From a virus (lineage: Duplodnaviria > Caudoviricetes): a DNA stretch of 64,000 nucleotides. Each line of letters opens with the position of its first letter. Position 1 is the first letter of the stretch. The translations under genes were made by a program, and so were the position numbers. The notes under the pieces are model-generated. The model did no database searches. It saw only the letters and a program-made list of their open reading frames with translations, and was not told where the DNA came from. Shown here piece by piece: positions 1 through 64,000 of the stretch. The stretch lies in IMG/VR virus record IMGVR_UViG_3300005683_000011, positions 1,578 through 65,577 of that record; one strand, 5' to 3'.

Positions 1-2143
1 CCGCCTCAGCAAGGTTCTGTGCCGCACCAGATGCCCGGTTGCGGATGTTGAACCCAGGCCAGTAGGTTGTCACGTTCGTCTTGAACAGGTTCGTCAGCCA
101 GTCCAGGCCACGAACCATCGGGTTGACAGCCTCCGGTGCCTGGAACGGCTTCAGCACGCGCGTCAGTTCCGTTGCCGCCTCAGCAGGCAGGTACATGCCA
201 GCGAGCGACGTGACGGGCTGCTGCCCCGCCGCCGTCAGCGCCTGGTTCACCCGGTCAAGGATCGCACTCGATGCGCCCACCGGACCACTCTGACCTGTCG
301 CGTAGATGATGTTGTCCGTCAGGCCCGCCCGCTTGATCGCCTCGCTTACCGCCACACCTCCCTGTGGCATCTTGCCGCCCAGTTGAGCCAGGTTCTCCGC
401 GATGAGATCCTGGGACGCCAGCGCCCTCGCACGAACGTCGCCGTACCGCTGAACGTAGTTCATCATCTCGTCGATCGGGTTGTGCCCGAACGGCTTCAGC
501 TTGATCGCCTTGCCAGCACGGTCAAGCAACGTACCGCCCGCCGACTCAGCGAACTGAGCGGGCAGGTTGTCGATGAACTTCGTCAGGCTCATCGCCTGCC
601 GTTCCTGCTGCGCGATGATCTTCGCCAACTCAGTCGCGTTGTTCATCTGGGCAGGCACCAAGCCAGCGGCCACCTGCTCCTGAAGGATCGTCGTTGGATC
701 GCGGAGGTAGTTCTGCTTGATGTACGCCGCGCGGGCTGCGGGGTTGTTGCCGCTGTTGGCAAACACCGACACGTCATCAAGCATCTTGTTCAGGCCAGCG
801 GTGCCGTCAACGATGCCACCAAGGATCGGCTCGCGGCCAGCCTGGAGCGTTGCATCCGTTGCGCGCAGGGCGGACGCCGTGCTACTGCCTGGCAGCGCAC
901 CTGCGTTCTCGATCGCTGTCGCCCACTGACGGGGACCGTACTGCTGCGTGAGGTGGAACGGGTCCATGAACTCGTCCAGCTTCACACCCAACCGCTTCGC
1001 CTCCTGAAGCATTCCCATGTACTCGCCGCGCATCGTGCTGGCGATGTCGTTCACCCTCTGCAACGGGTGCTGCCTCATCCCTTCGAGTACAAGGCGGAAC
1101 TCGTCAGCATCCTTCACGCCAAGTTGGGCAAGCTCGTCACCCCATCCGAGGATCTTCTCCTGCATCTGGCCGACGAACGGAAGGATCTCACCGCTTCTCG
1201 CCTGTGCCGCCTTCTGCCCGATCGCTGTGGTTGCGTCGAAGTTCTTCGCATTGAACAGCGCGCCGAGGTGTCGGCCCGTTGACTCGATCGCCCCAGGTGC
1301 AGCCTTCAATGCGCTGCCGGCCCAGCCAACGGGAGTCAGGTGTTGGTACACCTTGCCCGCGTATGGGATTGCCGACAGCCAATCGTGTGCAGATACGGCA
1401 CCGCCATGCAGCTTGGACAGGCCGGTTCCAACGGCACCAAGAGTGTCAAGGACAGCCTCACCAGACTTGCCCGTGAGGATCGGCGTCTGCCATCGCGTGA
1501 GCGGGATACCGAAAGACGCGAAGCCGGCCAGCGGTTCGTCGATGACGCTCGCCAGCTTGGCTGCCCCACCAGCTGCCGTTTCCGCCGCCCCAGTCAAGCC
1601 AGGAGAGGCTTTGAGGATGTCCCCCATGGTTTGGGTCACTCGCCCGCGCGCGGTCGCTGGGACGGCACCAATCGCCTTGGCGATCTTGCCACCCTCAGTG
1701 AACGCCTTGCCACCCAGGCCACCCAGGTACATGCCAGGGTCAGTCGCAAGCTCCAGGCCCAACCCGCCAAGGAAGTTCCCCCAGTTATCCTCCTTGTCAG
1801 CAACACCCCATTGGCGCAAAAGATCCCTGCCGCTTACCCGTTGGGAGTAGTCGGTTAGACCCGCAACATCCGAGCCAGGGATAACGGAGAGAAGTTCGCG
1901 GAAGTTTCCGCCAAGGGCACCACGGATTGCGCGGCCACCGAACGTCTTCTCAAGGAAGCTACCAACAGCGCCCAGGCCACCAAGGGCAGCCGAGCCGATC
2001 TGGGGAAGTAGCGCCTGCTCTCGCTCCTCTGACATGGGAGCGATGCGAATGTTTTGCTCAGGGTTGGCTGCCTGCCGCGCGAGGTAGTCCTGTTGCTGAA
2101 GTCGCCGCAAGGGAGCCATCGGATCGAGGATGTCGTCGAACAT
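1..2143 (-). CDS. Large internal virion / DNA ejection-type protein, truncated at window edge
   Basis: Absent from the ORF track because it runs off the left edge. I translated it from the ATG at 2143 (TGATG overlap with the upstream stop): MFDDILDPMAPLRRLQQQ...GLTDYSQRVSGRDLLRQWG...ELATDPGMY. Gly/Ala-rich, last of the virion genes. Confidence 0.7.
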   Translation of the reverse strand, partial: MFDDILDPMAPLRRLQQQDYLARQAANPEQNIRIAPMSEEREQALLPQIGSAALGGLGAVGSFLEKTFGGRAIRGALGGNFRELLSVIPGSDVAGLTDYSQRVSGRDLLRQWGVADKEDNWGNFLGGLGLELATDPGMYLGGLGGKAFTEGGKIAKAIGAVPATARGRVTQTMGDILKASPGLTGAAETAAGGAAKLASVIDEPLAGFASFGIPLTRWQTPILTGKSGEAVLDTLGAVGTGLSKLHGGAVSAHDWLSAIPYAGKVYQHLTPVGWAGSALKAAPGAIESTGRHLGALFNAKNFDATTAIGQKAAQARSGEILPFVGQMQEKILGWGDELAQLGVKDADEFRLVLEGMRQHPLQRVNDIASTMRGEYMGMLQEAKRLGVKLDEFMDPFHLTQQYGPRQWATAIENAGALPGSSTASALRATDATLQAGREPILGGIVDGTAGLNKMLDDVSVFANSGNNPAARAAYIKQNYLRDPTTILQEQVAAGLVPAQMNNATELAKIIAQQERQAMSLTKFIDNLPAQFAESAGGTLLDRAGKAIKLKPFGHNPIDEMMNYVQRYGDVRARALASQDLIAENLAQLGGKMPQGGVAVSEAIKRAGLTDNIIYATGQSGPVGASSAILDRVNQALTAAGQQPVTSLAGMYLPAEAATELTRVLKPFQAPEAVNPMVRGLDWLTNLFKTNVTTYWPGFNIRNRASGAAQNLAEA

Positions 2144-2523
2144 CACAGCCCCGGATTAAGGACGCGACACATTAGACAGACAGCAGACAGCTGGTCATCG
2201 TGCGCCGCATCAAGCCAGATGGAGATATTGGTCCACTCGTTGGACCGTAAGGATTCTACCAGAAGGACGAACTCTTTCACAGTACCTTCCAGCTTGAACC
2301 ATTCGCCCTCAAGCCTGTAGTGGTTGAGGTGCCGGTGGATCTTCAGTTCCTCCAGCCGGCTCCCCTTCATCCACACGATCAGCTTCAGCTTCTCTGCGTT
2401 GCCCGTCTGCAACTGCTTCAGCCGATCCTCTGCCGTTCCTGATGTGTACCCTATCTTCACCCTGTTGTTTTCATCCGAGATGAAGTAGATCACTGAACCC
2501 GCCTCCATGTGCCTGAAACCCAT
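2143..2523 (-). CDS. GIY-YIG-like T5orf172/MUG113 family protein
   Basis: VIYFI...VKIGYT....RLKQLQTGN...E..IHR.L..YRLEGEWF motif set. Confidence 0.85.
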   Translation of the reverse strand: MGFRHMEAGSVIYFISDENNRVKIGYTSGTAEDRLKQLQTGNAEKLKLIVWMKGSRLEELKIHRHLNHYRLEGEWFKLEGTVKEFVLLVESLRSNEWTNISIWLDAAHDDQLSAVCLMCRVLNPGL

Positions 2524-2897
2524 TGGTTCTCCGATCCCTCGAAAGTGCCCTTAGTTTTTCCGCGAAGCAACTTGACACTGTATTCCGTAGGCTTGGGTGT
2601 CACCATGAATCCGTCAGAGTCGATGTATGGCACATCCCTGTCGGAATACTCCCTCGTCTCAATCTTGCCACCATACCATCGCCACACGCCGCTCCACTTC
2701 ATATCGCTGTTGCCGCCCGACTTGCAGGTGCAACCGCCATCCTTGTTGAAGGTGTAAATCCAGTGCTGGAACTCACGCTTGATCTCCCACGTTCCAACGA
2801 GTTCGCTCGCTGAAATGGGAGGCGGCTCCCTGTGCTTGGGCACGGGAGCCGCGTAAGAAAAACATGCTAGGATTCCTGACAAGATCAGTGCCCGCAT
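2490..2897 (-). CDS. Exported lipocalin-like protein with a planctomycete-type signal peptide
   Basis: Signal peptide ending AAPVPK, then LVGTWE and W.G.W.W motifs resembling Gemmata paralogous small beta-barrel families. Confidence 0.65.
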   Translation of the reverse strand: MRALILSGILACFSYAAPVPKHREPPPISASELVGTWEIKREFQHWIYTFNKDGGCTCKSGGNSDMKWSGVWRWYGGKIETREYSDRDVPYIDSDGFMVTPKPTEYSVKLLRGKTKGTFEGSENQWVSGTWRRVQ

Positions 2898-3961
2898 TAG
2901 TACGCTCCTGGGAAGGGCGATCCGGTCGGCATCTGCTGCAACCCCTGTAGCCGCTCCATCATACGCATGCGAGCGAGGTGGTTGAACTCAGGCGTCAGGC
3001 CCGTGATGTCCTGAAGGTGCCCGATCATCTGCTCCGAGCCAGGCGTCGGCATCACGCGACCGCCTCGAACGCCTGCCCAGCCGGGAAGCTGGCCTGCCAT
3101 CTGGCCACCTTCGTCCATGAATCCCAGTTCCTGAAGGAGGCCGCTCACCTGGGGATTCACGCGAGCCATATTGTACGGTGCAGCCTTCGCCGCGCCCATA
3201 GCGGAAAGATCGCCAGCGCCCGCGCCAAGGATACTGCCCAGCTGTTCGGCGTTATATCCAGTGTTTGCGATCTCCGGAATCGCAGCCGTTGGAGTAAACG
3301 GAAGCGGAGGCGTCATTGATGGTGCGATTGTCCCGCCCATCCGCGCTGCCACATCGTCAGTCATTCCAAGCGCACCACGCATCGATTGAACCCCTTGACC
3401 TTCATGGGAAAGAATGTTAGCCAGCCTGCTTGGTGCGCTCGTTGCGCCGGCTGCGCGACCAGCCAAGCGACCCAGCATGCCAGCGCCCATGCCGGCATAG
3501 CTCAGGGGATCGCCGAGAACCTCCGCCATAAACCCCAGCCCCTGGTTCAGGCCGGACGACGCATCGCCGCCGAGGATGTTGGCGGACAATTCGGCACCAG
3601 ACTCAGGCCCACCGAGCATCGACCATAGCGCTCGCCGGGGAGCAGAAAGGGCACCGCCGATGTCGCCCATGAGTCGCTCGAAGCCGCCACGATCGTCCGT
3701 CATGCCGATCTCCTGAGCCATCTGCTCAGCACGGGGATCGGGTGCGTACCGAACAGCGGTGTCAGGCACACGCGCGCCAGCGCTCATCGCTCCCTGAGCA
3801 GCGAGTTGCTGCCACGGATCGGTTGACATCATGCCACCCATGGGGCCAGCCAACTCACCCATGTTGACGGGGCGACCTTGCGGGCCACCCATCGCCGAGA
3901 AGAGTTGACCAGCGCCACCCATGGCACCAGCGCCCAGCAATCCAGCAAGCATCGCGTTCAT
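2897..3961 (-). CDS. Gly/Ala/Met-rich virion ejection-type protein (paralog A)
   Basis: 354 aa; SAPRRALW..LGGPE.G...GLGF.AE.L.DPL block shared with the upstream gene. Confidence 0.6.
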   Translation of the reverse strand: MNAMLAGLLGAGAMGGAGQLFSAMGGPQGRPVNMGELAGPMGGMMSTDPWQQLAAQGAMSAGARVPDTAVRYAPDPRAEQMAQEIGMTDDRGGFERLMGDIGGALSAPRRALWSMLGGPESGAELSANILGGDASSGLNQGLGFMAEVLGDPLSYAGMGAGMLGRLAGRAAGATSAPSRLANILSHEGQGVQSMRGALGMTDDVAARMGGTIAPSMTPPLPFTPTAAIPEIANTGYNAEQLGSILGAGAGDLSAMGAAKAAPYNMARVNPQVSGLLQELGFMDEGGQMAGQLPGWAGVRGGRVMPTPGSEQMIGHLQDITGLTPEFNHLARMRMMERLQGLQQMPTGSPFPGAY

Positions 3962-5052
3962 TAGAAGGCTCCCATGCCAAGGGCAGCGCCAAGGGCGCTA
4001 CCGCCACCCAAGCCTGTTCCGACCATTCCCCAGTCGAAGGCACCCATCCCCATCGCATCAGCAGCAGCCTGCCTTGCGGCCACATCGCCCGTTATGGCCT
4101 GCTGCCTCAGCCGATCGGTTACGCCAGCGACACGACGCTGTTGACCCTGGCGGAGGATGTTACCGACAATGTCCTGCCCAATCTCAGCCTGGCCTCGCAT
4201 GCCAGCGGGACGGGTGCGTTGCGCGAGCATCGCAGCCAGTTCGTCCGCGTTGGAACCCATGGGGGACATGAGCAGCTGGTCTGCCGCTCCAACTGGCATC
4301 TGCGGTAGTCCTTCTGGACCAATGGCGACGGCTGACCCGCTGCTGCGCATTGCAGGGTTGCCAGCCTTCGTCATCCCGCCCGTTGGGTAGGACACGGGAG
4401 CCATGCTGGCCCCCTGCGGCAATCTCCCGCCCATGACTTCCAGCCCACCAACCTCGTAGCCAGGAGCAAGAGTTCGCATGGTGCCAGGGGTTCCCCGGCC
4501 TAGACCAGCCGCCTCGAAGGCAGCGATTGTTTCTGGAGTCGCTTGCTGGAACGCCTTCGTTTGGCCCATCGACATCCCGAGCAGGTCAGCCCGCCCGAGA
4601 TCCGTCGCCATCGTAGCTTCCTTCGCAAGCTGTCTGGCCACGTTGCCCTGCTCCTGCAACAGCAGAGCCTCCCGTGCCGCAGTTGCTCCACCTCCACCGA
4701 TCCGAGATGCAGCACCAGCAGCACCGGCAGCATTGGCAGCCTCCGCCGCCTTGGCCGCGTTCAGCGCCTCCATAGCGCCAGCGCCCGCGCGCGATGCGCC
4801 CAACGCACCCTTGAGGAGTGGTGCAGCAAGGATCATATTCAGCGGATCGAGGAGCATCTCGGCACCGAAGCCTAGTCCCCTCGCCACGCCAGAGTTCTCA
4901 TCCATCCCGAACAGTTGGCTCATCAGCTGGTTGCCATGCTCAGGGCCACCAAGGGCACCCCACAGCATACGACGAGGCGCGGACATGACATCCCCGATCG
5001 TACCGAGGATGCCTCTATCCTGAGCGCCCAGGCTGGTGTCTTCTGCACGCAT
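3961..5052 (-). CDS. Gly/Ala/Met-rich virion ejection-type protein (paralog B)
   Basis: 363 aa; SAPRRMLWGALGGPEHG...GLGFGAEMLLDPL; TAATG coupling to paralog A. Confidence 0.6.
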   Translation of the reverse strand: MRAEDTSLGAQDRGILGTIGDVMSAPRRMLWGALGGPEHGNQLMSQLFGMDENSGVARGLGFGAEMLLDPLNMILAAPLLKGALGASRAGAGAMEALNAAKAAEAANAAGAAGAASRIGGGGATAAREALLLQEQGNVARQLAKEATMATDLGRADLLGMSMGQTKAFQQATPETIAAFEAAGLGRGTPGTMRTLAPGYEVGGLEVMGGRLPQGASMAPVSYPTGGMTKAGNPAMRSSGSAVAIGPEGLPQMPVGAADQLLMSPMGSNADELAAMLAQRTRPAGMRGQAEIGQDIVGNILRQGQQRRVAGVTDRLRQQAITGDVAARQAAADAMGMGAFDWGMVGTGLGGGSALGAALGMGAF

Positions 5053-5062
5053 TGCTCACCCC

Positions 5063-6319
5063 TTAGTTCGCACCAAGCGCGGCAAGGATGTCGCCAAGGG
5101 CCGATGCCTCGGCCCTGTAGCGGTTGATCGTATCGCCACGGAAGGTCGGTGTGGCGTACTCAGTTCCTGCCAAGGCTCCAGCGCCTGGCATTGGTGTGTA
5201 GTTCCGTTGGTAAATGAGGGGAGCAACCTCGCCCTCCTTGCCTGGCATCGTCATCGCCACCATGCCGGGCCGCGTGTGCATCTGGATGCCACCGTACCGC
5301 TCGTTCGCATTCCGCCCCTGGATCGAGGTGGCACGCTTCGACAGAGCCAGGGCGATCTCCTCCTTGACCTGCTTGGAAGACTTCGCGCCTGTGCCACGCT
5401 TGAACGCAGCGATAAACTCCGGATCTTTCGCCAACGCCGGGTTCCTGGTCAACTCGCCAACTAGAGCCTCTGCGCTGAACTCACCAGTAGGCTTGCCATC
5501 GGGAGTCACGGAGTAACCCAGGCGACCGAGCGATGCGTCACGCTCACCGATTGCCCGAAGATCCTTGCCCTTGCCATCGTCCTTGCCGTCACCACTAACC
5601 TTCACGTCGCCGCCAGCGGTAATCTTGATCTTGCCATCCTTTGGTGCAAGTTCCTCACGCCGGGAGTTCTCGTAGTCAGCGGAATCCTGGCCACGCTTCT
5701 TGGCAGCTGCGGTAACGTACTCCTCGCTCTTGCCAGCAGTACGCAGCGCCTCGTTGGCGCGGATATGTTCCGCCTTCTCAGCTGCGCGGACGCTCTTGTC
5801 GGCGATCTTCAGCTGGTTCTCCCCACGCATCTTCTCCCGAGCCTCTTCGGAAGCAAGCTGCTGAGGCCCACCAACCTTGACACCCAACTCACGGATGCCA
5901 GCCTCGGAACGCTTCGTGTCAGCGTCGAAAGCGTTCGCACCAATGCCCATCATCTGAGCGAACGCCTGGTCCGCGCGGCCCATCCTTTCGCCCATCGTCT
6001 CGTTCATCCGCATGGGCCGCTCGTCCTCCTGCATCCGACGACGCAGGGCCAGCATCGCATCGATGTTGCCCGATTGAGCGAGTGAGCCGAGATCCTTGGC
6101 GTTGGCGTAGTCACCCTGCCCGCCGCCTAGCTGGATGTACGAGCCAGGCGCAGCATCGCCACGGTCGATCGCGGACCCGCCATAGGTTTGCGGAACCGCT
6201 CGCTTCTTGGCCATCGTCGCCTGGAATGCCTCCATCTGGCGACGACGCTCCTCATCAGGAGTGACGGCGCTGTAGCTGGGCATCCCCGGCATTTCCGTAG
6301 CGTCAACAGGTACGAACAT
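5063..6319 (-). CDS. Putative internal virion/ejection protein
   Basis: 418 aa helical, charged ORF among the ejection-type genes, with a GGAGG-like RBS. Confidence 0.55.
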   Translation of the reverse strand: MFVPVDATEMPGMPSYSAVTPDEERRRQMEAFQATMAKKRAVPQTYGGSAIDRGDAAPGSYIQLGGGQGDYANAKDLGSLAQSGNIDAMLALRRRMQEDERPMRMNETMGERMGRADQAFAQMMGIGANAFDADTKRSEAGIRELGVKVGGPQQLASEEAREKMRGENQLKIADKSVRAAEKAEHIRANEALRTAGKSEEYVTAAAKKRGQDSADYENSRREELAPKDGKIKITAGGDVKVSGDGKDDGKGKDLRAIGERDASLGRLGYSVTPDGKPTGEFSAEALVGELTRNPALAKDPEFIAAFKRGTGAKSSKQVKEEIALALSKRATSIQGRNANERYGGIQMHTRPGMVAMTMPGKEGEVAPLIYQRNYTPMPGAGALAGTEYATPTFRGDTINRYRAEASALGDILAALGAN

Positions 6320-6329
6320 GGCAACCTCC

Positions 6330-7112
6330 TTAGATGGAGCCGATCAGGCTACCAAGGATACTGGACAGGGCACCAACGCCAACCTTGCCTCGCTCGATGC
6401 CCTCGTTCTGCCGTCGAGCGTACTGCTCTTCCTGCGCCTGCTGTGCCTTCAGCAAGTGTTGAGCGTTCTGCCCGGCGACGTTGAATCGTAGATCCTGCTC
6501 GCCCGCCGTGTTGGCCGCGAGGTTGCGACCGTACATGGCTTCCCTCATGGAGCGAACAAGGGGCGAGTTCGACCCTGCCCCTCGACCAGCAGCCTCTCGA
6601 CTCAGCTGCTCCTGCCTCGATGCCATCGCGCGATCGTTCTTCGCGCGCATCGCGTTCACCGCTTCGTTCGTCTGCTGCCCCGAGTAGATCGGTGAGGCTG
6701 CGATCCCCGGTTGCTGGCCCGACGCCTGGCTGGTGTTGTACTGACTCAGGAACTGGCCCGGATTCGACAGCAACCCCTGGACAGAAGGGAACAGCTGGTT
6801 CCACCTCTGCTGCTTGAGCAAGTGCGGGTACTTCGACGCCTCAGACTGCATGCTGGCAATGCTCATCTGGTTGGCATTACCCTCCCTCGCGAGAGCAGCC
6901 TGAAGCGCCTGCGCGCGGTCAGTGGCAGCCTGGTCCAAGCCATACTTCTGCTTGGTCCAGTCCATCGTCTTGCCGAACTGGAAGCGATCCTGGTTCAGCT
7001 TCATCATGGCATCAGGATCGCTGATGCCGCCCATGACGGTGCCTTCGTACATACCAGCGCCTGGGCCGGTCTGCTTGTAAACAACACCTGGGACAGATCC
7101 AAGGAAACCCAT
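6330..7112 (-). CDS. Putative DNA transfer (pilot) protein
   Basis: 260 aa, Gln/Ala-rich, with a Gly-rich amphipathic C-terminus (GVGALSSILGSLIGSI) typical of podovirus ejection proteins. Confidence 0.55.
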   Translation of the reverse strand: MGFLGSVPGVVYKQTGPGAGMYEGTVMGGISDPDAMMKLNQDRFQFGKTMDWTKQKYGLDQAATDRAQALQAALAREGNANQMSIASMQSEASKYPHLLKQQRWNQLFPSVQGLLSNPGQFLSQYNTSQASGQQPGIAASPIYSGQQTNEAVNAMRAKNDRAMASRQEQLSREAAGRGAGSNSPLVRSMREAMYGRNLAANTAGEQDLRFNVAGQNAQHLLKAQQAQEEQYARRQNEGIERGKVGVGALSSILGSLIGSI

Positions 7113-7122
7113 GGTTCACTCC

Positions 7123-7404
7123 TTATCCACTGCGGCGAAGGTGATCCGCCAGCGACGAATGCCTCATGATTCTGGAGTAATCTCCACCGCCTGGATTCGT
7201 ATGCCTCATCGACATACCGTAATCGCCAGCGTAATCAGGACCGCCGGCCCGCGCGATTTGGGCCATTTTAGCGTTCATGTCATCCATGGGCGATAGGAAG
7301 ATAGGGTTGGCTGCAAGCTGCTCAGCCAACGCGCTCCTTCGCCTCTGCTCAAGGGGGTCCATCTGCTGCTGCTGATTGCCCCCCATCTGCGGCATCTGCA
7401 TCAT
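7123..7404 (-). CDS. Small Gln/Met-rich hypothetical virion protein
   Basis: In operon order with short spacers. Confidence 0.5.
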   Translation of the reverse strand: MMQMPQMGGNQQQQMDPLEQRRRSALAEQLAANPIFLSPMDDMNAKMAQIARAGGPDYAGDYGMSMRHTNPGGGDYSRIMRHSSLADHLRRSG

Positions 7405-7407
7405 GGT

Positions 7408-8202
7408 TTACCCCACTGCTCGAATGTAGCTCTTGCCATACTGTCCCACGTTCGGGTCAACACCAAGGAAGCCAAGCTGCTTGGCACGGTTGTACTGCCG
7501 TTGGTTGAAGACATCCTGTGCTGTGTTGTACGCCTGCGCGCCAGCCGGTGTGATGATGCCACCAAGGCGATCAACGCCGTACTGCTGACGCAGGGCCAGC
7601 TGCTCGTTCCTTGCGTCACCAGCGTACCCCTGGTCACGCATCCACTGCATGAAGCCGCCGTAGTTCTGGCCCAGGTTCTGGTTCGTAACCCGGCGGAACT
7701 GGCCCTCGTCGAAGTTCTCGCTCGTGGCGTTCCTGGCTACCTGCTGGTCAACCCACGTCTGGTAGGCGTTCTTCTTCACCGCAGGCGCTGCCGCTGCTGG
7801 AGCCGCACCCGCAGGAGGGTTTCCAAGCTGCTGAGACAGGGCCGACTGCCCGCCCGCCGCAGGAGCAGCTGCTGGCGCTGGCTGCTGGCCCTTCCACTGC
7901 TGGAAGTCGTTGCGAGCCTTGTTGATGTCGCCAGCGAAGAACCCCTTCTGACCGTAATACTGGTTCATGTAGTTGGCCAGTTCGCTTCGTTGCGCGGGCT
8001 GCTGAGCAGTCTGTGCAGCGTTCGGCTGCTGCTGCTGTTGCTGCTGCGTTTGCTGCGCAGGGGTCTGCTGCCTCGTCTGCTGCATCGCTGTCGTTGCAGT
8101 CGGCGAGGTGTAGCTGTACGTCTGCGGGGCCACGTTGGTCGAAGTTTGGTACTTCTTCGCCCCCGGTCCCCAGCCGCCACCAGTCATCGTCACTACTGCC
8201 AT
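7408..8202 (-). CDS. Gln/Ala-rich low-complexity virion protein
   Basis: 264 aa with polyQ and PAPAAA tracts; GGAGG RBS. Confidence 0.55.
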   Translation of the reverse strand: MAVVTMTGGGWGPGAKKYQTSTNVAPQTYSYTSPTATTAMQQTRQQTPAQQTQQQQQQQPNAAQTAQQPAQRSELANYMNQYYGQKGFFAGDINKARNDFQQWKGQQPAPAAAPAAGGQSALSQQLGNPPAGAAPAAAAPAVKKNAYQTWVDQQVARNATSENFDEGQFRRVTNQNLGQNYGGFMQWMRDQGYAGDARNEQLALRQQYGVDRLGGIITPAGAQAYNTAQDVFNQRQYNRAKQLGFLGVDPNVGQYGKSYIRAVG

Positions 8203-8247
8203 GCTTCACCTCCAATCGAGCATTGTAACGCTTGTGTTCGCCAGATA

Positions 8248-9219
8248 CTAGTCAGAGCTAGACTCTTCAAAGAAGTCGAGTATCTCGGATAGCGATGGCG
8301 CGGAGCCGTCACTTCGATACTCAGCGTTCTCCCCCATTTCTGCGACGATAGCTTCTGAAATATCGGCGAAATAGTTAATAAACTGCTCATCAGTAACAGT
8401 GTCATCAACGCCGGTGTCTCCATCGAAAAGGATAGGCACTTGCTCAAGTAAGTCATTCAAGAACGAACACGCCACCGGCGCGCCAAAAATCTCTATATCT
8501 GAAGGAGCAGGCTTAACAAAGACAACCTTGAACTTGTCATACCTGTCAACCATCTCCTTAAACTTAGCCACAGCTGCATTAGTGGCTTCCGTGTTAGGGG
8601 TTACCGACGTTGGAGCGCCAGTATTGGAGCCAACAGACAATGTAGTTTCAATGGTTTCAATCCCAGCTAAGTATCCAGCAAGGCTACATACATCTGCACC
8701 ACCAACCTGAGCGGTATAATCAATCTCCGTGTCCCCCTCGTACTCGCCAATAAACAGTGATGAGTTAAAAACCACCACAAAAACCCTTCCGCCTAAAAAG
8801 GTTTCAGGCTCCAAGATGTACTGTGGATCATCAATCTGTAATGGATGGCCCGCCAAAATCTCAAGTGGCGCTTCGCCTGGCGGGTCAGTTGTGCCTGGAA
8901 GAATTGGGACATCTTCAAGGTCAGCATAGATTAGCGGCAGCGCATCCATGCGTTCTCGAATCGGCCCGCTTACTGGCAGTACATACTCTCCGTTACTCAG
9001 CAAGACGCAAGGAACTTTAAACAGCTGGCCACTAGCTGAAACCAATGGACTCTCATACCTAATGTTCCAGCCTAAAGCCTGGATCTGCGCCTTCAGGTAG
9101 GCGATTGGCAAAGTAGGGTCGGTTGGGTCAGGCTTCTGCCCAACCCTGTTATTCGCTGTGCCGTCGTAGTTAAATCCGGGCAACCTAATTGGGTATCCCC
9201 TACGAATCCGATCAGGCAT
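8248..9219 (-). CDS. Acidic hypothetical protein, lower GC
   Basis: 323 aa ORF, visibly more AT-rich than its neighbours. Confidence 0.6.
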   Translation of the reverse strand: MPDRIRRGYPIRLPGFNYDGTANNRVGQKPDPTDPTLPIAYLKAQIQALGWNIRYESPLVSASGQLFKVPCVLLSNGEYVLPVSGPIRERMDALPLIYADLEDVPILPGTTDPPGEAPLEILAGHPLQIDDPQYILEPETFLGGRVFVVVFNSSLFIGEYEGDTEIDYTAQVGGADVCSLAGYLAGIETIETTLSVGSNTGAPTSVTPNTEATNAAVAKFKEMVDRYDKFKVVFVKPAPSDIEIFGAPVACSFLNDLLEQVPILFDGDTGVDDTVTDEQFINYFADISEAIVAEMGENAEYRSDGSAPSLSEILDFFEESSSD

Positions 9220-9227
9220 CTGTCACC

Positions 9228-9809
9228 TCATAACCAAACAGCGACCTGGCTGTAATACTCAAATACATTTGAGCCATTCGTAACCCTGGCCACAAGCAGA
9301 CCAGTTCCAGCAGGGATGGTTGCGTCTTCATCAATCTGCATAATACGGACAAATCGCCTGGTGGGAGGCTCGCCAGTTCCACGTTCATACACGTCAACCT
9401 CATACAGGTCGCCGCTACCAGACACAACTAATCCTGGGAATCCTCCACCGCCACCTCCACTCACAGTGCCACCTTGGTCAACCGGCTCGCCGTCTCCATC
9501 TACGATTGTGCCGTCGTTGTTATAGATAATCGTCGGGGGGATCTCTGGAAAGTCTGGGATGGTGATGGGAGGGTAATCTGGAAACTGGATTGGAGGAGTA
9601 GGGTTGTTATTAATCTCAATGGTAGGACCATTACCACCATTGTTGATGGTAATTGCAGGCTCTCCTGTGTTATTATTAATAGTGATTGGTTGGTCAAATA
9701 CAATCGGCTCTTCAGAGTTAAAGATAGCGCGCATCTCCTCCGCGAGTTCGTTGGCGTCGTGCCACGACTCCCTCATCAGCCGGATGCTTTGCCGCTTGAG
9801 GAACCCCAT
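9228..9809 (-). CDS. Hypothetical tail-associated protein with Pro/Asn/Ile repeats
   Basis: Follows the nozzle gene with TAATG coupling; PITINNN/PAITINN/PTIEINN repeats. Confidence 0.6.
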   Translation of the reverse strand: MGFLKRQSIRLMRESWHDANELAEEMRAIFNSEEPIVFDQPITINNNTGEPAITINNGGNGPTIEINNNPTPPIQFPDYPPITIPDFPEIPPTIIYNNDGTIVDGDGEPVDQGGTVSGGGGGGFPGLVVSGSGDLYEVDVYERGTGEPPTRRFVRIMQIDEDATIPAGTGLLVARVTNGSNVFEYYSQVAVWL

Positions 9810-11845
9810 TATCGCTCACTCCCAATCGCCCCGTCGAGCGTCAGCTGGTAGATGATCGCATCGTCCCGGTTGGTTACTCCGTCAAGTTCCCAGGAGAAGA
9901 TGCGGCGACCGTCGATGTACACGTCGCGATGATCGTCCAGCCGGCGCTGCATGAACCCCCGCTCACCAGTCATGTCGCCACGAAGGAGCGAAGACTCTCT
10001 CTCGCTACCAAGCATCGACAGTTCGTCGGGGCTGTAGTTGGCATCCCAGACGGTCGGCGTTCGGCTCCGATCCTGGTACAGCTGTACATCAAGGCGCTGA
10101 TCGTACAGGCACGGCTCGAACAGGATCTCCAGGCGACGGTTTGTCTCCTCTGGCGTGAGGACACCCCAGCGGAACCAACCTGTTCGGTAACGCCACTTGA
10201 TGCCGCCAACCTGATACACGTCGGGCGATGCAGGCGTCACGTTCCAGGGGCGATCGATGCGAAGCTCCGTTGACGACACACGTTCGACGATCTTCCGCAG
10301 CTGGCCCCGACCATCGCCGTCAACGACGACGATCGGGCAGCCAACTACGTCGTCACCGAAGTTGGCCGACTCATCCGTGAAGGCACGCGGCTTCGATGAC
10401 GTTACGGTCCCACGAACCGTACCACGGATGGGGCTAACGAGATCCAGTGTACTAGCGCCCAGCGTGTACACCTCGCCACCGGGTCCGCCAAGGAACACCC
10501 TCCGCTGACCGTCTAGGACGCCTTCGCAGCTGGATGCGATGGGCACGGGGAACTCCTCAACCCACCACGCGCGCGACACGATATTCAGGCACAGAGCGTG
10601 CCTGGGATACCGCGTGCTGCCGAGCGACACGAACCAGCGGATGACCTGCTGCCCGTAGTCATAGACAGCGTGAAAGTACCTCGAAGCCTCGAAGCGGATG
10701 CGGTAGCGACGTTCGCCACGCGCCGGCTCGAAGAGATCCTGTATCGGCGACGACACAATTTCCGTCTGCCGGCTGCCCTTGAACTGGTAGATGCCCGCCT
10801 CATCCAGCATGTAGCACGCCTCGTCAACGACAACCCAGGAGCGGTTGTTGACGCAGCCCCGGTTGCAGGCCAAGAAGATCAAACCGTCCTTGATCGGATC
10901 TTCTTGGAATGTCAAGCGGTAGCAGTGCCTCTTGAGGATGATGTACAAGAAGCTACCCATCGCCATCAATCCGGTGATGTCGTCGCCATCCTCTTGTACT
11001 GTAACCGCGTCAGACGCCAACCAACTCTCGGGTTCCCCCGCGCGCGAGAACTGAACCAGCCTGCGTTGATCGTCAGGAGGACGAATGCCATAGGACGAGT
11101 ACGGAAGGCTTGTCGTCTCATATGCGTCAACGAGGGTGAGGGTCTGTGCGGTAACATTGACGGATTCGATCTCATAGCTTCGGTCCGCGCCGGCCACCCA
11201 TAGGAATCGGCCCACGAATGTAGCCGGCCATTCGGTGCCGATACCAGTGACAGTCTTGCTACCGAACACAGTCTTCACAGAACCGTCACGGTACGTTTCC
11301 TCGCCAGCCAAGAACATGCGATCTAGGTTACTCGCCAAGAACGCCTTGTCTGACGGAGGTACTCCATGCGTGTTCGCCAGCACATTGTCCTGCTCATCGA
11401 ACAGGGCAACAGACTCTTGAACCTGAAGGTCATCGTCCTCCCTCACTGAGATGAAGCTCGTTGTCGTCAAGTCATCGGTGTCGATGTCAACGTAAAACAC
11501 ATCCGTCTGACCCGCCGTGTTGCGGAGGATCTGGCGGCGCTTCACCTTGGCCGATGTAGGAACAGGCACGTTGGTGTACTCGACCAACCCAACGTCGCTG
11601 AACAGCCCGGCGTCACTGATGGGTGACAGGTCGCTAGGGTTGTTCCGCTCATCCACGAAACGAGTGTAGGCGTAGTAGGTTCCGTTGATCTCCCCTGACT
11701 CTGAAGCCGCCAACGTCAACGCCGTCGTGGGCGCAGGCACCCCCGCTGGTTCCATCTCCTGATCGTTCCCATCCCACACAAGGACGGGATCGATGCCGTT
11801 GGCAACCATCAGCAAGCCATCAGAAGTAGAGAAGAAGTGTTCCAT
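9809..11845 (-). CDS. Tail nozzle / DNA stabilisation protein (P22 gp10 / T7 gp12-like beta-propeller)
   Basis: About 678 aa from MEHFF; ANG.D....WDG...AG..AP, R...S....PE.W and G....G...RS.VVV motifs; position after the adaptor. Confidence 0.65.
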   Translation of the reverse strand: MEHFFSTSDGLLMVANGIDPVLVWDGNDQEMEPAGVPAPTTALTLAASESGEINGTYYAYTRFVDERNNPSDLSPISDAGLFSDVGLVEYTNVPVPTSAKVKRRQILRNTAGQTDVFYVDIDTDDLTTTSFISVREDDDLQVQESVALFDEQDNVLANTHGVPPSDKAFLASNLDRMFLAGEETYRDGSVKTVFGSKTVTGIGTEWPATFVGRFLWVAGADRSYEIESVNVTAQTLTLVDAYETTSLPYSSYGIRPPDDQRRLVQFSRAGEPESWLASDAVTVQEDGDDITGLMAMGSFLYIILKRHCYRLTFQEDPIKDGLIFLACNRGCVNNRSWVVVDEACYMLDEAGIYQFKGSRQTEIVSSPIQDLFEPARGERRYRIRFEASRYFHAVYDYGQQVIRWFVSLGSTRYPRHALCLNIVSRAWWVEEFPVPIASSCEGVLDGQRRVFLGGPGGEVYTLGASTLDLVSPIRGTVRGTVTSSKPRAFTDESANFGDDVVGCPIVVVDGDGRGQLRKIVERVSSTELRIDRPWNVTPASPDVYQVGGIKWRYRTGWFRWGVLTPEETNRRLEILFEPCLYDQRLDVQLYQDRSRTPTVWDANYSPDELSMLGSERESSLLRGDMTGERGFMQRRLDDHRDVYIDGRRIFSWELDGVTNRDDAIIYQLTLDGAIGSER

Positions 11846-11846
11846 G

Positions 11847-12062
11847 TTATCGCCTGTACCTGTTCCCCGCGATCGGCCCTCCCGTGGCCTGCCCACGTTC
11901 CGAGACGATCAGCGTGTCCTCGTACTCAGCCTCTGTGATCCCAGCCAGGTTAACGATTGGCAACCCCGTGCGGCGAGTCTTCGTCTGCCGCTCCGGGATG
12001 TCGTGCGTCCACAGCCTGTTAACGCGAGACACACCGCTTTCAGGGATGTATCGCTTCCTCAT
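11847..12062 (-). CDS. Hypothetical protein
   Basis: 71 aa ORF filling the gap between coupled genes. Confidence 0.45.
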   Translation of the reverse strand: MRKRYIPESGVSRVNRLWTHDIPERQTKTRRTGLPIVNLAGITEAEYEDTLIVSERGQATGGPIAGNRYRR

Positions 12063-12562
12063 TATGTACCTCCCGCTGCACGCAGCGTGTAGTTAACAGT
12101 GAGCGATGCCCCGGATGGGATCGTTCGCGCGGTTGTAAACTCACCAGCCGACAGCAAGATCCCCGTCGTTCCGCTCTTCGTGGAGTCGCTGGTGATGAAG
12201 AACCCCTTGATAATCAGCGCCGCCGACGCCTGGAACTGGATGCCAGAGGTGTTGCGGCACACAGCCGTGGCGACCGACAGCGGAGTCCACTGCTTTCTCG
12301 TCGCACCGGAGTAGTCAACCTCCTCAACCCAGCCCGCGTGGCTGGACATTGTATCATCTTGCGACACCTCGTCAAAGCTGGCTGAGTCGATCAACCCCAT
12401 GTACCACGTTCGCTGCGTACCTTGGTTACAGGCAGCAGAGAGGATGTCGGTCAGGCCGACGATGGTGAGCGTGTTGTCGATCATATCGCGCCAAAGCACA
12501 TCACCGTTCGCATCGCGGCAAGTGACGTAGTAGCGCCCCGAGATAGAGAAGCCATCCTTCAT
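12062..12562 (-). CDS. Phage virion structural protein
   Basis: From MKDG: G.Y.V.C.D..G...W.D...N.LT..G...IL...WY.GLI..F...D..D.M.SH.GW.E, a widespread phage structural pattern. Confidence 0.7.
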   Translation of the reverse strand: MKDGFSISGRYYVTCRDANGDVLWRDMIDNTLTIVGLTDILSAACNQGTQRTWYMGLIDSASFDEVSQDDTMSSHAGWVEEVDYSGATRKQWTPLSVATAVCRNTSGIQFQASAALIIKGFFITSDSTKSGTTGILLSAGEFTTARTIPSGASLTVNYTLRAAGGT

Positions 12563-12563
12563 G

Positions 12564-12983
12564 TCACACCCTTGGGTTCTTGCCCTTGTAGATCCGCCCC
12601 GAATCGCGGCCCTGCACAAGGTAGTTCGCGTTCGGCTTCTGGAAGTAGTACATCGACAGCACCTGACCCGAGCCGTCGCTGGCCGGAATCACCTCGAAAC
12701 AAAGTGTCCTACTGAACTCAGTACCACTCACTAGCCAGGATACGCGGAGCGTGTAGTTGCCAACCTCGAAGCGTTCATCGAGGAAGATTCGTCCTTCAAA
12801 CAGACCAGTCTTCAGTGGGTAGTCGCGCGACGGGACACTTCTTCCACCGTAGATCGTCGTTCCGTTGGCATCGTACAGGAACATCAACGGAGCCTCATCA
12901 GGCGCTTGAGGCGTCTTTGAGGCGTTCGTCGTGTGGACGCGATAGGTTACTTCGCGACCTACTTGGTATGTTCCGATGTACAT
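12564..12983 (-). CDS. Ig-like beta-sandwich virion protein
   Basis: Real start MYIGTY at 12983 (TAATG overlap); beta-rich with a G.Y.L.VSW motif. Confidence 0.55.
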   Translation of the reverse strand: MYIGTYQVGREVTYRVHTTNASKTPQAPDEAPLMFLYDANGTTIYGGRSVPSRDYPLKTGLFEGRIFLDERFEVGNYTLRVSWLVSGTEFSRTLCFEVIPASDGSGQVLSMYYFQKPNANYLVQGRDSGRIYKGKNPRV

Positions 12984-13501
12984 TACGTCACCACGAAGGA
13001 GTTCATGTCCGCGTAAGAGACAGCGCTGACCAACCCTTCCATCAGCACTTCGTAGCAGCTGCCAACCTCGTAACCGTTCCCACTGGATACGGTCAAGCTG
13101 GCAACGTACAGCCCCGTCACGTTCCACGTTCCGCCCGACGTGTATGTTCCAGTTCCCGTTGAGCCTTGGAGGCTGAACGTGTTGGCGTCGATGCGCGTGA
13201 CGATGAACGTGCCGTTGGTCCCCGTGTTGCCAAGGACGCCAGTGATCGTTACCCGATCCCCCGTCTGCAATCCATGGCTGGACGACGTTACGACAATGGG
13301 TGAGGCGTTCGTAGCACCAGTGATTGACCCGGTGTCGCGAAAGGATAGGCTGCCCGATTGTCCTGCAACGAATCCGTCAGGCCCGTACACCCGGAAGGTT
13401 GGTAGAGCATCCAGGTTTACCGGGGTACGGGACGAGTTCGTCACAAGGAACACAACGGGGAGGCTATCACCAAGTTCGGCGAAGCCTTGGAACATGCTCA
13501 T
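12983..13501 (-). CDS. Virion protein with an E1-FCCH-like beta module
   Basis: ITGATNASPIVVTSSSHGLQTGDRVTITGV.G.T..NGTF.VTRIDANTFSL. Confidence 0.7.
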   Translation of the reverse strand: MSMFQGFAELGDSLPVVFLVTNSSRTPVNLDALPTFRVYGPDGFVAGQSGSLSFRDTGSITGATNASPIVVTSSSHGLQTGDRVTITGVLGNTGTNGTFIVTRIDANTFSLQGSTGTGTYTSGGTWNVTGLYVASLTVSSGNGYEVGSCYEVLMEGLVSAVSYADMNSFVVT

Positions 13502-13677
13502 TCCTCCTCAAACTGAATAGGTGTCATCCCCTGCCGACTCCGCAGCTGGCCCTCGTAGGACGACTGCATGTTCTCCTGAATGATGGATGACCCAGGAGGA
13601 GTGTCCAACGAATCGGGGCGCGTAGCCAGGCCAGGGAAATCTCGGATCTCCACAACCTGCCTCGACGGAGTGTCCAT
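13498..13677 (-). CDS. 59-aa protein resembling the N-terminus of tail nozzle proteins
   Basis: Below the ORF-track cutoff. Hand translation: MDTPSRQVVEIRDFPGLATRPDSLDTPPGSSIIQENMQSSYEGQLRSRQGMTPIQFEEE; GAGG RBS; ATGA overlap with the next gene. Confidence 0.65.
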   Translation of the reverse strand: MDTPSRQVVEIRDFPGLATRPDSLDTPPGSSIIQENMQSSYEGQLRSRQGMTPIQFEEE

Positions 13678-13688
13678 CGTTCACCTCG

Positions 13689-14852
13689 CTATCCGTTGCC
13701 CAGGAACGGGAAGTCAGCAAGCCTTGTCGGCCACACACCACTGCGTCCCATGGCCTCTTCCTTGAAGTTCCGCGAGTCGGCTTCCCTCGCGCGGATCTCT
13801 TCTTGCATGCACATCTGCTCCAGCATGCCTCGATCCTTTCTGCTTCGAGCGTAGCCCGTGTTCAGTTCCGATCTCCTCAAGAGGAAGGTCAGCATGCTGC
13901 CCACGTCAATGTCGATCGGGTCGCTCACCATCTGCTTCACTGCCGACGCCGACGCGCTCCAGGCTGCATCGACGGTGCATGCCGTCGCGCTGCCCACCGC
14001 TGTGATGACACGCTCTTGGCTGAAGGGGTAGCTACCCCAGCGGCTGGTCGGCACCTGCGTCGTCGAACCGAGGCGGAGGATGCTGCCAACCATGCCCGAC
14101 TCGAACGCTGTGCCGCTGCCGACAACGGCTGTAGCTCCAGAGGATACCGACACCGTTCCCGTGGAGTAGGAGTCGTACTTGAGCGGGCGCGGCCTACGCT
14201 TGTACAGGTAGTCGATTACATAGGTGTCGTCAGGCGGAGGATACACTGCCATCGACAGCGTGTTCTGGTAGTCCGGGTTGCCCTTGATGCTGTAGCTGTG
14301 TGGGCACGCCGTCCCGCGCCAGATACGTTGCCGGGCAAGCCAGTCGTTCGGATGCTCGAACGCCAGCACTCGCGAGAACGTGGCGATGATAACCTCGCCC
14401 ATGCTCTGGAAGTTACAAGGGAGTGGGTACTCGTCACGGAACAGCGTGTACGACGTTCCAGATGCGACATCCTCGCCTGGGTTGGAGTTCACACTGAGGG
14501 TAATGATCGAGCTACTCTGCCGTGTTGCGATCTCGTACACCACGTCGTTGATGTTGACGTAGCCCAGCGCCGCCCAGGTGGGCCAAGTGCCGTCAGTCAG
14601 AGTGAGCATTCGCTCATGCGCGCCACCCGTGTGATCGTACTCAACCGTGCCGGTGCTATACGGCTCGTTCATGTTGATCCGACCACGGCTGTAGTAGTAG
14701 GCCCAGTTGTAGCAATTCGCGATGTCGCGCAACCCATGGAGGGTTGCGCGCTTCGCGTCCCGTCGAGCCTCACCGCTGGGCTGCGCACCCATGAAGTCGG
14801 TGACATGCTCGATCAGATCGTTCCAGGTGATGAGTTCAACTCGCGTAGACAT
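13689..14852 (-). CDS. Head-tail adaptor-like protein with inserted beta segments
   Basis: Helical N-terminus, then NW.YY and Y.LP..F motifs and a P.P.D..Y...Y.Y motif typical of adaptor proteins. Confidence 0.6.
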   Translation of the reverse strand: MSTRVELITWNDLIEHVTDFMGAQPSGEARRDAKRATLHGLRDIANCYNWAYYYSRGRINMNEPYSTGTVEYDHTGGAHERMLTLTDGTWPTWAALGYVNINDVVYEIATRQSSSIITLSVNSNPGEDVASGTSYTLFRDEYPLPCNFQSMGEVIIATFSRVLAFEHPNDWLARQRIWRGTACPHSYSIKGNPDYQNTLSMAVYPPPDDTYVIDYLYKRRPRPLKYDSYSTGTVSVSSGATAVVGSGTAFESGMVGSILRLGSTTQVPTSRWGSYPFSQERVITAVGSATACTVDAAWSASASAVKQMVSDPIDIDVGSMLTFLLRRSELNTGYARSRKDRGMLEQMCMQEEIRAREADSRNFKEEAMGRSGVWPTRLADFPFLGNG

Positions 14853-14860
14853 CTACCACC

Positions 14861-15739
14861 TCAACAGCAGTCATCGGGGTTAACGGGAGCCGCCGGCAAA
14901 TCGCTGCTCTCCTCAACGATTGCCGGGCGGCTGCATTCGTCCTCCGTGAAGGAGGCCGCACTACAAGACTCATCAACCCAGATCGGTCGCTCTGGGCAGG
15001 GAGGGGGATCACCAGTCAAGCCGGTGTGGAAGAACCCTCGCTTGAATATAACAGGATTCGGCGGCACCTCGTATACCGACACGAATCTTCGACGGATCGT
15101 CCAGACGCCGATCGGGTCCGACTGCGGAGCCGAACGGATGACGCGGCCCCAGAACGGTTCCGGTTCGTTCGTTGGCTTGTACACCGGACGACGCAAGATC
15201 GGGCGCTGCGTGCCGATGACCGTCTCGGGATCGGTGACGATCAGCCTCGTTCGGATGATGCCACCGGAGGCGTTGAACGGAGCGTCGTTGCCCCTCGCCA
15301 TGCGCCTACCTTGCGGGCGCGCGAAGCTGACTTCCGGCTCGATCGGCACGCGACGACGCATCACCTTCCCAGTGAAGATGTGCATGAAGTCGTCGATGCA
15401 ACGCACCACGCGGGAGCGTTTGGTTTGTGCAACCTCTGGGTAAGGTCCGGGAACGACGGCGGCGTTCTTGCGGAACACCTTCCCTTGAAGGATGGCACCG
15501 TCTGCAACGTCGAACGAGCGCCCCCAGCGGCGCTGCATGACGTTCGGATTGTAAGCTGGAGCTTCTTGCGCGTCAGGCTGGGCGATGGATCGCCTGACCT
15601 TGCCATGAAACGAGTAGGCCAACCCGTCGTCTGATGTAACCAGACGACGGGCTGGCGGTAGAACAACAGGCTCCGGAGGCGGCGGATCTCCGTAAGGCGT
15701 CGGAGCGTGGAACTGCTTCCTTGAGCGCCGAATGTGCAT
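14861..15739 (-). CDS. Arg/Pro/Val-rich hypothetical protein
   Basis: 292 aa in operon order with a GAGG RBS; acidic/Cys C-terminus. Confidence 0.55.
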   Translation of the reverse strand: MHIRRSRKQFHAPTPYGDPPPPEPVVLPPARRLVTSDDGLAYSFHGKVRRSIAQPDAQEAPAYNPNVMQRRWGRSFDVADGAILQGKVFRKNAAVVPGPYPEVAQTKRSRVVRCIDDFMHIFTGKVMRRRVPIEPEVSFARPQGRRMARGNDAPFNASGGIIRTRLIVTDPETVIGTQRPILRRPVYKPTNEPEPFWGRVIRSAPQSDPIGVWTIRRRFVSVYEVPPNPVIFKRGFFHTGLTGDPPPCPERPIWVDESCSAASFTEDECSRPAIVEESSDLPAAPVNPDDCC

Positions 15740-15760
15740 GGCGTGGCCCGCCTATCCGGC

Positions 15761-16207
15761 TTACTCTTCGCCGCACACGCGAACCGCAGCCGAAACGGAC
15801 GCGCCAGCCGTCACCGCGATACCCAGGCGATCACCACCGCCGACAGCGATAGCCTTGCCGAACGGAGCCTGCCAGGTATACCCGGTCTGCGGGTGGACAT
15901 ACTCATCGATGATGACCGTGCCCTGCGTCGGCTCAACGGTCGCCGTGTGCTGGCCAGTCGTCTGAATGGTCTCACTCCAGTCATCGGGATCTTTCGCCCC
16001 GGTGAGGGAAGACATCGTACCAGCGTCTGTGTTGCGCGCGACCTGCACCAGAATCGGCGCAGCCGTGTTGCTCGTACCAGCGAAGGAGATCGAGATTTCG
16101 TCGATCAGAACCTTGTGGTTTGAAGCGGCCACGATCTGGAGCAGCGTCTTGATAGACGTTCCAGTCGAGATGCCCGACTTCGTGAACTTGAAACGATTGC
16201 CTGACAT
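15761..16207 (-). CDS. Beta-rich virion structural protein
   Basis: 148 aa, Thr/Ala/Gly/Val-rich, GGAGG RBS. Confidence 0.6.
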   Translation of the reverse strand: MSGNRFKFTKSGISTGTSIKTLLQIVAASNHKVLIDEISISFAGTSNTAAPILVQVARNTDAGTMSSLTGAKDPDDWSETIQTTGQHTATVEPTQGTVIIDEYVHPQTGYTWQAPFGKAIAVGGGDRLGIAVTAGASVSAAVRVCGEE

Positions 16208-16223
16208 TGCACCCTCCTAGCGC

Positions 16224-16367
16224 TTACCAAGTGTACTCAGGAACAGGTTCGGTAACAGAAACATTGCTGCACCGGCGGCGGAAGGGACGCGCGTCCACAA
16301 CCGGATCACCGTTCAACCCGAAGATGTCACTGATCGGGTAGCTTGAGATCGGCCCGTAAGCGTGCAT
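16224..16367 (-). CDS. 47-aa peptide with a G.PISS.PIS motif
   Basis: Hand translation: MHAYGPISSYPISDIFGLNGDPVVDARPFRRRCSNVSVTEPVPEYTW; fills the gap exactly. Confidence 0.55.
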   Translation of the reverse strand: MHAYGPISSYPISDIFGLNGDPVVDARPFRRRCSNVSVTEPVPEYTW

Positions 16368-16368
16368 C

Positions 16369-17238
16369 CTACACCCTTCCCTGCTTTATCACCCCTTCTA
16401 CAGCGTGCCCAGGGATGACCATTCCGGCGTGAGCAATGGTTTGTATGTCGGGGAACCTGCGATCTAAGGCTAGTGCCACATCGATCGGCAGCCCATGCTT
16501 TACTTGGGCACGGGTAGGGTCCACGCGATCACCAACATTATGCAACGGTACTCCCCAAACTTCCATATCACTTGTGTGGTTGTCTGGAAGAATAGATTCG
16601 GTTTTCACACGCATTGGCTTCAATCCAAGCAATCCGGACAAATGAACGCAAGTAGACACCGGATCAGTAACAATGCAACTATAAGGCACAATCAGAAGGC
16701 GGTCAGCCAGTCCACGATCAATCGCATCGGTTATCCTCCTTGCGCTCATTCCGACGACTCCTCCGTCGGCGCACATTATGTCAACCCTACCACGGAGGCT
16801 CTGGCCTGTGACGTACTCCATATCGGTGCCGTGCGGCGCGGTCAAGGGGTTCTGGTGCCTCAGACGCTCGAAGCTGGCAACGATGTCAACCACGCTACGG
16901 ACGGGGCAAATGATCGTCACCTTCTCATTTGTGATCTCCTCGATCATCTCGATGTACGCCGGCCATGCACGGTTCTTGTCGATGACTAGCTTTCCATGAG
17001 CCAACTCAGGCTTGTAGAAGCTCTGCATCATCCCGTACAGAACATCCCTGATCCGTGGCCCAACCTCGTTGACCTTCTGGGACCGGAAGCCATCCCACTT
17101 GAGCCAGTTGTTCCGCAGCTGCGCCATCGCCTCAACCAAATCGCTCGTTGGAGAGACGTAGATGTCGGGGTGTTGACGCAGCAAGGAGGACAGTAACGAG
17201 GAGCCAGAGCGAGGCATGCCAGCCATGAACGCGATCAT
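16369..17238 (-). CDS. PAPS-dependent sulfotransferase family protein
   Basis: 5'-PSB loop GMPRSGSSLL and 3'-PB-like R...DIVASF; start MIAF overlaps the tail-fibre stop (ATGA). Confidence 0.85.
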   Translation of the reverse strand: MIAFMAGMPRSGSSLLSSLLRQHPDIYVSPTSDLVEAMAQLRNNWLKWDGFRSQKVNEVGPRIRDVLYGMMQSFYKPELAHGKLVIDKNRAWPAYIEMIEEITNEKVTIICPVRSVVDIVASFERLRHQNPLTAPHGTDMEYVTGQSLRGRVDIMCADGGVVGMSARRITDAIDRGLADRLLIVPYSCIVTDPVSTCVHLSGLLGLKPMRVKTESILPDNHTSDMEVWGVPLHNVGDRVDPTRAQVKHGLPIDVALALDRRFPDIQTIAHAGMVIPGHAVEGVIKQGRV

Positions 17239-18710
17239 CCAGTAACCTCCACAAGTCGGATGTAAGCAACCCATCGGATCGTCTTGCTGGCTTCACCCGT
17301 CACAGTGATAGCCATTGCATCGTTCGTGTCGTCGGCAGTGACATCAGCATCCCAAGCAGCCGTGTCCTCAGCGATCACCGTCTTCTGGACAGTGCCCACC
17401 AATGCTGTCGTACTTCCATTCCTATCGATGCAGCCGACAAACTCATAAGCCGCACTCTCGTTGTCCGCGTCCGTCCTTCGCGCCACAAGGAGAATGTAGA
17501 ATGCCCATGTTGTATCCGTTACGATTGTGATTCTCACGCTAGACCCATCAAGCCTTAGCTCGGTTGGGGTAGCGTTAGTTGTTGAGATCCTCGCAACAAG
17601 CTGACTCGTCTGTGCATCACCGTCAGCCGCGAACCTACCACTGCCGTGTGCCTGCTGGCCACGAAGGGCTGCCTTGCCTTGGTGCCCTCCAAGGACAGCT
17701 GAGTAGGTTGCGCTTGCCGTGTTTGCCCTACCGCCGCACACGACAGACTGAGTGCCAGATACGGTGTTGCTTTCGCCGCAACCACCAAATGCGCTCGTGG
17801 CGCTGACGACGTTAGAGTTCCCACCAACACAGGCGGAGTTCGTTCCGGTAGCGTCATTGTTGTTGCCACCAACAACGGACGAGTTTCCACCGTTGCAGAA
17901 GTTGCTGTTGCCAGCGCCAATGAAGCTACGCGCGCCGCTGGAGCTATTGCTTGTTCCAGCCACGATTCCTGTGTATGTTCCACCGCCAGCGTTGTTGCCA
18001 TATCCGCCGCAGCACACAGAGTAGTTTTGCGTAGCCGAATTACTTCCACCAGAAAGAACGGCAGAGTTGGTGGTGTTGGCTGTGTTGCTGTTGCCAGTGA
18101 ACACGCCAGACCTTGTACCAGACGCCGTGTTGTTGTTACCAGCGCCAACGATAGAGCTTGTGCCGGACGCTGTGCTTACGTTGCCAGCAAGAACACAGGA
18201 GTTTGACCCAGAAGCCGTGTTTCTCGTCCCAGTGAAAACTCCTGAGTAGTTACCAGAAGCGACTTGACCGGCAGACTGCCTGTAGACCTGGAAGTCAACA
18301 GCGCCGTTACCGCGAGCGTTTCCGACAACGGAGGAGAATCGCGTCTCAAGCATGCGACGGATGGCGAACGTCGTCGGCATCTGGATGATGGGCAACCCGT
18401 AGTCAGCTGGCGCGATGACGAACACATCCTTCGTGCCAGCCGAGAAATTAACAGCGTTGTTACTGTTCGTGCTGCGAAGGACCGTTGTGCGCGCAAGCTG
18501 GTCAGGCCCGGTCGATACGGTGCCGAGGCCAACCTCCCACTCGTTCGCCGTCTGGTGGGCGGCGCAGTAGAAGCAGGTGTTGCCGTTGCCAACGCCAGAT
18601 GAGAACGTAACGGAGCCATCAGCAGTGCCGGCAAGGGTGAATGTCCCTGTGCCGGTAGTTGCTGACGTTTCGTACACGCGATCCGAAAGTAGTGGACCAG
18701 CCATAGTCAC
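17235..18710 (-). CDS. Tail fibre / receptor-binding protein with YadA-head-like 15-aa repeats
   Basis: N-terminal DRVYETSATTGTG.F.L.G anchor; about 13 repeats of N.N.A.G..S.V.GG; C-terminal beta-domain. Confidence 0.8.
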   Translation of the reverse strand: MTMAGPLLSDRVYETSATTGTGTFTLAGTADGSVTFSSGVGNGNTCFYCAAHQTANEWEVGLGTVSTGPDQLARTTVLRSTNSNNAVNFSAGTKDVFVIAPADYGLPIIQMPTTFAIRRMLETRFSSVVGNARGNGAVDFQVYRQSAGQVASGNYSGVFTGTRNTASGSNSCVLAGNVSTASGTSSIVGAGNNNTASGTRSGVFTGNSNTANTTNSAVLSGGSNSATQNYSVCCGGYGNNAGGGTYTGIVAGTSNSSSGARSFIGAGNSNFCNGGNSSVVGGNNNDATGTNSACVGGNSNVVSATSAFGGCGESNTVSGTQSVVCGGRANTASATYSAVLGGHQGKAALRGQQAHGSGRFAADGDAQTSQLVARISTTNATPTELRLDGSSVRITIVTDTTWAFYILLVARRTDADNESAAYEFVGCIDRNGSTTALVGTVQKTVIAEDTAAWDADVTADDTNDAMAITVTGEASKTIRWVAYIRLVEVTG

Positions 18711-19354
18711 TTACTCCAGTGAGGCTTCAGCGTCTCGCGCACCTCATGTGCGGCCTCTGCAAGGTCAACCCTCATCGCATCCTGGGGAGCCATCTCGTCA
18801 AGTCGTCGCTCGACGCGCTCCGCCACGATGTCGTCTGCCACGGCAACCTCTTCGGGAGGGTTCTCTCGTTCACGCATTTTAACATTAACAGCACCCTCAC
18901 AGCCCCAGCCACGCTCCTCGCATAGTCTCTGCGCATCTCCCCGGCCCGAAATCCAGGCACGCGGATCGCCCGGATATTCCGCTAGAGTGCCCATGTAGAC
19001 CTTGCCAGTGATGTCAACGCCAGCACGATCAGCAATACTTCGGTAGTAGTTGCCAACATGAGGCGTCTTCTCGAACTGGTTGCCGCAGCAATGGCCACGG
19101 AGGAACTCGCGATCCGTCTTGCACCCCGGAGGCTGCTGATGAGCGATCATGTCAGCCCACTTGTGGTGACTTCCATCAAGCCGGCTCGCGATGTACCTCG
19201 CCTGGATGAGCGGGTTCGGGTTGACGACTGGGAACTCCTTGCCCTGGATAAGGAGGAAGGCAACCTCCATGTCCGTAGCGAGTTCGCTCGTCTTCTCATA
19301 ATGCTCAAGCCGGGCCGAGTAGGTCACGGCGTCCTTCGTCGTTCCGTCACGCAT
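18707..19354 (-). CDS. Conserved phage hypothetical protein
   Basis: 215 aa between portal and tail genes; TD..F..G and GDPRAW motifs. Confidence 0.6.
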   Translation of the reverse strand: MRDGTTKDAVTYSARLEHYEKTSELATDMEVAFLLIQGKEFPVVNPNPLIQARYIASRLDGSHHKWADMIAHQQPPGCKTDREFLRGHCCGNQFEKTPHVGNYYRSIADRAGVDITGKVYMGTLAEYPGDPRAWISGRGDAQRLCEERGWGCEGAVNVKMRERENPPEEVAVADDIVAERVERRLDEMAPQDAMRVDLAEAAHEVRETLKPHWSK

Positions 19355-19551
19355 GATTCTGCGTACTCCTTTTCGCGCAACTCCATGATTTTGCGAAGCC
19401 GCTCCATCTCTTCGCGAGCCTGGACCATGAGGATGCGAGCAGCTTCACGCTCATTGTCCCGCTGACTGAACACCTCAACGGCGTTGTTAAAGGCGGCACG
19501 CGCCGACTCAACGTCGTCCAGCTTTTGCAGAAGTTCCCTTGTCAGAAGCAT
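19324..19551 (-). CDS. Small coiled-coil protein
   Basis: Start MLLTREL at 19551 by TAATG coupling. Confidence 0.5.
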   Translation of the reverse strand: MLLTRELLQKLDDVESARAAFNNAVEVFSQRDNEREAARILMVQAREEMERLRKIMELREKEYAESCVTERRRTP

Positions 19552-20510
19552 TACGCTCCTCCCTCTCGTAGCATGTCGGCCAGTGAACTTGCACCCATGT
19601 ATCCAGCGCCCAGGCCACCGGCAATTCCTGAGCCTTTCAAGGCTGCTGGTGCCCATTCGTAGGCTGTACCAACCGCTGGGTTGAGCCTCTTGAAGGCATC
19701 GACGAAACCCGCGCGACCTTCCAGCGACGGGCTGAACAGGAAGTGCCCAGCCCCCTTCAGCTGGTTCATCAGGCCACGGTTCTCCAGCCCATACGCCAAC
19801 GCTTCATCAGCGACCTGGCCAACGCCTGCTCTGAAGCTAGGGATGATGTTGCCAGCCTCATCGAGCGTCCCACGCTTCAGCGCGCCAACCGCCCTGATTG
19901 GCAGAGGCAGCCCTTGGCCCGCGCCCTGACGAGCCTGATCGACGAGACCGTGTACAGCCTCATGACGCCACACATGCGGCCCCGTCCCAGCGCGCGTCGT
20001 AGCCACGTTCATGCCAGGGAAGTTCAAGCCGCCCTGGATGCCAGCCGTCGTGGGGTCAGCCATGAGCATCGACGCTGCCTGAGCGTACTCCTTCGTCGCA
20101 GGAGAACCGCCGACGATCTGCGATGCCCTGCCAGCGTCGTCAACACCGTGAGCCATCGAGAACCCGCTGCGTGCCCCTCTTAGGCCACCAAGCTGCGATG
20201 CAGCCTTGCCGGCCCCGCCCAGCGCCTGTTTGGCCAACCAGCCGCCAGCATACGTCAGCGGGTCTGTGGCAGCCTCCAGAGCCATGCCGCCAGCGAAGTT
20301 CCCCCAGTTGTCTTCAGGCCCAGCCGCACCCCACTGGCGAAGGAGATCGCGCCCGCTCGTTCGCTGCGAAGGGTCCGTCAACCCAAGCGTGTCCGAGAAC
20401 GGAACGAGGTTCATCAACTGATCCGGGCGACCAGCGAGCAGCCCGCGCACCGCAGCGCCAGGCTTGCCGAGTGATTCGCCAACCCAGCCTAGTGCGTCGA
20501 GGAGTCCCAT
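19551..20510 (-). CDS. Ejection-type protein with a zincin (HExxH) metallopeptidase domain
   Basis: HEAVH followed by DEALAY; N-terminal module nearly identical to that of the 1-2143 protein. Confidence 0.7.
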   Translation of the reverse strand: MGLLDALGWVGESLGKPGAAVRGLLAGRPDQLMNLVPFSDTLGLTDPSQRTSGRDLLRQWGAAGPEDNWGNFAGGMALEAATDPLTYAGGWLAKQALGGAGKAASQLGGLRGARSGFSMAHGVDDAGRASQIVGGSPATKEYAQAASMLMADPTTAGIQGGLNFPGMNVATTRAGTGPHVWRHEAVHGLVDQARQGAGQGLPLPIRAVGALKRGTLDEAGNIIPSFRAGVGQVADEALAYGLENRGLMNQLKGAGHFLFSPSLEGRAGFVDAFKRLNPAVGTAYEWAPAALKGSGIAGGLGAGYMGASSLADMLREGGA

Positions 20511-21205
20511 TACAGTCGCCTCCGGTTCGTTGCCCTAACGAGCAGGTTCGCGATGGATTGGTCGGATTCCTTCCAACTTTCCACATTGAACCGCAAGTGC
20601 TTCAGCCGCTCAATGGCACAGGGGAAGGTGCATTGATACCCAGGATAGGGTAGCGTCTGATGGCATTCTAGCAGAATCTCCCTCGCGTTTACCAGCTTCT
20701 CTGACTCGTACAGGATCGGCCACTCCGACCCTTCAATGTCGATCTTCAGAAGGCGGAATGGCTCATCCGGTAGGATGCTGTCAATAGCTACAGCCTTCCT
20801 TTGATCCGGTCGCAGCTTATGGACATCGCCAGCCGTGTTCGTGTCCACCCTGAAGCAGCTTGTGTTGAACCTTTCTTTTGACAGAAAGTTGACGTTCATC
20901 TCCTTGTGCATGACGATCCCGCGAATCTGCTTAGATCTGCGTGGGTACAGTTTTAGGTTCTTAGTGAGGTAGCGGAAGTTGTCAGCATCCGGTTCCCAAC
21001 ACTCAACGTACCCTGCACCGCGAGCCAAGCAGGCTAGGGCGAAGCACCCTATGTTTGCCCCCAGATCGATGATGGTGTCCTCAGCCTTGAACTTGTTAGG
21101 CAGGTGATACTCGTTGGCGATCATCACGTTTGCGAACGTGTGGAAATCCATCGAGTTCGGGCGGAACACAAAATCGGTGTCTGGCATCAGCAAAGTCTTC
21201 GGCAT
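20510..21205 (-). CDS. FkbM-family SAM-dependent methyltransferase
   Basis: IIDLGANIG.F, WEPD and LLKIDIEGSE motifs. Confidence 0.9.
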   Translation of the reverse strand: MPKTLLMPDTDFVFRPNSMDFHTFANVMIANEYHLPNKFKAEDTIIDLGANIGCFALACLARGAGYVECWEPDADNFRYLTKNLKLYPRRSKQIRGIVMHKEMNVNFLSKERFNTSCFRVDTNTAGDVHKLRPDQRKAVAIDSILPDEPFRLLKIDIEGSEWPILYESEKLVNAREILLECHQTLPYPGYQCTFPCAIERLKHLRFNVESWKESDQSIANLLVRATNRRRL

Positions 21206-21214
21206 CCCTTCTCC

Positions 21215-23170
21215 TTACATTGGTGCCGCTTCAGGCGGCGGTCCTTCTGGTGGAGCCTCGCCCTCTGGTGGCATGGGCGGAGGAGGCGGAGGCGGAGGCT
21301 GCAACAGGTACGATTCGGCGTGCAGGTCGATCGACTTTGCCCAGTCCGTGATGAGCGCGTTGATCGGGTTCACATCGCCCGTCGTTTGAGCGTAGCCAAA
21401 CAGAGGCTGGAACAGGTTCTGCACCGCCTGCTGCATATTCTCCGCTTCCTGAGCCTTGTTCGGCTTGCGGGCGGAGTTTGCCTCGATGCGATACTCCAGC
21501 GAGTACAGGATCGATGATGGGTCAGAGTCAACCATCAAGGCATCCCACATCTGAGCGCCCGTTGGCCCCAGCGGCTTCTCGACATCCACCCCAGTGAGGT
21601 GCCAGCGGGAAGCGAACGCCTCCTTGCGGGCAGATTCAGTCATGGCGTCCTCAGCGGAGTTTGCCATGTCATCGGGACGCACGTTGATCGCATCGCTCTT
21701 GATCTGCGCCTCCTGCGCGGATCGCATCTGCCTCGCCGACATGCCGTACATCAGTTCCGTCAAACCAACGCGACGATCGAACTGCTCTGTGACGGCAGCG
21801 ATCACCTTGTAGATTTCCGGGTTGAACCCAGGATGCTGAAGGAACTGAACCACCTTATCGATCGAGCCTTGGATGTTCTGGATCTCGATGACCGTGTAGT
21901 CGGCCCCGTGCTTGATCTTGTTCTTGATCTCCTCGCCAGCTGACTGAGCGATTGCCAGGAAGTCGCGCGAGGCGATACGGACCTTGGCCGCAAGGAAGGA
22001 CCAGGCCCAGTTCAGGAACAGCAACTCACCCATGCCAGGCTTCAGGTGCGACAGTGGCCACAGCTGGCGAGGCTTGAAGTGGAAGGCGAACATCGTGAAG
22101 GGCCAAGTGTTGTCGGCCCAGAACGGAGTCTCCCACTGCAACCTCTGCTGGATCGCGGGCAGCAGCTGCTGGAGCATCATCGGATCGTCAGCGTTGAACG
22201 CATCGCACAGCGGCGGCGGAAGGTTCAGCGGGTACGGAACGCCATCAGCGACGACGAGGTAGACGTAGTTGCCCACCATATCGTACATCTGCTTCAGGTT
22301 TTCCGGGACGCCGTGAAGCCGACCACCCATACCCATCTTGCTGTAGATTTTGTAGTAGACGAGCAGGTCGGCTGTTCGCCCCTGCTTGCGTCTGTACTCC
22401 TCATCCGGCGAGGAGTTCACGGAAGCTGTCGCCGTATAGCTCTCCATCCCCGTCGTTGCTTTGAGCGTTCCGGGGGCCAAGCCATACTTCTGCTCCACCT
22501 CCCACACGGGATGGCAGCAACGCCGCGCGACCCACTTCACATCGGTCATCACCTCAGCGTCGGGGTCCATCTGGAGGTTGTCAACCGTGTCGAAGAAGCT
22601 ACCGATCCACTTCTGCGTGGAGCCTGCCGGGCTGTGTACCTCCGTCCAGAGCAGGCCGGCTCCCTTGATGAGAGCCTCCGTCATAGCCCACCGGCTGTGC
22701 GTCTTGAGGTTCAGCGCGGTCGGCGTGTAGTTGAGGTACTTCTCCATCAGCTGGGCGCGGGCGACATCCTGCTCAGCCATCTGTGAGAACTGAGCCATGT
22801 ACATCTGCGCAGCCTGAGCCGCCATCGGATCGTTTTGCACGTCGCCGAACATCGACTGAGGCGGCTGCACGATCTCGCGCGGGTTCACGCGACGGATTGG
22901 GTTGCGATGGTAGATCGCTGGGCCAAACAGCTGAACAAGCTCAGCCGTTTTGTTGATGGTGATGCGAACGCTGGGAGCCTTCATTTCCATGTCGTCAACA
23001 TCGAAACTCTGGCCAGCGCCACCGCGAGGCTTGTAGAGCCAGTCATACGGACCATCGAGCATCCGCATGCACTCATCAGCCGAGTCTTGGAATGACTTCT
23101 TCTTGCATTCCCAGGCCAGCTGAATCTTGGCAAGCCATTGCGACACCAGTGGCTTCAGTGAATCACCCAT
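21215..23170 (-). CDS. Portal protein
   Basis: 651 aa helical protein downstream of TerL, with Pro-rich C-terminal tail and Q-rich barrel region. Confidence 0.8.
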   Translation of the reverse strand: MGDSLKPLVSQWLAKIQLAWECKKKSFQDSADECMRMLDGPYDWLYKPRGGAGQSFDVDDMEMKAPSVRITINKTAELVQLFGPAIYHRNPIRRVNPREIVQPPQSMFGDVQNDPMAAQAAQMYMAQFSQMAEQDVARAQLMEKYLNYTPTALNLKTHSRWAMTEALIKGAGLLWTEVHSPAGSTQKWIGSFFDTVDNLQMDPDAEVMTDVKWVARRCCHPVWEVEQKYGLAPGTLKATTGMESYTATASVNSSPDEEYRRKQGRTADLLVYYKIYSKMGMGGRLHGVPENLKQMYDMVGNYVYLVVADGVPYPLNLPPPLCDAFNADDPMMLQQLLPAIQQRLQWETPFWADNTWPFTMFAFHFKPRQLWPLSHLKPGMGELLFLNWAWSFLAAKVRIASRDFLAIAQSAGEEIKNKIKHGADYTVIEIQNIQGSIDKVVQFLQHPGFNPEIYKVIAAVTEQFDRRVGLTELMYGMSARQMRSAQEAQIKSDAINVRPDDMANSAEDAMTESARKEAFASRWHLTGVDVEKPLGPTGAQMWDALMVDSDPSSILYSLEYRIEANSARKPNKAQEAENMQQAVQNLFQPLFGYAQTTGDVNPINALITDWAKSIDLHAESYLLQPPPPPPPPMPPEGEAPPEGPPPEAAPM

Positions 23171-23185
23171 CGCAACCCCTCCATG

Positions 23186-23494
23186 TTAGCCAGCCACGGC
23201 AACCGGCTCTTCTTTGGCGACCGGCGAATCCTTCTTCTCGCCGAAGTGCCCATCGTAGTCATCGATCAGCTTCAGCTGGCGGCGAAGCAGCTTGGCCTCG
23301 TCGTTCAGCTTGCCCAGCTGCGAAGTGACCTTGCCAGTGACGGGCAGGAGAGCGTACTCTTCCTCCGTCGAAGGAGTGATGGCAGCGTGGTAGTCCGCCG
23401 ACACCTTCACCTGGCGCTTCAGCACCTTGGTGATCTCCTTGTTCTTGTCCAAGGCACGCTCGATGACATCGCGGTCAGGAACAGGCTTGCTCAC
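23186..23494 (-). CDS. Hypothetical coiled-coil protein
   Basis: Coupled ORF between TerL and portal. Confidence 0.55.
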   Translation of the reverse strand: MSKPVPDRDVIERALDKNKEITKVLKRQVKVSADYHAAITPSTEEEYALLPVTGKVTSQLGKLNDEAKLLRRQLKLIDDYDGHFGEKKDSPVAKEEPVAVAG

Positions 23495-23817
23495 GATAAT
23501 ACCTCCAAGAGACGTTTTGTGCGAGGCGTATGGTCCCAGCCACCAGCCTCGCGGGTTTCGATCCGGCGGCAGTACGGATCGGTGATGTGGTGAACGCCAT
23601 CCAAGATCCGGAACGTCTTGATGTCCGGGCCGAGGATGTTCAGGGTCAAAGCACGCAACCCCAATGCCGTCACCACTGCCGGGTGCGGCGGTGCATCGAT
23701 GTCCCCATCAGGGAACCAGAGAACGATGTCACCAATCTCAGCCGTCTTCAGCGCAGCCAGCGCCTCAGCGACCTTCGACTGGTCCGACGAACGAAGCTGC
23801 TCGACGAGTGTACTCAC
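23491..23817 (-). CDS. Hypothetical protein (SH3-like pattern)
   Basis: IGDIV.W.P...PA.VT..G.W motif; coupled overlaps. Confidence 0.55.
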   Translation of the reverse strand: MSTLVEQLRSSDQSKVAEALAALKTAEIGDIVLWFPDGDIDAPPHPAVVTALGLRALTLNILGPDIKTFRILDGVHHITDPYCRRIETREAGGWDHTPRTKRLLEVLS

Positions 23818-24287
23818 CGTGAGACTCCTTCAGGTAAGAGAATGCGTGGCTGCTGGTCCGCTCTCGCGATAAACCAGTCATACCACATCTGCTCCGACTC
23901 GCCCGGTGAGGACAATTCGTCGCAGTCCATGATAGTGAAGATGTGACGGGTTACTGCCTGCCACATCAGCTTCAGGTTCGCAGGCATGAATTGATCCCAC
24001 ACCTGCTGCGCCTGCTCAGCCTCCTCGTAGTTGCACGTCAGCTTGAACATCTCGAACGCCACCTCAACGAGTGGTCGCCCCTCAAGGGACTCCATCCTCT
24101 TTGGCGCGCGAGATGCCAACGTCAACCACGGCGCTTGCTTGTCCCAAGCCAGCCCGGCCCAGTCAGGCACCGGGATCGGCTCTGCCAAGTTCTCAGCGTC
24201 TTGCTGCTGCTTCTGGCCAATCCTCGCTACAAGGCTGTAGAGCGACTGTGCCAGTTCCTGGGTTCCGACAGAAATGCCTTCGGACAT
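23814..24287 (-). CDS. Hypothetical protein
   Basis: 157 aa; TAATG coupling to TerL. Confidence 0.6.
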   Translation of the reverse strand: MSEGISVGTQELAQSLYSLVARIGQKQQQDAENLAEPIPVPDWAGLAWDKQAPWLTLASRAPKRMESLEGRPLVEVAFEMFKLTCNYEEAEQAQQVWDQFMPANLKLMWQAVTRHIFTIMDCDELSSPGESEQMWYDWFIARADQQPRILLPEGVSR

Positions 24288-26140
24288 TAGAAGAACTTGC
24301 CTCCTGGGCCAAGGTGAACAATACCTTCGCCACCTTCACGCTCAGCACGCCGCTTCATCTTCTCGCGGTAGTGCTTCATCGATCCGCCAAGGTCAGGCTT
24401 CTGGGATGGCGGCTTCACATAGCGAGGCTCATGCAACGCCATGTACCGCAGGCAGTCCATCAAGTGGTTGTCCTTGCGATTATCCGGGCGCTCTTGGACA
24501 ACCCCGTTTACCCGCTTCCTGTGGTATCGCTTGATCTCATGCTCGAAGTTGGCGAGGATACTTCGTGAGTTTGATCCCACCTCACACATGACACGCAGCT
24601 TGGGTTTACCGTTCTCCCTGATGCGGAGCATGTTTTGCACGGACAGCACGCCTGCGTCGATGTCATCGTTGGCGAAAAGGAATCCGTGGCCCGTCTGGAT
24701 ACTCTTCACGCCTGCGATGGCCAACGCCTCCGTGTATTGCTGAAGTACCGTTTTACCAATACCCATCTCTGTTTGCAATGCCATGTGCGCATCAATGATG
24801 AACGCCTGGATTGTTCTACCCTCACAGAATCGTTTCATCGCTTCTGCAAAGATGTGAGCGTTAGCTTCGCGCAGGTACAACTCACCAAACAAGACGGTGC
24901 ATTGATCCTCGAACTCAGGAGGAGGTACAGCAGCGAACAGCGCCGCCGCCGTCCTGTGGCCTGGGTCGATGTAGCCGTAGATCGACCAGTTGTTCGGCAT
25001 GTCAAAGTACGGCATCCCGTGCGTCAGCATGTTGAAGGTTGGGTACACCTTGTACGACGTGAGCGCGAACTCACCACCGACGCGGACCCTACGCTCCTCG
25101 TCGCTCAAGTCTGAGGCAAAATTCTTCTTCGCCGTCTCGCTCATGTACTTGTTGTCAGCCATCAGGATGACAAACTCGCTAATTCGACGATCCTTCTCCT
25201 CAAGTGTAGCCCTCTCCTTTTCGGCACGCTCATGCAACTCGTACAGTTGATCCGTGCCCGCTTGAGGCGTTGCGCTCCAGATGCCCTTGCCCTTGCGATC
25301 AACCGACCGCGCGGCCATTTCCGTGTACCACGACGGATCGATGATTTCCTCGTCGAACCAGAAGAGATCGCACGGGAAACCTTGCGGAGGCTTTCCACCG
25401 GAGGTAAAGAACAGAAGCTCCCATCCAGTCGTCAACCGGATGACGCTGGGCACGTTCTCCTTCTTGTTCGTCCAGGCTATCTCGCTGATGTACCGCTGCG
25501 GGATCAGCGGCGGGGCCGGCTTCGTCTCTCCCTCGCGCGCGGCGTCTTCCTTGATCCACGGCTTCCACGCTCGCCAGCGCCCTGTCTCCTTGTCGCGGAT
25601 GATGCGGAACCCCTGCTGAGGGCGGAACAGCTTGTCGTACATGACGATGCCGATGTGGCGTTCGTCCTTGCCGACAAGGACCGCCGTCCCATCGCGCCTT
25701 GGGAACTTCTCGAAGGGATCTTGGCCCGTCACCGCCATGGCCACTTCCATTGCAGCCGATAGCGTCTTCCCTGATCGATTGGAGCCGCGCAGGAGGCGGT
25801 AGGCAGACTGGCATCGGTGGAACCGCATCTGCTCAGGGAGAGGCTCGTAGAGGCGTACAGACTCGATCCGGCGCTTGGCCAGTTCGTTCATGAGAACGTG
25901 CGCGCGGGCAAGCTGAGCAGCCGAGACGTACTGATCGTTGAACGTCGCGGTCACGTCGATTGTGGTGTGCTTCTGCTCGACGCGAATAGTCGGGTCGCCG
26001 ATCCGTGGATCTGCCACGGGGATCGTGCCCTGGAGTTGGTCGAGAGAGATGGGATCTGGGTAGTACGGCTTCGCGTCAGGATCAGCCTTCAGGCGTTCCA
26101 TCAGGTCCGGGGGTACTGCCGGCTTCTTCTTCCTTGGCAT
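24287..26140 (-). CDS. terL: Terminase large subunit
   Basis: Walker A GSNRSGKT, Walker B FWFDEE, motif C SATP, and RNase H-type nuclease motifs YIDPG and HLMDCLRY. Confidence 0.95.
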   Translation of the reverse strand: MPRKKKPAVPPDLMERLKADPDAKPYYPDPISLDQLQGTIPVADPRIGDPTIRVEQKHTTIDVTATFNDQYVSAAQLARAHVLMNELAKRRIESVRLYEPLPEQMRFHRCQSAYRLLRGSNRSGKTLSAAMEVAMAVTGQDPFEKFPRRDGTAVLVGKDERHIGIVMYDKLFRPQQGFRIIRDKETGRWRAWKPWIKEDAAREGETKPAPPLIPQRYISEIAWTNKKENVPSVIRLTTGWELLFFTSGGKPPQGFPCDLFWFDEEIIDPSWYTEMAARSVDRKGKGIWSATPQAGTDQLYELHERAEKERATLEEKDRRISEFVILMADNKYMSETAKKNFASDLSDEERRVRVGGEFALTSYKVYPTFNMLTHGMPYFDMPNNWSIYGYIDPGHRTAAALFAAVPPPEFEDQCTVLFGELYLREANAHIFAEAMKRFCEGRTIQAFIIDAHMALQTEMGIGKTVLQQYTEALAIAGVKSIQTGHGFLFANDDIDAGVLSVQNMLRIRENGKPKLRVMCEVGSNSRSILANFEHEIKRYHRKRVNGVVQERPDNRKDNHLMDCLRYMALHEPRYVKPPSQKPDLGGSMKHYREKMKRRAEREGGEGIVHLGPGGKFF

Positions 26141-26453
26141 CTGGCATCTCCTTCAGCAGACGCTGTAGCTCCGCTTCCAGGTCATCGTCAGCGATGAGAT
26201 CGATCTCCTCGCTATGACCAACCTGCGATGACGCAATGGTCATCATACGAAGCACGGAGTCAAGCAACCGCTGACGGATAGCGCTCCCTGGTCGCGCGTT
26301 GACGAACTCCTCCAGCATCATCTTGGCTAGAACTTGAGGACCGCCCGCAAGAGCCATGAAGTGCGACACCAGTTCCACCATTGCGGGGATCTGGATGTTC
26401 GCACTTCGGATGGCTTTGCGAACGTGTGCCGGAATTGCTTTGCTTTTCGGCAT
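26082..26453 (-). CDS. Probable terminase small subunit
   Basis: Small helical protein directly upstream of TerL; ends in .DDDLEAEL.RL. Confidence 0.55.
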   Translation of the reverse strand: MPKSKAIPAHVRKAIRSANIQIPAMVELVSHFMALAGGPQVLAKMMLEEFVNARPGSAIRQRLLDSVLRMMTIASSQVGHSEEIDLIADDDLEAELQRLLKEMPDAKEEEAGSTPGPDGTPEG

Positions 26454-26483
26454 GTGCTACAGACCGTAGCTTGTTGATTAGCC

Positions 26484-26978
26484 TCAGCACCCGCTGCCGC
26501 TGGAGCGGACAGGCGCGCTGTAGGTCGGGGCCGGAACGAAGGTTGACTGCTCCCACCGTCGCGTCCCTTCCGGGATCACTTCGGTGTGCGGGATAGGCGT
26601 CCAGGTTTGCACCGGCTGGTGGACCGGGATCTGCTGAACGGGAGCATAATGGATGCGTTGGCTGTACTTGGCCAACTCCTGGGGAGTTGCCTCGCTGACC
26701 GGCTTCCACCAGTAGCGACCCTCAGCATTCCATCGCCAGCCGTTCTCGCTGGACGCGATAACTTTGCCGACGTTTTGGGCACATCGGCAAACCTCCCCGT
26801 TACGGCAACCGCAGTTGCAGTTCGGGATGCCGCAAGCTCCCACAACCGGCTTGGCCACGGGAGCAGAACGCTGCGAAGCGGACGCCAGGGCAAGGGCAGC
26901 CTTGACCCTGGCGCGATCGCAAGCGCCCGGTTCCGCAGGAGCCGTCAGGGCAACCGACAGAACGAGCGTAGTGAACAT
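26484..26978 (-). CDS. Exported Cys-rich protein
   Basis: Signal peptide MFTTLVLSVALTAPA; CGIPNCNCGCRNGEVCRC cluster; W-rich segment. Confidence 0.65.
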   Translation of the reverse strand: MFTTLVLSVALTAPAEPGACDRARVKAALALASASQRSAPVAKPVVGACGIPNCNCGCRNGEVCRCAQNVGKVIASSENGWRWNAEGRYWWKPVSEATPQELAKYSQRIHYAPVQQIPVHQPVQTWTPIPHTEVIPEGTRRWEQSTFVPAPTYSAPVRSSGSGC

Positions 26979-26982
26979 CAGC

Positions 26983-27273
26983 TTACTCCTTATCGTCGCA
27001 GAGATCACACTCGCCACCGTCGCACTTTTGGTGCTGTAGGTGGAGCAGATGGGTCAGCGACTCGATCTGCGCCTTGATAGCCTCGTCAAGGCAACAGTGA
27101 TCGGCGGTGCCAGCGCCGAACAGTTGAGGTTTGGAAAACGCTTCGACAAGCCGCTTGATGAGATCAGCGACTTCCGGGGCGAACTGCTGAACGAGCCGAA
27201 GGTACTTCAGCAGATCAACGAACGACAGGCCGCTCAGGTTTTCAGGAGCGGCACCGACTGCTTCATCAGACAT
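26983..27273 (-). CDS. Hypothetical protein (lysis region)
   Basis: Start MSDEA with AGGAGG RBS; Cys/His-rich C-terminus. Confidence 0.55.
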   Translation of the reverse strand: MSDEAVGAAPENLSGLSFVDLLKYLRLVQQFAPEVADLIKRLVEAFSKPQLFGAGTADHCCLDEAIKAQIESLTHLLHLQHQKCDGGECDLCDDKE

Positions 27274-27350
27274 CACACACCTCCTACGAGAAGCACGCTT
27301 TATTTGACCAGCAGGCGTGCAAACAGCTGTACACAGCAACGGGTAGGGTA

Positions 27351-27620
27351 TTATCGGTCGAGTTCAAAGTGTTCGCGAAGCGCCTCGATCAGCGCCTCCG
27401 CCTTCTCATCGGAAGTCTCGCGCAGGGCGACGGCTTCCGTCTCGACAGCGTCTTCGTGAGTCTGAGCAGCCACGACTGCCTCTTGGGCAGCGACATGCTC
27501 GACTTCCTTCGCCTTGGCAGCCGCGAGGGCGACATCCGCCTCATCGATGGCCGCAACCAGTGCAGCGGGTAGAGCCATGACACGTCTCCTGAAAGGGTTT
27601 AGGAAATTCCAGAAACGCAT
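27351..27620 (-). CDS. Ala/Glu coiled-coil protein (lysis region)
   Basis: Start at MRFW or MALP, both with RBS-like purines. Confidence 0.55.
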   Translation of the reverse strand: MRFWNFLNPFRRRVMALPAALVAAIDEADVALAAAKAKEVEHVAAQEAVVAAQTHEDAVETEAVALRETSDEKAEALIEALREHFELDR

Positions 27621-27634
27621 CTTACCACACCTCC

Positions 27635-28624
27635 TTACCAACTCCAAGGCTTGTAGTCGCTCGCCCAGCCCGCGAACGCCGTAACCCCTGTGCTGGTACG
27701 TTGTCCCAGCATTCGGTTCACCGTTCGCTCTTCCACGCCGAAGACGTAGTCAGGGCAGTTCTCAAGCGTTGGACCGTCCGGGACATTCTGGCCCCACGAC
27801 TGACCGCAGCCCAGAACGCGCCGACCAGAGGGTAGCTTGTGAACCGAGGCGAAGTACATGTAGTGCATCCACTCGCCTTGAGGTTGACAGACACCTTCGC
27901 GATCCCGCTCCATCGTGAAGCCTTGATCGCTGGCGACCATCACCACGCCACCGCTCGCGATCACGTCGGCTGCCGTCTGGAAGTCATAGCACGGAGCCAT
28001 ATCGACAATCAAGTTGTCGATGCCCAGTTCCATGATGTTGCGCGGGATTCCGCTGCGATCCCAGGAGGAAGCGACATTGTCGCTATCGTAGCGCTCGTTG
28101 GTCCCCGTCTCATCGATGTGGACGGCACCGTACTTCTTGCACCAGTCGAGCGGGTAGGGCGGGATGACGCCTTCGCCGCGACCCCGGTGCCCGCCAATCT
28201 CACGCGCACCGACGTAGCACCATGCGCGACTGACGCGCTTGAACACGTCGCTTCGCTTACCGCTGGCGATCTGAAGGCACTGCATGACGTTCAGGCCACC
28301 AGACGTTGCCGCGCCGCCGCAGCTGCCGATCTTCTGCGCCTGGGCCTCCAAGAACTGGCCTAGCACGCTCTTCGTGGCCAGCCAGCCCGAGACGTTCGTG
28401 ACGCCATCCCACGCACCACGGATCTGCGGGGCGACGGAGTACACCGGCTCACCCGTCACCTTGGGAACCTCGTCGATGTGACGTGCCAACTCACCAGCGG
28501 AGTCAGCCAGGCCGAAGTTCCATGCCGTACTCTGCGGGTTGCCAGCCTGGAACGTGCCGCTGCTACTGTTCAGCGGGACACCACCGGCGGCGATGAGTCG
28601 ATTGTACAGTTCGGTATTCGTCAT
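27635..28624 (-). CDS. Papain-like C1 cysteine peptidase
   Basis: Q...GSC nucleophile motif, HYM histidine, and QSWG where NSWG is usual. Confidence 0.8.
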   Translation of the reverse strand: MTNTELYNRLIAAGGVPLNSSSGTFQAGNPQSTAWNFGLADSAGELARHIDEVPKVTGEPVYSVAPQIRGAWDGVTNVSGWLATKSVLGQFLEAQAQKIGSCGGAATSGGLNVMQCLQIASGKRSDVFKRVSRAWCYVGAREIGGHRGRGEGVIPPYPLDWCKKYGAVHIDETGTNERYDSDNVASSWDRSGIPRNIMELGIDNLIVDMAPCYDFQTAADVIASGGVVMVASDQGFTMERDREGVCQPQGEWMHYMYFASVHKLPSGRRVLGCGQSWGQNVPDGPTLENCPDYVFGVEERTVNRMLGQRTSTGVTAFAGWASDYKPWSW

Positions 28625-28758
28625 GGATTTACTCCATAGAGGATTGCCAATCCCGACAGCACGCCAAGGGCGAGCATCAGGATGTAGAACACGATATCCT
28701 CAGCCTTGCAAAGGAATGTGAGGAACGGGCTGACTTCGTCACCGTCTGGATCGCCCAT
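28621..28758 (-). CDS. 45-aa single-TM peptide
   Basis: Hand translation: MGDPDGDEVSPFLTFLCKAEDIVFYILMLALGVLSGLAILYGVNP; coupled at both ends. Confidence 0.6.
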   Translation of the reverse strand: MGDPDGDEVSPFLTFLCKAEDIVFYILMLALGVLSGLAILYGVNP

Positions 28759-28853
28759 TACAGCAACCTCCTACCGATCACGTCGCGGATGACTTGCCTC
28801 ATCACCCACAGACAGCCAGCGACAGCGACAGCGACACCCATCAAGAAGTACAC
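28758..28853 (-). CDS. 31-aa single-TM peptide
   Basis: GTG start; MYFLMGVAVAVAGCLWVMRQVIRDVIGRRLL; TAATG coupling. Confidence 0.5.
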   Translation of the reverse strand: MYFLMGVAVAVAGCLWVMRQVIRDVIGRRLL

Positions 28854-28865
28854 GATACACACGAT

Positions 28866-29426
28866 TCACCTCCCGCTTCCCCAGTGGTTGTAGCCACTGG
28901 ACAGTTCCTTGACCTTGTCCACGACGTGTTCGAGCGTAACGACATCCTCGCGGCAGTGCTTGACGATGTAGTCCATCGCCCGAACGTCGCCGTCAAGGAT
29001 TGCCTTCAGCCACTGGCTCGGGTCCACATCCGTCTTCGTGTTGCAGCCCAGGTGCTGCGCGAGCTTCTCCAGGCTGTTGTACGACATCCGCAGCTTATTC
29101 CGCGCCAACTCCACCGGATCGATGAGAACCTTCGGCGTTCTCAGAGGCTTCAGGCCAGCCCTGATGAGCCTCGTGTTCAAAAACGGGATGTCGAACTTGC
29201 GCCCGTTGTGGGCCACCCACAGATCGTACTTCTCCAACTCGTCGGCGATAGCCTTGACTAGGAGCGAGTCGTCGGATCGTTTGTTTCGCCATCCGGTGAT
29301 GAGTCGGTCGCCACGGAACGTGATGACCTTGTCACCGTCTGGCTTGATGCAAGCACACAGAACGATCCCGAAGTCTGCTTGCAGGTGCGACGTTTCGATG
29401 TCGAAAACGCACGCCTTGATTGCCAT
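28866..29426 (-). CDS. DEDD-superfamily 3'-5' exonuclease (RNase H-like)
   Basis: VFDIETS (Exo I), HNGRKFD (Exo II), HCREDV (Exo III). Confidence 0.9.
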   Translation of the reverse strand: MAIKACVFDIETSHLQADFGIVLCACIKPDGDKVITFRGDRLITGWRNKRSDDSLLVKAIADELEKYDLWVAHNGRKFDIPFLNTRLIRAGLKPLRTPKVLIDPVELARNKLRMSYNSLEKLAQHLGCNTKTDVDPSQWLKAILDGDVRAMDYIVKHCREDVVTLEHVVDKVKELSSGYNHWGSGR

Positions 29427-29427
29427 G

Positions 29428-30135
29428 TTACTTCAGCGTCCCCAGCGCACGGGCAAAGGTAATGAACGTCTTCAGGATCTGCTCGCGCGCGTTCCCATCC
29501 AGCGCCTCGTTGGAGTCGGCTGACTTGAAGCCAGCCTTCTTCATCTCGTTCGCCAGGATGCCTTGCACAGCCGGCAATTTGCCCTTAATCCCCAGCTTCG
29601 ACGCCGCAGAACCCAGAGTATCGTGAAGGTGTTTCCACGTCTTGATACTGGCGAGGAAGTCTGCATCGCCAGCCTCAGCATAGAACGCCTTCAAGCCTTC
29701 GAGCGCTTCAGCGTCTCTCGTGCCCGCATAAGTGCTTTGGAGAGCTTTGACCAATGCGTCTGGAACATCCGGGTCCGGTGGCGTGGGTCCGTCTGGCGGC
29801 GTCGGAGGTGTAGGCTTCCCGCCAGTAGTATCCACGATCACGATAGCCGGATCGGATGGCTCATCTGCCGCAGCCGTAACAGCCAGCAGACGGAACTTTC
29901 CCTTCGTCGCCGCAACCACCACGGCAGTTTTGGAGTCCTTCAGCAACTCCGTAGGAAAGACGCTCAAGCCGGGATCAAGCGCCTTCCACTTCACAACCTT
30001 GCCAAGCGTCTCAGCCTTCACCGTGATGAAGGTTGAGGGCGAACCCTCCACCTTCTCAGGCAGCTTCAACTCCACCGCATAGGAAGGGAAGCTAATCAGG
30101 GCGAGGGCGATCGCTGCAAACATCCACCGCTTCAT
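29428..30135 (-). CDS. Exported two-domain protein with Pro linker (lysis region)
   Basis: Signal peptide, Ig-like domain, PTPPTPPDGPTPPDPD linker, helical domain. Confidence 0.65.
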   Translation of the reverse strand: MKRWMFAAIALALISFPSYAVELKLPEKVEGSPSTFITVKAETLGKVVKWKALDPGLSVFPTELLKDSKTAVVVAATKGKFRLLAVTAAADEPSDPAIVIVDTTGGKPTPPTPPDGPTPPDPDVPDALVKALQSTYAGTRDAEALEGLKAFYAEAGDADFLASIKTWKHLHDTLGSAASKLGIKGKLPAVQGILANEMKKAGFKSADSNEALDGNAREQILKTFITFARALGTLK

Positions 30136-30425
30136 GATCTACTCCTTTGGTTCCGCAGTTCGTCCAAATCCTCTTGGACGCGATTGAGGGCGACCTGCAT
30201 CGTTGTGAGGTTCACGTTGATCTTCTCCAAAGTCTCGTTTTGTTTCGCCGAGATCGTTTGGAACATCGCCCTGTCGTCCTGCGCCTGCTTCAGCACATGC
30301 CGAAGCAGGAGCATGAACGCGGAGATGATGGCAAAAACGAGGAAGCCGATGAACCCCCATTCGGTTCCCGTCAAGCCGTTGAACGCGCTGTCAGCCGCCA
30401 GTAGTGTTGACGCCAGGCAGTCCAT
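30132..30425 (-). CDS. Holin-like membrane protein
   Basis: One strong TM segment (WGFIGFLVFAIISAFMLLL) followed by a coiled coil. Confidence 0.55.
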   Translation of the reverse strand: MDCLASTLLAADSAFNGLTGTEWGFIGFLVFAIISAFMLLLRHVLKQAQDDRAMFQTISAKQNETLEKINVNLTTMQVALNRVQEDLDELRNQRSRS

Positions 30426-31221
30426 ATTTCTTCCTCCGTGGGCGAAGGTCCGTCATTTTCTCCCCAGAGACGATGCCACGCTTCCGAGCGTGTGCAGCGC
30501 TGCGACTGACAACGTCAGCCGTGAGGATTCGTGGCTTGCCCACGATTTTGCGCTTGACGTGACCACACCAGGAATCCCAGTTGCAGTATACTGGAACTCC
30601 ATTGAGGGAGCAATCGCGAGTGAACGTGACATCCTCCGTGGACGCCTTCTCCGTCTCGTACTCGTCCATGTACTCGTAGTAGAACCAGGGATGCTCGACC
30701 ATCTTCTCCAGAACCTTCGTGTGCATCAGGAACAGCCCGGTCGGCAGGGCCGCAACCTCCTCGATGCCAGTGCGGATGGCAGCCTCCTCGCGCGTGTACT
30801 GCTGGAGGCTGAAGTCGATCTCCGATGGGTGATCGCTCTGGATGTTGCGCCAGCGGAAGATGAACACGTTCTCGTGCGGAGGTTGACCGCAGTATGGCGC
30901 GGCGATGACGGCTGGCCCGTCGTGGTTCTTCAGGAACTCCAGGGAACTCTGGAAGAACGGCTGGGTCGCCTCGTAGTCAACAACGATGTCGTTGTCGATC
31001 ATGAGGATAAAGTCGGCTTCCGCAGCAAGAGCCTGGCGACACGCGAGGTTGCGCGTCATCGTGATCGGCGTATCGTTGTACGCCTTGTGGTAAATGTCGC
31101 TGATCTGAAGTGCCTTGTCCTTCTTGAGACTCGTGACTAGCTTCACGAGGTAGTCCGTGATCCTGTAGTCCTCAGTGCCACCGTAGGGAAACCGAGCGAT
31201 GAACAGGCTGTACTTCGGCAT
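30391..31221 (-). CDS. GT-A fold (GT2-like) glycosyltransferase
   Basis: RN.ACR.AL, FILMIDND (DxD), PTGLFL and EDV.F motifs. Confidence 0.85.
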   Translation of the reverse strand: MPKYSLFIARFPYGGTEDYRITDYLVKLVTSLKKDKALQISDIYHKAYNDTPITMTRNLACRQALAAEADFILMIDNDIVVDYEATQPFFQSSLEFLKNHDGPAVIAAPYCGQPPHENVFIFRWRNIQSDHPSEIDFSLQQYTREEAAIRTGIEEVAALPTGLFLMHTKVLEKMVEHPWFYYEYMDEYETEKASTEDVTFTRDCSLNGVPVYCNWDSWCGHVKRKIVGKPRILTADVVSRSAAHARKRGIVSGEKMTDLRPRRKKYGLPGVNTTGG

Positions 31222-31229
31222 ACATACTC

Positions 31230-31568
31230 CTAGTATTCGCAGTAAATGACAAAACCGGCGAGCGTCTGCCCTGCCCCGGTCACGTTGAAGATAAACGCCT
31301 CACCAATGGCTGTCTCGAAGAGACCATACATCCCATCACGCAGATTTACCACCTGTCCGGCGTTCACTTCCATTGGGCCAGAAAGCAGCGTAACCGGCCA
31401 TGACTTGACAGTCAAGACTGTTGCTTTCTTTGAAGTGAAGTAAATGTTGATGATGACTAGACGCTTACCGGGAACAGACGGGACAATCGTCATGTCCCCT
31501 GTTCCCGTTGCGTTGACTATAAGACGTTTAAGGATGACCGGACCATAAGGTCCGAGAATTGAGGACAT
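31230..31568 (-). CDS. Small beta-sandwich virion protein (paralog 2)
   Basis: GD.TIV..V.GK and G.FET..GE motifs shared with 31575-31922. Confidence 0.65.
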   Translation of the reverse strand: MSSILGPYGPVILKRLIVNATGTGDMTIVPSVPGKRLVIINIYFTSKKATVLTVKSWPVTLLSGPMEVNAGQVVNLRDGMYGLFETAIGEAFIFNVTGAGQTLAGFVIYCEY

Positions 31569-31574
31569 AGGCGA

Positions 31575-31922
31575 CTAGACCTCGATGTATTGTAGCGCCC
31601 CGTCGCATGCGTTGGAGGTGGTGGTTTCGAGGTTGAGCAGTTCGCCCGCGATAGTCTCGAACCAACCGAGAGGATTGTAAGGAAGGACTAGCGGCGTGCC
31701 CGTCGCCAGAGCCATCGCACCAGTCAGTGCGGTGCCAGCAGTAGCGGATTCAAAACGAACCGCCATTGCAGCCGCAGCAGTGAGGAAAAGGGAAAGGACG
31801 CGGATCTTCTTGCCAGAGACTGCGACAACGATCGTGTTGTCACCAGCGGAGGTGTCGATGACCGCCCGCTTGATATCGATCATCTCGATGCCGTTCGTAC
31901 CCAGCAGTTTTTCGATCGCCAT
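31575..31922 (-). CDS. Small beta-sandwich virion protein (paralog 1)
   Basis: GDNTIVVAVSGKKIRVLS...GWFETIAGE; GGAGG RBS. Confidence 0.65.
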   Translation of the reverse strand: MAIEKLLGTNGIEMIDIKRAVIDTSAGDNTIVVAVSGKKIRVLSLFLTAAAAMAVRFESATAGTALTGAMALATGTPLVLPYNPLGWFETIAGELLNLETTTSNACDGALQYIEV

Positions 31923-31942
31923 GACCTACCTCCGTGCAGAAG

Positions 31943-32030
31943 AGCGGAAAGTTGGAGTCGAACCAACCTCCCCAAAGGCACTGACCATCCCATGGGAAGG
32001 TGTGCGAGGGTATCCCCGAGAGTTTTCCGC
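31943..32030 (-). ncRNA. tRNA-like element, 88 nt (possibly Gly-CCC derived)
   Basis: Perfect acceptor stem GCGGAAA/TTTCCGC plus U73 and a canonical T arm GTTGG-TTCGACT-CCAAC; D and anticodon arms non-canonical. Confidence 0.6.
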
Positions 32031-32035
32031 AGACC

Positions 32036-32109
32036 CCCCTCGTACTGGAATCGAACCAGTTTCCACCCTTTTGTATCAGGGCCGCTAGGCCACAATCGCG
32101 TACCGAGGA
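32036..32109 (-). tRNA. Degenerate tRNA with 8-nt anticodon loop GATACAAA
   Basis: T arm ACTGG-TTCGATT-CCAGT; acceptor TCCTCGG/ACGAGGG; anticodon stem GCCCT/AGGGT. Confidence 0.55.
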
Positions 32110-32113
32110 GGAG

Positions 32114-32185
32114 GGTGTCTGGTGGGTTACGATCCCACGCCGTCCCCGTCACAAGGGGTTGCTCTACCGATTGAGCTACAGACAC
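32114..32185 (-). tRNA. tRNA-His(GTG)
   Basis: Acceptor GTGTCTG/CAGACAC plus C73; D arm GCTC/GAGC; loop TTGTGAC; atypical T loop ATCGTAA; no encoded CCA. Confidence 0.85.
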
Positions 32186-32187
32186 AG

Positions 32188-32260
32188 AGCCGAGGGTGGG
32201 AGTCGAACCCACAACATCCTGCCTACAAAGCAGGCGCTCTTCCAATTGAGCTACCCAGGC
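32188..32260 (-). tRNA. tRNA-Thr(TGT)
   Basis: Full cloverleaf; CCTGC-TTTGTAG-GCAGG; GTGGG-TTCGACT-CCCAC; one acceptor mismatch; no CCA. Confidence 0.9.
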
Positions 32261-32264
32261 ACAG

Positions 32265-32333
32265 TCTCAGACCGTTGAGTTGAACAACGCCATCAGAGCT
32301 TATGAGGCTCCGCTGGGCACCGGCCCGTCTGAG
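32265..32333 (-). tRNA. tRNA with CAT anticodon (Met or Ile2)
   Basis: CTCAGAC/GTCTGAG acceptor; GAGC-CTCATAA-GCTC; CGTTG-TTCAACT-CAACG; shortened D loop. Confidence 0.8.
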
Positions 32334-32338
32334 AGGTG

Positions 32339-32366
32339 GCGACCGGAGGCGTAACTCTCCGGTCGC
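32339..32366. other. 10-bp hairpin ahead of the tRNA array (possible processing site)
   Basis: GCGACCGGAG/CTCCGGTCGC with no U-tract on the minus strand. Confidence 0.55.
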
Positions 32367-32390
32367 GCGACCTGCACGGAGGAACGTATC

Positions 32391-33014
32391 TTACCAGCGA
32401 CCCACGTCAGCGTAGATGCCGGTGTTTGTGTTGCCCGTGGTGGCAGCGCTCAGGGCGCGGCCCACCGCGTTGATGATCGGATCTTGGATGAGGCCATACG
32501 TCACAGCCTGCGTCGAAGCCGTGATGTTCGCCACACCGACGCGACCCGAAGTCGTGCCACCAGTCGAGTTGGCAGCCGTTGCAGCGACGAGCAGCGTACC
32601 GACACCGATATCAGTCGGGAACGCAGCGTCCGCAACAGGCGTGAGGACAGTCGTCGGCCCACGGGTGACGATGTAGAAATACCCGTCGTTGGGTACACCG
32701 GCGGAGGGAAGGAACTCGTCCACCACACCAGCCCAGTCTTCCGCCGCCAGCCGGCAATCGCCGTCTACGACGTGACCGTACTCGCCAGCCGTCAGGCTGA
32801 ACCGAACGAGGTGCTTCGGGAGCAACGTGGTGCCCGATTCGTTCTTGACGAGACGAATGCGGACCAGCTTACCCGAACGAGTCGGCTTCGCGCCGGCGGA
32901 GCTACTGCCCCAATCCTCGTCCTCGATCTCCCACTCGCGACCCAGGAGATGAACGAATGCACCTGTCGTGTCGTATTCACCCCGCGCGAACGGGGGATTC
33001 TCTTGCTTCGCCAT
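32391..33014 (-). CDS. Capsid decoration/cement-like protein
   Basis: Directly downstream of the major capsid gene; Ala/Gly/Thr/Val-rich beta protein. Confidence 0.6.
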   Translation of the reverse strand: MAKQENPPFARGEYDTTGAFVHLLGREWEIEDEDWGSSSAGAKPTRSGKLVRIRLVKNESGTTLLPKHLVRFSLTAGEYGHVVDGDCRLAAEDWAGVVDEFLPSAGVPNDGYFYIVTRGPTTVLTPVADAAFPTDIGVGTLLVAATAANSTGGTTSGRVGVANITASTQAVTYGLIQDPIINAVGRALSAATTGNTNTGIYADVGRW

Positions 33015-33031
33015 TACCAGTTTCCCCCTAT

Positions 33032-34126
33032 TTAGCTAGTAGCCTTCCACTTGACGAAGTTTCGCGGCGAGGCCACCTTGAGGTTTCCGAAGAAGTCGAT
33101 GCTGAAACGGTACGTCTGGCTTGCGGGGTCGAAATCCGGACCCTCCGGGCCGAACAGCTGGCTCTGAAGCGAGCAGAGTTCCATCGCGTCGGTGCAGAGA
33201 CCGTAACCCACGCCGGTCGGCACACCGTACTCGTAGGTCACTTCCGTGCCCTCGAAGTTGATGGTGTCCGTGAAGCCGAGCGACAGGAGACCGACACCCT
33301 CACCACGCCGAGTGTTCAGCTGCTCCGTCGATTCGATCTTCTCCTCGAAGAGACGGAACAACTCGTTCTCCAGCATGATGAGATCGAGCATACCGCGCTT
33401 CGACTTGTTGCGCCGGCCCTTGATGATGCCGTACCGCAGAGCCTCGCGGCAGGTGTTCGCCCACACGTCGGACGAAGCTGCCCACGAACCATCGGTGTAG
33501 TCAACCAGCAATGGCGACCAGAAGTCGTAGTGAGCGTCACCCGTGCCCGAGGGCCAGTTGACGTTCGAGGAAACGGTTGACCAGTTGCCGCCGTAGTTGC
33601 CCAGCGTCGTGACCAACCCCGCGTAGGTGTCAGACGGGAACTCAACGTAACCAGCCGCAGCACCGGAACCAACGCCACCCAGGAAGGATTCGAGTCCGTG
33701 GATACGCTTGGAATTACCCGTAGCGTTACCATCGACGTACATTTCGTCGCCGAACTGATCTTCCATATCCTCCATCAAGGAGGTGGCGATCTCCGAGTAG
33801 ACCTTGATGATCGCCTCGGTGTTCTTGTTGATGAGCCGCTCGCGCTTGGTCATCGCATCGGTCGCAGCGTAGCCACGCCACTCAAGCTGCGCCGTCTTCC
33901 AGCGATCCTTGCGGGTGAACGTCAACGTATCCATGTCCGCATAGCCGACCATGGGGATACGCTTGTACTTGACCTTCCAGTCAAGCAGATCACCACTGTT
34001 GTTCATGGTGATCCGGCCCTTGCTCTTCATAAGAGCCAGGAGCTTACGGTTACGCAGGATGTTGATTTCCTGCTCTCGGATGTATTTGTGGATCGTAGTG
34101 TTTACGATCCGACTCCACTCTGTCAT
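33032..34126 (-). CDS. Major capsid protein
   Basis: 364 aa after the scaffold; TT..KY......IL....LL..M..KG and G.K...GL patterns of HK97-fold coat proteins. Confidence 0.85.
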   Translation of the reverse strand: MTEWSRIVNTTIHKYIREQEINILRNRKLLALMKSKGRITMNNSGDLLDWKVKYKRIPMVGYADMDTLTFTRKDRWKTAQLEWRGYAATDAMTKRERLINKNTEAIIKVYSEIATSLMEDMEDQFGDEMYVDGNATGNSKRIHGLESFLGGVGSGAAAGYVEFPSDTYAGLVTTLGNYGGNWSTVSSNVNWPSGTGDAHYDFWSPLLVDYTDGSWAASSDVWANTCREALRYGIIKGRRNKSKRGMLDLIMLENELFRLFEEKIESTEQLNTRRGEGVGLLSLGFTDTINFEGTEVTYEYGVPTGVGYGLCTDAMELCSLQSQLFGPEGPDFDPASQTYRFSIDFFGNLKVASPRNFVKWKATS

Positions 34127-34146
34127 GGCTTCCTACCTCGCTTTGA

Positions 34147-35307
34147 TTAGCCGACCAGTTGGGTGCCCGGAACGATGCCAGCCGCCGCAAACTCCTTGGC
34201 CATCATTTCCTGTAGGCCACGGACGGTAATCCCAGCGGGAGCTTGGTAGTTCCCGTTGGTATTCCCTGGCGGAGCCGCAGCCTGTTGCGGAACCTGCCCC
34301 GCCGCTCGCTGGAGGAAAGCGTCCTTGACGCCTTGCCCCGGTGCTTGCGCGGGAACCTGTGCCGCACCCTGCTGCTGGCCACCAGCCGCCTGCGACATGA
34401 GGAAGTCGCGTTGAAGCAACCCCATCGCATATCGCTGCTGGCTGTTCGTGTCACGCAGGCCGAAGGACTCAGCCTCGAACACATATTGGGCAAACTGCCG
34501 ACCGAGCGAGGAGAGCGCCGGTCTACCTGTCCTTGGATCAACCGCGAGGTTTCCGCCTGCATCCCGCTGATGCAGCCACTCGCTGTTTCGTTCGATGAAC
34601 GTCTGTGCCTGGGCCTGCTCCTGAACCCGCGCCAGCTGCTGCTGAACCATCTGCCCAGCAATCTGCTGCACGATCTGCTCGATGCCCGGCTTGATCGAAC
34701 CGATCGGATCTTTCGAGAAGTTATTCAGGAACTTCTGCTGATGCTCCTGCCATTGCAGGTACTTGTGAATCAGCATCGGATCATTCCCAGGCATCACTTG
34801 CAGGTTCCCCTGCTGATCCCGGTAAATCTTCTGCTGCCACGCCGGATCGAACTCCGGTGCGTTGAACCACTGCTGCTGCTGGCTCTGCTGTGCCGCCTGA
34901 GCCGCCTGCTGCTGCGCGAGGTACTGCTGGAACTGGCTCGCGTGCTGCATGTACTGCTGAGCATACGGCAGATACTGCTGCTGCTCCTGAGCCTGACGCA
35001 CAACCTGAACGAGGTGCTGCAAAGCGCTGTGGTCATTCTGGAACTGGCCACGAACGTCGTATCCGTACTGAGCCAGCACGTCGCGAACGGTCGGATCTTG
35101 CGCGGCCTGCTGAGGAATCGTCCCCGGCAGACTCGTTGCCCCAGGTTGCGTGCCCCCAGCCGGCAGCGATGCGGGTTGTGTGGATTGCCCTCCCGCACCG
35201 CTACCGACTGCGGGTTGCGCTGGAGGAGTTGCAGGTGCCGAAGGAGGCGTTGCCGCCCCGCCTTGCCCACCCTGCCCCACTGTGCCCAAACCTTCGAGAG
35301 GGTCCAT
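34147..35307 (-). CDS. Scaffolding protein (Gln/Pro-rich)
   Basis: Start MDPL with GGAG RBS; low-complexity and helical; directly upstream of the capsid gene. Confidence 0.7.
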   Translation of the reverse strand: MDPLEGLGTVGQGGQGGAATPPSAPATPPAQPAVGSGAGGQSTQPASLPAGGTQPGATSLPGTIPQQAAQDPTVRDVLAQYGYDVRGQFQNDHSALQHLVQVVRQAQEQQQYLPYAQQYMQHASQFQQYLAQQQAAQAAQQSQQQQWFNAPEFDPAWQQKIYRDQQGNLQVMPGNDPMLIHKYLQWQEHQQKFLNNFSKDPIGSIKPGIEQIVQQIAGQMVQQQLARVQEQAQAQTFIERNSEWLHQRDAGGNLAVDPRTGRPALSSLGRQFAQYVFEAESFGLRDTNSQQRYAMGLLQRDFLMSQAAGGQQQGAAQVPAQAPGQGVKDAFLQRAAGQVPQQAAAPPGNTNGNYQAPAGITVRGLQEMMAKEFAAAGIVPGTQLVG

Positions 35308-35407
35308 TCCGAACTCCATTTCAATGCTCGCGTCCTTCGCGATGAACCTAATGTACACATGCCTAAACCACAAAATCTAGGCCACTTTACAAAATCAGCG
35401 CGCACCG

Positions 35408-35715
35408 AGGCTTCCCACCGTCATGTAGGGGAAATCCCCTCAGAAGTGGGTAGCCTGTGCTGTTACAACCGAGGGAGAAGCCTTTTCAGAGGACCAGAGA
35501 CGAGTGCTGTATTGGCGGTTTGATCTTCTACATGACTTGGTGGACCAGGACGCAGCCTCGATTGGTGGATCAACTACCACCGCGTTGCCTGGAAACCCCG
35601 TAGGGACCGCCTTTAGCCCCTCTGTTCATCCTCGCCGGGTGAATTGTTACCCCGTGGCCGGTCAGGTTGAGCGTACACCTGACTGCGATTGCCTTTGAAA
35701 GGTAGGAACCGCCAA
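35408..35715 (-). ncRNA. Candidate structured RNA / leader of the late operon
   Basis: 9-bp closing stem TTGGCGGTT/AACCGCCAA with nested hairpins, plus a second domain closed by AGGCTTC/GAAGCCT. Confidence 0.45.
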
Positions 35716-35722
35716 AGAACCC

Positions 35723-35751
35723 TTGCATAGTTCGTTTGTGAACGCTACTAT
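35723..35751 (+). promoter_or_regulatory. Sigma70-like promoter
   Basis: TTGCAT-17nt-TACTAT. Confidence 0.6.
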
Positions 35752-35772
35752 GCGTCTCGGTTGTTTATTCGA

Positions 35773-35806
35773 GGCGATCGGGAGTTGCGGCCCGGTCGCC
35801 TTTTTT
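35773..35806 (+). terminator. Intrinsic terminator
   Basis: GGCGATCGGG/CCCGGTCGCC hairpin followed by TTTTTT. Confidence 0.85.
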
Positions 35807-36397
35807 CGTTATACCGCCGCTCGCCTTGACAAGTCTAGGCCAGTTCACGCTTTACGCCGTTTTCTCGTCATTTTCGTCATCCCAAGTCGATTCGGTACGG
35901 TCGATTCAGGTTGTGGAAAACTCTTTGGCGTGCAGATGACTATATTTGGCGCTGCGCCGGGGGTCTACCCACCCCCCTTCGTCTCGCTGTAACTCGTTGC
36001 GCCACAACGACTTACGTCTTTCGCCAGCAGAACTGCAAGCGAAAATCGCTTTCGTTTTCACATAAAGGGTAATGAGTTGCCTTAATTGGTATGGTGTTGA
36101 CAATGTCAAGGTTGAGGGAGGGATGAGCGGTCAGAGATAGTAGGGGTTCTTCGATGTGTACGCCAGTCCAGTCCCCCCCCGCCCACACTAACACTACTGA
36201 ACGCGCGGACATTATGCAATAGCAACCTGGACATTCGACGCATCTACTGACAGGACAAGGGGATAGGTGAAGTGTATAGAGAGTGTAAAGTTAGATAGAT
36301 ACTGTATGGTTCGTGGGGTTTACACTCTGTACGCTCTCGCATCACGTCAAGGAAATCCGGAAAGAATCTCAAAATAGTTACAAACCGTTTGCCTGAT

Positions 36398-36426
36398 TTG
36401 CTTTGCGTCGATCTTTCCCGTACCAT
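36398..36426 (+). promoter_or_regulatory. Sigma70-like early promoter
   Basis: TTGCTT-17nt-TACCAT upstream of the first rightward gene. Confidence 0.6.
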
Positions 36427-36563
36427 TTCGATAGGTTTGTTTGCTTCCCGCACGGGATGAGCTAGAGGAAACATAGGCAAGGATGCCACGAACGGAAGAA
36501 CGGTTGAGTGTTCAACCTTTCCGATTCGCTGGCATCACTGGCCTACACACTGGGGATTGCACC

Positions 36564-37991
36564 ATGGTTGCTACTCTGAAGGCGAGCAAGAACGGCAAGG
36601 CGAGCAAGGCGAGCAAGGGCGAGACGATCGGCGCGACGGTTGAGCGCATCCAAGAAACGCTCATCACGACGACGACGGAAGAGGCGCTTGCGACGACGAC
36701 GACGACGGAAGAGAACACCGCGCCCCCTGCGCCCGAAGCGCCCACTACGCCAGAGCAAGCGCAGGCGAACGCGGAAGCGCAGGCGAAGGAAGCGAACGCA
36801 AGGCAAGCTGCGGAGCGCGTGGAGAAGGACAAGGAAGCGCTGACCTACCTGAACGCGGGAACAAGCGCCTACGCCAGCGCGGCAACGGACGAACGGGAAC
36901 ACAAGCTGAGCGCTGGCGAGCAATTCGACGCATACCGCGCTAACCGCGTTGCGATCGGTGTTGACAGGGAGGTTGCTGTCAGCGCGATTGCTGCCGCGCT
37001 CGCCCCCCTGGCAATGGAGAAGATCGGCACGAACGAAGTGAACGCGATGATTCGTTCCTCGCATGCCCACAAGCTGCTTTTCGTGGCAACGGGCAAGGTG
37101 GAAGAGGCGAAGCAAATTCCGTACACGATGTACGCGAAAGCGCTGTCAACGCTCATCAGCGCTGTCGATCTGGGGAAGAAGACGGAGCGATACGTCATCC
37201 TCCCTGGCATCGAATCCGATTGCCACGCGCTGGCCGATTCCGTTTGCAAGGGCAATCACACTGTCACCAGCGCGACGGACAAGGCGCGGGAACTAAACCT
37301 CACCCTGGCGAAGAACCAAGCGGAAGAGGCACGCAAGGCGAAGGAAGAGAAGGAAGAGGCGCACAAGGCAGCGCAGGCAGCGCGGGAGAAGACGGAGAAG
37401 GAAGCGAAGGAACAAGCGGAGCGCCTTGCCCTTGCGGAGCAAGTGCGGAAGAGCGCGGAGAAGCAAGCGGAAGAGGCGAAGGACGATAGCGCCAGGGAGC
37501 AAGCGGAGCGCCAGCTTGCGGAGATGAAGGCGAAGGAAGAGCAACAGCGCAAGGACAAGGTGAACGCGGATTTCGCAGCTGAACAGGCGAAGCGCGAGGA
37601 AACGCGCTTGAAGCAAGAGAAGCGCGATGCGGACAAGCTGGCGACGAACGCGCAAATCCGCGCGGAGAAGGGCGAACGGCGCGAGCAAGAGCGCCAGGAG
37701 AACAAGGGCAGGGGCAACGGCGCGAGCAAGGACAAGGGCAAGGAAGAGGGCAAACCGGCTTGCCCTGGCGACTATGCCAAGATGAGCGTTGCCGACGTGG
37801 CCGCGCACTTGTTCGCTATCCTGGCGAAGCATGAGAAACCGCATAGCGTCCTTGCTACGCTCATCACGCATTGCGATAGCGCCCCGAAAGGCACGTTTGA
37901 CAACGCCACGATGCGAGGGATTCGCGCCTTCATCGACACCAGCAAGAAACCCGCCGTCAAGGACAATGGCCCGGACGGCGCGAGCAAGTAA
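36564..37991 (+). CDS. Ala/Glu/Lys-rich coiled-coil early protein
   Basis: Likely start MVATLK after GGGGATTGCACC; long charged helical segment; GCG/GAA-rich codons. Confidence 0.75.
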   Translation: MVATLKASKNGKASKASKGETIGATVERIQETLITTTTEEALATTTTTEENTAPPAPEAPTTPEQAQANAEAQAKEANARQAAERVEKDKEALTYLNAGTSAYASAATDEREHKLSAGEQFDAYRANRVAIGVDREVAVSAIAAALAPLAMEKIGTNEVNAMIRSSHAHKLLFVATGKVEEAKQIPYTMYAKALSTLISAVDLGKKTERYVILPGIESDCHALADSVCKGNHTVTSATDKARELNLTLAKNQAEEARKAKEEKEEAHKAAQAAREKTEKEAKEQAERLALAEQVRKSAEKQAEEAKDDSAREQAERQLAEMKAKEEQQRKDKVNADFAAEQAKREETRLKQEKRDADKLATNAQIRAEKGERREQERQENKGRGNGASKDKGKEEGKPACPGDYAKMSVADVAAHLFAILAKHEKPHSVLATLITHCDSAPKGTFDNATMRGIRAFIDTSKKPAVKDNGPDGASK

Positions 37992-37993
37992 CA

Positions 37994-38068
37994 GCGCGAA
38001 ACATTGACGCCAGGGATTCGCCCCCCTGGCGTTCTTGTCCTGGCGTAGGTGCGCCAGCTGATGAGCGC
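37994..38068 (+). ncRNA. Type II hammerhead ribozyme
   Basis: GCGC-GAAAC-(stem III hairpin)-GTC-(stem I CTGGCG/CGCCAG)-CTGATGA-GCGC; all core nucleotides present. Confidence 0.9.
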
Positions 38069-38105
38069 AGACACAAACGCTCTGGCATCCCGTAGGGATC
38101 GCACC

Positions 38106-38285
38106 ATGAACAAGAACCGTTGGATGTACACTGTCCAGTTCAATGAGGTTGAACAGCGCTGGCAACTGCGCAGGATCGACCGCGAGGAAGCGTATTGTCT
38201 CGCGCTGTCCGGGCATGCGATTCAGGCATTCGACACAAAGGAAGAGGCATCCCGCGAGCTATCCCGCGTCCGCAGCATGAGCTAA
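38106..38285 (+). CDS. Small hypothetical protein
   Basis: GGGATCGCACC-ATG start context matches the upstream gene. Confidence 0.6.
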   Translation: MNKNRWMYTVQFNEVEQRWQLRRIDREEAYCLALSGHAIQAFDTKEEASRELSRVRSMS

Positions 38286-38321
38286 CCAACACAACCCGCA
38301 CCACACCAAAGGGCACACACC

Positions 38322-38525
38322 ATGGCGACGTACAACGTCTACTCACTCACGAGCGTTCAAGAACCGATTGACCGCGTGATTATGTGCAACGTCTGCGCTC
38401 ATATTCTGTCGGATGCCGACCTTGACGCCGATCGTTGCCCGCACGGTTGCGACGACAACCCTTCCTGTCGGGGTTGCGGCGGTAAGCTGGCCTACAACGG
38501 TATGTGCATCTTTTGTTGCCGCTGA
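38322..38525 (+). CDS. Small Cys-rich zinc-finger-like protein
   Basis: CNVC, CPHGC, CRGC and CIFCC motifs. Confidence 0.65.
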   Translation: MATYNVYSLTSVQEPIDRVIMCNVCAHILSDADLDADRCPHGCDDNPSCRGCGGKLAYNGMCIFCCR

Positions 38526-38552
38526 TACCGCGCCAGAACAACGCAACGTGAC

Positions 38553-38581
38553 GGGTGAGGCGACGTTCGCCTCACCCTTTT
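38553..38581 (+). terminator. Intrinsic terminator
   Basis: GGGTGAGGCGA/TCGCCTCACCC followed by TTTT. Confidence 0.75.
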
Positions 38582-38620
38582 CCCATCGATCCTACGCAAT
38601 GCCAAGGGCCAAGAAACACC

Positions 38621-38899
38621 ATGCTACCTAACTCTAAGCTAGTCGCCTGCGCCGTTCGCCACATGCGACACAACCTCACGCGGGGAGACATCATCGACGC
38701 CTTGCTTTATCACTCCCGCGCGTTCGTGGCAACGGGGCATAACTACTACCGTCAGACGGCGTTCGCCTACGCTGTCATTCTCAATAACAGCGATTTCGCG
38801 ATCCGACACGTCGAACGTCTCAAGCGCCTGCGAGACTACGCTAACCTCTACCACGCCAACCGTGCCGCTAGCAAAAAACGTACCGCCCCCTGGAATTAG
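38621..38899 (+). CDS. Hypothetical basic helical protein
   Basis: CACC-ATG start context; ends at the palindrome. Confidence 0.55.
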   Translation: MLPNSKLVACAVRHMRHNLTRGDIIDALLYHSRAFVATGHNYYRQTAFAYAVILNNSDFAIRHVERLKRLRDYANLYHANRAASKKRTAPWN

Positions 38900-38924
38900 C
38901 GCAAAGTGATCGATCACTTTGCGC
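38899..38924. repeat. Perfect 26-bp palindrome
   Basis: GCGCAAAGTGATCGATCACTTTGCGC equals its own reverse complement. Confidence 0.95.
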
Positions 38925-38939
38925 ATCGACCGCAAAGCA

Positions 38940-38977
38940 ACGGGCCGCGCCAGGGTGAGAACCCCGGCGCGGCCCGT
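38940..38977. terminator. Probable bidirectional terminator
   Basis: ACGGGCCGCGCC/GGCGCGGCCCGT hairpin between convergent gene blocks, with T-rich flanks on both strands. Confidence 0.7.
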
Positions 38978-39022
38978 TTGCGTTTCTGGCTGGCCACATC
39001 CTGCGCTGATGGCGCATCCGAG

Positions 39023-39316
39023 CTACTCAGGTTGGAACTCCTCGCCAGCCAACGACTGTAGCTGGGCAATCGTCATGTCCTTGACGCCAGTCCGTTTCAT
39101 CAGGAAGTCGAGGTGTTCGTTGATGGCGCACACATCAGCGGCGGGCAACTCGTTTCCCATCAAGTGATCGCGACACATCATCAGCGTCTCACTCAATTGC
39201 TTGTACAGGTTACAGCCCTTGAAGCAGATATGCTTCGTCCGATGGGCCACGCGCAGGCAAAGCATGGCAATCGTTTCGGAGTCTTCGATCTGCTTCAACC
39301 GTGCCTTGTCAATCAT
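39023..39316 (-). CDS. Hypothetical protein
   Basis: Start MIDKARL overlapping the upstream stop. Confidence 0.55.
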   Translation of the reverse strand: MIDKARLKQIEDSETIAMLCLRVAHRTKHICFKGCNLYKQLSETLMMCRDHLMGNELPAADVCAINEHLDFLMKRTGVKDMTIAQLQSLAGEEFQPE

Positions 39317-40079
39317 CGATCTTCCTCTTCTTCCTTGGAGGGGGACTGAGCAGATGTCGCAACAGCCAACACCCTCTGCCATGGGGGCCACTCGATCGGC
39401 AGTGGTCAAGGATCACCTCGTTCGTACACCCTGCATCCTCTAACGCATCTGCCATGATCGGCATGATACCATAGTCACGGTTGACAATGCACTCCGTTGC
39501 CATCTCTGTGATGGTGTCGTTTGTGACCTTGGCGCATTCGGTGCATTTGGTGAGTGAGCAGATGCCCTTGCTCGCACATATGCCGCGCCCGCATAGGGTC
39601 GAGTAGGCCGGTATCCCCAGTATGTCATGCGCCAGCTGCTGGATGATCCGGTCACTGAACCCAGCCATGAAGTGACACATATTGATGGCGCAATGGAAGT
39701 TGACAAAGCCGTGCATATGCTGTTCAAGGCGTGGCTTCTCTGATGTGCGATAGAGGTAGCCAACAGCCAGGCCCACGATATGCGTCAACTTGCCAGGGTC
39801 GATGTCCTGCCATCGCTTCCAGTTGACGGGTGAGATGAGGGCACTCTGGGGTGTGGTGTGTTTGTACACCGTGTCCAGAATCCATCGCTCGTCGCTGGAG
39901 AAATCGAGGTTCGTCTGTCGAGCATGCTCATGGATCACGCCGTCAATGAACATCCTCCACAATCGCTCTTTCTTCACCGGGTCGCGAGGCGCTGGTGGTA
40001 GGCTGTGGTTCAATAGCTCTAGCGTTTCATGGACAGTTGGCGCATTCTCAACCCTTGATCTAGTCTTGGTTTGCTTCAT
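39309..40079 (-). CDS. Protein with the Gemmata-type C-terminal domain (often annotated SMI1/KNR4-like)
   Basis: MPIMADALEDAGCTNEVILDHCRSSGPHGRGCWLL. Confidence 0.8.
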   Translation of the reverse strand: MKQTKTRSRVENAPTVHETLELLNHSLPPAPRDPVKKERLWRMFIDGVIHEHARQTNLDFSSDERWILDTVYKHTTPQSALISPVNWKRWQDIDPGKLTHIVGLAVGYLYRTSEKPRLEQHMHGFVNFHCAINMCHFMAGFSDRIIQQLAHDILGIPAYSTLCGRGICASKGICSLTKCTECAKVTNDTITEMATECIVNRDYGIMPIMADALEDAGCTNEVILDHCRSSGPHGRGCWLLRHLLSPPPRKKRKIDD

Positions 40080-40669
40080 GGTATGACAATCGTCTCCTCT
40101 CGTTGGAGCCAGGCGTCCAGTTGGCGCAGACTCATCAGTTCGTGCCCCTCGACAACGTGGTTGATGATGTACGGCGTCGGGAATGGGCGAGCCGGGCGCT
40201 GATGGGTCAGCTGTGCATCGTACAGACCACGGAAGAACACGCGCCCATCCTCAAGGCGGTACTCGAACAGGCAGTAGATGTCGCAGATGCACTGAGTCGA
40301 AGCCTTGACGAGCAGCCGGGGGAACTCGCACTTAGAAGCCTTGACGTTAACGACGCGGCCATCGGGCAGGGTGAAGTCGCCAAGGTCCGTGCCCCGTTGG
40401 TTGGACCGAACGTGCGTCGTCTTGTCGCGAGGGATGCCGGTCATTTTGGAGAAGGCAACCTCGCCGATCGCACCATCGATGTTCACGGTGAGATCGTTGA
40501 TCGGCCCCTTCTTTCCTCGACGTGGTTTGACCTGAGACTTCGCACCGGAACCAAGGGTGGCGCGGTTCCTGGCATCGGCGAAGTCAATCGACTCCTTGAT
40601 TTCCTCCTTGGTGAGGAAGAACGAGAAGTCACGATTGATCTCTTCGAGCGGACGGGGGACATTGCCCAT
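40076..40669 (-). CDS. PD-(D/E)xK nuclease-like protein
   Basis: GAIGEVAF helix, D.GD and V.VK motif. Confidence 0.6.
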   Translation of the reverse strand: MGNVPRPLEEINRDFSFFLTKEEIKESIDFADARNRATLGSGAKSQVKPRRGKKGPINDLTVNIDGAIGEVAFSKMTGIPRDKTTHVRSNQRGTDLGDFTLPDGRVVNVKASKCEFPRLLVKASTQCICDIYCLFEYRLEDGRVFFRGLYDAQLTHQRPARPFPTPYIINHVVEGHELMSLRQLDAWLQREETIVIP

Positions 40670-40854
40670 TAGTAGCCTCCGGGGATCTGGGTTCGCGTGA
40701 CCTTACCTTGCAGCTTGGTTAGCAAGGCTTCGTGCTGTTGGCGCACCAGTTCGTTTTGCTTGCGAAGGTTGACAATCTCCTTCTGCAACGCAACGATGTC
40801 AGCCTTGGCATTGGCCAACTCTATTGCTAAGGCTGATACGGGATTATTCTTCAC
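40669..40854 (-). CDS. Small coiled-coil protein
   Basis: Heptad pattern; coupled overlaps. Confidence 0.55.
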   Translation of the reverse strand: MKNNPVSALAIELANAKADIVALQKEIVNLRKQNELVRQQHEALLTKLQGKVTRTQIPGGY

Positions 40855-41186
40855 TGCATGTCTCCTTCGTATTGTCTTCGGTACGCTTCTTCCGCCCGTT
40901 GCTCTCGTTCGTCTGCCTGTTCATAGGTCAGCTTGCCTTCCATGATTCCGAGGATATTGACGGCACGGACGACAGCCATGTAGAATTCCTTCGGCCTGCG
41001 ATGCCGCGCCTCCTGGTCGGGATCGTAAGCATCGAACACTTCGACCTGATTGACCCAAGGCAACGCATCCCAATGCTTCTTACAGAACACCTTGGGATCT
41101 TTCGTCTTACGATTGCAGTCGATGGCGTAGCATGGCACGGTCCATCTCCATAACCCAAGGGTCAAGATCGACATTAACCAGTTCAC
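40851..41186 (-). CDS. Zinc-finger-like protein
   Basis: CYAIDC...FCKKHW motif. Confidence 0.6.
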   Translation of the reverse strand: MNWLMSILTLGLWRWTVPCYAIDCNRKTKDPKVFCKKHWDALPWVNQVEVFDAYDPDQEARHRRPKEFYMAVVRAVNILGIMEGKLTYEQADEREQRAEEAYRRQYEGDMQ

Positions 41187-41227
41187 GTCAGGCTTCCTAC
41201 CCTACCCCGGTGTTATGGCGACGGCGC

Positions 41228-41255
41228 ATCATACCGCCCCCGCGAGGACCAAACA
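41228..41255 (-). promoter_or_regulatory. Possible leftward promoter
   Basis: TTGTTT-16nt-TATGAT on the minus strand. Confidence 0.35.
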
Positions 41256-41291
41256 AGATCGACCATTAAGAACAAATTCCAGCTTTTTAGT

Positions 41292-41320
41292 TTGCAAAGA
41301 ATCGTCTCAGCTGTTACGAT
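41292..41320 (+). promoter_or_regulatory. Sigma70-like promoter of the long rightward operon
   Basis: TTGCAA-17nt-TACGAT. Confidence 0.65.
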
Positions 41321-41392
41321 TGATTGCGGTTTCAGATTCAACTCCAAGTGGAGAGGGCTGAGATCGAACACCAAGAGTAGGGAGCAACAGAC

Positions 41393-41620
41393 ATGGCTAA
41401 GCAGTGCCCGGTGACGAAGGAGCAGTTCGAGGACCACGCGAAGGATGTGATCGTGCAGATGGAAGGCAACGTGCTGGTGGCCAAGCCGGACAAGTTCCAG
41501 TCGGGGAGCTTCGGCTGGAAGCTCAACGGCAAGGCGACCATCGTGGTCGATGGCGTCAAGATCCCCGTGCAGGTGGGCATGAACATCACCTGCATCGGCA
41601 GCAAGCCAGGCGGGGAGTAG
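41393..41620 (+). CDS. Conserved small beta protein, planctomycete-like
   Basis: CP.T..QF...AK...F.SGS.GW.LNGK.TI.VDG....VQ.G.N.T..GSK pattern. Confidence 0.75.
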   Translation: MAKQCPVTKEQFEDHAKDVIVQMEGNVLVAKPDKFQSGSFGWKLNGKATIVVDGVKIPVQVGMNITCIGSKPGGE

Positions 41621-41624
41621 GACC

Positions 41625-41684
41625 ATGGAGATCCTGGTGGCGCTGGCGTTTCTCTTCCTGTACATGGAGACACGCAATGTCTGA
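41625..41684 (+). CDS. 19-aa hydrophobic peptide
   Basis: Hand translation: MEILVALAFLFLYMETRNV; RBS-like GGAG upstream. Confidence 0.35.
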   Translation: MEILVALAFLFLYMETRNV

Positions 41685-42162
41685 GGACGGGGATCGCATG
41701 CACGATGGTGCGATCCCTTCTCCTGCCTTACTGTCCCTGTTTCACCCCTGCCCAGAAGGATTGGTGCAAAGAGCAGTGGCAAGATTCTACCTCACGGCGG
41801 ATGACGACGATAACCTGTACGTTGCGACGGAACATAGCGATTACAGGCAACCCATCCGCAAGCGTTCGTTGTTCAAGTGCAAGCTGCCCTACTCCAAGGT
41901 TCAACCCTTTGGGTTTGTGCTAGGAACGACTGTGCATTGGGACGAGGTGGCGAAGAAGTTCTTTGTCCGTGATCCCAAGGATCAGAAAGCCTGGTATCTC
42001 ACCTTGGCTAAGGGCCGCGACCCTTACGCTGACATCACGGATGAGACTCCCATCCCCTGTCCCCCTGTTCCCGCTGGGGTTGAGACAAGGTGGATGAGCG
42101 GGAAGTGGCAGCGTAAGTGGGGTAAAGAGTGGGTGAATATAGGAGAGCGACCCCATGGGTAG
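41677..42162 (+). CDS. Hypothetical protein
   Basis: Start MSEDG with GGAG RBS; W-rich C-terminus. Confidence 0.55.
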   Translation: MSEDGDRMHDGAIPSPALLSLFHPCPEGLVQRAVARFYLTADDDDNLYVATEHSDYRQPIRKRSLFKCKLPYSKVQPFGFVLGTTVHWDEVAKKFFVRDPKDQKAWYLTLAKGRDPYADITDETPIPCPPVPAGVETRWMSGKWQRKWGKEWVNIGERPHG

Positions 42163-42364
42163 GATTCAAGAAGAGATCAGCAACATCATCGACGACATCG
42201 GCGTTGTCTGCTTGCTCGAACTGATCGAGGATGAGATGAAAACGAGGGCCGACGCCATGATGGAAGACTTCGACAAGGACGGGCCTGCGTCCAAGTGCTG
42301 GCGCAAGATGGCCTCGCACGTTCACCAGTGTACCGAGAAGATCGAGAGGGATGCCAATGAGTAA
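42155..42364 (+). CDS. Hypothetical protein
   Basis: Coupled small ORF with GGAG RBS. Confidence 0.55.
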   Translation: MGRIQEEISNIIDDIGVVCLLELIEDEMKTRADAMMEDFDKDGPASKCWRKMASHVHQCTEKIERDANE

Positions 42365-42548
42365 AAAGGCTGAGAAGGTGTTCACGCTTGAGGAGGGGTG
42401 CCTACTGTCCGATGCAATCCTCGCGTACCAAGGCACACTTTCCCTATTGATCGCGTCTGGCACGATCAAGAAGGAATGGGCAGCCAAGCGAATTCAGGAT
42501 TGCCAGAAGGTGAGGGAGGTTGTCCGTGAGCATACAGCTGAGCGGTAG
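42357..42548 (+). CDS. Hypothetical protein
   Basis: Coupled small ORF. Confidence 0.5.
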   Translation: MSKKAEKVFTLEEGCLLSDAILAYQGTLSLLIASGTIKKEWAAKRIQDCQKVREVVREHTAER

Positions 42549-42549
42549 C

Positions 42550-42945
42550 ATGCAGGTCATCGACGTTCTGCGAGGCGGGTTGTCCTGGCTCCGTGATCCC
42601 AAGCGCTGGGCCAAGGGCCATTGGGGGTTCACTGAGGATGGCATGCGTTGCCACCCATCCTATGATGGATGCGAGCGGTGCTGTGCAGTCGGTGCCCTCA
42701 TGAAGATCGCCCGTGACCTGATCCCTGAGTACCGTGATCGACTGGTTGATGATGCAGTCAAGGAACTCACCTACTGCATCCCGCTGGGCAAGAGCAACTC
42801 CGTCGTGCGGTACAATGACCTGTACGCCGACCACGCTGGGATCGTCCTACTGTTCGAGCGGGCTATCGAGCGGGTCATTCGTAACGCCAAAGAGGAGAAG
42901 AGTGCATGCACCTTATTGCACTTGGAAACGAGTTCTTCAACCTGA
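42550..42945 (+). CDS. Hypothetical protein (paralog of 44724-45122)
   Basis: L.DP..W.KG..GF...GMR...CCA.GALMK...YND..ADH. Confidence 0.65.
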   Translation: MQVIDVLRGGLSWLRDPKRWAKGHWGFTEDGMRCHPSYDGCERCCAVGALMKIARDLIPEYRDRLVDDAVKELTYCIPLGKSNSVVRYNDLYADHAGIVLLFERAIERVIRNAKEEKSACTLLHLETSSST

Positions 42946-43118
42946 ACTACATCGTGTGGGCACAGTTTGTCGAGAGCGAAGGCGAGCTTCGCATGCTCAT
43001 CGACACACCTAGCCCGCACGGTGCTACCGCCCAACTCGCCCGGTTCATCACGCTCAAGGGCAACCAAGCGTTGGTTGTCGCTGACTACCTCATGTCCAAA
43101 TCGACGGTGCTTGAATGA
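42906..43118 (+). CDS. Hypothetical protein
   Basis: LI.LGNEFFNLNYIV pattern; ATGA coupling. Confidence 0.55.
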   Translation: MHLIALGNEFFNLNYIVWAQFVESEGELRMLIDTPSPHGATAQLARFITLKGNQALVVADYLMSKSTVLE

Positions 43119-43537
43119 CCTGCCGCGCATTGCGTGACCTTGGACGGTTGACGCATGCAAGGTGCAAGGGACTGCTGAACGGGAAAGGCGCGAGGAAGCT
43201 GGGGCACAACACCTTCCTCCGCGCCGATCCTCATGACACATATGCCGTCGTGTATCACGCGACGGACATCATTCGCTTCTTTCCCGGCGGTGCCATCGTC
43301 GTCAACTCTGGCGGATGGCACACGCCAACAACGAAGGAACGCATCAATGCCCTCCTGGGCCTGGGCATCCGCAGCGTGAAGCACCAGTGGATGTACGGGC
43401 CGGGCAAGGGCAAGCCGTGGGAAGACGGCATCAACGTGGGCGAAACCGAATCCACCAACGACGCTCTCATCCAAGCCTATTTCATGGGCGACAAGAGGGC
43501 CGAGGAACTCCGTCGAGAATTGGGAGACATTCCATGA
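43115..43537 (+). CDS. Conserved phage hypothetical protein
   Basis: V.YH.T.I....GGW.T.TTKERIN motif. Confidence 0.7.
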   Translation: MTCRALRDLGRLTHARCKGLLNGKGARKLGHNTFLRADPHDTYAVVYHATDIIRFFPGGAIVVNSGGWHTPTTKERINALLGLGIRSVKHQWMYGPGKGKPWEDGINVGETESTNDALIQAYFMGDKRAEELRRELGDIP

Positions 43538-43686
43538 AAGAGACACACGATTGGGTATCCACACAACTCACGATCACGAGCCGCGTTATCTGCGCCCTGA
43601 TGCTGCTCATGGTCATCATCGGCGTCCTCGCTTTCCCGACCGCCTTGGCGCTGTACCTCATCCTTGTGCTGGGGGCCAACCTGTGA
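43534..43686 (+). CDS. Small membrane peptide
   Basis: Hydrophobic ICALMLLMVIIGVLAFPTALALYLILVLG; coupled at both ends. Confidence 0.55.
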   Translation: MKETHDWVSTQLTITSRVICALMLLMVIIGVLAFPTALALYLILVLGANL

Positions 43687-44582
43687 ACTCACCCATCAAG
43701 TGGCATGGAGGTAAGCATTACCTCGCTAAGCAGATCAACGCTCTCATGGGCGAGCATCTGCACTACGTTGAGACGCATGGCGGCGGGCTGAACGTGCTGC
43801 TGCACCATGACTTCGAGGGTCGCAGCGAGGTAGCCAACGATCTTGACTACAAGCTGACCAACTTCTGGCGTGTACTCCAGCGAGAGTCGTTGTTCGCTGA
43901 GTTCAGGCGCACGATCGAGGCCATGCCATTCAGCCAGGTTGAGTGGGAGGATGCGATAAATCCTCCCTTCGATTGCAACAAGCCTGAGCCGTGCGTCAAG
44001 TGTGCGCTTGACTTCTTCGTGTCTTGCAGGCAGTCCCTCGCCGGACGCATGAAGTCGTTCGCCCCACTGTCCAAGTCGAGGGTTCGGCGCGGCATGAGCG
44101 AGCAGGCCAGCGCCTGGCTGACGACGATCGCTGAGCTACCGCAGGTGCATCATCGCCTGCAACGTGTGGTCATCAAGTGCGAGGATGCCTTCGACTGCAT
44201 CCGCACGGAAGACTCACTGACCACACTGTTCTACTGTGATCCGCCCTATGTGCCTGATACCCGTGCGAGCAAGACGGTGTACAAGCATGAGTACAGCTTG
44301 GACCAGCATGAGCAGTTGCTCTGGCTCCTTGGTAGGATCAAGGGCAAGGCGATCATTAGCGGGTACGACTGCGACCTGTACGCTCGCATGCTCAAGGACT
44401 GGTATCAGTTCCGCTTCGAGGTTCCCAACCACGCAGCCGGCGGCGATGGCAAGCGCGTCATGGTCGAGTGCCTCTGGCTCAACTACCAACCACTGAAGGT
44501 GACGCATGCTGAACGCGAACAGGATGTACGAGAGCCTGATGATCGCGGCGAGGAACGTGAGGCGGAAGGCGGACAACCCTGA
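43683..44582 (+). CDS. Dam/D12-class DNA N6-adenine methyltransferase
   Basis: PIKWHGGK, variant motif I YVETHGGG, DPPY; GTG start. Confidence 0.9.
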   Translation: MNSPIKWHGGKHYLAKQINALMGEHLHYVETHGGGLNVLLHHDFEGRSEVANDLDYKLTNFWRVLQRESLFAEFRRTIEAMPFSQVEWEDAINPPFDCNKPEPCVKCALDFFVSCRQSLAGRMKSFAPLSKSRVRRGMSEQASAWLTTIAELPQVHHRLQRVVIKCEDAFDCIRTEDSLTTLFYCDPPYVPDTRASKTVYKHEYSLDQHEQLLWLLGRIKGKAIISGYDCDLYARMLKDWYQFRFEVPNHAAGGDGKRVMVECLWLNYQPLKVTHAEREQDVREPDDRGEEREAEGGQP

Positions 44583-44727
44583 CCAGATCAACACGCAGTT
44601 CGTGATCGATGCGATGAACCTGGCAGAGCGAGTCTTTGAACTCGATAGATACCTCGTCGATGGCGGTGTGTTGCCGTCACCGTGGAACGATGCCATTGGC
44701 ATCAAGGCATCAAGGAGATTTGAATGA
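44506..44727 (+). CDS. Hypothetical protein
   Basis: D..L..GG.LP..W pattern also seen in 45392-45727. Confidence 0.5.
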   Translation: MLNANRMYESLMIAARNVRRKADNPDQINTQFVIDAMNLAERVFELDRYLVDGGVLPSPWNDAIGIKASRRFE

Positions 44728-45122
44728 ATGTTCTTCAGCTGATGGTGGCGGCGCATGACTGGCTCTCGGACCCCGAACATTGGTGCAAGGGTGACTTCGG
44801 GTTCGACAGCCGGGGCATGCGGCTTGGCCGGTGCGAGATGGCGAACGCTGTCAAGTGTTGTGCCATCGGCGCGCTGATGAAGTTCTCCTGCCTCGCTGGC
44901 AAGGAGCCAAACGGGATGGAGTACCTGCTCGCACGCAACCACCTGTGCAATGTGCTGGCCGATCACGTCAGTAGCTGGGCCAGCATCACGACGTACAACG
45001 ACAGCATCGCCGACCATGAGGCGTTGCTCAAGCTCTACAAACTGGCGATCAAGAAGCGAGAGGAGTGGGAGGTTGAACATGGGGAAGAAGAGAACCAGTC
45101 AAGCGATTACCGATGCGCTTAG
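44724..45122 (+). CDS. Hypothetical protein (paralog of 42550-42945)
   Basis: LSDPEHWCKG...CCAIGALMK...YNDSIADH. Confidence 0.65.
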   Translation: MNVLQLMVAAHDWLSDPEHWCKGDFGFDSRGMRLGRCEMANAVKCCAIGALMKFSCLAGKEPNGMEYLLARNHLCNVLADHVSSWASITTYNDSIADHEALLKLYKLAIKKREEWEVEHGEEENQSSDYRCA

Positions 45123-45411
45123 CAAGCACATCCCGCCCGTGATGCAGGAGATGATGGACCGCATCTCGAAGTCGCAGCATCACAAGGAGTGGCTGACGGT
45201 GTACGCCAACAACGCAGTGGGTGACATGCTCGACGTGGCCGGGCGCATCCTTGCCGACCAGAACAACCCTGACAAGTTGGGCGGCACTGCATTCAATATC
45301 AACGCGATCGTGTTGGCTGAACACTTCATAAAGTTCTGCCGAGAGATGGCTGAAGGTGGGCACCCGCCCACTAACTGGAGGGGTGAAGGCAGTGTCACAA
45401 ACGAATGGTGA
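45079..45411 (+). CDS. Hypothetical protein
   Basis: Start MGKKR with GGAGG RBS. Confidence 0.55.
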   Translation: MGKKRTSQAITDALSKHIPPVMQEMMDRISKSQHHKEWLTVYANNAVGDMLDVAGRILADQNNPDKLGGTAFNINAIVLAEHFIKFCREMAEGGHPPTNWRGEGSVTNEW

Positions 45412-45727
45412 TGACATCCGGGTGAAGATGCCAGGCTTATCCTTCGTCACTCCCGAGGAGCAGCTGCTTCAGATGCTGAAGCTGTCTGAGTCCATTGGCG
45501 CAAACAGGGACGATCCTGACCACTACACGACGCAGATCCTGATGCAATCCATACAGCTATCGGACCTGCTGATTGAGTTACACTACCACATTACCCATGG
45601 GGGTGTGTTACCCAGGCAGTGGTCATCTCCTATGCAGCGCCCTCGTTGGCATCGTGAACCCCCGACTGACCTGCGTAAGCGTGTCGAGGAGTTTGTTGAG
45701 CAAAGAAATCGCGAAGGAAAGATTTGA
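45392..45727 (+). CDS. Hypothetical protein
   Basis: Coupled to the ATPase by a TGA overlap. Confidence 0.5.
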   Translation: MSQTNGDDIRVKMPGLSFVTPEEQLLQMLKLSESIGANRDDPDHYTTQILMQSIQLSDLLIELHYHITHGGVLPRQWSSPMQRPRWHREPPTDLRKRVEEFVEQRNREGKI

Positions 45728-46827
45728 CGAAATCGTTCTGCGTGGTAGAATTGAATAGGTTCGAGATTCGCCACAAACCAAGGAGCTACAACGAGATGCG
45801 TCCGACTGAACTGAAGCTGGCCATTGGCCAGGTGTACAAGCGACTGTATGACAAGCACAATCGCTTCCGCCCAGTGTTGATTGAAGGGCCACCAGGCGTC
45901 GGTAAGACTGACATCGTGGGTCAGGTAGCGAAGGAGATGGGGGTTCAGTACCTGGAGGTGAACCTCACCTGCCACGACGCGGGCGACATCAAGTTCCCCA
46001 TCGTGAAGGGCGATGATGTGAAGTGGAGGAACTCCATCTTTCCCGAAGGTGACTGGGAGGGCATCTGCCTGATCGATGAACTGGGTCAGGCGGAGATGCC
46101 CGTGATGAAGGCGGTGTGCCAGGTCATCCATGCACGGATGATTGGGCAGACGCCGATCGCTCCCCGGTGCATGTTCGTCCTGTGTACCAACGGGCAGAAG
46201 GATCGGGCTGGTTCCTCACGCATCATCACCCCTGTCCTCAGCCGCTGCGTGCGTTACCAGTTCGAGTGCAACCTCAACGACTGGACTGAGTGGGCCAACG
46301 TCAATGCCGTTGACCACCGCATCATCAGCTTCCTCCAGTGGAAGCCGAGCCTGCTGCACCAGTTCGATGCCGACCGTGCGGAGTTGCCGTTCCCATGCCC
46401 CCGGACCTGGCACCTAGCCAGTGACATGGCGCAGTCAGTGCAGGATTCCTTGCTGCTCAACTCCATCAAGGGATGCGTTGGTGAGGCGGCAGGCAACGAG
46501 TGCTATGGCTTCCTCGAAATCTGCGATGCTTGCGAGGTGAAGTACCCCATCCGCAAGATCCTCAGCAACCCCGACGACGTGCCTGTCCCTCGCCTCAGTG
46601 AGGGCGCAATCCTCTGGGCCATGGGCGGTGCGCTGGCTGAGCAGTGCAAGCAGAAGAAGAGGGCCATCACCCACAACTGCATGCGGTATGCCATGCGTAT
46701 GCCGTTGGAGTTCGCAAGCTACGCCGTTCGTTCTATCATCCAGTCCGGCGGATCGATGGATGCGATGACCGCGCCGGGCGCTTCCAAGTTCATCGACGCC
46801 AACAAGAACATCATCCTCGCTGTGTAG
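45724..46827 (+). CDS. MoxR/dynein-related AAA+ ATPase
   Basis: GPPGVGKT, LIDE, TN...DRAG...P..SR and PCPRTW motifs. Confidence 0.9.
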   Translation: MTKSFCVVELNRFEIRHKPRSYNEMRPTELKLAIGQVYKRLYDKHNRFRPVLIEGPPGVGKTDIVGQVAKEMGVQYLEVNLTCHDAGDIKFPIVKGDDVKWRNSIFPEGDWEGICLIDELGQAEMPVMKAVCQVIHARMIGQTPIAPRCMFVLCTNGQKDRAGSSRIITPVLSRCVRYQFECNLNDWTEWANVNAVDHRIISFLQWKPSLLHQFDADRAELPFPCPRTWHLASDMAQSVQDSLLLNSIKGCVGEAAGNECYGFLEICDACEVKYPIRKILSNPDDVPVPRLSEGAILWAMGGALAEQCKQKKRAITHNCMRYAMRMPLEFASYAVRSIIQSGGSMDAMTAPGASKFIDANKNIILAV

Positions 46828-46840
46828 CGAGGGGTTCACG

Positions 46841-47689
46841 TTGGACAACTGGAGTATCACCATGACTGGCTCGATCCGTTTGGATGGCAGCGTTCTCTTC
46901 TGGACCCTGAGCAAGGACAGCGTGCGGCAGACCATCATCGACGGCTGGACCGCTGTCGGTGGGGGATGGGGCAAGATGGCCCCGAAGGAACGGACACCTG
47001 AAGCGTGCCTGCGTGACGCCTTGACCGATCGGTTTCCCAAGGCTTTGATCCGCCCGTTGGAGAAGAAGGATGGCTTCGCTGTCCTTCAGGAGGTGCGTTA
47101 CCGCGACGACGTGCAGACGGCATGCACCCACGCTGTCGCCTTCGATGGCAGCGGGAACATCGACATCCGCCGGGGGTTCACGACGACGCTGGAGATGGAA
47201 CTACGGGAGTCCTACAACAGGCAGCGCGCCATCCTCAAGCCGAGCCAGGTGGCGACGAGCCTCGTCGGCATCCTCTCCCACCTGAACGCCGTCGTTCTGC
47301 GGCCCACAGGTGGCATCTACTGGCTCCCGGACGCGAGCCTGTCCATCTGGCAGGAACTGGCCGACGTGGTGCAGGCGGCAGGCGTAGGCGGTCGCAACGC
47401 CATCTACCGCATCACCCACACGTTCGACGCCGAGAGTGTGCGGGCTGTGCGTGACGCCGTGCTGGCCGAGGCTGACCGTGAGGCGGCGGAGATCATCAAG
47501 GATGTGGACAGCGGGGAACTGGGCGAGCGGGCGCTGAAGTCTCGGGCTGACCAGGCCGACCGGCTCAAGCTGAAGGTGCAGGAGTACGAGCGTATCCTCA
47601 ACGAGTCCTTGGGTACGGCAACGGAGATCGCCGAGCGTGCGGGGCACGTCGCTACCGCAGCGAAGATCATAGCAACCGCAGCTGCGTGA
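46841..47689 (+). CDS. Conserved phage hypothetical protein between ATPase and vWA genes
   Basis: LRPTGGIYWLP motif and helical C-terminus. Confidence 0.7.
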   Translation: MDNWSITMTGSIRLDGSVLFWTLSKDSVRQTIIDGWTAVGGGWGKMAPKERTPEACLRDALTDRFPKALIRPLEKKDGFAVLQEVRYRDDVQTACTHAVAFDGSGNIDIRRGFTTTLEMELRESYNRQRAILKPSQVATSLVGILSHLNAVVLRPTGGIYWLPDASLSIWQELADVVQAAGVGGRNAIYRITHTFDAESVRAVRDAVLAEADREAAEIIKDVDSGELGERALKSRADQADRLKLKVQEYERILNESLGTATEIAERAGHVATAAKIIATAAA

Positions 47690-47883
47690 GGTGCAACGTG
47701 ACCGTGTTCGTTCTGTGGTTCGCGAACTACGACGACAACGCATTACTTGGGGTGTTCAGCAGCATGCAGCTGGCTGAGGAGGCAAAGTCGAAGTACGCCA
47801 TCCACTTCAAGGAAATCGAGAAGGATGTCCATGAGGCGTCCATGTTCATCGACGAGTTCTGTGTCAACCAGCTACACGTTTGA
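47686..47883 (+). CDS. Small hypothetical protein
   Basis: V.VL......LLGVFSS...AE pattern. Confidence 0.55.
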   Translation: MRCNVTVFVLWFANYDDNALLGVFSSMQLAEEAKSKYAIHFKEIEKDVHEASMFIDEFCVNQLHV

Positions 47884-47889
47884 AGGACA

Positions 47890-48095
47890 TGGGGACAAGA
47901 CGGCAGCGGTGACTGGCCACGAAATCCAGGCTGCCGTCCCCCCAGATACACGATGGAGCATCACCTCTGGGACGCGGGTGATGCACGCCGGGGGCACGTT
48001 GCCCCCGGCGGTGATACATCGGGGCAGGTAACGGCACACGCCTGACCCCATGTCGGGGAGGGGGAGCATGATGCGAACCCTCCCCGTGATACACC
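47890..48095 (+). ncRNA. Candidate structured RNA: hairpin array with GATACA linkers
   Basis: Five strong stems (8-11 bp) and GATACA at 47945, 48013 and 48088. Confidence 0.6.
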
Positions 48096-48108
48096 TGGAG
48101 AACGCACG

Positions 48109-49512
48109 ATGGTCATTGACAAGCAGCTGCTTGCTGAGCAAGGGCTGGCAGCATACAGTGCAACCCGCGCAAGGATGGTCAGCTTCAAGATCCCTGGCGT
48201 TGGCAAGCCGGCCACGGTGTTCTTCACGCAGCTGACCTTGAGGCTGGAGCCGGTGGTTGATTGGGAGCAGAAGACGGCGGGCACCGATGGTGAGAAGGTG
48301 TACTTCAACCCGCAGTGGTTCCTCTCCCTGAGCCAGGCGCACCGCTTCACGATCATCGCCCATGAGGGATACCATCCTGCGATGGGGCACCATGCCAGGC
48401 AGGGTGACAGGGAGCATGAGGATTGGAACATCGCCTGCGATCTGGCGATCAACCCCGTCCTCATGGAGTCAGGGTTCGAGATGCCAAGCAATGCGATGTG
48501 TGCTGGCGTTGGGAAGTACAAGAACTTCCCCGTGGGTCTGAACGCTGAGACCTACTACGACATGATCCGGAAACCCAAACAGCAAGGGGGCGGCGGTGGT
48601 GAACAAAGGGGTAAAGGCGAAGCAAATCCTGAAGGCGCAGGAGGCAGCGGATCTGGAGAGGGCGAAGGTGAGGAACACGATGACGATGATCGAGCAGACG
48701 ACTCGCCTGATGTGGGAGGAGGATCTGAGGGGGATCAGGGGGGCGACGGAGAACCCTCACCTGATGGTGATGGAGGTGGGCCGGGCGAGTGTCCCGATCC
48801 CGGAGGTTGCGGCGGAGTTATGCCCAAGCCAAGGGCAACCCAACCCGACCTGAAAGCGGACGAAGACAAGTGGAAGGTTGCTGTCGCCCAAGCAGCTCAG
48901 ACTGCCAAGCAGATCGGCCAGCTACACGGTCAGCTTGAGCGCCATGTGGAGGAGGTACTCAAACCGAAGTACGATTGTTGGGCTATCCTCCACAACTTCG
49001 TAAGCCAGTTCGCCAAGGTCGAGCAGTCGTATGCCAGACCGAACCGTCGCTTCCTGCAACAGGGCATCATCATGCCGACGCTCAGCGGGCAGAAGCTGGG
49101 CGAGTTGTTGGTTGCGGTGGATTGTTCCGGGTCGATCAGCCAAGACGATCTCGATGTCTTCGCTGGCAACCTGGAAACCATAGCCGAGATGTACGAGTGC
49201 AAGCTGTGCATCGTGTACCACGACATCCCGGTCACGCGAGTCGAGCATTGGGAGCCGAGCGATGGACCACTGAAGCTGCGTCCTCACGGGGGCGGCGGCA
49301 CCTCCCACGTTGATGTCATGGATTGGCTTAACCGATACAGCAGGGATAGCGCGCACGATCCGCAGTGTATCGTGGCGTTTACCGATCTGTACACGCAGTT
49401 CCCGGAGAAGCAGCCGGACCTGCCCGTGCTATGGGGTGTGTACGGTACGGAGTCCCCGTACTACAAGCGTCCCAAGGCACCTTGGGGGACGGTGTGTGAG
49501 ATCAGGAACTAG
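48109..49512 (+). CDS. DUF2201-like metallopeptidase plus vWA domain protein
   Basis: TAGTDG, HEGYH, WNIACDLAIN, acidic Gly linker, VDCSGS MIDAS, GGGGT. Confidence 0.9.
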   Translation: MVIDKQLLAEQGLAAYSATRARMVSFKIPGVGKPATVFFTQLTLRLEPVVDWEQKTAGTDGEKVYFNPQWFLSLSQAHRFTIIAHEGYHPAMGHHARQGDREHEDWNIACDLAINPVLMESGFEMPSNAMCAGVGKYKNFPVGLNAETYYDMIRKPKQQGGGGGEQRGKGEANPEGAGGSGSGEGEGEEHDDDDRADDSPDVGGGSEGDQGGDGEPSPDGDGGGPGECPDPGGCGGVMPKPRATQPDLKADEDKWKVAVAQAAQTAKQIGQLHGQLERHVEEVLKPKYDCWAILHNFVSQFAKVEQSYARPNRRFLQQGIIMPTLSGQKLGELLVAVDCSGSISQDDLDVFAGNLETIAEMYECKLCIVYHDIPVTRVEHWEPSDGPLKLRPHGGGGTSHVDVMDWLNRYSRDSAHDPQCIVAFTDLYTQFPEKQPDLPVLWGVYGTESPYYKRPKAPWGTVCEIRN

Positions 49513-49527
49513 CACCAAGGAGTACCT

Positions 49528-49911
49528 ATGTCACTGAACAAGGAACAGAAGGAGACGAAGGCGGAACTGCTGAAGAAGATCAAGGCGGCGCAGGCCGATC
49601 TTGAGCATGAGGTGACAATGTACAACACGGTGGTGAGCGAGGCACACCAGAGCCTCGAAGCCAGCATCGAGTTGTACAACGCCTTGTGCCTGGAAGTTGA
49701 GGAGTTCATCCAAGACGCAGCAGAATCCGCAAGCGTTGAGCTATCGTCCACCAGCGGGGATGACGCTGACAAACTGTCAGCGTGGATCAACTGCTGGACC
49801 AGTGTCGAGTGTATGAGGCAGTCGCCGATCTGTTCACCCGAAGAGGTTGACACAGATTGCGACGGGTTCTCTGTTCTGGATCAGCTACCCGACACGGTGG
49901 AGGATGTGTGA
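49528..49911 (+). CDS. Acidic helical hypothetical protein
   Basis: AGGAG RBS; coiled coil. Confidence 0.6.
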   Translation: MSLNKEQKETKAELLKKIKAAQADLEHEVTMYNTVVSEAHQSLEASIELYNALCLEVEEFIQDAAESASVELSSTSGDDADKLSAWINCWTSVECMRQSPICSPEEVDTDCDGFSVLDQLPDTVEDV

Positions 49912-50195
49912 CGCTCTACTATGTCTTCCGCCTGTGCGACAGGAGGACATACCGGGCGGCGATGAAGCAGCTGGCGAAGGAGTCACAACTCTTCCGTGAG
50001 ATGTGGTCCAACGCCACTGGCAAGTCGGCGAGAGAGTTGGATCGCTTGGCACTGGCTGACCTTGCCGATGACCTGTCCCATCCATGGGTTGCCCAGTTCA
50101 TCCGCAACATGATGTCAACCAGGCGATCCGACAGCTACCCCGAGCGGGCCAAGCGTGCGAAGGCGTACAAGAAACGCAAGGCTCTCAAGAAGTGA
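49908..50195 (+). CDS. Basic hypothetical protein
   Basis: GTGA coupling. Confidence 0.5.
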   Translation: MTLYYVFRLCDRRTYRAAMKQLAKESQLFREMWSNATGKSARELDRLALADLADDLSHPWVAQFIRNMMSTRRSDSYPERAKRAKAYKKRKALKK

Positions 50196-50219
50196 TCGCC
50201 CTTACCAACGGAGGTTCAG

Positions 50220-50561
50220 ATGGCTGATGAGAATGGTTCGGTCCACCTGAAGGTGAAGGTGGCGCAGGAGAATGGCGGTGAGCGTGAAGTCAACCTCATC
50301 GAAGAGACTACGTTCGCCACGCTGGTCAGGGAGGAACTGGGCAAGGCGCGCGGCTCGACGGGCTACAACTACCCGCCGATGAACAGCCTGCATGAGGGCT
50401 ACGCCGTCATCCTCGAAGAGGTCGAGGAGTTCTGGGACATCTGCAAGCTGAAGCCGGCGAAGCGTGATCGTGCCCACCTGCTCAAGGAACTGGTGCAGAT
50501 TTCGGCGATGGCGCAACGGACGGCAGAGGATCTGGGGTTGGATCTTCAGGAGCCGAAGTAA
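50220..50561 (+). CDS. MazG-like all-alpha NTP pyrophosphohydrolase
   Basis: HEGYAVILEEVEEFW...ELVQISAM. Confidence 0.7.
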   Translation: MADENGSVHLKVKVAQENGGEREVNLIEETTFATLVREELGKARGSTGYNYPPMNSLHEGYAVILEEVEEFWDICKLKPAKRDRAHLLKELVQISAMAQRTAEDLGLDLQEPK

Positions 50562-51043
50562 TGCCTTGGGTGTGGCAAGATAACCCCAAGGAAACGAACA
50601 GGTATCTGGCCAACAGGATGGACCCTGTTGGCTGGATAGTAGCCTTGGGTGATTTCCTCGATGAGGAGATCAGCCTTGTGGAGGTTGCTCTCCTGCTGAA
50701 GGAGGTGCAATACATCCACTACTATCACTTGCTCCTCTCACTTCGGGAGGAGCTAACGAGGGTCACGGAGTATCAACGTGGTTCGATCATTCATGAGCAT
50801 GGCAAACCCTGTCCCCTCTGCGGAAGGAGGTGTGCCTGCGCCAGCGGGTCGCTTCGAGTTGCCCCCGCCGACGCAAGTGCTGGGCGGTCGGGGGTACAAG
50901 GTTCTGGCGGGGCCGATCGCCTCGATCCCAACGCCGACGTTCGACCCCATCCTCAGCCAGGTGACGACGAGGTGGGAGTTGCTGACAAGGGAACTGGCTG
51001 CCATCTACCTGTGCCAGATGAAGGCGAACCGCAACCGGGTTGA
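50561..51043 (+). CDS. Hypothetical protein (3' part overlaps the next gene)
   Basis: TAATG coupling; only the first ~78 codons are non-overlapping. Confidence 0.35.
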   Translation: MPWVWQDNPKETNRYLANRMDPVGWIVALGDFLDEEISLVEVALLLKEVQYIHYYHLLLSLREELTRVTEYQRGSIIHEHGKPCPLCGRRCACASGSLRVAPADASAGRSGVQGSGGADRLDPNADVRPHPQPGDDEVGVADKGTGCHLPVPDEGEPQPG

Positions 51044-51836
51044 GGCGTTGGTCAAGCGGTACGCCAACGATATGTTCCGAGGCTTCTGGCCGGTCACTCA
51101 TCAAGGCATCGCCTTCGATGTCGAGAACGAGATGATCGACGGGCAGCACCGATGTTGGGCGACGTACCTATCGAACTACTCGCACTGGGTACAAGTGACC
51201 CGTGGCCTGCCCCTCGCCGCAATGGATGCCATGGACAAAGGGTACATCCGCACGGCGGCTCACTCGCTACAGATCAAGCAGCACAAGTTCGGGACGAGCC
51301 GCGCTGTCGCTGTCGCCCGACGCATGGTTGGCGGTCCAACGCGAATGGGGCGCAAGAGCAAGCTCAGCGATGCGGCCCTGTATGAGTTCATGGATGTCCA
51401 CTACGACGCCTTGTCGTTTGCCCTGGACATCTCGGACAAGCACCACACGCCGGCCCCGATCTGTGCGTGCATTGCCCGAGCGTCCTACCACGTTCCGCTG
51501 GAAAAGCTGAAGCGGTTTGTTGATGTCGTTGAGGAGCGCATCAAGCCTTGGGAGATGACGCCAAACGATGAGCCGGCCAACGCCTTGTACAAGAGGCGCA
51601 ACCACGCTGGCGGCAACAAGGGCAGCAGTGAGATCGTCAGCTGCGAGTGGTATCAGCTGACGCAGGAGGCAATCAGGTCGATGATGTCCGGCAGGAACAA
51701 GAAGGATCTGCGAGGTGGTGTCACTGAGGACATCTTCCCCCTGCCCAAGAAGGTTGATGGTATTGCCAACAACCTCCCCGGCTTGGAGTCCGGGCTGCCA
51801 ACGATGGAAGAACTGCGTAAGCAGTGTGGCGTTTAA
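50793..51836 (+). CDS. ParB/Srx-like DGQHR domain protein
   Basis: NR......V..YA.DM..G.W....I.F......IDGQHR. Confidence 0.85.
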   Translation: MSMANPVPSAEGGVPAPAGRFELPPPTQVLGGRGYKVLAGPIASIPTPTFDPILSQVTTRWELLTRELAAIYLCQMKANRNRVEALVKRYANDMFRGFWPVTHQGIAFDVENEMIDGQHRCWATYLSNYSHWVQVTRGLPLAAMDAMDKGYIRTAAHSLQIKQHKFGTSRAVAVARRMVGGPTRMGRKSKLSDAALYEFMDVHYDALSFALDISDKHHTPAPICACIARASYHVPLEKLKRFVDVVEERIKPWEMTPNDEPANALYKRRNHAGGNKGSSEIVSCEWYQLTQEAIRSMMSGRNKKDLRGGVTEDIFPLPKKVDGIANNLPGLESGLPTMEELRKQCGV

Positions 51837-51847
51837 CCTTCTCCCTC

Positions 51848-51878
51848 GCTGGGCGATCGCCCCGCCCAGCTTCCTGTT
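51848..51878 (+). terminator. Possible weak terminator
   Basis: GCTGGGCG/CGCCCAGC followed by TTCCTGTT. Confidence 0.4.
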
Positions 51879-51900
51879 CCATTACACCAAAGGTACTGCA

Positions 51901-52500
51901 ATGACTGAGACTATCACGAAGAAGAAGCCTTCCCTGAAGAAGAAGCAGAAGAACTACCTCACCCCCGGCGACGTGTCGAAGCTGCTGGAGGTGGCACCCC
52001 GTACCGTGGCGAAGTGGTGCGACAGCGGCAAGCTCCTCCACTTCCGCCTGCCCACGTCTACCCTGAGCAATGACAACGGCGACCGTCGCATCCGGCATGA
52101 CGATCTGGTCACGTTCCTGCGCAACCACAAGTTCGACCACCGACTCATCCGCCAGCTGGCACCCATCGCCATCTTCGCATCGACGGATGAGCGACTGAAG
52201 AACGAGGTGGGCCAGCAGGTGGGCATCGCCCCGTGCAGTGACTTCATCGACATCGGCATCGAGATGCGCATTCCCTGGAACGCGGCCATCGTTGACTGCA
52301 CCTTGGGCGGATCGGCTGAGTGCGCGGCGGCTGTCTCGCGTCTGTCGCAGCATGGTGCCCCCGTGCTGTTCATCGTCGCTGAGGATAGCCCGCTGACGGC
52401 GACGACGATGTACGATGTGATCCAGCGCCCCGTCACGTCGGACCAGCTGGTGGCCTGGCTGAAGTCGAAGGGAGGCAAGCTCAATGGAGCTACCAGCTGA
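51901..52500 (+). CDS. MerR/Xis-type HTH regulator with a degenerate receiver-like domain
   Basis: LTPGDVSKLLEVAPRTVAKWCDSGKL..FRLP...DRRI....L..FL..H. Confidence 0.8.
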   Translation: MTETITKKKPSLKKKQKNYLTPGDVSKLLEVAPRTVAKWCDSGKLLHFRLPTSTLSNDNGDRRIRHDDLVTFLRNHKFDHRLIRQLAPIAIFASTDERLKNEVGQQVGIAPCSDFIDIGIEMRIPWNAAIVDCTLGGSAECAAAVSRLSQHGAPVLFIVAEDSPLTATTMYDVIQRPVTSDQLVAWLKSKGGKLNGATS

Positions 52501-52732
52501 CATGATCGATCAGCTGCTGGCTTCTAGGAAGGATGGAGGGGACACGATCGATAGTGTCCTCTCCCTCATGGGGAAGGTGAAAGAGTACGGCACCCTCCTC
52601 GAACGACTGCGTATCGGCGCTCGTATATGGAAGCTGGCCGACATGAAGACAATCAAAGGAACACCAACCGCAACAATGCTCAAGCGACTCGCCAATCAGG
52701 TGATCGATGGGCAAGAGGAGTATGGAATCTGA
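52484..52732 (+). CDS. Hypothetical protein
   Basis: Coupled ORF. Confidence 0.5.
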   Translation: MELPADMIDQLLASRKDGGDTIDSVLSLMGKVKEYGTLLERLRIGARIWKLADMKTIKGTPTATMLKRLANQVIDGQEEYGI

Positions 52733-52968
52733 TGTACCTGATTCTGAAGAAACACCCCGGTCGCAGCATCCAGACTGGGCGCATTGACCTGAACCAGAGG
52801 TTCCTTGAGACGGTGTACAACGAGGAAGTCACCGTCATCCGACTGCATGAAGGGCTGTTCCAACGGCTGGCCCCGAAGGTCCGCGTCACTGAGGATGAGA
52901 CGGGCCTGACAAGGGTGTACGTTGAGGAGTGGCGGAACTACGTTCGCAACCTGCACGAAAGGGGCTGA
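52732..52968 (+). CDS. Hypothetical protein
   Basis: TGATG coupling; start MYLIL. Confidence 0.5.
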   Translation: MYLILKKHPGRSIQTGRIDLNQRFLETVYNEEVTVIRLHEGLFQRLAPKVRVTEDETGLTRVYVEEWRNYVRNLHERG

Positions 52969-52971
52969 TCG

Positions 52972-53232
52972 ATGGATGGCTTGGTGAAGCAGTTCCGCAG
53001 CAACATGCGGCGTGAGATCATCGTCCTCCTTGACCGCGACATGGATGCGCTCGATAGCCTGTACTCCACGCTTGGTATCTCGCCTCTGCCAAACGAACTG
53101 AGCGCCCTCCGTCAGTACGTCGCTAAGTTGCGGCGTCAACTGGTAGACTGGGACAAGAATGAGGAGATGCGCAATGTCATTGAGGGAATTGCAAGCAGCC
53201 GAAGCAATACTCCGCGAGGCGATGGAGGATAA
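52972..53232 (+). CDS. Hypothetical protein
   Basis: Helical small ORF. Confidence 0.5.
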   Translation: MDGLVKQFRSNMRREIIVLLDRDMDALDSLYSTLGISPLPNELSALRQYVAKLRRQLVDWDKNEEMRNVIEGIASSRSNTPRGDGG

Positions 53233-53791
53233 GCCTCGCGACCTGACCGTGAACATGACGGAGCAGACCATCACCATCACACGGAAGGATTACTTCGATC
53301 TCACGGCGAAGATCGGTTCGCTCAGGAAGAACCTCCTTAGCACCGTCCAAATGGTGCGGGACAATCACAACCTCCTGACGAAGCTGGGCGATAGCAATGA
53401 AGCCTTCGCTGCTGGCGAGAAGTACGGCGCGATGCGTGAGCGGGCCGAGCTATGTGCTTACATGGAAGAGGCCATCGCCAGTATCGAGAAGGAGTTGGTA
53501 AGTGAGCGGGCAGCTAGCGGCGCATGCAACTCGCTGAAGATCATCCACTTCGAGCGGTTCATCCTTGTGTTCGAGACGATGTTCAAGGTTCTGATGGAAC
53601 ACAAATTCTACCCGCTCAACCGGAAGGTCATCAAAATGCCACGATGGCAACAGGGCCAGGCATTCCCTGAGTTCCCAAGGCTCGACAAGGGAGGCAGGGA
53701 TGGCAACACGCACACCGTTGGCAAGAAGCTGCCGACTGCCAACGAGATCAGTGAATCCATGTTCGGCAGTGCGAGGGACTACGATGGCTGA
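53222..53791 (+). CDS. Hypothetical coiled-coil protein
   Basis: Start MEDKP suggested by a GAGG RBS. Confidence 0.5.
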   Translation: MEDKPRDLTVNMTEQTITITRKDYFDLTAKIGSLRKNLLSTVQMVRDNHNLLTKLGDSNEAFAAGEKYGAMRERAELCAYMEEAIASIEKELVSERAASGACNSLKIIHFERFILVFETMFKVLMEHKFYPLNRKVIKMPRWQQGQAFPEFPRLDKGGRDGNTHTVGKKLPTANEISESMFGSARDYDG

Positions 53792-54617
53792 TACGACTGG
53801 CATTCAGTGGTGCAACCACACATGGAATCCCTGGCGTGGTTGTACCGAGGTGTCGCCCGGCTGTGATAACTGCTACGCCAGGGAGTTTAGTTACCGCAAC
53901 CCCAAGGTACTAGGCGTGTGGGGCGAGGGCGATAATGGGACGAGGCCCATCGCTGCGGAGGCTACATGGCGAGCGCCTGCTAGGTGGAACCGGGACGCCA
54001 TCGCTGCCAAGGAGGAGCGTCGGGTGTTCTGCGGTAGCCTCATGGATTTCTTCGAGGACAGGGATGATCTGTTCAACCCACGCATCCGGGCCATGCGGAC
54101 GATCAACAACTGCCAGAACCTCACCTGGCTGGTGTTGACGAAGCGCCCGCAGAACATCCAGAAGATGTGGGCGGACAACCCTCGCGGCACCGTCTGGAAC
54201 CAGGATCGGAACGTCATGTTCGGCACGACGGTCGAGGATCAGAAGCGTGCGGATGAACGCATCCCCATCATGCAGTCGGTGATGAGGGTGTACAGGGCGC
54301 GCACCTTCCTCAGCGTTGAGCCGTTGCTGGAGGAGATCGACCTGGATGTCCACTTCTCCAAGTGCCCCGTCGATTGGGTCATCGTCGGCGGGGAGTCTGG
54401 CGGCGGGTCCAGGCCATGCGATGTGGAGTGGGTCGAGAGCGTCGTTGTGCAGTGTCAGAAGCACAGCGTCCCCGTGTTCGTCAAGCAGCTGGGTTCCCGG
54501 TGCGTTGCCGATGGAATCCTGATGAAGCTCCTCAACAAGAAGGGAGGAGATATGTCCGAGTTCCCGGACTGGCTGCAACTGCGCCAGTTTCCACCTGACT
54601 TCATGTTGCAGAGGTAG
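53784..54617 (+). CDS. DUF5131 (phage Gp37/Gp68) radical-SAM-like protein
   Basis: I.WCNHTWNPW.GC..VSPGC.NCYA, LTKRP, FLS.EPLL, WVIVGGESG, PVFVKQ. Confidence 0.9.
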   Translation: MADTTGIQWCNHTWNPWRGCTEVSPGCDNCYAREFSYRNPKVLGVWGEGDNGTRPIAAEATWRAPARWNRDAIAAKEERRVFCGSLMDFFEDRDDLFNPRIRAMRTINNCQNLTWLVLTKRPQNIQKMWADNPRGTVWNQDRNVMFGTTVEDQKRADERIPIMQSVMRVYRARTFLSVEPLLEEIDLDVHFSKCPVDWVIVGGESGGGSRPCDVEWVESVVVQCQKHSVPVFVKQLGSRCVADGILMKLLNKKGGDMSEFPDWLQLRQFPPDFMLQR

Positions 54618-54619
54618 CC

Positions 54620-55123
54620 ATGACAAGGAACGAGAAGGTGTTGAAGCACGCTGACTACGCCGCTCGCATCAAGGGTATGATCGAAGCCACGGGATACTTC
54701 AACGACGCAGTATCCAGACTTGATGTGCGGTTCGGTCGCCCGAATGTTTGCAAGTTCACCATCAAGAAGGGAAAGTTGAGGGACAGGCTTGGCAAGCGTG
54801 GCACCATGGTTTCCATCCCGTTCGATTGGGAGGAGAAGGTGCATCGGCTTGGCTTTACCATCTTGACCGAACACACCGGCGGCAAGGTGTTCTGCCTGGA
54901 TGCGGAACCCATTGACACCGATCTCGGCGTTCCTGTATATTACGTTGAGTATGTGTACTTCGCAGCGTTTTCAAACGCACACAAACACCACGGATGGTTA
55001 GTCCTCTTCGGCGGGATGAAGTGGCTGTCGGATATCTCGGCAACGGAAGCCTTCAGGTTGGCATGCTCCGCTGTGGAGCGTGGCCTGAACGGGGACGACA
55101 AGGAAGTCGAGCTACCATTCTGA
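54620..55123 (+). CDS. Hypothetical protein
   Basis: GAGG RBS; 167 aa. Confidence 0.55.
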   Translation: MTRNEKVLKHADYAARIKGMIEATGYFNDAVSRLDVRFGRPNVCKFTIKKGKLRDRLGKRGTMVSIPFDWEEKVHRLGFTILTEHTGGKVFCLDAEPIDTDLGVPVYYVEYVYFAAFSNAHKHHGWLVLFGGMKWLSDISATEAFRLACSAVERGLNGDDKEVELPF

Positions 55124-55132
55124 GGCGCGACC

Positions 55133-55906
55133 ATGACGAATGATATGGCATACGGGTACATCCGTGCTTCGACCGATGAGCAGGCGACAACTCTCAAGGC
55201 ACAGCAGACCGTCATCCTTCAGGCTTACGACTACAAGCTGAAGGCGAACGGTTACGACATGGCCAACATCTTCATCGACAAAGGCGTGTCAGGCTCGATA
55301 CCTCTGGGCAACAGGCAGGCCGGGCACCAGCTGTTAATGACGCTGAAGCCTGGCGATGCCGTCATCATGAAGCACGTCGATCGTGGCTGGCGTAGCATGG
55401 TGGACTGTGTCAACACCCTTGAGCGGTGGAACGAGCAGAACATCCGGGTGATCTTCGTTGACTTCGACGTTGACACCAGATCGCCGATGGGATCGTTCGC
55501 CCTGAAGCTGTTCGCCCTGTGTGCGGAGTTCGAGCGGGCGATGGTGCGGGAACGCATGAAGGCGTTCCAGGCGCAGCGAAGGAGGGAGGGCAGGCCCATC
55601 AACCAGAAGGCACCCTACGGCTACAAGGTTGTAGGGCAGAAGGGGAACAGGCGGTTCGAGCCGGATGCCGCACTGCGGACGATCGGCGCACGCTTCCTTG
55701 ACTGGCACCTTCGGGGCTGGACCTACCCGCAGATTGTCAAGCACTGCGAGGAGAACGGGATCGTCTTGCCACATACTGGTCGCCCTCCCGTTCTCAGCGT
55801 GGTGTTTACCATGGTGAAGAAGGAGGCCGCTCTTCAAGCAGAGGAGCGGAACAAGAAGCGTGATGTACGAATTGTGGAAACTCAAGAAGAAAGGGAAGGC
55901 GATTGA
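55133..55906 (+). CDS. Serine recombinase (resolvase domain plus short recombinase domain)
   Basis: YGYIRAST..Q, D.GVSG, DR..R, AEFER....ER and PYGY motifs. Confidence 0.9.
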   Translation: MTNDMAYGYIRASTDEQATTLKAQQTVILQAYDYKLKANGYDMANIFIDKGVSGSIPLGNRQAGHQLLMTLKPGDAVIMKHVDRGWRSMVDCVNTLERWNEQNIRVIFVDFDVDTRSPMGSFALKLFALCAEFERAMVRERMKAFQAQRRREGRPINQKAPYGYKVVGQKGNRRFEPDAALRTIGARFLDWHLRGWTYPQIVKHCEENGIVLPHTGRPPVLSVVFTMVKKEAALQAEERNKKRDVRIVETQEEREGD

Positions 55907-56054
55907 TGTCAGTATCTGCGGGGTGTTCAAGTCAGTAGCGGCTGCGAAGGAGGCGGCGCTCAAGTTCGGGTTCGGCAAGTACCGCGTATGCGACCGGCAC
56001 GGAGATGTCGCTCGCATCGAGATTGGCAAGAAGACGAACGAGTGTCCAACGTGA
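55863..56054 (+). CDS. Small basic protein
   Basis: Short beta-rich ORF. Confidence 0.45.
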   Translation: MYELWKLKKKGKAIDVSICGVFKSVAAAKEAALKFGFGKYRVCDRHGDVARIEIGKKTNECPT

Positions 56055-56695
56055 CTGAGCAGCAACAGCGAAAGAAGTACAGGCACACAGAGAAGCAGAA
56101 ACAGTGGTGGGCGAAACATCAGCTGAACATCGCCAGCCCCTACTCCAAGGAACTCCGGTGCGGCATCTACAATGCCGGCTCTGAAAAGATGAGAACTCCT
56201 CACCGAGACAGAACCCTACGGATGCTGTGCATTCAGCACCGCATGGGTCAGGAGTTGAACAAGCTCACCAAGCACAATGGTGACTACATCCTTGCGTGCT
56301 GCATGTGTGAATGCGACATCGACTTCGCTGAAGATGGCAACGATCACTGGCTTTTGAGAGTGGAGTACATTGATGAGCGATGGTACTGTCCTGACTGCTT
56401 CCCACACTCCATCCCAGGAAAGGCAGGAGTGGCTACAAAGACGGATGAATGGGGTAGGCTCGTCAGATACACCCGTCATCCTGGGTCTGAGCAAGTGGAA
56501 GATCCCATTGACGCTCTACCTGGAGAAGGTGGGGGAGATCGAGCCAGCCCCCCAGACGGAGGCGCAAAGAAGCGGCCTCCTTCAAGAAGCAGTGATCGCA
56601 GCAAGGTACGAGGAAGAGACTGGGAACAAGGTTTCCTTCCCTTCTTCCAGGTTGACGATGCACCCGACGATCCCCTGGATGTTTGCGAGCATTGA
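56051..56695 (+). CDS. Hypothetical Cys-containing protein (3' part overlaps YqaJ)
   Basis: GTGA coupling; CCMC and CPDC motifs. Confidence 0.4.
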   Translation: MTEQQQRKKYRHTEKQKQWWAKHQLNIASPYSKELRCGIYNAGSEKMRTPHRDRTLRMLCIQHRMGQELNKLTKHNGDYILACCMCECDIDFAEDGNDHWLLRVEYIDERWYCPDCFPHSIPGKAGVATKTDEWGRLVRYTRHPGSEQVEDPIDALPGEGGGDRASPPDGGAKKRPPSRSSDRSKVRGRDWEQGFLPFFQVDDAPDDPLDVCEH

Positions 56696-57293
56696 CCGCA
56701 TGGCCCAGGTGTTCACCAGCCAGCGAATCCTTGAGTTGAAGAACTACCGTTACGACGACGGCTGGGGCGCTGAACACACGCAAGACATCCCGCCCGACAT
56801 CTACGCTCAGGTCCAGCATCAGATGGAGTGTGCGCAGATCCCTTGGGCTGACGTTGCCGTTCTCCTTGGCGGTCAGGAGTTGAGGGTGTATCACATCCCC
56901 TACGATTACGCCTACTGCCAGGAGTTGGTCAAGCAGGTCGAGGTATTCTGGCGGATGGTTGTGGAGCGGACGCCTCCGCCTTACGACTGGTCGCACCCAG
57001 ATACGGCGCGGGTTATTCGCCAGAAGCAGAAGCTGACGCCGGACAAGGAGATCATCCTTGACGACAGGGACACCGCTGTGTTACTCCTTCAGTTCTCCAG
57101 CATGAAGAAGCAGCTGAAGGAGTTGCAGCAGGCCAAGGACACCTGCCAAGCGAGGCTCATCGAGAGGATGGGCGATGCTCAGGTGGCGCTGACGCCGGCT
57201 GGATACCGGATGACAAGGAGGCCGATCCACAAAGAGGGCTACTGGGTCGAGCCGAGCGATAGTTACCGCTTCGATCTGAGGGAACCAAAGTGA
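56370..57293 (+). CDS. YqaJ-like (lambda-type) exonuclease
   Basis: W...R..GVGSSD, G...E, ASID, LELK, Y.QVQHQM. Confidence 0.9.
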   Translation: MMSDGTVLTASHTPSQERQEWLQRRMNGVGSSDTPVILGLSKWKIPLTLYLEKVGEIEPAPQTEAQRSGLLQEAVIAARYEEETGNKVSFPSSRLTMHPTIPWMFASIDRMAQVFTSQRILELKNYRYDDGWGAEHTQDIPPDIYAQVQHQMECAQIPWADVAVLLGGQELRVYHIPYDYAYCQELVKQVEVFWRMVVERTPPPYDWSHPDTARVIRQKQKLTPDKEIILDDRDTAVLLLQFSSMKKQLKELQQAKDTCQARLIERMGDAQVALTPAGYRMTRRPIHKEGYWVEPSDSYRFDLREPK

Positions 57294-57688
57294 ATCTCAA
57301 CACCAAGAGGTTTAACTCTCAAGAGTCCATGTACATGGATGTGACAATGAAGCTGGCCCGTTTCAAACCAGGCGACTTCGTCAAGATGCCTCACGACATC
57401 GGGAACATTCGGTTCCGCGTCCTGGGGCGAACGCTGTCAGAGGATTCGGCGGGTGTGATGGGGTTCTTCTACTCCCTTCGCAACCTTCACAACAACACCT
57501 ACTGCGTCATCCATGACGTGGCAGAGTACGAACTGGAGTTAGCAGATGAGCAACGAAATTGTGGAACAGCAGTTCCGCGCCATGAAGGGGTTCTTGGAAT
57601 CCCCGACAGTGGTTCAGCAGATCGGGAAGATCGTGACACAGGGGATCAACCCGCAGCGGTTGGTTCGGCAAGCGGTGACGCTGTGTAG
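57290..57688 (+). CDS. Small SH3-like hypothetical protein
   Basis: FKPGD.V...V.E.EL pattern; tail overlaps RecT. Confidence 0.4.
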   Translation: MNLNTKRFNSQESMYMDVTMKLARFKPGDFVKMPHDIGNIRFRVLGRTLSEDSAGVMGFFYSLRNLHNNTYCVIHDVAEYELELADEQRNCGTAVPRHEGVLGIPDSGSADREDRDTGDQPAAVGSASGDAV

Positions 57689-58373
57689 CGAGAACCCCGA
57701 GCTACTCAAATGCACCCAGCAGTCGATCATCCTTGGCGTCGTCAAGGCGGCTGAGTTGGGGCTGGAACTCTCGGGTCCGCTGGGGCACGCCTACCTTGTC
57801 CCACGGTTCACGAAGATCCCTGGCACCACGCAGAAGGCTATGATGGCGATCTTCCAGGTTGGTTGGAAGGGGCTGGTCGCCCTTGCGTTCAGGCAGGGCA
57901 ATGTCGCATCACTGCCTGTCCGTTGCGTCCATGCCAACGACAGGTTCGAGATCGTGTACGGCGACGAGCAGCGTCTCATCCACGAGCCGGACCTGAACAA
58001 GGAACGTGGCGATGTGATCGGGTACTACGCTGCGGTCAAGTACGTCAACGGCGGGCGCGACTTCGAGTACATGACGAAGCAGCAGGTGATCGATCACAAG
58101 GAGAAGTACGGCGGCAAGGGGCCGGGCTGGTCCAGCGCCTTCGACAAGATGGCGATGAAGACGGTCCTTCGTCAGCTGTGCAGTCGCCTCTCCATGTGCC
58201 CCGAGGCGCAGAAGCAGGCGATGGAGGAGGAGTACGCCGAGTTGGGTGTCGCTCCCGTTCGCCAGCTTGGCGTCAAGGAGAACCCCGACGTGCAGCTGCT
58301 ACTGGATCAGGCATCCCCATCAGGAGTTATCGATGGCAACTTCGACGGTGGCCCCGACCCCTCGACTGACTGA
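57546..58373 (+). CDS. recT: RecT-family single-strand annealing protein
   Basis: L..CT..SI......AA.LGL...LG.AYLVP, G.KGL, GYYA, W...FD.MA.KTV.R. Confidence 0.9.
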   Translation: MSNEIVEQQFRAMKGFLESPTVVQQIGKIVTQGINPQRLVRQAVTLCSENPELLKCTQQSIILGVVKAAELGLELSGPLGHAYLVPRFTKIPGTTQKAMMAIFQVGWKGLVALAFRQGNVASLPVRCVHANDRFEIVYGDEQRLIHEPDLNKERGDVIGYYAAVKYVNGGRDFEYMTKQQVIDHKEKYGGKGPGWSSAFDKMAMKTVLRQLCSRLSMCPEAQKQAMEEEYAELGVAPVRQLGVKENPDVQLLLDQASPSGVIDGNFDGGPDPSTD

Positions 58374-58572
58374 CCTTCAGATGGAGTATCTCCGCCTCCT
58401 CGTCCTTGAGATTGTGGACGAGGAGGTGAAGGCTCAGGCTGAACGCGAAGACTTCTCCCGGTACAACGACTTCTACCGGGCGAAGTACATGGTTCTCTTC
58501 AACAAGATGTCCCACTGGGAGTGGGCTGAGGTTGAGAGAATCCAGAAGGAATGCTTCGACAACGTAACGTAG
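58333..58572 (+). CDS. Hypothetical protein
   Basis: Small ORF after RecT. Confidence 0.4.
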   Translation: MATSTVAPTPRLTDLQMEYLRLLVLEIVDEEVKAQAEREDFSRYNDFYRAKYMVLFNKMSHWEWAEVERIQKECFDNVT

Positions 58573-58579
58573 GGAAGCA

Positions 58580-58801
58580 ATGCCACAAGAACGGTCAATT
58601 GAAGCAACGGCTGGGTCAATGGCGAGGTGCGTTGACTACTTGCACTTGGTCGCACGCCAGCTGTTTGGCGGTCTGAGCAGCGAGGAAGACGCTGCCTGTT
58701 TTGACAGGCAGCTTGCGCTGTGGAAGACTATGTCAGATGGGGAAAAACGGCTGGCAAATCTGCTGGCTGAGGGCATCTTCAAAGGATGGTTGAGTCCATG
58801 A
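58580..58801 (+). CDS. Hypothetical protein
   Basis: ATGA coupling to the next gene. Confidence 0.45.
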   Translation: MPQERSIEATAGSMARCVDYLHLVARQLFGGLSSEEDAACFDRQLALWKTMSDGEKRLANLLAEGIFKGWLSP

Positions 58802-59214
58802 GCAATAGCATTCTACCGATCACCTGCGACACGCTGGGTGAACTGGACTACGGAGCATCGAGAGCCATCATCGATGCGGCAATCCGTGACGCGATCAACG
58901 ATCTGGAAGATCGTGGTCAGGATGGCAAACCACGCAAGGTAGCGATCACCATCACCTTCGGCCTGCTCGACAACGGGCTGGTCGAGGCGAAGGTTGAGGC
59001 GATCGCCAAGGTGCCGATGCGCAAGACGGCATCAACGATCGGCGAAGTTCAACGGGACGGGCGCAATCACCGTGTTGCGTTCCGCAAGTATTCGCCGGAA
59101 GATCCGGCTCAAACCACCATCGAGGAGTTTGAGGATGGAAACAATGGTCGGCTATTCGAAGCGAATCCGCAACACTACGCGGACGACGAGGGAACTGCAA
59201 TCCCTGCCGGATGA
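58798..59214 (+). CDS. Conserved phage replication-region protein
   Basis: L..LD.G...D...KPRKV.I.I.F pattern. Confidence 0.65.
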   Translation: MSNSILPITCDTLGELDYGASRAIIDAAIRDAINDLEDRGQDGKPRKVAITITFGLLDNGLVEAKVEAIAKVPMRKTASTIGEVQRDGRNHRVAFRKYSPEDPAQTTIEEFEDGNNGRLFEANPQHYADDEGTAIPAG

Positions 59215-59416
59215 TTCACACATCACGGTAGAGGAACTTGCAAGGCTGTTGAATGTCTGCCCCAGGACAATCTGGCGGCACGAGAAAAGTGGCAACCTAC
59301 CCCCAGCGCGGGTCATCATTGCCAACGGTATCAAGATCAAGCGCTGGGAACTGGGCGAGATACGATCCCTGATTGGAGGCGATCATGTTGAAGGAAGCGT
59401 TGCAGTGGGTTCGTGA
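59135..59416 (+). CDS. AlpA/Xis-like HTH protein
   Basis: TVEELARLLNV.PRTIWR....G.LP...RW. Confidence 0.7.
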   Translation: METMVGYSKRIRNTTRTTRELQSLPDDSHITVEELARLLNVCPRTIWRHEKSGNLPPARVIIANGIKIKRWELGEIRSLIGGDHVEGSVAVGS

Positions 59417-60179
59417 CTTGGTCGATGAGGCCAAGCGTGCAAGGATCTTCTGGACGGATCGCGAGCCGGATCACGTCTACTGGATCGAGGACAGGACAGG
59501 CGAGGTTACTCGCTACGAGGGTGCCCCCGGCTTCCGCAAACATGGCGCTACGGACCTGGAGACTCTGGTCAAGATGGCCAAGGAGTTCCTGCGGATCAAG
59601 GACAACACCGTCTCCGCCTGGGTCACCCCACAGGAAGTCGTGCTGATCCACGACGACGATGATCGGCGCAGCAGGACGACGTTCAAGCCGGAACTGTCCA
59701 AGCAGCTGCTCACGCTGAAGGTCTGGGAAGGGACCAACACCTACTTCGAGACGGCGGCGATGATCCTGAAGCTGCGGACGACGTTCGCTGATCCGCCCAA
59801 CCAGGATCTGGCTAACCTCGTGCAATCGATCGAGGCGGCGAAGTTCACCCGGTATTCGGAGACTGAGGTGAAGGTCGATGTGGCCAAGGCTTCCATCGGC
59901 AAGAAGCTCCAGCAGGAGTTGCAGCCGGGCGGCAAGCCGTTGCCATCGGATGTGCTGGTCCGCATCCCGATCTACGCCGGCTGGAAGTACGGTCCATCGG
60001 CAACGGTTCGTTGCGCGGTGGTCGCCGACCTGGACAACCAGACCTACGCCTTGGTGCCCATGGCTGGCAGCTACACGCAGGTTCTCAAGGAGGGCGAGGA
60101 TCAGGTTCTGGAGAAGCTGTTCCGCGACGTTGGGCAGGATCACGAAGGCAACTTCGTCGTCTATCGAGGGACGCCGTGA
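59385..60179 (+). CDS. Conserved phage protein (partner of 58798-59214 type)
   Basis: GGAGG RBS; LP.....RIPIY pattern. Confidence 0.65.
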   Translation: MLKEALQWVRDLVDEAKRARIFWTDREPDHVYWIEDRTGEVTRYEGAPGFRKHGATDLETLVKMAKEFLRIKDNTVSAWVTPQEVVLIHDDDDRRSRTTFKPELSKQLLTLKVWEGTNTYFETAAMILKLRTTFADPPNQDLANLVQSIEAAKFTRYSETEVKVDVAKASIGKKLQQELQPGGKPLPSDVLVRIPIYAGWKYGPSATVRCAVVADLDNQTYALVPMAGSYTQVLKEGEDQVLEKLFRDVGQDHEGNFVVYRGTP

Positions 60180-60988
60180 AAGACTCAGTAACGGTCAAGA
60201 CTTCGTTGCTGCACAACCCGAAGGTACAGCAGATGGCGCGGTTCCTGGGGAACGAGATGGCGTTCCGCAAGTGGTTGTTCCCCGACCTGCCGGATCAGTA
60301 CATCAACGTGACTGTCCGGCAGGAAGTGGTCAGCCGCGTCATTGTTACCGGGCTGATCCAGATCCGGGCAACGATCGATGATGTTGCCCCGGATGGGTTC
60401 CTTGGTGAGGCGGTCCTGTCCGACATTGACTTCATGTGCGGCATCCCACTCATCGGCGAGGCGATGTTCCGAGCGGGATGGGTTCAACAGGAGATTGGCG
60501 GTCTGAGGTTCCCGACACCGGGGTCGAAGGAAAAGGCTGTGAAGCCAGTAGATCCGGCCCCGGATGACGACGTTCCTCAGACCGTCCACATTCCTGAAGA
60601 CTTCATCGAGTTCTGGAACGCATACCCCAAGAAGATCGGGAAGGGTGCAGCGCTGAAGGCGTGGCGGAAGATCAAGCCGAACGCCAAGATGCTTCAGCAG
60701 ATCCTCGAATCGCTTGCCATCCAGCGGCGATCAGAACCGTGGCGTAAGGACCGTGGGCAGTTCATCCCTCACCCTGCTACCTGGCTCAACCAGATGCGTT
60801 GGGATGACGTGCCAGAGAGTGTAGGCCCGATCGCTGAGGACACCGCCACACGCATCGCCAGGCAGCAGAAGGAGGCTGCTGTGCGACGTGAGCAGGAGAA
60901 CGCCACCAAAGCTACGGCAGCTGAGGTGAAGGCGATGATCGCCAAGATGAAGCAGGGCATCGGGAGAAGCATCAATGATCCAGAATGA
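60176..60988 (+). CDS. Replication initiator (replisome organiser-like)
   Basis: F.EFW.AYPKK.GK..A.KAW and FIPHPATWLNQ.RWDD motifs. Confidence 0.85.
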   Translation: MKDSVTVKTSLLHNPKVQQMARFLGNEMAFRKWLFPDLPDQYINVTVRQEVVSRVIVTGLIQIRATIDDVAPDGFLGEAVLSDIDFMCGIPLIGEAMFRAGWVQQEIGGLRFPTPGSKEKAVKPVDPAPDDDVPQTVHIPEDFIEFWNAYPKKIGKGAALKAWRKIKPNAKMLQQILESLAIQRRSEPWRKDRGQFIPHPATWLNQMRWDDVPESVGPIAEDTATRIARQQKEAAVRREQENATKATAAEVKAMIAKMKQGIGRSINDPE

Positions 60989-61199
60989 ACTGTTCGAGTG
61001 GGCGGAGGCTCAGACTGCACAGGCCGAGGCTGAGCAACCGCTTGATCCGTCCGCCCTGGCTCCGTTGGGGTGGACAAAGTGCGGCCTGTATCTGGATGGA
61101 GAGCAGTCGTGGCGATCGCCCAAGGGCAATCTGTTCCGGCAGCGTGAGGCTCTTGAGTTGGCAGCCGCGCAAATCAAGGAAGGGAAGAAACGTGGCTAG
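60975..61199 (+). CDS. Hypothetical protein
   Basis: GW.K...W.SP.G pattern. Confidence 0.5.
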   Translation: MIQNELFEWAEAQTAQAEAEQPLDPSALAPLGWTKCGLYLDGEQSWRSPKGNLFRQREALELAAAQIKEGKKRG

Positions 61200-61512
61200 T
61201 GTACCCGACATCTTTAACCTGTTGACTGGCAGGAGGCTGGAAGTCTTCGCGACGATCTGCTCGCTTGACAAGCCTATCGACAGTCAAGGCTTGGCAAACC
61301 TCACCTCTTGCAAGGTGGCGACGGCGCGGACGATCTTACGGCAGATGTCCTACGCTGGCCTGGTGACTCGAATGGAGGGTGCGTTCGATGGCGGAAGCGG
61401 ACGGAAGCCGGATCAGTTCGTGGTGAAGGCTTCCGTCCGCAAGTGGTGGTCAATGACCGAGCAGACGTTCGGCGTCAATACGGAGCAAGGGCAGGATGCC
61501 AGGGAAGTTTAA
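61192..61512 (+). CDS. Winged-HTH protein
   Basis: LAN.T.C...TAR.IL..M...GLV.R. Confidence 0.6.
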   Translation: MASVPDIFNLLTGRRLEVFATICSLDKPIDSQGLANLTSCKVATARTILRQMSYAGLVTRMEGAFDGGSGRKPDQFVVKASVRKWWSMTEQTFGVNTEQGQDAREV

Positions 61513-61819
61513 CAACATCAAGGTGAAGATCGACGGTATTACCTTCGACAGTAAGCGCGAGGGTGCCCGCTACGTTCACCTGAAGCTGCTCCAGAAAGCG
61601 GGCCACATCCGTGACTTACGGACGAATGTGCCAGCTTGTCGGTTTCCGTTGCGTGTGAACAACGAATTGATCTGTACATACATAGCAGATTTCCTGTACT
61701 ATGATGTCCGTGAACAACAAGACGTTGTTGAAGACGTGAAAGGATTCCGAACAAGGGAGTACGTCATGAAGCGGAAATTGATGCACGCTATCCACGGCAT
61801 CACCATCCGCGAGACGTAG
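61496..61819 (+). CDS. DUF1064 PD-(D/E)xK endonuclease
   Basis: KF.N.K...DGI.FDSKRE...Y.ADF.Y...VEDVKG. Confidence 0.9.
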   Translation: MPGKFNNIKVKIDGITFDSKREGARYVHLKLLQKAGHIRDLRTNVPACRFPLRVNNELICTYIADFLYYDVREQQDVVEDVKGFRTREYVMKRKLMHAIHGITIRET

Positions 61820-61828
61820 GAGGGCACC

Positions 61829-62023
61829 ATGCTAACCGTCGAACAGGCCAGGGAGGCGCGCGTCTGCCGCCTCTGCATGATCCCGGTCATCCAGCCGTCC
61901 GAGAGGATCTGGATGGAGAACGACGACTACCCTGCCGACAAGGGTGAGCGTCTGACCGTTCGCAACGGCACCGAGTTCGCCCACTCCGCCTGCGCTGACG
62001 GGAACCCCCCGATTTATCAGTAG
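61829..62023 (+). CDS. Small zinc-binding protein
   Basis: CRLC...H..C; GGAGG RBS. Confidence 0.55.
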   Translation: MLTVEQAREARVCRLCMIPVIQPSERIWMENDDYPADKGERLTVRNGTEFAHSACADGNPPIYQ

Positions 62024-62028
62024 CGCTA

Positions 62029-62655
62029 ATGGCTAAGCCGATCGTCTTCTTCGACATGGATGGCGTGCTGACCGACTTCTACGGCTCCGTCATGGAGGCG
62101 TTCGGTCGGCGTAAGGATCAGAGGTTCCACCCCTTCCCGCAGAAGTGGAACATCTGGGAGCATCTCGGCTGCACGGAGAAGCAGTTCTGGGATGCCTGCC
62201 GTGGCACCGATTTCTGGGCCAACCTTGATTGGTGCAACGGTGGTCACGAGTTGCTTCTCGCCGCAGAGGAGGCTGTGGGTGCCGAGAATATCTACCTGCT
62301 AACCAGTCCTTCGCGTGACCCAGGTAGCTATGCCGGTAAGTACCTCTGGGTCGAGAAGCACATCCCCAACTACCTGTCTCGCCTTATCCTCACTAGTAGG
62401 AAGTTCCTGCTTGCGAAGGGCGACAGGATTCTGATTGACGACAGCGACGACAACTGTAAGAAGTTCATCGAAGCTGGCGGCAATGCCTGCATTGTGCCCT
62501 CACCCTGGAACGCAGCGCACGCATACTGCGACAGCGATCCGGGGCAGATGGCTGAGAAGCTGTTCCAGTATCTTTCACACCAAGCGGAGTTGATTGATGA
62601 GCGAGCAAGAGAAGCCGAAGGTCAAGGTGAAGCTCATGACGATGGAGCAAGCTGA
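62029..62655 (+). CDS. HAD-family 5'(3')-deoxyribonucleotidase
   Basis: FFDMDGVLTDF, LTSP, GK..W, LIDD. Confidence 0.9.
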   Translation: MAKPIVFFDMDGVLTDFYGSVMEAFGRRKDQRFHPFPQKWNIWEHLGCTEKQFWDACRGTDFWANLDWCNGGHELLLAAEEAVGAENIYLLTSPSRDPGSYAGKYLWVEKHIPNYLSRLILTSRKFLLAKGDRILIDDSDDNCKKFIEAGGNACIVPSPWNAAHAYCDSDPGQMAEKLFQYLSHQAELIDERAREAEGQGEAHDDGAS

Positions 62656-63193
62656 GGCTCTCATCAAGGAGAGTCCCGAGGCGCTCAAGCGTTTCAATGA
62701 GTTCAAGCGACTGGCCGAGGAAGAGGCCAAGAAGTCTGATGTGCCCTACCCCCAGGTCGCCCTGAGCCTGGTGTCTGACGCTGAACTGGAGCCGATTATC
62801 GGCTCGATCGAAAGCCTGACGAAGGCTCTGTGGGAGCAGGCTCTGAAGGGCCATGAGAAGGGCGAGGAAGCCTACAAGGCGTTCTGCGGTGATCTGCCTG
62901 ACCGTGCCCCCGAGTGTTTCGACGAACTGAAGTGGTTGGTCCACTACTCGATCGGCAGTGCGATCCGGGCCATCCAGTTCAACTTCGCTGGCGAGGCGAG
63001 CAAGCTGATCCACAGCTACCTCACCGGCAGGGAAGCGTACCTCAAGCAGCAGGCGCTGCTGAAGACGCTGGATGCTGACGGAGGCGAAGCTCTGCGGAAG
63101 AAGATCCAGGCCGCTGTCGATGACCACCTGGCTGACGTGAAGACGGAGCCAGAGATATTGACACGCAACCGTCGCCAGCCTATCATCCACTAA
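62597..63193 (+). CDS. Hypothetical helical protein
   Basis: 198 aa, followed by a terminator. Confidence 0.6.
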   Translation: MSEQEKPKVKVKLMTMEQAEALIKESPEALKRFNEFKRLAEEEAKKSDVPYPQVALSLVSDAELEPIIGSIESLTKALWEQALKGHEKGEEAYKAFCGDLPDRAPECFDELKWLVHYSIGSAIRAIQFNFAGEASKLIHSYLTGREAYLKQQALLKTLDADGGEALRKKIQAAVDDHLADVKTEPEILTRNRRQPIIH

Positions 63194-63210
63194 CCCTACT
63201 CCTTGGTGTG

Positions 63211-63250
63211 CCCCGTCGTCGGATCTGGGCAATCCGGCGGCGGGGTTTTT
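63211..63250 (+). terminator. Intrinsic terminator
   Basis: CCCCGTCGTCGGAT/ATCCGGCGGCGGGG followed by TTTTT. Confidence 0.85.
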
Positions 63251-63266
63251 CATTGGAGAGTTCCAC

Positions 63267-63773
63267 TTGCACACTGTTTCTCCATGTCCCGCCTGTCGTA
63301 ACCTATCCCCTCAAGAAGCGTTGGCCTGCGAAGCGTGCTGCGGCTTAGGAATCGCAATGCCGCCTGGCATCCTTGGCGCTACACCCCATGGAACCTTCGT
63401 CACGAAGGATTCCGGCCAACGCCAATCGTTCGACACCGGCATGGTCCGTGATGTCTCCACGGACAAGCTCGATTGGACGATCCTCCCCTGGATCGTTCTC
63501 AAGCGTGACGTTGAACTGTACATGCGTGGCGCGAAGAAGTACGCGCGCGACAACTGGAAGAAGGGCCAACCCTTCACCCGTGCGTTCGAGTCGATGATGC
63601 GCCATATGTACGACTACCTCATGGGCGATCGTAGTGAGGACCACCTCGCCGCGATTCGCTTCAATGCCGCCTGCCTCATCTACTACGAGGAGATGATTAA
63701 GCAGGGGAAGTTACCCGCGCAACTCGATGATATGACTCAGGAGAAAGACGATGAGCTTCGCACCGGAAGGTGA
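63267..63773 (+). CDS. dATP/dGTP diphosphohydrolase-like (DUF5664) protein with N-terminal Cys motif
   Basis: KDSG.R..F.TG.VRD, GAKKY..DNWKKG, RH...EDHLAA..FN. Confidence 0.85.
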   Translation: MHTVSPCPACRNLSPQEALACEACCGLGIAMPPGILGATPHGTFVTKDSGQRQSFDTGMVRDVSTDKLDWTILPWIVLKRDVELYMRGAKKYARDNWKKGQPFTRAFESMMRHMYDYLMGDRSEDHLAAIRFNAACLIYYEEMIKQGKLPAQLDDMTQEKDDELRTGR

Positions 63774-63951
63774 CAAGTACGGCGTTGGCGACCAAGTGAA
63801 GAAGGTCACTGGCGACTACCTGTTCTACGGCACGGTTGTTGCTGTGTTCAGGAAGCTGAAGAGCGATACCATCCGATATGTTGTTGAGGACAAGCGTGGC
63901 CTCCTCATGATTATGAACGAGGGCCAACTTGAACCTCATTACGGAGAATAA
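63751..63951 (+). CDS. Small SH3-like protein
   Basis: Y.VGD.V.K..GDY.F.G.VV. Confidence 0.6.
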   Translation: MSFAPEGDKYGVGDQVKKVTGDYLFYGTVVAVFRKLKSDTIRYVVEDKRGLLMIMNEGQLEPHYGE

Positions 63952-64000
63952 CATGCCGCACAGAGAGGGTTCTTTCACAGTCAGTCAGCAGGATGGCAAA

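Follow-up and report, generated by a model that had tools for sequence, protein, structure and literature searches.

A putative type II hammerhead ribozyme between the genes of a complete 65.6-kb phage genome, and its relatives in a widespread family

Type II hammerhead ribozymes occur in bacteria, phages, and metagenomes, often between the genes of prophages (PMC3088659). In their published consensus, stem II is short, and loop I forms a pseudoknot with bases 3' of stem II (PMC3088659). For the clusters that these ribozymes form in prophages, the proposed role is to divide long phage transcripts into mRNAs of gene length (Perreault et al. 2011; PMC3088659). Bacterial twister ribozymes are found in similar gene contexts, and the processing of polycistronic transcripts has been proposed for them as a role that is still unproven (Weinberg, Weinberg and Hammann 2019; PMC6765202). 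Phage intergenic hammerheads have been known since 2011, and what they do for the phage is likewise still unproven.

Type I and type III hammerheads, such as those of sTRSV, Schistosoma, and CChMVd, have a stem I of about 6 bp and a stem II of 4 bp (PMC2632901). [quoted passage not shown] (2009) proposed this U.A pair as a common motif of natural hammerheads (PMC2632901). The ribozyme described below follows type II in its topology and resembles types I and III in the lengths of its stems I and II and in the bases that would make this contact.

The window, by which we mean the whole stretch of 64,000 nucleotides that was analyzed, comprises bases 1578 to 65577 of a 65,577-bp IMG/VR virus record (IMGVR_UViG_3300005683_000011) that is rated complete by CheckV. 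Its G+C content is about 59%. Searches against cultured phages by blastn and tblastn found no close cultured phage; the best match to the capsid protein was that of Stenotrophomonas phage BUCT555, at 23% identity. The genome has a structural arm and a nonstructural arm on opposite strands (Table 1). The nonstructural arm points away from the capsid operon and begins with a gene for a K/E-rich protein, which can be called early by assumption only. The capsid operon and this plus-strand arm are separated by a divergent region of 1.1 kb, in which we also observed a strong terminator-like hairpin at positions 35771 to 35802 (+), made up of 12 pairs followed by TTTTTTCG.

Table 1. Features of the window that surround or make up the hammerhead site (positions are those of the window)
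Feature	Position	Strand	Remarks
Structural genes, including terminase, major capsid protein, and internal virion protein	~2.9 kb to 35.4 kb	minus	
Cluster of three tRNA genes: His-GTG, Thr-TGT, Met-CAT	32113-32333	minus	just downstream of capsid gene
Nonstructural arm	from 36483	plus	DNA methyltransferase, AAA ATPase with VWA/metallopeptidase protein, resolvase, RecT
Upstream gene, K/E-rich protein	36483-37991	plus	502 aa from first ATG; ORF list
Unpaired A just 5' of stem II	37993	plus	equivalent of 3' A of loop 2
Complete type II hammerhead (75 nt)	37994-38068	plus (coding strand)	intergenic
Stem II 5' strand, GCGC	37994-37997	plus	positions 11.4-11.1; pairs with 38065-38068
Core G12-A13-A14 and A15.1 (GAAA)	37998-38001	plus	aligned to RF02276 core
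Stem III hairpin, 38 nt	38001-38038	plus	predicted fold
Predicted cleavage site, C17 (38039)/C1.1 (38040)	38039-38040	plus	hammerhead core numbering
Stem I hairpin, 6 bp	38040-38057	plus	CUGGCG 38040-38045/CGCCAG 38052-38057
Core C3-U4-G5-A6-U7-G8-A9 (CUGAUGA)	38058-38064	plus	Rfam alignment
Stem II 3' strand, GCGC	38065-38068	plus	positions 10.1-10.4; followed by A38069
Translation-initiation motif GGGATCGCACCATG of 59-aa ORF	38095-38108	plus	contains CACC 38102-38105
First downstream ORF, 59 aa	38106-38285	plus	ORF list
Second downstream ORF, 67 aa, cysteine-rich	38322-38525	plus	ORF list
Third downstream ORF, about 92-114 aa	38555-38899	plus	last plus-strand ORF before convergent genes
Convergent genes	39023-40669	minus	beyond third small ORF

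The helices of the element follow one another in the order of a type II hammerhead (stem II 5' strand, GAAA, stem III, UH, stem I, CUGANGA, stem II 3' strand). The conserved core nucleotides are all intact, and the 13 core-proximal pairs of the three stems are all Watson-Crick. The G10.1-C11.1 pair is present, A38001 (A15.1) pairs with U38038 (U16.1), and H17 is C38039, not G. Near the core, stem III consists of ACA 38001-38003 paired with UGU 38036-38038; a 2x2 internal loop follows, and then a distal helix of 10 bp (38006-38015/38024-38033) that is closed by a loop of 8 nt. Loop I is UAGGUG (38046-38051), in which U38046 is position L1.1. The core, the permuted topology, the capped stems I and III, and the open stem II are all shared with RF02276 and with the type II ribozymes of Perreault et al. 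(PMC3088659), and the Rfam consensus, like our element, begins with an unpaired A before stem II. The original prediction had placed a complete type II hammerhead here, 3 nt after the stop codon of an early gene; each of its elements was found where it had been placed, with the core and the G10.1-C11.1 pair intact. The element is on the coding strand between two genes and begins at the third base after a TAA stop codon. For the isolated 75 nt, both the minimum free energy structure and the centroid structure are exactly the three-stem hammerhead (z = -4.1).

A type II descriptor run on both strands of the window matched this site and no other, and descriptors for types I and III matched nothing in the window or in related loci. 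As a control for chance, we used 2,000 dinucleotide-preserving shuffles of the window. A loose descriptor found 71 matches in the 2,000 shuffles (0.036 per window), and a descriptor set at the observed quality (stem I of at least 6 bp and stem II of at least 4 bp) matched in 2 of 2,000, or about 0.001 per window. Since the latter rate is not negligible over very many windows, the case should not rest on it alone. Neither a relaxed type II descriptor nor the covariance model R1, described below, detected a further copy in the window or in loci L003 to L013. A weak R1 match in L004 proved, on reading, not to be a hammerhead.

Among Rfam families, the best match to the site was RF02276 (Hammerhead_II, clan CL00010), with an end-to-end alignment that scored 19.1 bits and E values of 0.16 (local search, all families) and 0.008 (one family, whole genome). 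A check against type II models had been suggested with the original prediction, and it came out mixed: the expected family ranks first and aligns over its full length, but the score lies below the gathering score of 37 bits. This shortfall reflects the bias of the model toward the subtype with a short stem II and a pseudoknot, together with the 38-nt stem III, and is not owed to any missing defining nucleotide. Rfam matches of 11 to 15 bits in the related genomes G000, G002, G006, and G009 were taken to be noise, as control genomes score alike.

The score below threshold would also suit a chance look-alike, in which GAAA and CUGAUGA flank two GC-rich hairpins by accident, one of the hairpins possibly being a weak terminator (38007-38033, with UUCUUGUC after it); at about 0.001 chance matches per window, some such sites are expected over the very many windows scanned. 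We nevertheless regard this explanation as highly improbable. The terminator scan did not flag the stem III hairpin, so that we rejected it as a terminator, and the site lies between genes, on their coding strand. The comparisons that follow bear on the same question.

We searched more widely with a DNA pattern in which only the core and four stem I pairs were fixed, while the other stem positions, stems II and III, and the flanks were left free. Its matches lay in viral contigs, in metagenome stretches (at least 120), and in 24 bacterial genomes of great diversity. Covariance model R1 was built from four sequences, one of which was the window copy; in their alignment, 52 of 52 cells were paired, and all five of the pairs that vary had changed on both sides. 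Alignment A3 is correct only outside distal stem III, and because it is unreliable there, only the 13 core-proximal pairs were modeled. The window copy scores 68 bits against R1, a value that is to be read as that of a seed and that even so speaks against a chance look-alike. Among the matches listed, R1 found 155 in 84 sources, and many of these were extra copies that the pattern had missed.

Alignment A4 contains 141 distinct hammerheads that share a common build, with a 6-bp stem I and a 4-bp stem II. Standard pairs fill 99.9% of its 1828 cells, 10 of the 13 pairs change on both sides, the covariation score was reached by none of 500 shuffles, and pairing falls to between 25% and 42% in slid-partner controls, all with the caveat that the family was partly ascertained by a pattern derived from the window copy and that A4 was fitted to R1. 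The pairs that covary include all six of stem I, the second and third of stem II, and the third of stem III. Position H17 is C in 133 of the 141 members. The window copy falls toward the edge of the family in two respects: its stem III of 38 nt is at the long end of a range of 14 to 46, and its loop I has 6 nt, compared with 5 nt in 124 of the 141. The same UAGGUG loop was found in two unrelated members (L104:4951-5046 and L095:865-934). As far as sequence comparison can carry it, this comparative evidence is decisive support for a true type II hammerhead at the site.

We scanned 12 loci at the Rfam threshold (L066, L055, L104, L098, L038, L097, L064, L075, L022, L023, L091, and L103). Three hammerheads passed the RF02276 gathering score, at 39 to 44 bits, and two of them (in L075 and L097) are members of A4, which ties the set to the curated family. 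Where RF02276 at its gathering score finds only these three hammerheads in 12 loci, R1 finds dozens, and they are well paired. The Rfam threshold thus misses most of a subtype that has a 4-bp stem II and no pseudoknot. Such under-detection of an abundant subtype by the Hammerhead_II model matters for the annotation of phage genomes.

Within the clade of the phage itself, a search with the capsid protein returned 12 related viral contigs (55 to 80% identity). The closest of these, L002 (80% capsid identity), carries another type II hammerhead at positions 1913 to 1858 (-), which scores 23.1 bits with RF02276, again below the gathering score of 37. Relative to the window copy, this ribozyme has two compensatory pair changes in stem I and two in stem II, and a homologous ribozyme with compensatory changes in a related phage argues further against a look-alike. 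Its loop I, UAGUG, resembles that of the window copy, and both have AGA after stem II. The L002 hammerhead lies upstream of the orthologous K/E/R-rich gene, whereas the window hammerhead lies downstream of the K/E-rich gene. Five other loci extend upstream of their capsid gene, one of them (L010, record G009) being part of a complete 56-kb genome, and no hammerhead was detected in any of the five. The ribozyme is therefore sporadic in its own clade, and its position is not conserved, a patchy distribution that is more in keeping with a mobile module that the phage can do without than with a fixed essential element.

The ribozymes of the family share a gene layout, in which an upstream stop codon is followed, in most members after -1 to +4 nt, by the ribozyme and, some 20 nt further on, by a ribosome-binding site (RBS) and a start codon. 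In 89% of cases, the end of an upstream ORF (50 codons or more) lies within -10 to +20 nt of stem II, compared with 17% at random positions in the same loci. Frequently, the upstream stop codon takes in the conserved A or the first stem II base. A start codon preceded by a Shine-Dalgarno sequence lies 5 to 45 nt after stem II in 78% of cases (18% at random). The median gap from stop codon to stem II is 1 nt, and the first plausible start within 150 nt lies at a median of 21 nt after stem II. The window copy fits this layout, with gaps of 2 nt (the TAA stop at 37989-37991 is followed by C37992 and A37993 and then by the ribozyme) and 37 nt, and such family-typical spacing to both the stop and the start would not be expected of a look-alike.

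On many contigs, these ribozymes form arrays of 8 to 13 or more copies, with one between each pair of neighboring small genes. In the metagenome loci L066, L055, L104, L098, and L038, we observed arrays of 4 to 13 or more copies spaced about 300 to 700 nt apart. L022 is a fragment of a T7-like phage with an integrase that has a complete hammerhead at 312-372 and another (GUC, 5-bp stem I, CUGAAGA) at L022:1-52 (+) that is incomplete at the start of the locus; the two copies are about 300 nt apart and therefore both flank a single 95-aa ORF. The same hammerhead, with its flanks, is found on the viral contigs L023 and L024 (also L031), of 112,670 and 177,773 bp, where a TAG stop comes directly before it and an ATG preceded by AAGGAG follows 22 nt after it. 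The prophage hammerhead clusters of Perreault et al. (2011, Figure 3) similarly lie between small phage genes of unknown function. In contrast to those clusters, the phage described here has a single copy and not an array.

Little can be said from homology about the genes on either side of the ribozyme. The K/E-rich protein matched no Pfam or PHROG family, and in the database copy (P0001) it starts at ATG 36564, which makes it 475 aa long. Its homologs are P0002, the closest relative (78% identity), which is encoded on a 65,239-bp contig, and P0003, which comes from a JGI contig of 1,294 bp. The latter carries the JGI name "DNA polymerase III gamma/tau subunit," which is probably a low-complexity artifact, because Pfam and PHROG give no family match. 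The conserved part of the K/E-rich protein is the C-terminal stretch of about 70 residues, which is weakly common to a 437-aa protein of L002. The 59-aa ORF had no match in Pfam or PHROG and no relatives among viral contigs, and the 67-aa ORF likewise had no match in Pfam or PHROG. Searches of viral and metagenome contigs with the 502-aa, 59-aa, and 67-aa proteins and with alignment A1 returned no related loci. Two small proteins had been predicted to be encoded downstream of the ribozyme; instead, there are three ORFs (Table 1) before the convergent genes begin.

We then considered how stems I and II might be docked. Three features that the search did not impose point to the U.A contact of natural hammerheads. 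L1.1 is U in 136 of the 141 members. Position -1, just 5' of stem II, is A in 137 of 141, and in 70 of the 73 in which no stop-like triplet overlaps it. On the 3' side of stem II, the adjoining base is a purine in 115 of 141. The window copy has all three (U38046, A37993, and A38069), and the presence of the U and the -1 A is further evidence that it is no look-alike. The sequence of its loop I, UAGGUG, agrees with the UNmYN motif of natural hammerheads (PMC2632901), and the U at the start of loop 1 and the A that closes the 3' side of loop 2 correspond to those of types I and III (PMC2632901). Two differences apply. In the window copy, "loop 2" consists of the open flanking ends of the mRNA, A37993 (5') and A38069 (3'), and we infer the contact from conservation, whereas in the hammerheads of PMC2632901 the pair is seen in crystal structures. 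From the pattern of conserved bases, stems I and II are most likely docked by a loop-loop contact between U38046 and A37993.

The original prediction had proposed a different contact, in which GGUG of loop I would pair with CACC immediately before the next ATG, so that activation of the ribozyme could be coupled to translation. The position of CACC (38102-38105), directly before ATG 38106-38108, is as predicted, but the contact itself was not supported. Across 139 members, loop I is no more complementary to the 45 nt that follow stem II than expected by chance (3.05, versus 2.98 +/- 0.06 in permuted pairings), and a 4-bp match between loop and tail occurs in 22% of members. Neither of the two members with an identical UAGGUG loop has CACC before its start codon, and L002 has no equivalent of the GGUG/CACC pairing. 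Unlike the published type II ribozymes, then, the window copy and its 140 relatives combine a 4-bp stem II with no excess of complementarity between loop and tail. We rejected the pseudoknot, or translation-coupling contact, on these grounds, and it is not likely to be the docking contact.

The CACC sequence also has another context. It is part of a 14-nt motif, GGGATYGCACCATG, that consists of an RBS-like GGGA, a spacer, and ATG, and that has exactly two copies in the window. One is the copy in front of the 59-aa ORF (Table 1); the other, which has T as its Y, covers 36553-36566 and stands at the start of the K/E-rich gene, a place without a ribozyme. Both copies are preceded by CTGGCATC, and the region made up of GGGATYGCACCATG and CTGGCATC looks like a duplicated translation-initiation region, to judge from its sequence.

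In a broader form, the same complementarity could make a translation-coupled switch, in which GGUGCG (38048-38053) pairs with CGCACC (38100-38105) before the AUG and in which ribozyme folding and access to the start site affect each other, the helix being either an activating contact or a competing one. The complementarity is real and can be extended from 4 to 6 bp, and in a context of 121 nt this helix dominates the predicted ensemble (pair probability of 0.91) and displaces stem I. With more context, however, its probability drops to 0.49 and then to 0.12. The chance-level complementarity across the family, the members with a UAGGUG loop and no CACC before their start codons, the lack of an equivalent pairing in L002, and the occurrence of CACC in the start-site motif of a gene that has no ribozyme all weigh against such a switch, and what the family keeps is instead the U and the A of the loop-loop motif. 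We consider the switch quite improbable and return to docking by the U.A contact as the preferred reading.

A hammerhead by descent may still be a catalytically dead or very slow relic, and we asked how well the window copy is placed to fold. With flanking sequence included, the predicted equilibrium probability of the full hammerhead fold is low (0.0006 to 0.004). An octamer, CCUGGCGU/CCTGGCGT, occurs twice, at 38026-38033 in the 3' strand of stem III and at 38039-38046 in C17 and the 5' strand of stem I, and because it is repeated in both hairpins, stems I and III can swap partners. The repeat is probably incidental, because L002 has no such repeat. Loss of activity could be laid to the long stem III with its internal loop, to the 6-nt loop I, or to competing folds, and each has some footing: few members have a stem III longer than its 38 nt, most have a loop I of 5 nt and not 6, the octamer allows mispairing of stems I and III, the in-context fold probability is low, and the ribozyme is patchy among relatives. 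Set against these points, the tertiary-motif U and A are intact, as are the G10.1-C11.1 pair and every core nucleotide; all 13 of the core-proximal pairs are Watson-Crick, and two other members have a UAGGUG loop as well. For the family, a fold probability of this size in context is also typical, as it lies in the normal range between the 17th and the 40th percentile. That the ribozyme is a relic therefore seems to us a poor bet, about on a par with the switch, and we take positions 37994 to 38068 to be, almost certainly, a genuine type II hammerhead.

Our preferred model, in which we have considerable confidence, is that a genuine hammerhead sits inside a plus-strand unit of four genes, docks its stems by the U.A contact, cuts between 38039 and 38040, and so separates the cistrons. 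During transcription, stem III and then stem I would form as local hairpins, after which the 4-bp stem II would close the three-way junction, and the core would cut the chain between C38039 and C38040. The upstream RNA, which carries the K/E-rich gene, would be left with a 2',3'-cyclic phosphate end, with the long stem III hairpin directly before it. In the downstream RNA, which carries the three small ORFs, the new end would be a 5'-OH at which the stem I hairpin starts, and the first AUG would follow 66 nt later. Ends of these two kinds, a cyclic phosphate next to a hairpin and a 5'-OH next to a hairpin, should slow exonucleases and the 5'-end-dependent entry of RNase E.

A transcript split after 38039 is the natural reading of the sequence, and cutting a multigene transcript between genes is, by analogy, most likely the role of the ribozyme. 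Because the cut would separate the cistrons, the two halves could differ in stability and in translation. There is some likeness to RiboJ-type insulators, in which a hammerhead lies tens of nucleotides upstream of an RBS and leaves the downstream message with a fixed 5' end that begins with a hairpin, independent of the sequence further upstream. RiboJ is engineered from the type III hammerhead of a satellite RNA, and the likeness to the window copy is in mechanism only. Viroid and satellite hammerheads serve in rolling-circle replication, whereas the window copy is set in a phage mRNA.

We speculate, as an unlikely but specific alternative, that the tight abutment of stop codon and ribozyme is functional and not a matter of genome compaction, which would make the element a translation-gated switch for intercistronic processing. 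While a ribosome was finishing the upstream gene, it would hide the GAAA and the 5' strand of stem II, and the ribozyme could fold and cut only after translation of the upstream cistron had ceased. The A at position -1, in the open "loop 2," would then double as a base of the tertiary contact and as stop-codon context.

The window hammerhead belongs to a large and already known kind of phage ribozyme. What the window offers is a clean, single-copy case in a complete 65.6-kb phage, in which a large gene is followed by a ribozyme and then by three small genes. The shared layout, together with the U and A bases that are kept although loop 2 is open and no pseudoknot is formed, could turn transcript processing by phage hammerheads into a specific and testable model.

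Follow-up and report, generated by a model that had tools for sequence, protein, structure and literature searches.

The 225-nt spacer between the stop codon of a DUF7336-family gene and the start codon of a DUF2201 gene in the early operon of this phage (47884-48108, plus strand) is non-coding, and its hairpins and the motif common to its linkers are non-random. It holds five hairpins and three linkers, and the word GATACA is found in every one of the linkers. We tentatively read the spacer as a cis-acting intercistronic mRNA element, in which the hairpins would serve as blocks that stabilise the message and keep Rho away, while the GAUACA linkers would give entry to a nuclease or to ribosomes. 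This is the best explanation that we can offer, and our confidence in it falls somewhat short of even. We infer that RNA is the active form, that it is cleaved, and that gene expression is affected. We would class the spacer with the known intercistronic stem-loop clusters, as a lineage-specific variant whose unusual trait is that a single exposed word occurs in all linkers.

Genome setting and architecture of the spacer

The DNA analysed here (the window) is a stretch of 64,000 nucleotides that corresponds to bases 1578-65577 of a 65,577-nt IMG/VR record rated as complete by CheckV. The phage has a GC content of about 59%. Virion genes, among them those for the major head protein and the large terminase, occupy the minus strand up to approximately 35.4 kb together with a trio of tRNA genes (32113-32333), which are all the tRNAs that ARAGORN reported for the window. 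From approximately 36.5 kb onwards the plus strand carries the early genes, which encode, among others, a Dam-class methyltransferase, an HNH protein, an AAA_5/MoxR-type ATPase, DUF6744, DUF7336 and DUF2201_N+DUF2201 and, further along the early arm, an HTH regulator, a small serine recombinase, RecE/RecT-like proteins and a replication initiator. A planctomycete is the probable host, as suggested by notes accompanying the original prediction and by one named Gemmataceae homologue with 39% identity; a protein search of 400 sampled Planctomycetota genomes revealed no related prophage.

The rightward early operon is otherwise tightly packed, with adjacent genes on the same strand that abut or overlap. 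The module in question starts with the AAA_5/MoxR-type ATPase gene (45724-46827, plus strand; Pfam AAA_5, E = 1.3e-6; phrog_1297 ATPase, E = 6e-61), followed by the DUF6744 gene (46841-47689, plus strand; Pfam PF20529, E = 7e-7), whose stop overlaps the start of the DUF7336-family gene (47686-47883, plus strand). The latter encodes 65 aa (61 aa if the GTG at 47698 is used) and is located immediately 5' of the spacer. Its Pfam match (PF24024, E = 6e-4) is below the cutoff, and its codon-position GC of 0.52/0.26/0.80 marks it as clearly coding. The DUF7336 family assignment is precomputed for protein P0121, the nearest ESM Atlas clusters are viral DUF7336, and a homologue encoded on a 65.2-kb contig (P0123) is 56% identical and has the same C-terminus. 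Downstream of the spacer, the DUF2201 gene (48109-49512, plus strand) encodes a protein of 467 aa with a metallopeptidase-like DUF2201_N and a VWA-like DUF2201 domain (Pfam E = 1.6e-38 and 9.7e-21). The annotated start at 48109 is supported by homologues of 443-477 aa, whose alignments begin at the same N-terminus.

Direct reading of the sequence bore out the five stems and the three GATACA words of the original prediction (plus strand, at 47945, 48013 and 48088, hence at spacings of 68 and 75 nt). All features described in the following are on the plus strand. Hairpin 1 (47890-47943; -27.4 kcal/mol when folded alone, z = -2.85) is the long one: its 9-bp core stem (47899-47907/47930-47938) is lengthened by an inner 4-bp helix and an outer 5-bp G4/C4 helix. 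The 19 nt of linker 1 (47939-47957) comprise GATACA (47945-47950), the SD-like TGGAG and the 8-mer CACGATGG, which is found again at the real DUF2201 start codon (48105-48112). Hairpin 2 (47958-47984; -14.3 kcal/mol, z = -2.9) has a stem of 8-9 bp, of which 8 bp are formed by 47958-47965/47977-47984, and a loop of 9-11 nt. Only one base further on, hairpin 3 begins (47986-48010; -25.9 kcal/mol, z = -3.9), with an 11-bp stem (47986-47996/48000-48010) closed by a 3-nt loop. Linker 2 is 10 nt long (48011-48020; GATACA at 48013-48018). The bulged hairpin 4 (48017-48052; -15.4 kcal/mol, z = -2.2) pairs 48021-48028 with 48041-48049, leaving one A bulged, and is in competition with a long-range stem (47886-47897/48043-48054). 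Hairpin 5 (48054-48086; -23.7 kcal/mol, z = -3.9) lies four bases from hairpin 4 and combines a 9-bp stem (48054-48062/48078-48086) with a 3-bp apical helix. Linker 3 (48087-48108, 22 nt; GATACA at 48088-48093) is the true initiation region of DUF2201, with the SD sequence GGAG (48097-48100) placed 8 nt 5' of the ATG.

Linkers 1 and 3 have GATACAC, TGGAG and the 8-mer in common. In all three linkers the hexamer stands 1-6 nt past the preceding stem, and the claim that GATACA directly follows stems held in that the hexamers lie in exposed linkers. They are mostly unpaired in the predicted ensemble: the mean unpaired probability is 0.81 for the hexamer of linker 1, while in linker 2 the first three bases are exposed and the last three are able to pair at the base of hairpin 4. 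The proposed periodicity of about 70 nt is correct with respect to the spacings; the regular repeat is loose, as unit A consists of one long hairpin and units B and C of two hairpins each, with sequences that are not significantly alike (p = 0.1-0.3). Four of the five loops measure 9-22 nt. The stems are Watson-Crick paired except for one pair and equally stable on both strands, and the tails 3' of the stems read CCCCCAGA, ACGCC, GTGATA, ATGT and TGATAC.

The spacer is not a translated ORF, in agreement with the original prediction. Its codon-position GC is 0.75/0.64/0.59, compared to approximately 0.5-0.65/0.26-0.47/0.70-0.82 in the flanking genes, and no ORF overlapping it has a Pfam match. 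A 76-aa antisense ORF within the gap matched no database protein, not even a gene call from the same contig, and a 31-codon ORF starting at 47953 was rejected, being devoid of both an SD sequence and a coding signal. DUF7336 and DUF2201 share a reading frame, interrupted only by TGA 47881 and TGA 48046, and hairpin 5 begins 5 nt past the second TGA. Such a same-frame DUF7336-TGA-TGA-DUF2201 layout is of the kind that read-through or recoding would require. We take it as chance, because approximately 1.8 stops are expected anyway; an N-terminal extension of DUF2201 by read-through was further rejected on account of the non-coding composition and of the start shared by the homologues.

Departure from chance and comparison with relatives

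The predicted fold of the spacer reaches -111.7 kcal/mol, compared to -89.8 +/- 5.1 kcal/mol for dinucleotide shuffles (z = -4.3; minus strand, z = -4.1). One of 5000 shuffles contained as many as four perfect stems of 8 bp or more, the number found within 190 nt of the spacer (p ~2e-4), and no second cluster of four stems is present either in 1.17 Mb of other loci or in the 64 kb of the window, where 63 such hairpins were counted. It is common for some hexamer to occur three times in a sequence of 225 nt (45% of shuffles, one third of real tiles), but rare (0.5%) for a hexamer with at least four A/T to do so, and the probability that three linkers of 19, 10 and 22 nt share any hexamer is p = 1.8e-4. 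A GC-matched regression over the whole phage lowered the fold z of the spacer to a mere -2.1 to -2.4, and better-folding spots exist in the phage; this only moderately unusual GC-corrected folding (z ~-2.3) counts against the mRNA element proposed here. Pairwise alignments of the units were no better than those of shuffles (p = 0.12-0.75), and MAFFT did not place the hairpins of the units in register. Since homology between the three units is not demonstrable, their differing stems cannot be counted as compensatory change, and the selection on structure that the original prediction had deduced from them is not shown. Tandem duplication as the sole explanation was rejected given that the units are not significantly alike.

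A search against Rfam 15 agreed with the expectation that no known family would match: even at the laxest filters no family was obtained, the best scores of 15-20 bits (E = 1-8) facing cutoffs of 45-89 and all being single-hairpin artefacts. A relaxed ARAGORN run on the spacer for tRNA-like folds returned no genes. G-quadruplex formation was rejected for too widely spaced G-runs, and an integron attC site for the lack of GTTRRRY in the spacer and of cassette ORFs between the hairpins. A CRISPR or type III antitoxin repeat array, which requires near-identical units, was dismissed on the basis of the unit alignments. BLAST with the spacer found no second copy in the window and only chance-level matches of 18-40 nt in the 400 sampled Planctomycetota genomes, and REP/BIME or another host-derived palindromic family was rejected, as neither the phage nor the 400 genomes searched contained further copies. 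Elsewhere in the window, the segment 37994-38076 (plus strand) is a hammerhead candidate with a weak match to Rfam Hammerhead_II (19.1 bits against a gathering threshold of 37, E = 0.21 in a 400-nt search); no hammerhead at the gathering threshold is present across the whole window.

To place the spacer in a wider context, the gaps upstream of DUF2201 were compared in 116 loci drawn from collections of viral, metagenomic and genomic sequences. The gap was at most 10 nt in 53 loci and 11-50 nt in 33, adding up to 86 of the 116 with no more than 50 nt, and none of 13 longer gaps combined high GC, a strong fold and repeated GATACA. A conserved structured leader of DUF2201 genes was therefore rejected for these loci, and the homologous spacers that the original prediction had suggested comparing upstream of DUF2201 genes proved not to be a family trait, with no locus similar to the spacer described here. 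In the nearest relative with readable DNA (G003, locus L007), whose DUF2201 is approximately 42-44% identical, the ATPase, DUF6744 and DUF2201 genes follow one another in this order, their stop and start codons overlapping, and both the DUF7336 gene and the spacer are absent. DUF7336 and the spacer therefore represent an insertion/deletion difference, and the structured gap is lineage-specific. The two phages have in common only the module genes, at 27-42% identity, and two others. The ATPase - DUF6744 - DUF2201 trio (45724-49512, corresponding to 1543-4676 of L007) can be regarded as a module conserved across otherwise unrelated phages, with DUF7336 as an optional insert.

Closer DUF2201 homologues (P0002-P0014) are known as proteins; they are 42-60% identical, and several are encoded on contigs of 65-67 kb. 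The contigs measure 65.4 kb for P0007, 66.1 kb for P0009 and likewise for P0010, 67.0 kb for P0011 and 45.5 kb for P0002/P0124. Three true relatives as judged by terminase and capsid (G001, G002 and G004; 58-80% identity) are fragments without the early arm. Searches for relatives carrying the region yielded only distant loci in IMG/VR (queried with DUF2201, the A1 alignment, P0009, P0010, the AAA ATPase and the DUF7336 alignment), in metagenome contigs and GTDB genomes (A1 alignment), in GenBank phages (DNA and protein) and in the 400 Planctomycetota genomes (protein). A scan of IMG/VR for three spaced GATACAY words produced nothing similar among the matches listed (at least 118), which comprised AT-rich tandem repeats and a single GC-rich match, a CRISPR array. 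The latter, a CRISPR-like array at the end of a viral contig (IMGVR_UViG_3300020577_009880, locus L260, 5230-5486), has at least four repeats of 37 nt with spacers of approximately 37 nt; it has a hairpin with GATACA in the loop, and it is unrelated to the spacer described here. Two sites in G001 with a stem followed by GATACA recur in G002 with identical sites and flanks. Their stems are weak (6-7 bp) and lie in GC-rich sequence, one of them apparently being antisense to coding sequence, and we judged them to be due to chance.

The absence of the spacer from the nearest relative is what would be expected if it were a by-product without a function of its own, a reading that we regard as unlikely. 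The spacer would then be a recombination scar from the placement of DUF7336 between DUF6744 and DUF2201, possibly involving a local duplication of the DUF2201 leader, with palindromes that were sharpened by template switching or kept only since a long untranslated gap must fold against Rho-dependent polarity. The short gaps (at most 50 nt in 74% of the 116 loci) speak for such an origin, and the pieces of the initiation region common to linkers 1 and 3 are consistent with duplication; perfect, purely Watson-Crick stems are expected of young or mutationally generated palindromes, and no copies exist elsewhere in the phage window or the 400 Planctomycetota genomes. However, beyond the hexamer the units show no significant likeness, which makes a recent duplication unlikely, and an old duplication would need selection to hold GATACA in all three linkers (p ~2e-4). 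Four perfect stems in 190 nt are, moreover, extreme.

In a quite improbable reading, DUF7336 and the spacer form one mobile module. The small DUF7336 protein or a host factor would bind three sites, each made up of a stem and GAUACA, and thereby control how the DUF2201 message is translated or processed; alternatively, two-hairpin decoy RNAs of approximately 70 nt would be released from the array. If true, this would be an undescribed device of post-transcriptional control in phages, whose sites are defined by architecture and a 6-nt tail and not by stem sequence.

A candidate intercistronic mRNA element and its rivals

Neither strand of the spacer (47884-48108) contains terminator-like sites or T-runs, and a clear terminator elsewhere in the phage (38553-38577) does have a T-run. 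No sigma-70-like promoter was found in the gap, and sigma-54 and ECF promoters were rejected by eye. As the hairpins are not canonical terminators and a promoter is likewise missing from the gap, DUF2201 should be co-transcribed with the upstream genes. In the mRNA element that we propose, the ATPase, DUF6744, DUF7336, the untranslated spacer and DUF2201 would be part of one polycistronic early mRNA, and transcription would pass through the spacer, a proposal based on hairpins without a U-tract and a gap without a promoter. Ribosomes would be released at the DUF7336 stop, and DUF2201 would be translated from its own exposed SD sequence in linker 3. The GC-rich hairpins would hold 225 untranslated bases in a folded state, so that Rho would be left without a loading site, and after cleavage they would shield the 3' ends of the upstream fragments from exonucleases. 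The GAUACA linkers, almost the sole A/U-containing single-stranded stretches, would be the point of entry for a single-strand endoribonuclease and/or serve the standby binding of 30S subunits. By these means the level and lifetime of the DUF2201 mRNA may be set apart from those of the upstream genes.

Candidates for the endoribonuclease would be enzymes of the RNase E/G/Y type or a MazF-type ACA cutter. Enterobacterial RNase E prefers U at position +2, which GAUACA does not fit, a point against the mRNA element. UACA is the core of several MazF-family recognition sites. To our knowledge, nothing has been reported on the RNases of planctomycetes. GATACA sites 1 and 2 of the spacer (47945 and 48013) are each followed by two adjacent stem-loops. 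In MicL, two adjacent stem-loops direct precise cleavage by RNase E (bioRxiv 10.1101/341578). By analogy, the arrangement shared with MicL, in which a single-stranded site precedes two stable stem-loops, may be counted in favour of the mRNA element. The sequence at the cut can vary in MicL and its product ends in a terminator (bioRxiv 10.1101/341578), whereas the spacer has a conserved single-stranded word and no terminator, and its cleavage is putative.

The same layout bears on a distinctly unlikely alternative, in which the transcript would be cut at the GAUACA linkers to release two or three stable hairpin RNAs of approximately 70 nt that act in trans, either as regulators or as decoys or sponges for a nuclease or an RNA-binding protein of the host or the phage. 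The units, 68 and 75 nt in length, have the same exposed hexamer at their boundaries and contain two very stable adjacent hairpins each, which fits this picture, and the succession of linker and stem-loops is like that of RNase E sites from which 3'-derived sRNAs are released (10.1101/341578). Yet the spacer lacks both a terminator and a U-tail, a complement to the DUF2201 initiation region was not found, and Rfam gave no match, phage C4-type RNAs included. With two or three units only and unrelated stems, a common protein-recognition surface would be lacking except for the tail.

Because the stems are strand-symmetric and Watson-Crick paired, the sequence does not decide between RNA and DNA, and it weighs against the mRNA element that nothing marks the plus-strand RNA as the active form, the stems folding equally well on both strands. 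Several indirect points favour RNA: the position in a same-strand operon without promoter or terminator, the long loops, the word in single-stranded linkers, and the likeness of linkers 1 and 3. Loops of 9-22 nt would suit the folding of RNA or single-stranded DNA but are poorly suited to cruciforms extruded from a duplex. Linker 1 has the look of an incomplete copy of the true initiation region, which would tie the motif to an mRNA leader. The GATACA-type word is not a mark of intergenic regions elsewhere in the phage, which likewise favours RNA. Directly 3' of the RecT-like gene (stop at 58373), on the same operon strand, lies a single perfect 11-bp hairpin without a T-run (58395-58426, plus strand); we counted it in favour of the mRNA element that this phage uses intercistronic hairpins without a T-run elsewhere. 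Against it stands the dispensability of the spacer for the module, as in G003 the genes overlap and no spacer separates them.

The strand symmetry of the stem energies and the perfect Watson-Crick pairing would suit an element that acts at the DNA level, which we consider quite improbable. Either words of the GTGATRCA type (47978, 48012 and 48086, plus 47945) would bind a phage or host protein, or the hairpins would be priming or nicking signals in single-stranded DNA, in which a hairpin is followed by a 3' word as for HUH enzymes and ssi signals. GTGATRCAY was counted six times in the window (expected, 2.15), and the spacer accounts for three of these; hairpin 3 forms a 25-bp near-palindrome that could extrude, and 48008-48016 is the reverse complement of what we take to be a lambda-operator-like half-site. 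However, the other copies of the word are within coding sequence, and the copies are direct repeats whose spacings of 34, 68 and 74-75 bp lack helical phasing. The genes for the replication initiator and the serine recombinase lie at distances of 12 kb and 7 kb, respectively. Among the subset of ORFs scanned, none was recognised as encoding an HUH enzyme, a relaxase or a primase, and the long loops disfavour cruciforms.

The original prediction had also named put RNAs, and a processive antiterminator of this kind, known from HK022, in which each two-hairpin unit would bind the elongating RNA polymerase in cis and allow it to pass downstream terminators, is highly improbable. Units B and C resemble put RNA in presenting two adjacent stem-loops within 68-75 nt of a phage early transcript (PMC9378689), a likeness that concerns size and hairpin count only, and a terminator-like hairpin with a T-rich tail is found downstream (51848-51870). 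The put RNA, by contrast, has long stems with many bulges and a stem-I triplex, is located just downstream of early promoters, and acts via contacts to RNA polymerase that are thought to be specific to the gamma-proteobacterial enzyme (PMC9378689). The spacer differs in stem architecture, operon position and host range: its stems are short and perfect and lie in mid-operon with no promoter nearby, for which reason put was rejected by architecture, and the probable host is a planctomycete. There is no put model in Rfam, which gave no match on the HK022 region that should hold the put sites; the HK022 record leaves these sites unannotated.

Comparison with known intercistronic elements

The mRNA element proposed here has its closest counterparts among hairpins that reside in the untranslated gaps of operons. 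REP/BIME elements of E. coli, e.g. between malE and malF, are GC-rich hairpins without U-tracts that cluster in such gaps and are expected to block 3' exonucleases, resulting in different levels for the upstream and downstream genes. The spacer is like them in these structural respects. REPs, however, all belong to a single conserved family that numbers hundreds of copies and is characterised by a GTAG-type word, whereas the five stems of the spacer are all different, no further copy was found in the phage or the 400 Planctomycetota genomes, and the shared word lies 3' of the stems. The intercistronic RNase III sites of phage T7 are likewise hairpins between cistrons of a phage polycistronic mRNA, which are processed and then stabilise the upstream message. 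They are single hairpins of approximately 20 bp or more with an internal loop, are mutually similar and are distributed over many junctions; in the spacer, five short and dissimilar hairpins are gathered at one junction, and only hairpin 1 comes near the length needed. With type III antitoxin (ToxI) and CRISPR arrays the spacer shares a periodic hairpin plus a short conserved single-stranded tail at which a nuclease would cut. These arrays exactly repeat one sequence and adjoin their own nuclease gene, in contrast to the differing stems of the spacer and its neighbouring VWA/peptidase gene.

If the reading as an mRNA element is right, the spacer would illustrate, in compact and natural form, how a phage can adjust the level of a single gene inside a packed operon. 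Control would reside in RNA structure together with a short exposed word, in hosts (probably Planctomycetota) in which RNA processing has hardly been studied, and the element would provide a concrete handle on DUF7336 and on the phage MoxR-VWA (DUF2201) module. Its value is that of a well-defined candidate, a single lineage-specific instance and not a new RNA class.

The plus strand's strongest fold by GC-corrected MFE lies elsewhere, at 50500-50800 (z = -4.4; -127 kcal/mol, z = -5.3 against shuffles). This segment includes a 14-bp hairpin at approximately 50604-50637 and straddles the junction of two ORFs without family assignment (50220-50561 and 50561-51043).
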